A program made the translations under genes and the position numbers. The notes under the pieces were generated by a model. It saw only the letters and a list, made by a program, of their open reading frames with translations, was not told where the DNA came from and ran no database searches. Below, in pieces: positions 1 through 64,000 of a DNA stretch of 64,000 bases (positions within the stretch are counted from its first letter, which is position 1; each line of letters begins with the position of its first letter). The stretch covers positions 434,001 through 498,000 of the forward strand of contig NW_026933842.1 in the NCBI RefSeq assembly GCF_032062105.1, read 5' to 3'. This stretch comes from Saccostrea cucullata. Its lineage: Eukaryota.

Positions 1-221
1 AATCAGGCTTTGTAAATAACTAACACATACGGCGAAAAAGATAAAAAGTATGAAGGAGAAATAGTCAGTGTACATTATACGAGTCCTTTGATAATGGCTA
101 ACACATATGATTTATATATATACAGTGTATAGCAATATCATCAATAAAAATACGGGGTTAAAAGCGAAGATATAGACAAATTGATATAATCTAATTGATA
201 TATAATGAGAACTTTTGTTAA

Positions 222-1150
222 AGCAATATGAACTGCATTTTTGGGAATTTTATTTTGCTGTTAAAATGTACTGTTATGACAAAAAAGAAGATTGGGGACC
301 TATAGCTTCAGATATTAAGAAATCATATTCATTTTGTGAATTAATTATCTAAATTAAGTTTGCATTATTGAAATTTATGAAATTATGAGAAACAAACTTT
401 TCCGAGAAAAAAAATATCCGGACAAAATTATTCTTTTATTAAGATATAGGATAGTATTCGTGGGATCGAACCTCTAGCAATAAAAATCCGGAATATCATA
501 CTGCTTTGAAACTATTAACGCGCTAACCACTACGTCATGGAGTATTGGGGCATTTAAATCATGTTTGTGATATGACCCAAGACTTACTGGACTTGAAGTA
601 TTTCTCGGAAAGATGCAAATATAAATGTTATGTCATAAAAGTGTACTTTTTAGGTATGATGGGTCCTTGCTTCATATTTTAGTAAAACAAAAAATGTATA
701 AATTATTCTATTGCAAACTTTAAGGATTAGCTTTCAAAAAATGGAGAGAAGACCCACTCTTATTGAAAAAAGGTTGTAAAAGTATGAGAAAATTATCTTT
801 TTTGTCCTTTTTAGTGTGTGTATGTTTTTAGAAGGCAAGCAATTTCTGTCTTTGTGAGATTTTTGTTAATTTTAGAGATTTTAAATCAAGTATATTTTAA
901 TGATAGATGAAATACGTATCAAATTAAATTTGGTTATAATTGAGACACGTCATGTCTGTTGCATTTAGGCACTTCGTCGCCTTATCCCCCCCCCCCATCT
1001 TCTTTGTACGTAATTTAAACCTGATCATGAACCTTAAGATGTGATCAATTAGACTACAACAAAGTATTAAATCTTTTTCAGAAGATTTCAGTACAATGAA
1101 ATGTATATTATTATATAAGATATCAATATTGTACAGGACGACAATAATGT
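222..1150. mobile_element. Degraded copy or copies of a TTAA-flanked non-autonomous DNA transposon (Kolobok/piggyBac-type ends)
   Basis: TTAA (218-221) is followed by AGCAATATGAACTGCATTTTT, matching the terminus of the complete copy at 60028-60424. Bases 1005-1150 also match that copy's interior (reverse complement). Right boundary unclear. Confidence 0.55.
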
Positions 1151-1257
1151 AATTTTGCTTCTTTTAAAGCTTGTAAAAACTTCCATCATAAATACGGAAA
1201 ACAGAGGTTTATAAATGTTCTTTTTTCTGTCATTGAAATAGTGACAAAGAGCACACT

Positions 1258-1350
1258 GTGTGCATGGACGGTCGATAGGGGATGCTTACTCTTCCATGAC
1301 AACTGATCCCACCTCTGATATTTTAGAGGTCCCTGTTTGCTTTGCTTACC
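1258..1350 (+). repeat. Degraded fragment of a high-copy bivalve repeat (possibly the 3' end of a Penelope-like element)
   Basis: GGTCGATAGGGGATGCTTACTCTTCCATGACAACTGATCCCACCTCTG resembles a repeat motif I recall from oyster genomes. The family assignment is from memory and unverified. Confidence 0.35.
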
Positions 1351-1431
1351 GTATGTATAGTTTGAATTGACTTTCGAACTTGATTATTGTTCGTTATCTA
1401 AATATTTCGTCAGTCTTTAAATAACATCTTT

Positions 1432-2520
1432 GCTGGCCAAGGGTTTTTCATATGCTACACTCCTCATATTCGCTATTCAAGGGTTTCTGATACGCTAATT
1501 TCCTCATCTTTACTAGCCAAGGGTTTCTGATACGCTAATATCCTCGTCTTCGCTAGCCAAGGGTTTCTGATACGCTATAATCTCCTCATCTTTGCTAGCC
1601 AAGGGTTTCTGATACGCTATAATCTCCTCATCTTTGCTAGCCAAGGGTTTCTATACGCTACTCTTTTCATCCTCGCTCTCATCTTCGCTAGCCAAGGGAT
1701 TCTGATACCCTAATATCCTCATCTTCGCTAGCCCAGGATTTCTTATATGCTACTCTCTTCATCTTCGCTATCATTTTTTGCTAGCCAAGGGTTTCTGATA
1801 CGCTACTCTCTTCCTCTTCGCTCTCATCTACTCCGCTAGCCAAGGGTTTCTGATACGCTAATCGTCTCATCTGCTCTATCCAAGGGTTTTTGATACGCCA
1901 ATCTCCTCATATTCGCTATTCGAGGGTTCCTGATACGCTACTCTCCTCATCTTCGCTAGCCAAGGGTTTCTGATATGCTACTCTCTTTATCTTCGCTCTC
2001 ATCTTCGCTAGCCAAAGGTTTTTGATACGCTTATCCCCTCATCACCGCTGACAAAGGGTAACTGATACGATAATCTCTTCATCTTCGCTAGCCAATGGTT
2101 TTTGATACACTACTGTCTTCATCTTCACTAGCCAAGGGTTTCTGATAAGCTATTTTCCTCACCTTCACTAGTCAAGGGTTTCTGATATTTGATCCCCTCA
2201 TCTTTGCTATCCAAGGGTTTCTGATACACTATTCTCTTCATCTTCGCTATCCAAGGGCTTTTGGTACGCTAATCTCCTCATCTTCTCTAGCCAAGGGTTT
2301 CTGAAAGGCTACTCTCCTCATCTTCTCTAGCCAAGGGTTTCTGATACGCTACTCTCCTCATCTTCTCTAGCCAAGGGTTTCTGATACGCTACTCTCCTCA
2401 TCTTCTCTAGCCAAGGGTTTCTGATACGCTACTCTCCTCATATTTGCTAGTCAAGGGTTTCTGATACACTACTCTCTTCATCTTCTATAGCCAAGGGTTT
2501 CTGATACATGTACGCCACTC
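1432..2520 (+). repeat. Tandem minisatellite, 40-bp unit GCTAGCCAAGGGTTTCTGATACGCTACTCTCCTCATCTTC, about 25 units
   Basis: Head-to-tail repeats are directly visible. Near-identical 40-bp units at 2280-2440; several units carry short CGCTCTCATCTT duplications. Confidence 0.95.
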
Positions 2521-2944
2521 TTCTCATAAACCCTTGGCAAACGGTGCTGTGAAAAGAAGGGATCGCTTTGTCACGTGATCTCGAATTTGAACAGGTTTAA
2601 GTCACGATTTTTTAAAAATGATTTACAAGGAGGTATTAATTTTTCATTTGTTATTTTAAGTGCAAATCCACATCTTCAATACAGATTCTTAATCATATTT
2701 TGCACATATCTTAAGATTTTGGATGACACCATATCTCTTCATAGAATACCGTGATCGTTGTTTGTGTTTTTCATTTCCGAGAGTAGAGTCCAAATATGTC
2801 CCAAATGCAGATATAAAAAGAAAATGCTGATTGATCGACCGATTTTGATCCACCCCAATTACTGAGGAAAAAACTAAACTTTTTAAACACCGTATGCCAA
2901 GGGTTTATGGAAGAGTAGCGTATCAGAAACCCTTGGCTAGCGAA
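2487..2944. mobile_element. MITE-like element whose ~55-bp terminal inverted repeat contains the satellite unit
   Basis: Left end TAGCCAAGGGTTTCTGATAC...CATAAACCCTTGGCAAACGGTG. The right end (2888-2944), CACCGTATGCCAAGGGTTTATGGAAGAGTAGCGTATCAGAAACCCTTGGCTAGCGAA, is its near reverse complement. Confidence 0.75.
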
Positions 2945-4291
2945 TTTCTTGTAATAAGTGCTGTATTTCAAATTCATTTTACTTTGAAAATCGAGAGTTT
3001 ACAAAATGAAAAAAATATCAAATTGAATACAATAACGGGATACTTTGTTATGTTTAACTGATATAAAAAATTAAAACTACCTATCTTGAAAAACTCTGAA
3101 GGGGAGCTTCAGGACAAGATAAGTATAAATTATCTACATAATTATTGTACCCTTATTCAGCCATTTAAACCATTTGAGTAACAGACAAAAGAAGGGGGTA
3201 AAATGGCCATTTCTATTTTCTTTTTCTCTCTTATTGTACTTTTTTGATTCTAAATTTTAAGGAATGGTGGCCGTTTGGAATACCACATCTTATATGAGTG
3301 CTTACATCAAAGTACAGTGTAAGTTGAAACATTTGTACAAACAGCAATAATTGCATTTTTATTTTTAAATTCAAATAACAATCAAAGTACAATTTTATTT
3401 TCAATAACAATACATATTGTAGTGTATAAACATAAACCACAGGAAGTGCACATTTCCCTTACCCTTATCCTGTTAACCAGTACATATAATGATCAGCTGG
3501 CTCTAATTAAATTTTTAAGTCCCCCCCTTTCAATTTGTCTTGCTACATATGCTCACAATTCGTTTGAATTCCAAATCTCTATTACATGTTCACGTTTCTT
3601 CATTTATGTGAACATACATAATAATAATGTATAAATTTTAGTGCAAGTATTACAGATGTATAGAAAAACCAAATTGAAAAAATTAAGTAAAATCAGTGGA
3701 AAAGATAAAACAGAACTTGATCACATTATCAGATCTTATAGAAATGTATCTAACAAAAAAAGTAAGCAAAACGTGTGAAAGTAGCACAAATTAAAAACAT
3801 TAAATAAGTTAAACTTAAAACAAAACATTAATAAATGTTGATACCTATGAAAAGATTATAAAACAAAAGAGCAATGTTTTGGAATAATTATGTCTCTGAA
3901 ACGCCTTGTGCTGACGTAACATCTCATACATTTTCTAGATTTCAGTAGCTAAGAACCTACATACATGTAAATAAGGCAATAACTATTCGGAGAAGAGAAC
4001 ATAAAATAAAAAGTGAAATAGTTTTAATAGTCCATGGTTTACATGTATATGTGCACCATGTGATGGTAAATATGTAAAGTACATTTAATCATATTTAATC
4101 AAATGAATAGATAAAAACAGTTTGTACAAGGATAATTCATTACATAAAATGTATATATAACCCTATATGGCCAGTTATCACAGATTCTAGAACACTTTAT
4201 ACGTTGTATTTTTATGCATTATAAATGTTGTAAAAACATGAATAAAAGATTATAATGTTCAAAACATTTTGGAAAACAACGAAATAAGACA

Positions 4292-6337
4292 TCATGACTT
4301 AACAGGCGGTTTAAGGGGAGGGGCATCGGACTCAGAATAAGGAGGTGGGGGCTCCCCATAGTACGGCCCGGGTTGTGTATTCCCGCCATACCCGCTAGGT
4401 CCCGAATGTGGGTATTCTTGACTTTCTGCGGGCGGCGCTGACGGCGTGGCGCCGTAAGACTGCGGTGGTTGGTCGTGTCCGTAATACTGCTGCTGTTGGT
4501 AGCCCGGATGATAACCTCCGTGTGTTTGATGTTGTGGAGGATACGCTGGTTGCTCTACTACTACTGGTGCCCTCGGATAACCGTGTGGATTAGCACGAGG
4601 AGGTGTGATGACAACATTTGATTGGTTCGATTGAATCACATGACCTTCATCCATAACTGGATTATGAGTGTAGTACTCACCTAAATTTGAGAAAAAAGAA
4701 ATCAACATGAAATTGACTGAAATATAATTTTGGAAAGTTGACATGGTTGATATGATGATAATATCTTCTGACTTTTGAGGACATTTTTCATAATTATACA
4801 AACATTATTTTTCTTTCAATGAATATTTTTGTATTACAGGTATTGTAAATTGTGAGTGTAATAAAATGTTTGAAGTCTCACTTGACATTCCAATAAAAGA
4901 CACGCCCCAGATACAACTCCAGATCCACCCCAGCAGAAGGACAGGAAGGGTGAGAATTTGAAGTATCCCGATCCAGAAGCTGATACAAAAGCTACTGAGC
5001 TTCTCGCACCCTGTCATGTCCTCGCTGCGTGCGCAGCAACAGACGGTAAATCCCGCTATTATTGTTCCTGTCAAATACGTTCATACAGTGTGTATATTTA
5101 TTATGATTAATATTTCGTTTTGCACTGCATATTGAAACAGATTTTTTTTAAAATAAAAACATTAACAACGAAATCTATAGTATAGGTAAGTAGAACGAGT
5201 TCCAATGTCACATGCATATTTTCAAACATGCATACACCTTCGTAGATTCTTCTTAGATAAATTAATGTATTTTGGTGACTGTTCGTAACTTTTTTCTTTT
5301 AAATGAAATTTTTTAAGAAAATTAATACAAATCAAGTTGAACAAAATTAATCAGAGTAAATACTGTGAGTCCCTACATTACATGTAAAATACCTTCTGGT
5401 ACGAATGTAACGATATTCTGGTTTATGCGCCTGTATATAAAATTCTAATTGATTTAAAATTGTTCGATTGCTGTCACTTTCTCAGTTTCATGTGAAAGTT
5501 TTCGAAGTTTCAAAACATGCAGTCCTACATGTAAACTGTGAAATACTAGGAGTTATGCGACGATTCTTCACCGAGATAAAAACAGGCAAATGCATTTATT
5601 TCCACTGGAAACTGATTTTCTTATACTGGTACTGCTTTATCTGAATTAAATTGTAACTGAATCTATTTACTATCACTGGCTGTATGATTATCAACTTATC
5701 AATCCATTTATAAAGTCTTTTTGATTCATAACTTCGGTAGAAAAAAATCTGTACATTTTTCCCCACAAGGAAAACAGTCGAACATTATTGTAGAGGTTTA
5801 GTTTTTATGTGCACGTCATCAAATGTGGTGTACTGTGCTTTTTCATATCGACATTTTATCACTTTTCTGGAAATTCATTGTAGTATGTCTTTTTTTTTAA
5901 AGAAATAAACCGTGCGTGCAATTGACCTTTTACTTAATTATTCAGAACTAAAATTCAGAGATTAGATCAATCATAATAGTTTTATCTAAGATTTTTTAAA
6001 ATTTTGTTCATTTCATATTCAGATTTCAAAACCTAGCCATGTTTGCTTTCCATGAATTTTGATCAAGTTAATTTGTGGAGTTTTTGTAAGAATTTTAATA
6101 GGCCTATGTGGTACTGTAGCTCTCCAGTCTGTCAAAATATTTTTTTATGAGAGCAACCATGTACTGTGTCCTAATGCGTTGATTTACTTTACAATATAAA
6201 GGAAAAGAAAGATAACTCTTACCCAAACCTGGGACGAGAAAATTCAGAACACAACACAGGATTGCCATCGGACGAGGCATAGCGGGTACCGCGATCCGCC
6301 CCTGTTTCCCCCGGGCGCGGACCTCACCTCGACCCAT
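4292..6337 (-). CDS. SPEC3/stum-family membrane protein, paralog A (229 aa, 3 coding exons)
   Basis: Exons 6337-6223, 5067-4882, 4680-4292 (115+186+389=690 nt), GT-AG, both introns phase 1. Family motifs AVPAMPRPMAILCCVLNFLVPGLGTIIAG and IGILQILTLPVLLLGWIWSCIWG. P/G/Y/Q-rich tail with PSAP and PPPY. Confidence 0.9.
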
Positions 6338-6940
6338 GTTTGGTGTCTTTTAGAGTTCTGTCATTTTTTACTTCAATAAATGCTGTTTTACTCAATATTT
6401 ATATGCGTCATCGTCTGAAATTCCTTGTACATGCCCTAAAGGAACAAAAACAACAGCAGTTTGCTATTCAAAACGAAGCCCATAAAAATTAAGCTGGTTT
6501 TATTGAAAAGGCTGAGACTTTTTTTTAACTATTAAAAGTGAATTTTAAAAGATCTTATACATGAAGATTGAAACAAATGATGTACGATTACTTACCTTCT
6601 CGTTTTTGTTTGTTTGCAATCCGAAGCCGGATGTAGGTTAGACGAGTGACTTCCCTTTGTTTTAGATAAAACAAGGAGGTGGATCTATATGGATTAATAT
6701 ACACGTCATGTAATCATTTATATCGCCTTTTGGTTAATTTGTAGAAACGGTTAGGGATACAAGAACAATACTCATGAATAGAACTGAAAGAAATTTTACC
6801 GTAGTACATATTTATTAAATCATTCATTTCAAAAAAAAACAAAAAAGAAAACATTTGTTGATTTAATTTTTTGTTTTTCACCCCCCCCCCCCCATTTTTC
6901 TTTTAGAGAAGAGGTATTCATACGTTTACTATACAATTAG

Positions 6941-7057
6941 AGCCTTTTGATGAGGTCAATCCCTCGATATATAGACCTTAGAGAAATCATATCGACCGAG
7001 CACGATATGCTTTCTCTAAGGTCTATATATCGAGGGATTGTACCGAATCAAAAGGCT
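6941..7057. mobile_element. Long hairpin terminus of a non-autonomous element (Crypton-like architecture, superfamily uncertain)
   Basis: AGCCTTTTGAT..CAATCCCTCGATATATAGACCTTAGAGAAA / TTTCTCTAAGGTCTATATATCGAGGGATTG..ATCAAAAGGCT forms a ~50-bp stem. Confidence 0.55.
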
Positions 7058-8410
7058 ACAGTTATTTTATTAATTTTTATCAGTTAATAAGAAATGTCTT
7101 AAAATCCTTCTTTCTAATACTCAGTACCTTCTCAAACAAGGCATTGTTATGACATTGCATTATGATGTCACAGTAATGAAAACCAGCCGCAGTACATCCA
7201 GTCTATAAAGACTATTGTGACGTCAGTACTATTGTTGCTTCACAGAGAACGTTTCCAATTTTAGAAACAACAGGTTTATAAATTTTTAAAATAGAAACAT
7301 CCAGTCTGTAACACTTTTTATACTTGATCATGTGATTCAGTTTTAGCCAATCAGATAGTTGGAACAATATAGAAAAATAATAAAAGTTATTGCATAAATA
7401 TTGCATGTAAATAAGGTGGAGCATTGATGTTTTTCACCCGAAGAAAATCAATGTCAGTCAAGGCGCATCCGACAATGGTTTTCGAACCGACTGACGAGGA
7501 TATAATTTCAATGTAAAGTTATGTGTCCCCTCGACTGCATGTACAGAGTACATGTACATGTATGCAATATTTATAATATATATATCATAATACAGATTTT
7601 TATATTTTTTTCTCCTGACAAATCAGGGTATCTAATTAATATTCATAATCTCATTTTTGACAGTTTGCAGTCTATGGTACCTGACCCAATAATACAATTG
7701 CAATTTTTAATATCAAGTGCAACAGGCCTAGAAGAAAAAAAATAAAGAAATTTCATATTAATAGAATTTAAGTCCATTCTGCCCCATTCCTTGTTAGCAA
7801 CGACGGGTTTTTTTTTAAAATTCTACGCAAAGTTCATTCTACAGTGTTACAGTAATATGCTTTCTATTTTACATCTTTTTTTTGAATAGTTAGGACCGTA
7901 GAGAAAGTGATATTACACAGAGAGAGAGAGAGATCGAGAGGGGGGATATTTAACGAATAAAAATTTAAACTTCATAAGAAATGTTTTTATTTCAAAACAA
8001 CAAAAATGCAACATGTATTACCCGGTAGATTATTTCTTTACATAACAATCATTCGCTTATCTGCCATTTGTATAATAAATTAAGGTAAGACATTTCATTA
8101 TGATACTGAATGCAACAAAATCTAATAATTAAGTTCTAAATATACAGGAAAGAGATTCCATATTAGCCTTGATATTTTGTGATTGATGTTTACACATTTT
8201 TTTATATATTGAGTTATATAATATTGTATAATATAATATATATTATAATATTACAACTTAATCAGTTTTAGTTTGTAACTGAAGGAAGAAATATCTTAAG
8301 TAATGTTTCAAAGAATTTTAAAATGTTGACATTTTCAAAGACACAAGTAGGCCTAATTAACCTACATGTAAATAAAAAAGGAACATGCATTTGTCTGTGT
8401 ATATTTTCTC

Positions 8411-8880
8411 TTCATCTTCGCCAGCCAAGGGTTTCTGAAACGCTACTTTCCTCATCTTCGCTAGTCAAGGGTTTCTGAGACGCTACTCACCTCATCTTCG
8501 CTAACCAAGGGTTTCTGATACACCACTCTCCATATCTTCGCTAGTCAAGGGTTTCTGATACGCTACTCTCCTCATCTTCGATAGCCAAGGGTTTCTGATA
8601 CACTACTCTCTTCATCTTTGCTAACCAAGGGTTTCTGATACACCACCCTGCCTCATAAACCCTTGACAAACGGTGCTGTGAAAAGAAGGGATTGCTTTGT
8701 TACGTGATCTCAAATTTAATTGTGTTTTTCATTTCCGAGAGTAAAGAGTCCAAATATGTCCCAAATGCAGATATAAAAAGAAAATTATGCTGATTGATCG
8801 ACTGACTTCGATCCACCCCAATCACTGAGAAAAAAACCTAAACATTTTAACACCGTATACCTTGAGGGTTTATGGAAGAT
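8411..8880 (+). repeat. Second, shorter copy of the 40-bp satellite (~6 units) plus an internally deleted copy of its MITE
   Basis: Same unit at 8411-8660, then CATAAACCCTTGACAAACGGTGCTGTGAAAAGAAGGG and the block homologous to 2764-2913. The right TIR is truncated. Confidence 0.9.
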
Positions 8881-8884
8881 TGTA

Positions 8885-9078
8885 ATATAATTATGTTAAC
8901 ATGCTACTTATTTATGTCAAGATGCGACTTATTTATGTGAATATTGATAAGTTGCATATCAACATACATATCTGGCATGTAAACATAGTTATCTTGCATG
9001 TTGACATAAATATGTTGCATGTCTACATAATTATGTTGCATGTTAACATAATTTATCTTGCATGTAGGGAGCAGAAGA
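8885..9078 (+). repeat. Interspersed repeat fragment built of ~21-bp ATGTTGCATGTTGACATAATT-like units
   Basis: Degenerate tandem units are visible. It is absent from the paralog A region. Confidence 0.6.
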
Positions 9079-9571
9079 ATCAGTGGAAAAAATAAAATAT
9101 AGAACTTGATAACATTATCAGATCTTATAACAATGCACAATGCTTTTAACAAAAAAATTGCAAAACGTGTAAAATAGCACAAATTAAAAACATAAAAAAA
9201 GTTTAAACTTAAACTAAACATTATTAAATATTGATGACCATGAAAACAAAAGAGCAATATTTTGCAACAATTAAACCTCTGAAATGCCGTGTGTTGATGT
9301 AACATCTCTTATATACTAGTATTCTAGATTTCAGTCTCTAAGAATCTACATTAAAAAGACAAAAACTATTTCTCTTGAACATTGTGTATATAGATTAGAA
9401 CAGCTTGTGGATGGATCTAATAGCTCATAACATAAAATGTATATGTACCCCGTCATAATTCCCTATATGGCCACTTATCACAGGACACTTTATACGTTAC
9501 TTTTATTATAAACGTGGTAAAAACATGAATAAAATATAATGTAAAGAACAGTTTGAAAACAACAAGAAACA

Positions 9572-12308
9572 TCATGATTTCACAGGGGGTTTAAGGGGAG
9601 GAGCATCGCACTCGGAATACGGAGGTGGAGGTTCCCCATAGTACGGCCCTGGTTGTGAATTTCCTCCATACCCGCTAGGTCCCAGATGTTGGTATTCTTG
9701 ACTTTCTGCAGGCGGCGCTGATGGCGTGGCGCCGTAAGACTGCGGTGGTTGGTCGTGTCCGTAATACTGCTGCTGTTGGTAGCCCGGATGATAACCTCCG
9801 TGTGTTTGATGTTGTGGAGGATAACCTGGTTGCTCTACTACTACCGGTGCCCCTGGATAACCATGCGGATTAGCACGAGGAGGCGTGATGACAACATTTG
9901 ATTGGTTCGATTGAATCACATGACCTTCGTCCATAACTGGATTATGTGTGTAGTACTCACCTAAATTTGAAAATGAAATCACTATGAAATATGATGTTAG
10001 AATGTGTTCTCTGAGGTCACAAACGTTTACTTCTTCACGTTTCGTTATTATACAAACAAAAACTCATTCTTTTATTTTTCAATACATTTTTGATTTACAG
10101 AAATCATATGTGAGAGTGATTACATGCATAAAATGTCTGAACTCTTACTCGACATTCTAATAAAGGACACGCCCCAGATACAACTCCAGATCCACCCCAC
10201 CAGAAGGACAGGAAGGGTGAGAATTTGAAGTATCCCGATCCAGAAGCTGATACCACAACTATCCAGCTTCTCGCAACATGTCATGTCTTCACTGTGTGCA
10301 CTGCAACAGACGCTAAATCCCGCTATTATTGTTCCTGTCAAACAAGTACATACACTTTATATACAAGTATGTAATTATAGAATTAACAAATAAAAATATT
10401 TTTGTATAGCATTGCATTCTGAAACAGATGTAAGTAAGAAAGTAAATTTTATTTATAGTCGAATATATAACAAAGAACATGAGCTTTAAAGCTATTTTAC
10501 CGACGTTCGACAACGATTTGTTTTATAAAACCATAAAGACGAAATGTATGGAAAAAAAAACATGTAGGTATATACTAGGTAGAATCATTGGTTCAAATGT
10601 TCATACCGGTATTTTCAAACATGCATGCACCTGTATAGATTCTGATAGGCTATATAGTAATATATTTTGATGACCATAACTTTTTCTTTTTCAATAAAAT
10701 GCTTAGAGATTTAGCACAAATTGAACAAAATTACATACATGTACTATGAGTCCCTTTATTACAAGTAAAATACCTCCAGGAACGAATGTAACGCAATTTT
10801 TAATTAATTTTTATTAAATTTGCCTACGTAGTTTTAATGCAGCTATGTTACTATAAACACGGTATACATGTAGTTGTTAGTACTTGTTTCACGCTTGACT
10901 ATTGAAAGGTATGGAAAAATGACTTTTTAAAGCCAATTTTCTGAAAATAGTTTCTTTTAAAAAGATTAGATAACTTTTAAGACTTAGACAAATTAGTCAG
11001 GAATTTCAAAATTTCAAGATGAGGTTAAATCAAAACTTTAACATAAAAAATCAATATGTCTTCTCGTTAGATTTTTTGCTAGTAAACAATTTCATAGTTT
11101 TCTTTTATACTGCTAAAATGTTGCTTTTATGGCGTTATTTATATCTTCAACGTCATTTGTTGAACGTAGTCACATTTACAGTACGAGTATAAATATCTTG
11201 ACCTTTGGAATATGCAAGAATTAAAAGGTGATATCGATATAAAATTTAATTTCATTCATTAATTAATTTATTGAGGAGACATATTAGGATGACTAGCAAC
11301 TTATTTTCACCAGTATTGAGAAATTCATATTCTGATCACAAAGTCAGAATGAACGATATTTAAATAATCCTCGTGCAGCGAGTGAAAAAAATATAGTACC
11401 TGTATTTTTAGGAAATGCATGGTCAATGGGATTTAAGGCATAAAACAAAAATTTGTTACGTTGTTTACGTTGCCTTTGTGACGTACCTGACGTCATAATC
11501 AAATGTGCACAAAATAACCGCTCGAATCGTCGAAGTTGTGTACCAAAATTGATGACAAAAGCAAACCCGAGACCTACCTTAAGTAGGGGGTATATTTTTT
11601 TTTTAACTAAGGTCATATGCAACGTACCTTTCCTACTGCTAATTTTTCAAGATATTCCTAAATTATGATAATAGTTTCATCAGATGTTCATAGACAAAAA
11701 ATCAGCATGCAATATCAGGGTTTTTTGTAAGATATCAATTGATAAAAATTCTTGAATTTTTCAAAGAAAAATATATAAAAATATTAAATATACATCCTAG
11801 GCGATTCTTTTATCACAGGAGTTCGCGTACCTATCAATTTTACCGAATTTTTCAGTAAATTAAAAAAAAGCGTAATACTTATAATAATAACATTATTGTA
11901 AGTAGTACGTATTTTTTTAATTTACTGAAAAGTTTGGTAAAATTGATAGGTATGCAAACTCCTGTGCTTTTATCAATTCTTGTTTTAGAAGAAGTGTACA
12001 TCACCATAGTGGGGATGGTCCATATATAAACATTTAAATATAGCATACTGTTCCTTCAACTACTGGAACATCTTGAGCTCCATGGAAAAAGGCAAAAGAA
12101 GTTCGAACTACGTTGCGTATGTCCTTAAAGAAAAATAGGTGCTTGTGGATTCACTCGATGTACAATGTAAGGGAAAAGAAAGATAACTCTTACCCAAACC
12201 TGGGACGAGAAAATTCAGAACACAACACAGTATCGCCATCGGACGGGGCATAGCGGGTACCGCGATCCGCCCCTGTTTCCCCCGGGCGCGGACCTCACCT
12301 CGACCCAT
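9572..12308 (-). CDS. SPEC3/stum-family membrane protein, paralog B (229 aa, 3 coding exons)
   Basis: Exons 12308-12194, 10334-10149, 9960-9572 have the same lengths and phases as paralog A. The exon 1 peptide is identical and the ORF is intact. Confidence 0.88.
11814..11966. mobile_element. 153-bp foldback MITE with a 7-bp target-site duplication
   Basis: CACAGGAGTTCGCGTACCTATCAATTTTACC...GGTAAAATTGATAGGTATGCAAACTCCTGTG, almost entirely palindromic, flanked by CTTTTAT at 11807-11813 and 11967-11973. CA..TG ends with a 7-bp TSD are P-element-like. Confidence 0.8.
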
Positions 12309-37200: not shown

Positions 37201-40172
37201 GCTGAAAAACATATCTTTTCACTACCCCTTTTTTAAAGAGGCATGGACGTCACCAACATTTTTTCCAACTTATTTGAATGGAACAGAGATTTCGATTGCT
37301 GGTTTAATAGTTCAGCACGCAGCTAACTCAAGTATTACCCCGGATGTAGACTTCGTGGCAAATGAGGTTGAAACTGACAACATGACTAAAAGTCAGACGT
37401 ATATCGTTTTGAAATCCGACGGAGAAATTTGTCTACCCGAACACGTTTGTCTGTCCTCCGATTTTCGAGAATTTGTGGAGAACACGTGGATCCACAAGAA
37501 AATTCTTGAAATGATGGATGAAATTAATGAGGGAAAATTAGATTCAGATGCAGTCAAACTTCTTATGAACAAAATTTTATTCATGTCTTTAAAGGTACAT
37601 GCATATTTTATTATGTACGTTACCCCGGTATATATTTTTGGGGAACTGAGTTGAATAACTTTAAGATAATTTTAATCTGCTTTAAGGTACATAAACTCTC
37701 TGCTCACTCATATAAAATATTGTTTAAACCTTAATGATAATCCAAAAGAAATGTATTTTATAAGTAAAATACAAACAATTATAGCATAACTTGCGGGGCA
37801 AAATTGGACAAAAAAGACACTTCAACTTGACAATTTTGTAACGGAATAATAGACATGTCACTAAGAGTTATTTCTGTTATCAGAGTATCAATGAACCTTA
37901 TTACATCATGTTACATGTATTCAACAACTAAACGTTTTTCAGCCACTATCACAAGATGATTCTCATCTATTCAGTTCACTGAAAGGTTACTGAAAGTTTA
38001 CTGAATTAGATGAATGAATTCAGTGACCTCTGCAGACCTTTCAGTGACCATTCAGTTGACTGAGTTTCATCCTGTGTTCATCCATTGTTTTACAGTATGG
38101 TCTGGTTACGCCGTTCTCAGACGTACAGCTTTCTGGTACAGGAGACACCTTGCTTCAGTTCAATCACCAAACTGCAGAGGGTGGATATGAGCCTTTCTTT
38201 TAAAACTTATTTTACTTTTAAAATGGTTTCATTTTTAAAAATAAATTTCCTAACAATGATTGATAAAGAAATAGTTCTTTTCCGAATAAATGGTCTTCAT
38301 TTCAAATCTAATACATATACACAAAAGTGATTTATGGTTTTTAAAGAAAAATTAAAACAGATTTCTTATTTTTGTGTAGGATTATGTTTTCAACGTTAAT
38401 GGGATATAGGCTACTAAGAGTGTTTGCTCTTATTTTATAAGTAAATGGTATCCTTAATAACCATTTTCTGTTTGGTACAGACGTACTTGAAATGTACCTA
38501 TCCGACGATATTGCTAAGCAAAAAGATGCGACGAATATACAAGGTAAAATTATACATGTAATTATCATAAATTAATAATTACGTCTGAAATATGCCTTTA
38601 ATTATAAATCAAATATCTTCAAAGGATAAAAGGGGTGATAACAAATTCAGAACGATCAAAGTGTTTAATGAATTGTTTATTTTTATTAGCGGGAGGCGAT
38701 CCACATTTCTTGCTGAGTATTCCAGGAACAGAATTCCCTTTTTGTTTTGATCTAGATAAAGTTGCAGGGAAATTCGTTCAATTACTGTCAAGCACAGGTA
38801 ATTATGCTAAGTTTTATGATGTAATAAAAATACATCAATTGATAAACTGCTGTGCATTTTTTTCTTCTTCACGTTGTATTATGGTATCTTGCTCCATCTA
38901 ATGAACTCCGTGAATAAAGTGTAAGACTTTATAATCCATCTACCTGTTAGATTTTCTCAATGATTGACTGAAATCTTGCTGAGAAAATCGGTATATCCTA
39001 TGCTAATAATTGGCTAATTGCAGATAACGTATCTATTTAAAAATCATAGTAAGAGACTTTGAAGTTAATCCTAATTTTAGTACAGTAGCATCAATTGTGT
39101 TATCACGTGCATATGTACTTATAGTTATCAGCTTTACCCATCACGACACGAGTCTCAGCCTGCAAGTGCTTAAAAATTAATGACCACACACATAACTGCA
39201 CTTTATTATTGTTTTTCGGTATTATTATTTTTTGGCATGAATCAAATATGAGGAATTTCATTTCGTGCCCCGATTATACACCACCCAATCAACACTATCC
39301 TAGCTTCATAGGTGGTCAATTTTCGTAACAAAAAAAAATGTCAATACAAATTTAGAAAAATTGTCTGCTTCTGTATTTTAAATTTAAATCTCTTGCAGAT
39401 TTCGTGATGAATATTGCACTTATCGCGAGCGCTCAACTCGACAGACACAGACACAATAAAACCTATATTGGAGAATTATATATAGCGTCTGGTGACCGTT
39501 ATCTACTGGTTACTCCTGAACAAATTCTTATAAACGGGAGACAACTCGAGTGGAACGAAGATCAAGATAAATATGGATTTTACATGAATTCTGTCTATCC
39601 AAACTGTATTAAACATAAAAATTCGTGGAATATGATTATGACAGTTTGTAGAAGGCTTCAAAGAGATGGTCATCCCATTGATTATTTGGATATTGCAATA
39701 TCTGGTTTGAAACGTATTGGGAATAAAGCAGAGGGATTTCTCGGTAATGGATTTTTTTTTCTTTTTAAAATACTTAAAATTTGACAATTAGCATGATATT
39801 TTACAAAATATTTGTTAAGGACTACATATATTTTAATTTAAAGAAAGGTTACTTGTTCCTTGTATAATTATTTCTTAAATTTTGCCAATTACTGTGTTTA
39901 TATAGAGTCCAATGATCAGTCTTTCTTTTTTAGGTCAGGCTTTTAAATGGCCAATCAAAAGGCTTGGAACCAAAGAAACAGATAAAGGAGTGATTGGTAA
40001 ATTCATGATTATCAAACCCGGAAAGAGAGACTATTTCCACGCTAAACTGCAACATCGTAAAATACCTACAGCTTCTGCATATTCAGAATGCTGGGAGATG
40101 CATCGAAATGTTCAAACTTTACTGAAAGAACCTGCAAGAAACTTTTTTAAATCCACGTTATTTGTTAAATAA
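34257..40172 (+). CDS. Inter-alpha-trypsin inhibitor heavy chain-like protein (VIT + vWA + ITI C-terminal domain); 5'-most exon not resolved
   Basis: Exons 34257-34414, 35007-35093, 35194-35423, 35762-35907, 36131-36413, 36885-37594, 38096-38180, 38481-38543, 38690-38797, 39399-39743, 39934-40172 join in frame. VIT start (IKVHTEVKLRFAKSLVT), GDYFVHFFAP, MIDAS DKSGS..GGT..LTDG, YGLVTP and the GDPHF cleavage motif are present. Confidence 0.88.
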
Positions 40173-40803
40173 AAATTATTTATATACATATTGGTAAAAG
40201 TATGAATAATAATTGTATATACGTCTTTCAAAGTCACAATAAATATATTTTTTTCATTGTCTTTCACTTGGAGAGAGAGAGGTGTTCAAGTGTTCAATGC
40301 ATAACTTCTAATTTGAACATGTACTCAGTGTATAATTGTAATGTAATTGACAATTTAAGTAACTGAAAATACATGTACATGTACATGATTTTTTGAAATG
40401 TACATGCATTTGAATAGTTACATTCAAATTACTTGTCAACGAAAGTATACTTGATTAAAAATTACTTTCAAAAATGTAATTAATTACACTCACAATTACT
40501 TTTTTCAATCGGTATACCCCTTCGCTGTAGTAAGTTAATTTTTTAAATGCATTAGAATACTGATTCGACACAGAATCCTAATTCCAATTTTAGTTCCCCT
40601 ACGTACTTCCATATTACACTACAACTAGCTGTAGTACATAAGAATAGATAAAGATTATGAAAAGGTCAAAATGTTACGACAAATTTATGGACTACCATGG
40701 TTAATTGTTCTTATAAAAGGTTTTATCTTTTATTTATTCCTGACATGGACAGGAACTTACCATCTGACAATGTAATTTCAAAAAAATTATTTCTGCTTCA
40801 CAG

Positions 40804-42513
40804 TGTGTGTAACTCAGGACTTTTGCCCCGAGGGATTTTTCCAATATGGACCGTCGTGCTATTTCTTTTCCTCTCATTTAGCCGCAGACTGGATTGAGGC
40901 GGGGGTAATATAACGATAACTTAACAATTCATATACATCTGTATATTCAGTATAATTACAAAGGATGCATCATGTTAATTAAGTAATAATTAAGTATGTG
41001 ATGGTATCATACTATATAGAAAGTACAAGAAATTGAGGAAGTGTTAAAAATTTGAATAAATATGAAATTCAATGTGTTTTGAAAATCAAAATATTGTATT
41101 TTAGTCCTTCTGCAAAAGATTTCAGGGAGGGGATCTTGTTGCTATCGAAACTCAATCTGAAAACAATTTCATATATCAGGAGCTACTTATGATGCATGAA
41201 AACAGTAGGTATTTGGAAGTTAGGTTTATATAAAAACTTAATAATTTATTCAACTCTGGACTCGTTTATCCGACAAAATGATATCGATTCTTTGATTCTA
41301 CACAATGTCATATATCTTGTTTGACTTTCATGCCCAGTTTAATAAATGTAGCCGTTGGAAATGCTCAATTAAAAAATAAATGAGCCAAATATATATTATA
41401 ATACTGTACATGCATTTTAAAATTATTTTCCGCGAAATCATGTACATATCCTGAATACCAATCACCAAAAATCCGTGGAGAAAATTTCATGATAACCTCT
41501 TAGAGACCCATTTAGAGGACTTCTGGATTGGAGGAACGGATGAGTTTGTGGAAGGCCATTGGATATGGATACCGACGATGGAGAAAGTGGGATTCACTGA
41601 TTGGTCGCCGGGTAACCCTAGTGACAGTTCGTCCAATGAGGACTGTATGGAGATCATTGTAGGCCACACCGCTCAGTCTACCCACTGGAACGATGACGAC
41701 TGCTCTAAGAAAGCCAACTTCATTTGTGAAGTGCCGTACGTATGCTGTTATATTATTAATTCCAGTGAAGTGTACAGTTTTACGTCACAACCTTTATTTT
41801 GACAGCTACGCTCGAGGTAAATAGTACACGCCTCTTAACCGCAAGTCGTTTGATTGATAGTTTCTCCTTATTCCTCATTGGTTGCTAACACAATAGACTA
41901 TTTCTGAAAAAAAAACAAGAAACATAAAGCTTGCCGTTAAGAGGCTGGTACCACTTTACCTGGAGCGCAACTGTCAGGATATGAGGTAAATTGCAAAACG
42001 GTACATTTCAATGGATTAATAAAAAAAGGTCTCTTACTCTCTCGAGCTCGTCCTTTAGGCAAGGGAGCGTTAAGAGAACAACAGGAGAGAAATAAGTTTA
42101 AAAATAAGGGAGTGGGTAATACATCAAGCTTCCAGGGAGCAGGGTATGCAGTTGATCATTCTGTACTTTGTTTTCTTTGTTCTTTAGTATATTGCCAGAT
42201 CTTCCTTTTCCCTCCCCTTACTCAGAGCAAGGGAACAAGCCTATAGGAGTCTTTTCAATTCACAAAAATTCTTGTCCATGATCTTAATATGATTTTTAAA
42301 ATCAAATACTCCCAGTATTCTGTATCTTTAACATTTTAATCAATCCGTTTATTTATTTTCACCGAGTGTCCTGAGTTAGGGGTATGAATAATGACTTCCT
42401 ACTCAAACAAAATCCTGAAATTAATGCAAGTTGCTTAAAAATGAAACTGTATTAGGATTGGTGTAATTCTTCATTTCAGAATTGGCGAAGGAGGATCTCC
42501 GGTCATAGGTTGA
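40804..42513 (+). CDS. Perlucin-like single-domain C-type lectin; signal-peptide exon not found
   Basis: Exons 40804-40904, 41105-41204, 41504-41735, 42480-42513: CPEGFFQYGPSCYFFS..W.EAGSFCKR..LVAIETQSENNFI..FWIGGTD..EGHWIW..W.PGNPS..EDC..WNDDDC..ANFICE..PVIG*. Confidence 0.88.
41762..42014. repeat. Long imperfect inverted repeat in lectin intron 3 (likely transposon remnant)
   Basis: TGACAGCTACGCTCGAGGTAAATAGTACACGCCTCTTAACCGCAAG pairs with CTTGCCGTTAAGAGGCTGGTACCACTTTACCTGGAGCGCAACTGTCA. Confidence 0.6.
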
Positions 42514-42810
42514 TGTGAAGTTCTACACGTGTATCAGATTGATTAAATAAAGCATCAAATGACAAATAAAAAATATTAATGTTATACTGTAAATAAAGAT
42601 GTTAAATCTAACTCGTATTATAAAGTTGTTAAAAGGTATAAACAAGAAACATATTGACGCAAGCGTTGCCGCAAACAATTAATTAATTCTTTCATATAAT
42701 AAATTAGAAACTGAATTCTTATATTTATCTGTTAATTAATATATCCCTGTGACATTAAACATTTGAATGCGACATCCCAGGATTTTTTTCAGTACATAAT
42801 ACATGTACAT

Positions 42811-43095
42811 TGTATTAGGATTGGTGTAATTCTTCATTTCAGAATTAGAGAAAGTTACACATTAAATAAAACGTAACAACTATAGGAGGATAAAACCCCC
42901 AACTCCCTCTAGATCCGCCACTACATTTCTTCTTCTTTTGGTGTGAGATGTGGCATAGGTTGATGTGTAAAAAGAAAAATCTCCTATATTCTGTGATAAT
43001 AGATTGATTAATTTTGAAAATAAAGCATCAAATGACAAATAAAAAATATTAATGTTATACTGTAAATAAAGATGTTAACATCTAACCCATTATTA
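42811..43095 (+). repeat. Tandem duplicate of the lectin terminal exon and 3' UTR, disrupted by an insertion
   Basis: TGTATTAGGATTGGTGTAATTCTTCATTTCAGAATT occurs at 42448 and near 42811. The block ATAAAGCATCAAATGACAAATAAAAAATATTAATGTTATACTGTAAATAAAGATGTTAA occurs twice. Confidence 0.85.
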
Positions 43096-44101
43096 TAAAT
43101 TTGATGATTATTTGTTTTTAATTTACATTAAAATATTCTATTTGAATTATAAAACTTTTTAAATAAATGGCGGCCGGTAATTATATAAATTTAAATAAAT
43201 ACTAGTATTATTTGCGGAGTTGGAATAGAGGTGTGCGATAGGTATATGTACTAAGTCTATCTTCTGAATGCTTGCCTATTTAGAGTTAAGCATGACAATA
43301 TTGACATTTGCAAGATTTCTTCAGTATAATATACATATTTTTTTATTATATTTTTTGTCCTGAAGAGGTGGACTTTTACAATGTGAATTAATTGTATGAA
43401 TCTTTAAAATCCTTCGATAAATTTTCACTCATTTCTAGATGCCTCAACTTGGATGTTAACAGTGGATTTTTTTTTTCCTGCGAACACCTACTGCATTAGG
43501 GGTACCTCGATTTATACGGGCTCGTCATATTTTCAAGGAAATGACGTCATTCAAAGGGCACCGCTACTTTTGATCCCATATTGAAAAGGGGAATAACTTG
43601 ATTTTCTATTTTTCAAATCGGAAATAGAAAATATTTCTCTAATGTACCATTAACTTTTATTATAAAATAAACAGAATTAATTTAAAATTTATGATGGGGT
43701 AACCCTTTTTATCTTGTCAATGCATTCAACATGATCAAAGCTGATGGTTTCAATCCTTCTTTACCAGATTATACTTCAAAATGGCATACAAAAAATGTCA
43801 ATATACTGTATGTATAGTTTTGTGTACATAAATAGGCGTATTCAAAATTTAGCACAATCACCAGGCATGGACTTGTTGGCATAATCATGCATTAGCACTA
43901 CACATCTTAGTGCAGTATATTGAATATATAAATGAATTCTAAGAGGTATTCATAAATATTAGCTCATCATTTTCTGCACCGAACCTGCTAAAATATGAAG
44001 CCCGCTTTTTAAGTAAGCATACAGTATATATGTGTAATTATATTAATGCCACTGCACTATATTCATACAAAATACACATCTATCATGGAGTAAATCACAA
44101 T

Positions 44102-44914
44102 TTATTCTTTAAGTCTCCCCATTATAATTTCAAACATTTCTTTATCAAGGACCTCAGCCCATGAGTTAAACAAATATAGCTTATCTTTCCTGTTGTACAA
44201 TTCAAACTTTGCATACACAAGATTAGCATGCCTGACCTCGGACAAAGGTTTAACATGTTCTATTTTATAATAAGTGTCCTTTCTATTTCCGAAGAAAGAT
44301 AACCTGGAGACTTTGAGGGTGTCCACCACCTCCCCCACCCCACCTGCCGACAAACTTCCGATAATTCTCGGCATCACGTAGAGAACAGCTGGCATGAAAA
44401 GTACATTGGCAGCAACAAAGCCCGTCATAAGAATTGAGGGTGAAGGAACAGTGTATATGTGATAGATACAACTAGGGAGCAGAGTTGCACACACCAGCAG
44501 TTGGAATCTTTGTACCAGTCTTATGATATTTATTGGTGGGAAGAAGTAGAAACATTTGAACTCTGGTTTAGGACGTCCCACTGTTTTCTCCTGTTTATCA
44601 GTAGAAACCAGATTTCCTTTACCAGCTGAATTACCATGTTGATGAGATGCACGTTCTTCATTATCATGCACTTCTTGCTTGTTAGAAGTTAACATGACAT
44701 TTGTTGTGAAAGATCTTCTTGGACTCTCAGTGGACACAGAAAGAGTCCTTGGAATGTTTTGAGAATACATTCTTTGGTTACATTTCTGTTTGAAAAGTTC
44801 ACTTTGGGTATCTTTTACAGCTGCATTTTGGTGAATGTTTCTAATAAGTCTATTTATGACACTCCATGAAGAAATTACACTTCTTTTCCCAACATAAAGT
44901 TCCCTTAACAACAT
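44102..44914 (-). CDS. TMEM186: Transmembrane protein 186-like (mitochondrial, complex I assembly), 270 aa, single coding exon
   Basis: R/S-rich presequence-like N-terminus (MLLRELYVGKRSVISSWSVINRLIRNIH), FKCFYFFPPI, two hydrophobic segments, TLKVSRLSFFGNRKDTYYKIEHVKPL. Splice acceptor (ATTTCAG) precedes 44964. Confidence 0.8.
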   Translation of the reverse strand: MLLRELYVGKRSVISSWSVINRLIRNIHQNAAVKDTQSELFKQKCNQRMYSQNIPRTLSVSTESPRRSFTTNVMLTSNKQEVHDNEERASHQHGNSAGKGNLVSTDKQEKTVGRPKPEFKCFYFFPPINIIRLVQRFQLLVCATLLPSCIYHIYTVPSPSILMTGFVAANVLFMPAVLYVMPRIIGSLSAGGVGEVVDTLKVSRLSFFGNRKDTYYKIEHVKPLSEVRHANLVYAKFELYNRKDKLYLFNSWAEVLDKEMFEIIMGRLKE

Positions 44915-45195
44915 ATTTACACCACCAAGAGAAACACAGGAAATCAGAATATATGCTTTTCTTTCTGAAATGAAAATAAAAATATTTTTACAAAGGTGAT
45001 GGTGCAATATGAAATGGAATATTTTATCTCTGATGACACTTTATACATGTGAAGTTCACTTTAATTTATTTATTTATTTTTTTTTTGGAAAATTACAAGC
45101 ATACAGAACAGACGATCGGTAAAGACCTTAGGTGTAACAGGATTCTGAAAACATTAAAAACTTATTTTTTCCGAATTTAATATTGACAACCTACC

Positions 45196-47430
45196 TCAGG
45201 ATTCTTTCTGTTCACTTAAGCCAAATAAATTGTCAAGGAATTCCCCAAACTTCTTGGGTTGGCCAGGTGGAAAGGGTTTTAATACAGAAAAATCTGCAGA
45301 GGAAAGTGTCTCCACTAAGGTGCTAAAAAAACCAGATCAAATGTACATTCTAGGAAAAACAGAAAGAAAATTCAATAGAGCACACAATTTTTTTTTCTCC
45401 ACCAATGACATATACAGAAAATACTTTTGTATCAGAGAAGAAAATTATATCAGAGAAGAAAAATTTGAAAATTATTTAGAAACAGGTATACATCCAACAC
45501 AATCCAAATGTACAACAGTGACCTGTTTACCCATAACGCTGTCTCTCAGTATTTGTTATTAGATTTGTTGAGATTTGGCATTTGCCAGTAAATTTTTTTC
45601 AATTTTACAGAAAAATTTGATTACAAAAAAACTTAATTTAACAACAAGGTATTTGTCATTCCATAATACCACAGCGTTTTGGCAACCTGACATCGATTAT
45701 GTGTTTGAAAATTTAGCGACAAAAAGGTATATTCAATCTGTTTAACACAAGCCAAATGTACAGAACTTGAGGTCATTCTCCTGTTTCATAAATTCAAGCT
45801 TAAAATCCCCACTAAGAAATTTAGAATGTAGAAAAATATTGAGTATATATGTCAAAATTTTTCAACCCTGAACAGCATAGATTGTAAATATTCAAGGAAT
45901 TTGAAGATAATCTGTATTTGATGTTATAATCTCTAGAGGTTAAGCAATGGATACCCACCTTGTTGTGCAGTAATACAAATGTTTGTCTTTGTTGAGTTGA
46001 TAAGCAAGCTCTAGTTGATGGTTATTCATCAAATCATCATTGATCACTACAAGAAGGGGTTTATTTGCTGCCAGAGTTTCTAAGCAACTTCCAGCTCCTG
46101 TTCATCATTCAAAGAAAAGTCATAATATATAAATTATTTCCCAAGTTTTATATATCTGATAATTGTCAAATAATTTTTAACATATGGGTATGCAGATGTG
46201 TTAACAGTTTAAATGTCACTGGTTTGACAGAGAAAGTTTTAATTACATGTAACAAATTGTTGCAAATCAGTCTAGACAATGTATTAAATGTCATTAATTT
46301 ATTTACCTAAAACTGATATGCATCTACAAACATTGTATGTGTACATGATGTACATTCAGATACTACATAAAATCAAACTTTAAAGAGCTCAAAATCAAAA
46401 TCATTTAAAGCTAATAAAAAATTTTCCATCGCGAATATGAACAACATAAGTTTATAAATGATTTATTTTTCTGTCATGATATTAGTTAATCACAAATTTG
46501 CAATAAAATTTTCCGATGTCAAACATGCAGCTCATATTGCTTTAACTAATTATACCTATCCTGTATACATGATATAAACAGTCACTACTTACCAGCATGA
46601 CTGATGACTAAGTCTGCCTGATTGATGTCTTCAGTGATATTGGGCTTTAGCTTAAAAATCTCGACTTCTATACCTGGTACTCTGTCTATGGTAGGCTCCT
46701 TACCGCGGCCTATTTGAACTGTGACTTTTCTGTAACCCAAGTTCAGGAGAGTCTGAAAAATTTAAAGAATTTTGCTTAATGTTTCCTTTTCTACTGAGTG
46801 GATCTTCTTTTAAACAAACAAAAGTATGTCATTTAGTTTTACATGTGTACAATGGCAATTTATAGTCTCCTACAATAGCCAAAGGCACTCCCCATCTTAA
46901 TTGTTAAAAAAATATATCTACTATACTATAAACACACTCCCCATCTTAATTGTTAAAAAAATATATATCTAGTATACTATAAACAAAACAGTAAAGTAGA
47001 TATATATTTTTTTAACAATTAAGATGGGGAGTGCCTATGACAATAGCCTAACAAAATATCTGCTTTTCTAACACTACCTTGTTTATATCTTAAACTTTTA
47101 TCCTTCAAAATTGCCAACAATGAAAAAATTCAGTAACAGAACCAAGTAAGGCATGTGTTGTTGTTTTTTTTTTTATTTAAGAGCGTTTTAATGAAACTAA
47201 ACCGTTTTAAGGCAATCATAATGGTAAAATTACACAATCAGATAACTGAGGAAATTCGAGATGACATAAAACATTTGGACACAGACAAAATTGCTATTAA
47301 TCAATATGAAATTTATTGTGCTTACAGAAAGAACGGTTGAACTACAAACAGCGTTGGTCAGTTTTTCAAACTCTGTTGTGCCTACGGTGATAAATACTGA
47401 TCTCCCTCCCGGTTTTCGCTCTCTCGACAT
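45196..47430 (-). CDS. ALG13: UDP-N-acetylglucosamine transferase subunit ALG13 (short form, 176 aa)
   Basis: Exons 47430-47326, 46752-46593, 46097-45959, 45322-45196 (531 nt). Motifs [54 protein letters not shown]. Confidence 0.95.
46880..47039. mobile_element. Foldback MITE with an 8-bp TSD and a duplicated left arm, in ALG13 intron 1
   Basis: ACAATAGC|CAAAGGCACTCCCCATCTTAATTG...CAATTAAGATGGGGAGTGCCTATG|ACAATAGC. CACTCCCCATCTTAATTGTTAAAAAAATATAT is repeated in tandem. Confidence 0.8.
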
Positions 47431-48297
47431 TCTCCCGAAAAGGGCAACGTCGGAACAAGACAAGTCATACATAAACTTATTCGTGAAATGGATGGAAGAC
47501 ATGGAAAACGCGCCCACAATAAAAATCATAAATAAATCATCAAGTTTTAATGGTGAACTTGAACAGAAATAACCTTGTTATGTCTGTCTACAGAATTTTT
47601 TTCTGGTAGTGACTGGTCGAAGGAGGGGGATATCAGACTGGGTTTTTTTTTTTCAGAGTAAAAACATCTTGTTATGGACACTCCCTACTACAGCACTAAT
47701 ATGCTTATAAATATACATGTACTAAACAGGGAGCTCATTTGAGATTTGTTGTGTTTATTCTAGAACAAATTATTATACCCTCTCAATCAACAGTTGGATA
47801 TTGAATTTAGCAACATGCTACTAATTGCACATTGGTTGTGAAGAAAACACAAAATTTAATGCCATGAAAAAACTCAATATCATATTCAAAATTATATTGC
47901 TTTTTCACTTAAAATCATATTCCATGTGGGATAAATCTTATTATGATCATACCCCTTCTTCACACTACATCTCCCACAAAAAAATGAAAGAGACAGAGGA
48001 GGGAGAGAGAGACCTAAGAGGAGGAGACACCTCTAGAGTAGCAAACTATGTGACCAGATCAAAGGCTTGATATTTATCATATTGATTGAATTTTTCAAAT
48101 TAAAGTTCTGATAAGTAATATTCCAGTGTAGCATTCCTCCTAAATATCTTTAATACAATAATTGAACTGTTAATCTTAAAAGTATATTTGTCTTTGAAGA
48201 GATCTGTTGAAATGAGATAAAAACTGGGCTTAACAAAACACCATAACAATATAACATTTTTTATTATATCTTGTATATACAGTAACATAAACGAATT

Positions 48298-51200
48298 TCA
48301 GCTCTTCTTTCTCTTCTTTTTCTTTTGTTTCTTGTGATCTTCTTCAGGAGTTTCTTCTTTACGATCTGCAATTATATTAAAAAAATATATATAGAAACAT
48401 ATTTTGAAATGTACCAAATAAACTGTTTCCCTGCATTCTTATTAGTATTTTTTAAACTAGAGGTACTGTCAGCACTGAGCTCACTATTAAAGTGATACCC
48501 CACCTTCTCTATGATTATAATGGCAAAGTCCATGTTTTGCTCTAGGAGACCAAAATAAGTGTCACGTTAAAAAGAATGGGAGATGCAAAGTGGCATTATC
48601 ATGATTATGTAAATAAAGAATCTGTGAAAGTATTAAATTTTGATCAGTAGTATAGGAGTAGCTGCAGATAAGAGATGGGTACCCTTCAATATACAATAAC
48701 AGAGGGAATGGCAGTGTCCATGCTTCAAAATTGCTATGGGAAATCTGATGTATGTGTCCGATTTAAAAAAAAATAGGTGCACAATAGCACTGTGAAAGTT
48801 TCATTAGATTTTATTTAGTGGTATAGGTGGAGGTGCGGATAAGAGATGGGTACCCAAAAGTGTTATATTCTCTTTAGAGAAGCCTTAATGTAGTCAAAAG
48901 CCTGTCCACTTCTCAAAGGAGAATAAAAAGCGTAACAGACAGACGGATGGATGGACATACAGACAGATGGACACAATGACATACTGATAACTATATACCC
49001 TCCCATTTTTCAAGTGAGGGGTAATTAATTGTCGTTTACAAATTATATTAAAAATGAAAAGAAAAATAACAAAATGGGCATATTTTATCTACAGTAAAAC
49101 TCAGTTATAACGAAGTCACTGGGACCTATGAAATTACTTCGCTATATCCATAATTCATCATATCCTAATAAGGAATTCATTTAATCCATATAGCTGGGGA
49201 GTCAAGATAACTTCTCTATATCTGTGTTCATACTAAGCGAGTTTTACTGTACCTTTCTTATGTTTCTTTTTCTTCTTTGATGGGAAAGTTTTGACAGGGA
49301 TATCTGAAATGGCAGAGATAGATAAGATATAAAAATCAACTTTTGTTGATAAAATAATAACAAATTTATGACACAATGGAAATTTTTACACAAACAAGAT
49401 TTCAAAAATTCCATTTATGTTCAATTTTTTATATTCCATAATATCCTGAACATACCTGCTCCAAAAGGCACATATCTCTGTTTGAGGCATTCTGGAATGG
49501 TATGTTCTTTTCTAGGAGGTGTCTGTATTGGGGGCACAGGAGGGACATCTATACTGCCAATAATCTGAAGCTGACCCCCAAAACTCCCCCCTGTAAATAA
49601 AACCAATAATACAAGCACATCATCATGGTTAACTAGCAAAATATCAGGCAAGCATTTTGAAATAAGTACAGTGTGTATTCTAATATTTTTAACACGAAAA
49701 ACATTGGATGGTCTAAATTTTATTTACACATATGAAATATACCAGAAGCCCTTTCAACAGTAAACAAACATTACTGTCTAGTTTGTGATAGAGTTAAGAA
49801 TTTTAGAAATGCTAATTTTCAAGTGCTCACAATGTTAAACATCTCTGTGGCAAAAATATGCATATCAATTTAGTACCCTATACCGGTAGTGGATTTTATA
49901 CTGTAATACATCATATTGTTGATGACTGTACACCTAGAGCTACTGAATTTAACTGGGTCTTTACAAGGTTAATAAGTTCAGTGTGTAAAAGTTTTGTTTC
50001 ATTTGAAATGTAACAATTAAAGCTAGATGCAGTATCTTGAATATTTAAACACTGCATGTTTCATTATACCCTCCTCTGAGCATCTCTTTATGTCTGTCAT
50101 ATCACACGTTACTGCAGGTATACAGATTCTACTGATCTTACTTGCACTTGATTTTATTTTTATCAAAGACTGGTATACATTGGTACATCTTTGTTTATGT
50201 GAACTGACCTTGCTGCAAACATCCTGTGGACTGGCTCCTGATCAAGGGACATAACTCAGAAGGCTGATGGGAAACAACAACATCACATTTCTGATCAGGT
50301 AAGTCAAGTTCCATAACTCCATCAGATAAGGAAACTTTATTCTTGTTTAAAGATGCTATGTCAAACTGTAATACAAAAAAATATAATAATAAAATGTATG
50401 CCTTACACTTGAATAAAAGCTGTAGAAAAAATGCATACACACATTTAGAAAATTACTTAAAAGGAAATAAAAACATACACTGAAAACGAAATAAAACTTT
50501 GATTTTAAAGTAAAAACACAAATCAGAAACTAGAGCAAAGCTCGTTGCAAAGCAACGAGAAGGTCTTCCGTCCTGTTTGACCGGAAGTAACTTTCATTTT
50601 CACAAAAATGAGTAAAAGCGTCCTATAATTGTTTAAATCCTCTAAATCTATGTTATTGAATCCAAAAATCAGCCATTTTTTGCTCTTCCGGTTTGACCGG
50701 AAGTGACGACGACGGATGGAAAATTAATTTTTATGCTCCCAGTGACAGATGTTACTCAAAAACTTGTCAAGAATGGCAAAATATGTGTTTTCCGACTACT
50801 TCCGGTTTGACCGGAAGTGGCGTCGCCGGACGTACTTTGACGACTTCAATAGATTGAGCTTGACATTTTGAACAACTTTGCTTTTTTGACATATTACAAA
50901 TTCTCAATACCTATTGAGATATAAAGGAAAAACTTTTGGCCCCTCTTGGTCCTTAAATTTAGGGGCCAGCCCTTTTTCCGAGATATCATTTGAAAGATCT
51001 TTTAATTGTGCACAAATTATGTTCTATATATTTTAACAAAATATTTTTAGTTTAGAAAATAAAAAGCAAAATATGAGTAATTTTTGGCTCTTTGAAGCGT
51101 TCTAATTTTTTACCCCTATATAGCGCCATTTTGATTAGAGAAATCGAAAAACAAAAACCGATGTGCACAACTTCAATCCTTTTATTATCTAAAATCAGTA

Positions 51201-54154
51201 GAATTTCTGCTCCAACTTAAACCGTCTCTGAGCCTTTGTCTGGAAACGAAAGCCTATAAATTTTCGTTTAAAGGGAAATAACTCAAAACCGGAAGTGGCT
51301 TTTTGAAATTTTCGACAGCATTCTGATTGAGTTCAGTAACTTCTAGTACCTCTGAAAATTTGAGAGAAATCAATTGAGAAATGAGTGAGATATGAGGCTT
51401 CAAAGTTGGCGTCTAGGAAGTAGAAAAAAAAAAAAGAATACACAATCTTTACCAACAGAATCATACAGAAAAGGCCGTTAAAACTTTGATTTTAAAGTAA
51501 AAACACAAATCAGAAATAAGTAAAATTTACTTTCTTACATCACAGGGAGCCTTGATTAACCAGAATTCTTTATTCTTTGTTAGATTCTCTGACAGAACTG
51601 GATCACCTGTGGTAGACACATCCACCTGTTGAAAGCCCTTCCTCTGAAACCTAAGAAATAATTCCAGTGTAAAATAAATATGTTCTAATACATGTATATA
51701 CATGTTACAATGTACAGCTGCATCAGCTATTATCGCCTGTGGGCATAAGTTAATTCTCAAGTAGCAAGCAGTTTAACAAGTAAAATCTTGCCAGTGAAAT
51801 GTTCAGTGCTTGTCTTTCCATAAGAGTGAAAAGAGGAGTGGAGCAGATGGTCATCCTTGGCTAGCTAGCTGCAGAGCTGTAGCTCTCCGAAAAAAATTGA
51901 TAGACCGTTGAGCTACAAAGCCACCCATTGAAAAAACTGTATATTTATTGCGCACAAAAACGTGCGCTGTTTCTCGGTTCATTTCTCCATGTTTTTCAAA
52001 CTGTCACATCAAAATGATATTAACCGTATGATCCTTACATATTCTTTCACTGATTCCACAACAAATCATTCCCTGTAATTGTTTTTAATAACCCTCTAGG
52101 CCCTCAAACTGAGATAACCGAAAATTTCGTCCATTTACACTGCCACGTTTGTTTGCAAGATAATTCGGTCTAACGCGCTTCGTGCAGATGTCAACTATGA
52201 GAGTATTTGATAGAAAAGTAAGGAATTTTTGTAAAGTTAGCTTTTTTGCAATGAAGGCAAGAATTTGGAAGAATTAATCCAGAACCAAGCGCAAATTTTT
52301 TGTTATCAATAAATATACAGTTTTTTCAATGGGTGGCACTGTAGCTCTCCAGTCTGTCAATTTTTTTTCAGAGAGCTACAGTTCTGCAGCTAAGATACAC
52401 CACAACTGGAATTTGAAAAGTTTTGTTTAACTTCAACAAATGCATAGTGTTTACCTAAATTTGTGGAGCTGTGCTGCTGCCTGCATCTGTTGTGTGGGCT
52501 CTCCTTCACTTTCCTCAGAATCATGATCACCAGAACTCACTAATCTAGAATCTTTGTTGACATCATCTCTATTATCTCTAGAGTTACACATATCATCTTT
52601 TTTCCTTTTCTTCTTACTGGACACAGAACTGTCCCTACTGTCACTTTCTGTCTTTTTTCTCTTCTTTGGAGAGAACACATGACTGGTGTCAGAACTATAT
52701 GCTCCATTTATATCTGTCACAGATTCACTCTCTGGATGTTTATGCTTTTTCCTCTTTTTTGGAGAAGTAACCTCTTCCAGCTCTTCTATCTGTGAAAGAG
52801 AGATATTGTCCTCTTTCCTTGAGGGTGGCATTTCTACAGATTTCTTGTCCTGCTTTGATTTTCTTTTCTTGCTAGATGACATTCCAGAATCAGGAGACTC
52901 AAGACAAGCTGTTTTTGCTGAATTTTGTGTTTTTACATCATCTACCATGAATATAAAATGAGCAAATTTAATGTAAACAATATTCTAATGGTAAAAACAT
53001 ATCATCAACACCTCAACTGGGTTTATATATAAATATGTAGACCTATAAATGGTCAATGCTGTTCAGCTTATTCACAAAAAATCTGCAAGCAAAATCTTGT
53101 CTTTTAATCGAAATGAGTGAGGAGACCAGACTGGGATTCAAACCCAGCCCCCCCGAACCTCCAGTCAGTTGCTCTTCTAATTGAGATATCTGGCCATCGG
53201 CAATCTGACTCATCTGACCGCCACATACTGTATACAGGGTTATTTTTGCCCTTCTTAGGCTTCTGCACCTGTGACCAATTTTGCCCAGTTTTAAATTTGC
53301 TCTAGCTTCGGTGGTTCTGTTTAAGAAATTATACTGTTTTCTTTGAATTTGCACTGTTCTAAATTGGCCAAAACATGAAGGGGGCAAAAGGGGCGAAAAT
53401 GAAACGTAGCGAAAATTTCCATGTATACAGTAATGATTAAACTTTGAAATAAGAATCAAAGCCAATTTAATGACCCTGTTCCCAATGCAATGAACATGAT
53501 GAAGCCTGAATTTCTCCCATAATTCAAGTAAAAATTCCAACTTGGAATTAGATTGGTTATTTCAATACTCATTATTAAACTGTCAAGATTTTTTTTTCAG
53601 TAAATATTTCTGCAAACTCCAAATTTTCTTTAATATGATACAAGTACTGTTTTAATAACGAATTTGATATCCCCAACTTACCTTCAATTCATAGGACCCG
53701 GCCTGGCCTGTACGACAAGGATCAATTGAGCCACTTCATTATATGGAATTTTTAAAAATTAATTTGCATATTGCTCACCTATGTCATTTGTTGTTTTGCT
53801 GTTGTATTTTCTTTGTTTTCTCTCTATTTTTCTTGATATCTTTCCAGCAATTCTCAGAATATCACTGGTAATAACATCCTCATTCTCTAGAAAAAAAAAA
53901 ACAAAACTGGACAGATTAATAACTTATGAGGTGCAAAATAAGTTATTTTTGGAGTTTCTTTTCTCTTTCTTGTCCATTTGGCCAAATTGGGTAAACTGAC
54001 GTGCTGAAGAGTTGGGTATTCCATTTGCATCCTGCTCTTAATTTCGCAATCAGTAGAGACCTTGAGATTTATGCACACATACAAATATGATTTTTTTTAA
54101 TTTACAGATCCAACAACATTCACCTGATAACACTGCTTGATTTGAAAGTTGCAT
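48298..54154 (-). CDS. POLR1G: RNA polymerase I subunit RPA34/PAF49-like protein (about 382 aa)
   Basis: Exons 54154-54124, 53886-53779, 52941-52455, 51650-51539, 50365-50209, 49590-49456, 49303-49253, 48365-48298 (1149 nt, in phase). A34 core KEFWLIKAPCDFDIASL...IPECLKQRYVPFGA and K-rich tracts. The two 5'-most exons are less certain. Confidence 0.75.
48455..49025. mobile_element. Helentron-associated (HINE-like) element
   Basis: Begins AAACTAGAGGTACTGT, has internal repeated GATAAGAGATGGGTACCC blocks and a (GACA/GATG) microsatellite, and ends with the hairpin ACCCTC..GAGGGG. Confidence 0.6.
49090..49251. mobile_element. TA-flanked MITE inserted into a POLR1G splice donor
   Basis: TA|CAGTAAAACTC...GAGTTTTACTG|TA. 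The right TA is positions +2/+3 of the exon 7 donor. Confidence 0.75.
50527..51440. mobile_element. Helentron-associated element with CCGGAAGT-rich interior
   Basis: Starts AAACTAGAGCAAAGCTCGTTGCAAAGCAACGAG (hairpin), with repeated TTCCGGTTTGACCGGAAGT palindromes. The other end is truncated in an A-rich tract. Confidence 0.6.
51866..52392. mobile_element. MITE with ~85-bp TIRs and TA ends
   Basis: TAGCTGCAGAGCTGTAGCTCTCCGAAAAAAATTGA...CCACCCATTGAAAAAACTGTATATTTATTG and its near reverse complement at 52307-52392. Confidence 0.85.
53121..53195 (-). mobile_element. tRNA-derived SINE-like head (degenerate)
   Basis: The minus strand reads GGCCAGATATCTCAATTAGAAGAGCA..GGGTTTGAATCCCAGTCTGGTC, with A/B-box-like motifs and broken stems. 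Confidence 0.55.
53227..53432. mobile_element. TA-flanked MITE (CTGTATAC ends)
   Basis: TACTGTATACAGGG...TTTTTGCCC ... GGGGCGAAAAT...CCATGTATACAGTA. Confidence 0.7.
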
Positions 54155-54399
54155 GTACAGTTTTTATCTCTGAATGATGAATCGAATCTGGGGGTCTGGG
54201 GTCACCAAAATATCTTTGTTAAGCTAAGAAATGAGAAACATTAAATGCTAAACATGTAAAACAAAACATAAACAACAAAAAATTATAAATCTGAACAAAA
54301 ATAACCCAAATGTGAGTGAACTAAAGGCATATTATAAAATAAAAGTGTATACACGTGCCCTTACCTCTTTTTCCACTCAACACAGGAACACCATATCAC

Positions 54400-54640
54400 T
54401 ACGGTAAATGAAAAGTGGAGAAGTGTATATTTTGATTTCCGGAAAAATATTTAAGTTTTACCAAATTAAAAATGAAAATAAAAAGAACATCAACTGAAAA
54501 TTACTTCATTTATTTTAAGAAAGTTTATTTCAACAGGTCCGAGCAAAAGAATTACATTCATTTTTTAATCAAGAAAATCCGTTATTGAATTTTGGTTTTC
54601 CATTTAGTATACCTTTGTTATTTTCCGGTGAAAAGAGAGA
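54400..54640. promoter_or_regulatory. Putative bidirectional promoter shared by POLR1G-like and REXO4
   Basis: Divergent non-coding first exons, with donors GAG|GTAAG (- strand, 54365) and TAG|GTAAA (+ strand, 54672). ETS-like TTCCGGAA (~54437) and TTCCGG (~54622) lie between them. Confidence 0.55.
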
Positions 54641-55735
54641 TAGGAAGAAAACGTGTTTCTTGAGAAATTCTAGGTAAAAATATGAATTTTAGTGCAGATT
54701 CTGCATATTTCTTCTAACATAAGCCCAGTAGACTATAAGTCTTAGATAAGAAAATGCACAACTATACAAGAACAACAATAACGAAGCCATTCCTTTGTTA
54801 AGGTCAAGATCTAGTAAATAACTTTAGACTAATTTTTTGGTGCTAGTTCCATTATGACGTCATAATCAGTTTCAACTTTCTTTTTCCCGTACTTTACGGC
54901 TTTAGCAGAATTATATAGAAAAAAGGGTATTTTCATGACATTCAATTTGAAATCATAGGAAAAGTAAAACGGATACCTATATTAGATTTAATATTGATTT
55001 AAAGAAGAGGCCACGAACATACTAATTACTGTTTTCTGAGAGACTGTAGGCAATCTGGATAGATTTCATCTGTCCGATTATGAAAAATCTCCCATATTCA
55101 TTACTGGTTTTCTTAATTTTTCATTGAAAATGACAGTTTAAAATACAGTTTTTAATCTTGTTTACCTACATATTATGCCCCGAAACACCTAATTTGACCA
55201 AGCTAAAGTTGTAAAGCATCAATATAGGAATTTATTTCTCAAATTTGATAGATCTGTAGGCACCTTTCATTTACTAGATCTTGACCTTAAAAGGATCATG
55301 TATACACAAAAAATCAAAAAGTTCAACACATATGTTCAAAGCAAAACGATTATACTGCATTTGGCTAATCTACATATTCGCCCCAGCCTGTTAGGTGTGA
55401 CGGGGAAGGGGGGAATAAATAAAGATGGTATTAGGGTATAACATGTGTTTGAAGGTCTATAACAGTTTGCAGTACATGTATGGGTTGTTTTCTTTTCCAG
55501 ATGGTTCAAGCCAATAGTTACCAGTTTGCCCAATTAATCTGATGGAAAATCTTTTTCGATGAAAAATTATTTTTCATATTGGTTATTTTTTGTAGTATAT
55601 GCATAAAAATAAGCGAGCCCTCCCGGGGACCCAATTGAATTTCAACATCATTTTTTGACCGTTTAGTAAAAGTGAATATAAAAGTAAAGTAAAACCATAT
55701 TTCACATTTTCTGAAACTACTTCTGATTTTAGAAT

Positions 55736-58700
55736 ATGAAGAGGAAAAGAACTGTCCAAGAAGGAGATGTAAATGTCAGTGTTTCAAAGAAAATAAAGAC
55801 CATTTCAAGTTGTCAACAAAGCAGAGATGTAAAAGACAAGGGGCAGAGAAAAAACAGGGATAAGAAAAGAAAGAAAATAAAGCCAGGTGACAATGAATCA
55901 AATAAAAATGAGAAGTTGTGCAAAGAAAAAGTTACACAAGGAAAAAGTAAGTCTGGTAATCCAAGCATAAACACTGTACAGGCAAAACAAAATGACAAAG
56001 GACATTCCAAAGCAAGGTCACCATTAAAACAGAAAGCAGATAAGGAAAGGATTGTCAATCTAGACAAAGTTGACAAATTAAAGGACAATGCTAGCAAACC
56101 AACAAATAGTGAGAATTCTGGAAGCAAAGAAAACAGTTACACAGGAAAGAAAACAGGCAAAAAATTAAATAAATGGCAAAGGTTTAAAGCAAAGAAAACT
56201 AAGGTTAAAAATGCCAAGGTGAAAGGCCATACAGAAAAGCAGAATAAACAAGAAACTGGTGATGCCCCAGTGGATGTTCCTGTGAACAGTGTAGAAATTT
56301 CATCAAACTGGAAAAAACTTCAACAGGTACTGAATATGATTTTAAATTGCAGTGATAAATAAAAGTTAAATAGAGAGATTCAAAGTGACCCTAGATATGT
56401 TAATGCTTGATAAACATCACAAATTCACTTGAATTTGAGTTTTATGAAGAGACCTACTTCTACAAACGACGACCAACTTCTGCTTTTTAAACAGAGACCA
56501 ACTTCAGTTACTATAATGTAGAAGTCAGCTGTCAAATGTAAAAGTAAGTCTCTTCATAAAACTCCATTTGGAGGAAATATGAATGTTCCTCTTTTCAAAC
56601 AAGAAATACATTTAATAATTAAAAATATTTTTATTTTTGTGCAGATGAATTTATAATTGTGATTTTATTTCCTTAGTTTTTTTTAACATATACATGTATA
56701 TTTACTGGCCTCTTTATTAATTATTTTCAGGATCTAGGACTCAATAAAAACCAAAAGAAAAATAAACATGTAAATACCAAGAAGAGAGAAACTGAAGATG
56801 AAGAGAAGTAAGTATACACAATTTTAAAAAATAATAATAAATTCAGACATAAACAGATGACCAGTACTTCTTAAAAATGAAATTTGAAGTAGATTTAATT
56901 TGGTTACCAGGTTTGACCATTCATCAGGAATTGGTAATGAAAAACACCTCTGGTCAAAATACTGTAGATCACTAAATTTTCGCGACACCTTATTTTCGTG
57001 AGATTGTCATTGACTCTTTGTAAGCGAGACAAAATTTTCACGAATAGTTGTTATTCCTCTATATAATCATAAGGAATACTTTTATACGCGAGAATTAAAT
57101 TTTCGCGAACGCATTGTCTCGCGTAGTTACGCAAAAATTAAGTTCTCCTGGATAAAAAGTGATTTACAGTAGTCAATGAAATAAGTGTACTCACAATGAG
57201 TTGTTGATCTCTTTATGTCATGTGGTTTACAAGTTAATAGATCCAGACCTGATTGAATACTACACAGTGTCGATCACTTGTGAGAATCCTCCAACATCTT
57301 TGAAATCCCATTCTGCATTGATATAATGTAAACTGTAACTTGTTTTTTTCTTTTATAGGGAACCAGAGATTTGGTTTGATGATGTGGATGAGATTTTACT
57401 GGATCGCAAAACTGCAGTACCAGAAAAGTGTACGCCTACCTATAATCCCCTAGTCAAGACGGGTTCGTATGGAGGGTATGTTGCTAAGTCATTTAATTAC
57501 TCTAGCTAAAAATGATTGCTATCTTTTTAAATGGTGCTTTATACAGAAGCTTTCATTTTGTTTCACTTATTCAGAAACAGTGTTAATATGTGTTTTAACA
57601 AGAACTTAAATAATATGTAAGACCATTTCAATAACTGAGTATGCCAGTTTTGTTGATTGTTGCTTAAATTAGTATAATTATGTATAATACTGCCCAGGTA
57701 ACAGTATGAGCAGCAAGTATAAATGTGCTATTAGATATCTTTCTTAAATTCAAAATAATTTTTATTATATTAAAGTTTGACAAAGATTTTGGCTATGGAC
57801 TGTGAAATGGTGGGGGTGGGGCGGGACGGAAGAGAGAGCATGCTGGCCCGAGTGTCCATCGTGAATCAGCACGGTCACTGTGTGTACGACGAATTCGTCA
57901 AACCCATGGAAGACGTGGTGGACTACCGGACGAAGGTCAGCGGCATCCGGAAACAGGACCTAGAGAAAGGTGAGGGGGAAATGAAATAATAGCATAAATA
58001 ATCATTATTAAATGTTAAATTACATATATGTTCATTCACATAAAGCATTAACATTTGATTAACAAAAAATGTTACAGAAAGAAAATTAAAATGTTTATTT
58101 ATTTGGGTAAAAAAAAAAAATGTATTAAGTGATTTATATCAGTAAAAATATTAATAATTCACATACATCTAATTCTTCTATTTATTAGATTATTCTCTTG
58201 CTGAAGTAGACCGTAGAGTATACGTATAAACTTGTATATGTATATTTTGATATGAAGTGCATGCCTACCATGATAATAAAATTATTCTTTGTTCTTCAGG
58301 CAAAGAATTTCCTGTTGTCCAAAAGGACATCAGCAGCATGATTAAGGGGAGACTACTGGTTGGACATGCCATTCACCATGATTTACAGGTTATTGATTCA
58401 AATCAAAATGATTTGTAAATTGAGAAAAGAGAGAATTGAAAGCATACATTGCATCATTAAAAAAAATTGCATTAACAAAATTATTTTATTTACTGCATTA
58501 AAAATTCTGTGAAAATGATAACACTTATTTTGCTGGATTGCAGGTACTCTACATAAGTCATCCCAAGAAACAAACTCGGGACACGTCTCGCTATAAATAC
58601 TTCCGTCAGTTGTATAACGGGAGAACGCCCTCCCTGAAGAATCTGTCAGCCCGGGTCTTAGGGGTCAGTGTACAGGAGGGGGAACACAGCTCTGTGAGTA

Positions 58701-59766
58701 TGAACTTTATGTGAATCATTCTTTTTAGTAGCCTCACTGTTACTGCATGTTTCTGTTTTTGCCTTTCATATTTGTTACAATTTCTTTTTGAAAGGTGGCA
58801 TTCAGGGGACATTGAAAAATATATGATAATCATTTTTAATACCATAGATTAAAATCATCATTTTTATCATAAAATTTTATCGTTACATGTAATTTACCAT
58901 TAACATTTTTCTCTAGTAAAATGCACAAATATGAAACAGCTGTTTAAGTATCTGGTAATTTTTATTTCAAGTTAAAATTGTAAATTTAGATTTTAAAAAT
59001 ATGTATTATAAGTTAAAAAAATAAACGAGGCCTATGTCAATAAATTGATAAAATTTTTCATGCACATTAGATTACAGAGTATACAAATTTAAATAAAAGG
59101 CCCACAGCAAAAAGACTCCTTCTTTTCATTGACAAGTTTAAATATAAAATGAACTTTTCTGTCATCAAAGACAGCATTCAACATTATGAAATCCCAATGC
59201 AAATTACCTCAGTGTATGTTTTGCACAAGAGAAAAGTTTTGAAATAAAAAGAGCTTATCTATCATTTGACATAGATCCCAATGCAAATAACCTCTATTCT
59301 GTTTTACATAAGAGCAAGATAAAACACACACAAACACAAACTCTGATGTGAGGGGATTATAATCTCACATGGGTAGGCTTAGAAAACACATTTCACTTGC
59401 CAAATATTGCAAATACATTTTTCGTTTTTTAAAAGCACCATATATATATGTGAGTCGTTTTAGCAGAATATACAATTTTATTGTTTGTTGATTATGTGGA
59501 CATTAGATGACAAAAATGTGCATACATGATTTCTATTTTATTTTGTCCTGGTATTATTTTAGGTACAAGATGCTCAAGCAACAATGAGACTTTACACTAT
59601 GTATAGAAAACAGTGGGAAAAAGACATAAAAGGGAAAACCAAACCAGGAAGACAGGAAAAATTACAGAAAAAGACAGAGAATGGTGAAGGAAAACAGGAA
59701 AAAGTTATCACAACGCAGGATAAAGTGAAAAAAATTATACCAGCTTCATTACTAGAGAACGATTAA
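55736..59766 (+). CDS. REXO4: RNA exonuclease 4 (DEDDh), 473 aa
   Basis: Exons 55736-56326, 56731-56807, 57359-57475, 57776-57969, 58300-58388, 58544-58693, 59563-59766 (1422 nt). Motifs [78 protein letters not shown]. Confidence 0.95.
56960..57171. mobile_element. TA-flanked MITE related to 31284-31486
   Basis: TACTGTAGATCACTAAATTTTCGCG ... AAAAGTGATTTACAGTA. Confidence 0.7.
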
Positions 59767-60027
59767 TAGTTAAGCATTCACAGAGATTTTCAAGTGCGTG
59801 GCATAAAATTTAAGTGTCAAAATGCTGTCAAATGTGTGCTTGATATATGTACATGTGCAATACAAGTTTAAAGTTGATTTAAATTTGAGATTTATCTTGA
59901 TCATGGTCAGCAGGTTTGTAAAGCACCATTGAATTACAATAACACACATTTTTCAGTGGAGAAAGGAAAAAATAAAATCCTTGACATAACAATGCAGTTG
60001 TAGTATTTTGACCAGTTTATATTTTAA

Positions 60028-60424
60028 AGCAATATGAGCTGCAACTTTGATGTCAGAATTTTTTGTTGCAAAATTGTAAATAACTTTTCAATGACCTAAA
60101 AAAAGTAATGTTTATAAACTTCTGTTGTTCATATTTGCGATGGAAGAACTATGTACAGGGTTATGTATTTTCGCCCTTCTGCACTTAATTTTGCCCCATT
60201 TTAAATTGATAGTTTTGTTTAAGAAATTATGCTGTGTCACATTATTGTCGTCCTGTACAATAATCATTTCTTATATAAATCTGGTTATTAGTTTGTATAT
60301 AGAAGTTTTTCTTCTGCTTTATTTTAGTCTCATTGATCAGAAAGATTTAAGTTACATACAAATTTTATCACAATACCACATTTTAACAGCAAAATAATAT
60401 TTTCAAAAATGCAGCCATATTGCT
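60028..60424. mobile_element. Complete ~400-bp MITE with TTAA TSD (Kolobok-like AG..CT ends)
   Basis: TTAA|AGCAATATGAGCTGCA ... TGCAGCCATATTGCT|TTAA. Further termini at 222, 29911, 46541 and ~60572. Confidence 0.8.
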
Positions 60425-63232
60425 TTAAGGTATAATGTATGACAATCAGTTCATCTAAAGTTGTTGATTTATTTTCATCTAATTGTATATATAGGTTAAA
60501 TGTATATACAAATTTTTCATAATAACACATTTTAACAGAAATAAAATTTTCAAAAATGCAGCTCATATTGCTAAATGCTTTAAGGTATAATGCATAACAA
60601 CCGGTTGTAAAGTTGTTGCTTTGCTGTTCAGACTGGTACATGTATTTAAGGAATAATTGTCTAATTTTTTTTTATTTCATGATAAGATCAAATGAGTGGC
60701 TTGCATGATAATTTGGCATTTATGCATCAAATTATTACGCAAATGATCATCGTCATGAAATTGAAAAATCTAAGAAATTTTCTTCTGCTTGAATGTTAAT
60801 TCAGTATGATCTGACCAGGAATGGAACATGACTAGAGAGAAGAATTGTAGGTTTTCAGTCTAGATATCAAATTGTCTTGGCCACCCTGCACATGATTTTT
60901 GTTGAAACCGCTCTTTGTCTAGGCTTGGAGAAATGAACCATGTTTATTGCTTATTATATATGTAAATAAAGCTAGGGAAAATTAATTATTTGTAATTTTA
61001 TTGTTTTTGATGTTATAACAAAGACATTTGAAATATAAATATATACAATTTGTAACACAAAGTATTGTTCAAAATTAATTTACACAGGAACCAAAGGTCA
61101 ATAAGATTATTAACATAGGCAATGCATGTACAGAATTGAATTAATGTAGAATGGACATACAAATCTAAAAACACTGATCTCTTAATAAACAATTGCACAT
61201 TTAAAAATAAACTTTCATTTTCAGTTGATTTCTTAATGAACATGAGTGTCTACAATACGTAAATTTATAATTCTAAAAATAGCATTGAACAAGTCGTTTC
61301 TTGGGGCAGTGTAGTTCACACAAGAAAAAAAGAAATGATATGCATGTATTTTTTACATTCAATAATATTACACCTAAATAAGTCTTTATTTACAACACAA
61401 TTGTGTATAATTTTAAACACACCAAAAGTAAAAAATTGCATTAACACAGTTTACACAATTTTTGAAGGAAACAATTTTAATGTTTGTTTCAAGAGATAAA
61501 TTCCATTCCCTTTTTGCCATTGCTATGATTTATAAATATTTAATCTACACTTGTTTATTTTGCATGTATTCAAATTTGTTTTTTATCTCGATATTTATTG
61601 CTTATTAGGTAATAACATGAATATTTTATAAAAGGTTTTGTTTGGACATTCGTCTAACAGCAAGTGGTTCAAAATAGAGTGTCTATAACTATGACAAACT
61701 TCAGAATGCTCCTCTATTGTACTTAAAACAGAAAAACAACGCCCCTGAATAAAAAAAAATTACTCTTCCCTTTAATATTTACAATTATAATACATGTATA
61801 AAAATAAAAAATTAGTGTAAAACCTGCAACCAAAATAGCAACAGTTATTATTAATCGTTCATATTCCCATAAAAATGGCAAAATAAATAATTGAATCATA
61901 TAAAAAATTACTAAATTTATTTAACGATTAAACATTTCAAAGTTCATCTGATTTAGTATTTTAAAAATTCATTCCATTTATTAAGGCAATAAAATTAAGT
62001 ACATTAACTGAAAATGATTAGACAAAGCATTTGGAGATATCGTAAACTGAAATAAAAAGTTGAAGCAAAGTTCAACAGTTCAATTGACATTTGATTTTTG
62101 TCTAGTCCGAAAAATCTTAAGTTTTCCAGGCTTTTTTTAGATATTTTTCCAAGCACGTAAAATATAAAAATCGGAAAAAAAGTCTGATTACGTCAGATAT
62201 TTTGGACTAAATTTTGTCAAACAGAAAAATTTCATTAAAGAGAGCGCTTATGAGTATTTATAATATTTAATTTTGTTTACTTACACCCTTCATGATAATT
62301 TATTTATTTGCATGCTTCTGTACAAGACGCTGCAATCATATGCAGCATCATTTGTCAGGGTTAGGGTTAGAAAAGTGACCAGAATAAGTTGCATGCCAGA
62401 GGTTAATAACGAACAAGACTTCAAATATCTAAACAGACCCAGTTATGACAAATAGATCTTTAAAAGTACACAGACAGAAAATTTAAACAAAATTCAACAA
62501 TATGAATCTTTCGCTAATGTAGACATTGAAGAGCACATTGTTTAAATTTTGGGAGAAAATTGCATACGAATACGCAAAAATGCAGCCACAAAACCAAATC
62601 ATGTCCGATGTCATTGTTTGTAAATTGTCACCAGAAGCCCGCCTGTCCAGTTGATTAATTCACGGACATACAGAATTGTATTAACTGACCTGGAACCAAT
62701 TGTCAGATATCGTAAATAAAACGTCAGTCGACCCCTGGTCAGTTACTTGTTATAGTCCAGTTCAACGATCGGACAAGGTAAGCGAAACCGGTAAACATAT
62801 GTAGAAGTTAGAATGGATAGTATTTCACGAGAAAAGGGAATGTTTTCTTTTCAAAGATAAGCACAAGAAAGGCATTGATATAATTTTTAATTTTTTTTTA
62901 GTTTGATAAGCACTGACATTCAAATGATTATTTATTGTTTCGACGAAAATTGAAAGAATAAGTTTATAACCTATGAACATCATGAAATGTAAAATGCATG
63001 GTTTTTTTGAATTAATGCTATATAAATTTGTTCCATTTACAACGTATGTTCATTTTATTATGGCAAAACTGGAAAAGACATGTGAAATAACAATTTTAAA
63101 AAATCGATAAAATAAGTAACACTTTAGCATCTAGGTTGCAATGTTTAAAGTGAAAATTTAAAAGAAGTGTAAAATATTTATTTGATGCAATGTGTGTTCA
63201 TAAAAGATTTGGATTTTTGCAGAGCTAATACA

Positions 63233-64000
63233 ATGTCGTCGGAATTCAGTTACCTTTCAAGACCACGCGATAAACCCTACAGATACTGTACTATAACAGA
63301 ACTGATAGAGAGAAACACAAGGAGATTTCCCAACCATGAAATCTTAATTCACCGGGGTATTGACGGGTCCCGAGAGGCTCTTACGTATAAAGATCTAAAC
63401 GAAGAAGCCTTAAAGCTAGCCAAGTTTCTGGTGAAGAAAGGCATCAGGAAAGGAGATAAGATAGCCTTGTTTGGCCCGAATACATTGGAATGGGTTATTG
63501 GAGAGCTAGCAATTGTTTTGGCGGGAGGAGTTGCGGTGCACGTGACAATTAGCGTCACTGACGCCAGAGACTTATGGGATATCTTCCGGGAGGCTGACTG
63601 CAAAGCCTTTCTGATTGATCCAGGAAAAGGTGAAGCGTTTCTTGATTCCATATTTCAACTTTTAGCACTCTTTCGCCGCCGCCGACCATCAAGGGATTAT
63701 AAGGATGTTGATTCTAATGATTCGACAATTCTATTTCTCAGGAAAGTCGACGGAATTAGAAGTTATCGCGATCTGCCCGAAATTTTGAAGATGGAGGATT
63801 CTGATATTCAACTTCCCACACTTTACCCTGAGGACGAAATCTTAATTTTCACAACTTCTGGAAGTACTGGAAAACCAAAGATGGTCTCGCACTCTCATTT
63901 TGACATCGCCAATATAGAATTATTTGAAGCAGAACCAACTGAAGAATCGATTAAACAAAAAACTTACAATGACCGACCCTTCGGCTGGGTAGGTGGATCG
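63233..64000 (+). CDS. Acyl-CoA synthetase / AMP-binding enzyme (ACSF2-like), truncated by the window end
   Basis: Open frame from ATG 63233 (MSSEFSYLSRP...LTYKDL...GIRKGDKIALFGPNTLEW...) to the end of the window. AMP-binding P-loop IFTTSGSTGKPKMVSHSH and YNDRPFGWVGG. Acceptor TTTTTGCAG at 63222; upstream donor AAG|GTAAGC at 62777. Confidence 0.93.
   Translation, partial: MSSEFSYLSRPRDKPYRYCTITELIERNTRRFPNHEILIHRGIDGSREALTYKDLNEEALKLAKFLVKKGIRKGDKIALFGPNTLEWVIGELAIVLAGGVAVHVTISVTDARDLWDIFREADCKAFLIDPGKGEAFLDSIFQLLALFRRRRPSRDYKDVDSNDSTILFLRKVDGIRSYRDLPEILKMEDSDIQLPTLYPEDEILIFTTSGSTGKPKMVSHSHFDIANIELFEAEPTEESIKQKTYNDRPFGWVGGS

Follow-up and report, generated by a model that had tools for sequence, protein, structure and literature searches.

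Two genes, ALG13 and TMEM186, follow one another on the minus strand of a 64,000-nt stretch of Saccostrea cucullata DNA (hereafter the window), with a short intron between them (Table 1). The locus sequence contains no N. All four ALG13 exons are bounded by GT-AG and together encode 176 codons; the second open reading frame (ORF), of 270 codons, starts at its own ATG. A preliminary description of this DNA had placed the ALG13 stop codon a single base before a GT donor and the TMEM186 exon directly beyond a 230-nt intron, and these coordinates were reproduced, the exact exon junction being present in a transcript contig (L022, below). When the exons are joined in silico, the spacer from the TGA to the ATG at 44914 is 51 nt long, has neither a stop nor an ATG, and leaves the two ORFs in one frame, as had been noted; the joined frame, given earlier as about 464 aa, runs stop-to-stop for 464 codons plus the final stop.

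Table 1. Features of the ALG13-TMEM186 locus (window coordinates)
Feature	Position	Strand	Remarks
Putative CpG-rich promoter and 5′ leader, common to both cistrons	47401..47600	-	CpG observed/expected 1.23; conserved block
ALG13 coding exon 1	47326..47430	-	ATG at 47430; junction in L022
ALG13 exon 2	46593..46752	-	PF04101, E 1.2e-5; 100% match to L022
ALG13 exon 3	45959..46097	-	PF04101, E 1.2e-6; contains in-frame Met112
ALG13 exon 4	45195..45322	-	TGA at 45198-45196, then one base, then donor
Intercistronic intron, 230 nt	44965..45194	-	GT-AG; spliced out in L022
Exon-5 part of spacer, 50 nt of 51	44915..44964	-	no AUG, no in-frame stop
TMEM186 ORF, single exon, 270 aa	44102..44914	-	presequence-like basic amphipathic N-terminus; single copy

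Domain searches were run exon by exon, with natural database records (contig L012 and protein P0329) as the full-length queries. Matches to PF04101 (Glyco_tran_28_C) in exons 2 and 3 (E 1e-5 and 1e-6), together with nearest relatives named ALG13, identify the first ORF as a predicted short form of ALG13. The second ORF has a presequence-like N-terminus and a hydrophobic segment, and its Pfam match, to PF06979, is weak (E 0.02-0.1); a profile of named TMEM186 proteins gives it 124 bits, whereas the genome's other two ORFs of the PF06979 family score 21 and -1 bits. It is 82% identical to a Saccostrea echinata protein, its Ostrea edulis orthologue is annotated as TMEM186-like, and an oyster profile retrieves vertebrate, sea-urchin, and bivalve proteins named TMEM186, the name borne by its best relatives outside oysters. 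Its predicted product is assigned to TMEM186 and not to TMEM70 or TMEM223; a search of solved structures found no match. TMEM186 is an inner-membrane protein with a role in the biogenesis of complexes I and IV in human cells (PMC7618265). Both ORFs are real, conserved protein-coding genes.

The assembly holds one copy each of ALG13 and the second ORF, with no second copy or retrocopy of either, and with a single genomic copy a retrocopy was ruled out as the origin of the intronless contigs described below. In Magallana, the N-terminal half of TMEM186 carries a 9-residue tandem repeat of variable copy number (L008:6001-6882; P0006 and P0328). A direct duplication of about 45 nt lies in ALG13 intron 1 of the window (about 46985-46890, minus strand).

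A single spliced bicistronic transcript had been proposed for the locus, and eight intronless contigs from three oyster species support it. The Logan contig L022 (SRR26159584, 1442 nt) is 97-100% identical to the exons of the window and contains all four junctions; exons 4 and 5 are joined exactly as predicted, giving the stop, 51 nt, and the ATG. Seven more intronless contigs, from two species of Crassostrea/Magallana type (L005, L006, and L039; L011-L014), read ALG13, stop, 12 nt, TMEM186, and three of them (L011, L012, and L039) hold both ORFs complete and free of introns. The RNA origin of these contigs is deduced from the precise loss of introns; contigs of the L005 species from other runs keep the intron (L004, L040, L043, and L048), and the Ostrea contigs retrieved in the RNA search were all intron-containing. 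A spliced mRNA with ALG13 and TMEM186 exists, and the join is kept across oyster genera. It carries two full, non-overlapping coding sequences on one processed mRNA and is in structure a dicistronic mRNA in the sense of SO:0000722 (FlyBase usage), from which both proteins would be translated.

Database annotation looks to have reacted to the common transcript. In RefSeq the pair appears as isoforms X1 and X2, under adjacent accessions in C. angulata and as X1/X2 also in C. gigas, and a 485-aa fusion model from M. gigas in UniRef (A0A8W8LJC7) splices out the stop. A literature search, with most subscription journals outside its range, found no paper on the ALG13-TMEM186 pair or on bicistronic bivalve loci; the joined oyster mRNA has apparently not been described before. 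A RefSeq isoform of ALG13 (X2, P0014) uses an alternative acceptor 27 nt upstream of exon 4 (window 45349-45337, minus strand), which would introduce a premature stop some 140 nt ahead of the last junction and is likely to yield a decay substrate.

The order ALG13, short intron, TMEM186 recurs in S. echinata, C. angulata, a C. virginica-like contig, and O. edulis; introns orthologous to the intercistronic intron measure 220-324 nt. The preliminary description had suggested a check for conserved linkage across bivalves: linkage holds in Saccostrea, Ostrea, and Crassostrea and fails in Pinctada and Mytilus. In Pinctada the two genes are on separate scaffolds, ALG13 on one of 71 Mb and TMEM186 on one of 102 Mb, where its head-to-head neighbor is a PALP-family gene; in Mytilus, TMEM186 is absent inside ALG13 and from the 10 kb downstream. 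In Pinctada, an acceptor-like site precedes the TMEM186 ATG by 8 nt. The TMEM186 coding exon, with its own 3′ splice site as still seen in Pinctada, may have landed behind ALG13 in the oyster ancestor, where the donor at the ALG13 stop would have captured it. This capture of a single exon is likely the simplest history, as judged from two outgroups. A protein tree left oyster relationships largely without resolution.

Two variants of these introns were seen. In an Ostrea-like contig (L009:1-984), the intron before TMEM186 is apparently expanded by insertion; ALG13 exon 4 is absent within the 984 nt and a displaced piece of the intron is kept, consistent with insertions. Intron 2 of Mytilus ALG13 (L029:54423-56557) contains about 20 tandem copies of the end of exon 2, spaced about 76 nt apart.

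We consider it likely that the transcript is translated by separate initiation on a bicistronic mRNA, all routes taken together. One promoter upstream of ALG13 would give a five-exon mRNA with two complete ORFs, the first AUG (AUG1) serving ALG13 and the AUG of TMEM186 yielding, we infer, a separate protein. By the 50-nt rule, a stop codon near the last exon junction escapes junction-dependent decay, and the ALG13 stop, which in oysters sits 1-8 nt ahead of that junction, should spare the mRNA from it. In keeping with separate initiation, every oyster TMEM186 has a basic amphipathic presequence-like segment beginning at its own Met. Leaky scanning is the route that we favor by a modest measure: ribosomes would skip AUG1 and then bypass, or briefly translate, the few internal AUGs before reaching the TMEM186 start.

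Internal AUGs are few. From AUG1 to the TMEM186 start there are four in S. cucullata and 1-5 in oysters (0.2-0.95 per 100 nt), compared with eight in Mytilus ALG13 and with 2.2-2.8 per 100 nt within TMEM186 itself. Those out of frame open ORFs of just 2-8 codons, those in frame have a weak context with a pyrimidine at -3 (Met112 of ALG13, in exon 3, has T at -3 and is kept in all oysters examined), and zero internal AUG frames overlap the TMEM186 start. The depletion of AUGs in ALG13 is no more than suggestive of leaky scanning. The observed number compared with that predicted from the protein is 4 versus 3.8 in S. cucullata, 5 versus 4.4 in S. echinata, and 1 versus 4.8 in one species (P 0.004); under a synonymous null, for which the codon reference set is small, the P values are 0.004, 0.065, 0.066, 0.71, and 0.81, and a shuffle of the gene's own codons gave no significant depletion. 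The weak Kozak-like context that ORF1 has in leaky-scanning bicistrons is not found here. In every oyster checked the base at -3 of AUG1 is A, which is not weak; only the +4 position (T) is poor.

Two contigs begin 19-22 nt ahead of AUG1. The leader may be longer, as RefSeq and some of the Logan models place the start 14 codons farther upstream, and models of this kind extend at least 42 nt. Two upstream ATGs occur in the window (47472 and 47468, minus strand) and neither is present in S. echinata; one is in frame with ALG13 and is the RefSeq start, and the other opens a 28-codon ORF that overlaps AUG1.

Ribosomes might instead finish ALG13, stay on the mRNA, and restart at TMEM186 12-51 nt downstream. 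The short AUG-free spacer found in all six orthologues, the adequate context of AUG1, and the A at -3 of the TMEM186 AUG would all suit such termination-reinitiation; the ALG13 ORF, however, is 172-176 codons long, and re-initiation after an ORF of that length seldom works efficiently unless a dedicated element assists it (reviewed in PMC10275272; see also the discussion of PMC11291117). Around the ALG13 stop, neither sequence nor structure is conserved, and the spacer varies in length. Re-initiation after the whole ALG13 ORF, the main rival to leaky scanning, is unlikely, and the stricter proposal, that oyster TMEM186 is made solely by efficient re-initiation after the full 176-codon ORF with no TURBS-like or structural element, so coupling complex I assembly to N-glycan synthesis in the endoplasmic reticulum, is quite unlikely; routes of separate initiation other than leaky scanning or re-initiation have only a very slight chance. 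A distinctly improbable alternative accepts the joined mRNA but has TMEM186 made mainly from a minor monocistronic transcript whose start lies within intron 4 or toward the end of ALG13; poly(A) signals in the intron could then, in some transcripts, terminate ALG13. The intron of the window does contain two AATAAA motifs, the name of S. echinata TMEM186 carries no isoform label, and in Drosophila 114 of the 159 dicistronic loci also express at least one of their genes as a monocistronic isoform (PMC4528330). Against it, ALG13 lies upstream in all eight spliced contigs that bear TMEM186 (three oyster species; contigs lose rare isoforms). The AATAAA motifs are missing in O. edulis and C. virginica and differently placed elsewhere, with 0.54 per 230 nt expected from the other introns. 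Intron 4 has a CpG observed/expected ratio of 0-0.27 in five orthologues (0.75 in S. cucullata, from three CpG), and the ratio at the ALG13 5′ end is 1.23, the remaining 200-nt segments of the locus giving 0-0.9; this CpG-rich stretch and the CpG-poor intron 4 of five orthologues disfavor an internal promoter. A block directly before the ALG13 ATG is conserved, being common to S. echinata and C. angulata. The statement that TMEM186 lacks a first exon of its own agrees with these data: none appears in the eight spliced contigs, and intron 4 has no conserved CpG-rich promoter. A scan with a bacterial promoter model, not applicable here, gave results at chance level.

The preliminary description had also raised readthrough of the ALG13 stop, giving an ALG13-spacer-TMEM186 fusion that would then be processed at its internal presequence. 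The part of this idea that stands is the frame in most oysters: the spacer is open and in frame in spliced contigs of S. cucullata (51 nt) and of two species of Magallana/Crassostrea type (12 nt), is predicted to be in frame in C. angulata (12), C. virginica (12), and O. edulis (51), and in one lineage the TAG is followed by CAA. The 12-nt spacers are one inherited state, however, so independent in-frame observations are few, and in the nearest relative, S. echinata, the orthologous splice sites predicted from the genome give a 49-nt spacer, with small indels and a TGA in TMEM186's frame; a weaker downstream acceptor there would yield a 12-nt in-frame spacer. The preliminary description had named a linker frame not kept in related species as grounds against readthrough, and the genome sequence of S. 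echinata bears this out in part. Stop and next base take five combinations across six species (TGA-G, TAG-G, TAA-A, TGA-G, TAG-C, and TAG-A), so that no conserved leaky stop codon and context is apparent. The reading frame of a nucleotide block common to the spacers differs between Saccostrea and Ostrea, and the spacer peptides of the genera are unrelated; neither an open frame nor a peptide seems to be kept after the stop. RNA structure downstream of the stop is unremarkable (z -1.4 to +1.1), searches of the locus found no Rfam family and no stimulatory structure or SECIS, and there was no fusion-length homologue among the candidates scored. Selenocysteine recoding was rejected, as orthologues carry TAG or TAA. 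Because the stop and its context vary, the spacer peptide is not conserved, and the presequences begin at TMEM186's own Met, readthrough is unlikely as a conserved mechanism, and we give the processed fusion little credence. A fusion could also arise if alternative splicing skipped the ALG13 stop: a weak donor at 45215, 21 nt upstream, would keep the frame, and the UniRef model from M. gigas represents such a splice form. Yet use of the equivalent site would run into a stop in S. echinata and would break the frame in O. edulis, and no contig uses the donor. The UniRef model loses the conserved C-terminus of ALG13, apparently takes the stop codon itself as acceptor, and appears typical of gene-prediction artefacts. 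We regard this route as exceedingly improbable.

Dicistronic mRNA is an already known class in animals; the ALG13-TMEM186 pair and the bivalve case are apparently new members of it. Drosophila has 159 dicistronic pairs, 45 of them exclusively dicistronic (PMC4528330), and 14 stringent bicistronic cases are reported in human (PMC13303939). The Drosophila loci stoned and Snapin resemble the oyster locus in their processed, spliced mRNA, in two non-overlapping, unrelated, conserved ORFs, and in the need for internal initiation at the second, and differ in host and gene pair; the names Alg13 and TMEM186 are missing from the supplements of PMC4528330. According to its title, the study of Wall et al. 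(2005), which PMC4528330 cites, links output of the second cistron to a lack of in-frame AUGs, whereas the oyster first cistron retains an internal in-frame Met. Leaky scanning has been proven by mutation in algal bicistrons and reported for stoned and Snapin (PMC11291117). Green-algal bicistrons share with the oyster locus two full ORFs, an AUG-free spacer, few AUGs before ORF2, and possibly a short leader; in contrast to them, position -3 of the oyster AUG1 does not make for a weak context, only one species shows significant AUG depletion, and the spacer contains an intron. The oyster locus resembles programmed readthrough genes in that the sequence behind the stop is open and in frame in most oysters; it differs from them in lacking a conserved leaky context, extension peptide, frame, or structure.

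Human PIGY and SLC35A4 function in secretory-pathway glycosylation, and the upstream ORFs of human bicistrons of this kind encode microproteins of about 70-115 aa. The human pairs PYURF-PIGY, MIURF-MIEF1, ASDURF-ASNSD1, and STREMI-SLC35A4 (PMC13303939) are, like the oyster pair, made up of housekeeping genes, and PYURF-PIGY and STREMI-SLC35A4 likewise combine a mitochondrial protein with a glycosylation protein of the secretory pathway. In the human pairs the upstream ORF encodes a microprotein (STREMI has 103 aa; PMC13303939), often the mitochondrial member, whereas in oysters a four-exon enzyme of 176 aa is upstream and the mitochondrial protein downstream.

With this locus, spliced dicistronic mRNAs are known from bivalves as well; the case is supported by transcript contigs from three oyster species, and outgroups set its bounds. 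The lineage-restricted origin would make the locus a clear example of how such a unit arises when one gene captures a lone coding exon lying behind it, and the oysters, in which the spacer ranges from 12 to 51 nt and the number of internal AUGs from 1 to 5, offer a compact natural comparison of leaky scanning with re-initiation. Current annotation misfiles the locus, presenting unrelated proteins as isoforms of one gene or as a false fusion, so RNA-seq counts, knockdowns, and edits aimed at ALG13 in oysters would also affect TMEM186.

Upstream of ALG13, at a distance of about 870 nt, lies the last exon of a lysine-rich gene (window about 48365-48298, minus strand). Two other contigs (L007 and L008) have an RNA polymerase I A34-family gene at the equivalent place, and gene order is conserved. 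A tricistronic link to this upstream RNA polymerase I subunit gene is not supported: the gene has its own AATAAA and is joined to the locus in no contig. In L039, an intronless ORF for a 2-oxoacid dehydrogenase E2 (818-2243) stands head-to-head with ALG13 at a distance of 94 nt; the match of this contig to the C. angulata genome begins 13 nt ahead of the ATG, and the E2-ALG13 join is probably a cDNA or assembly chimera.
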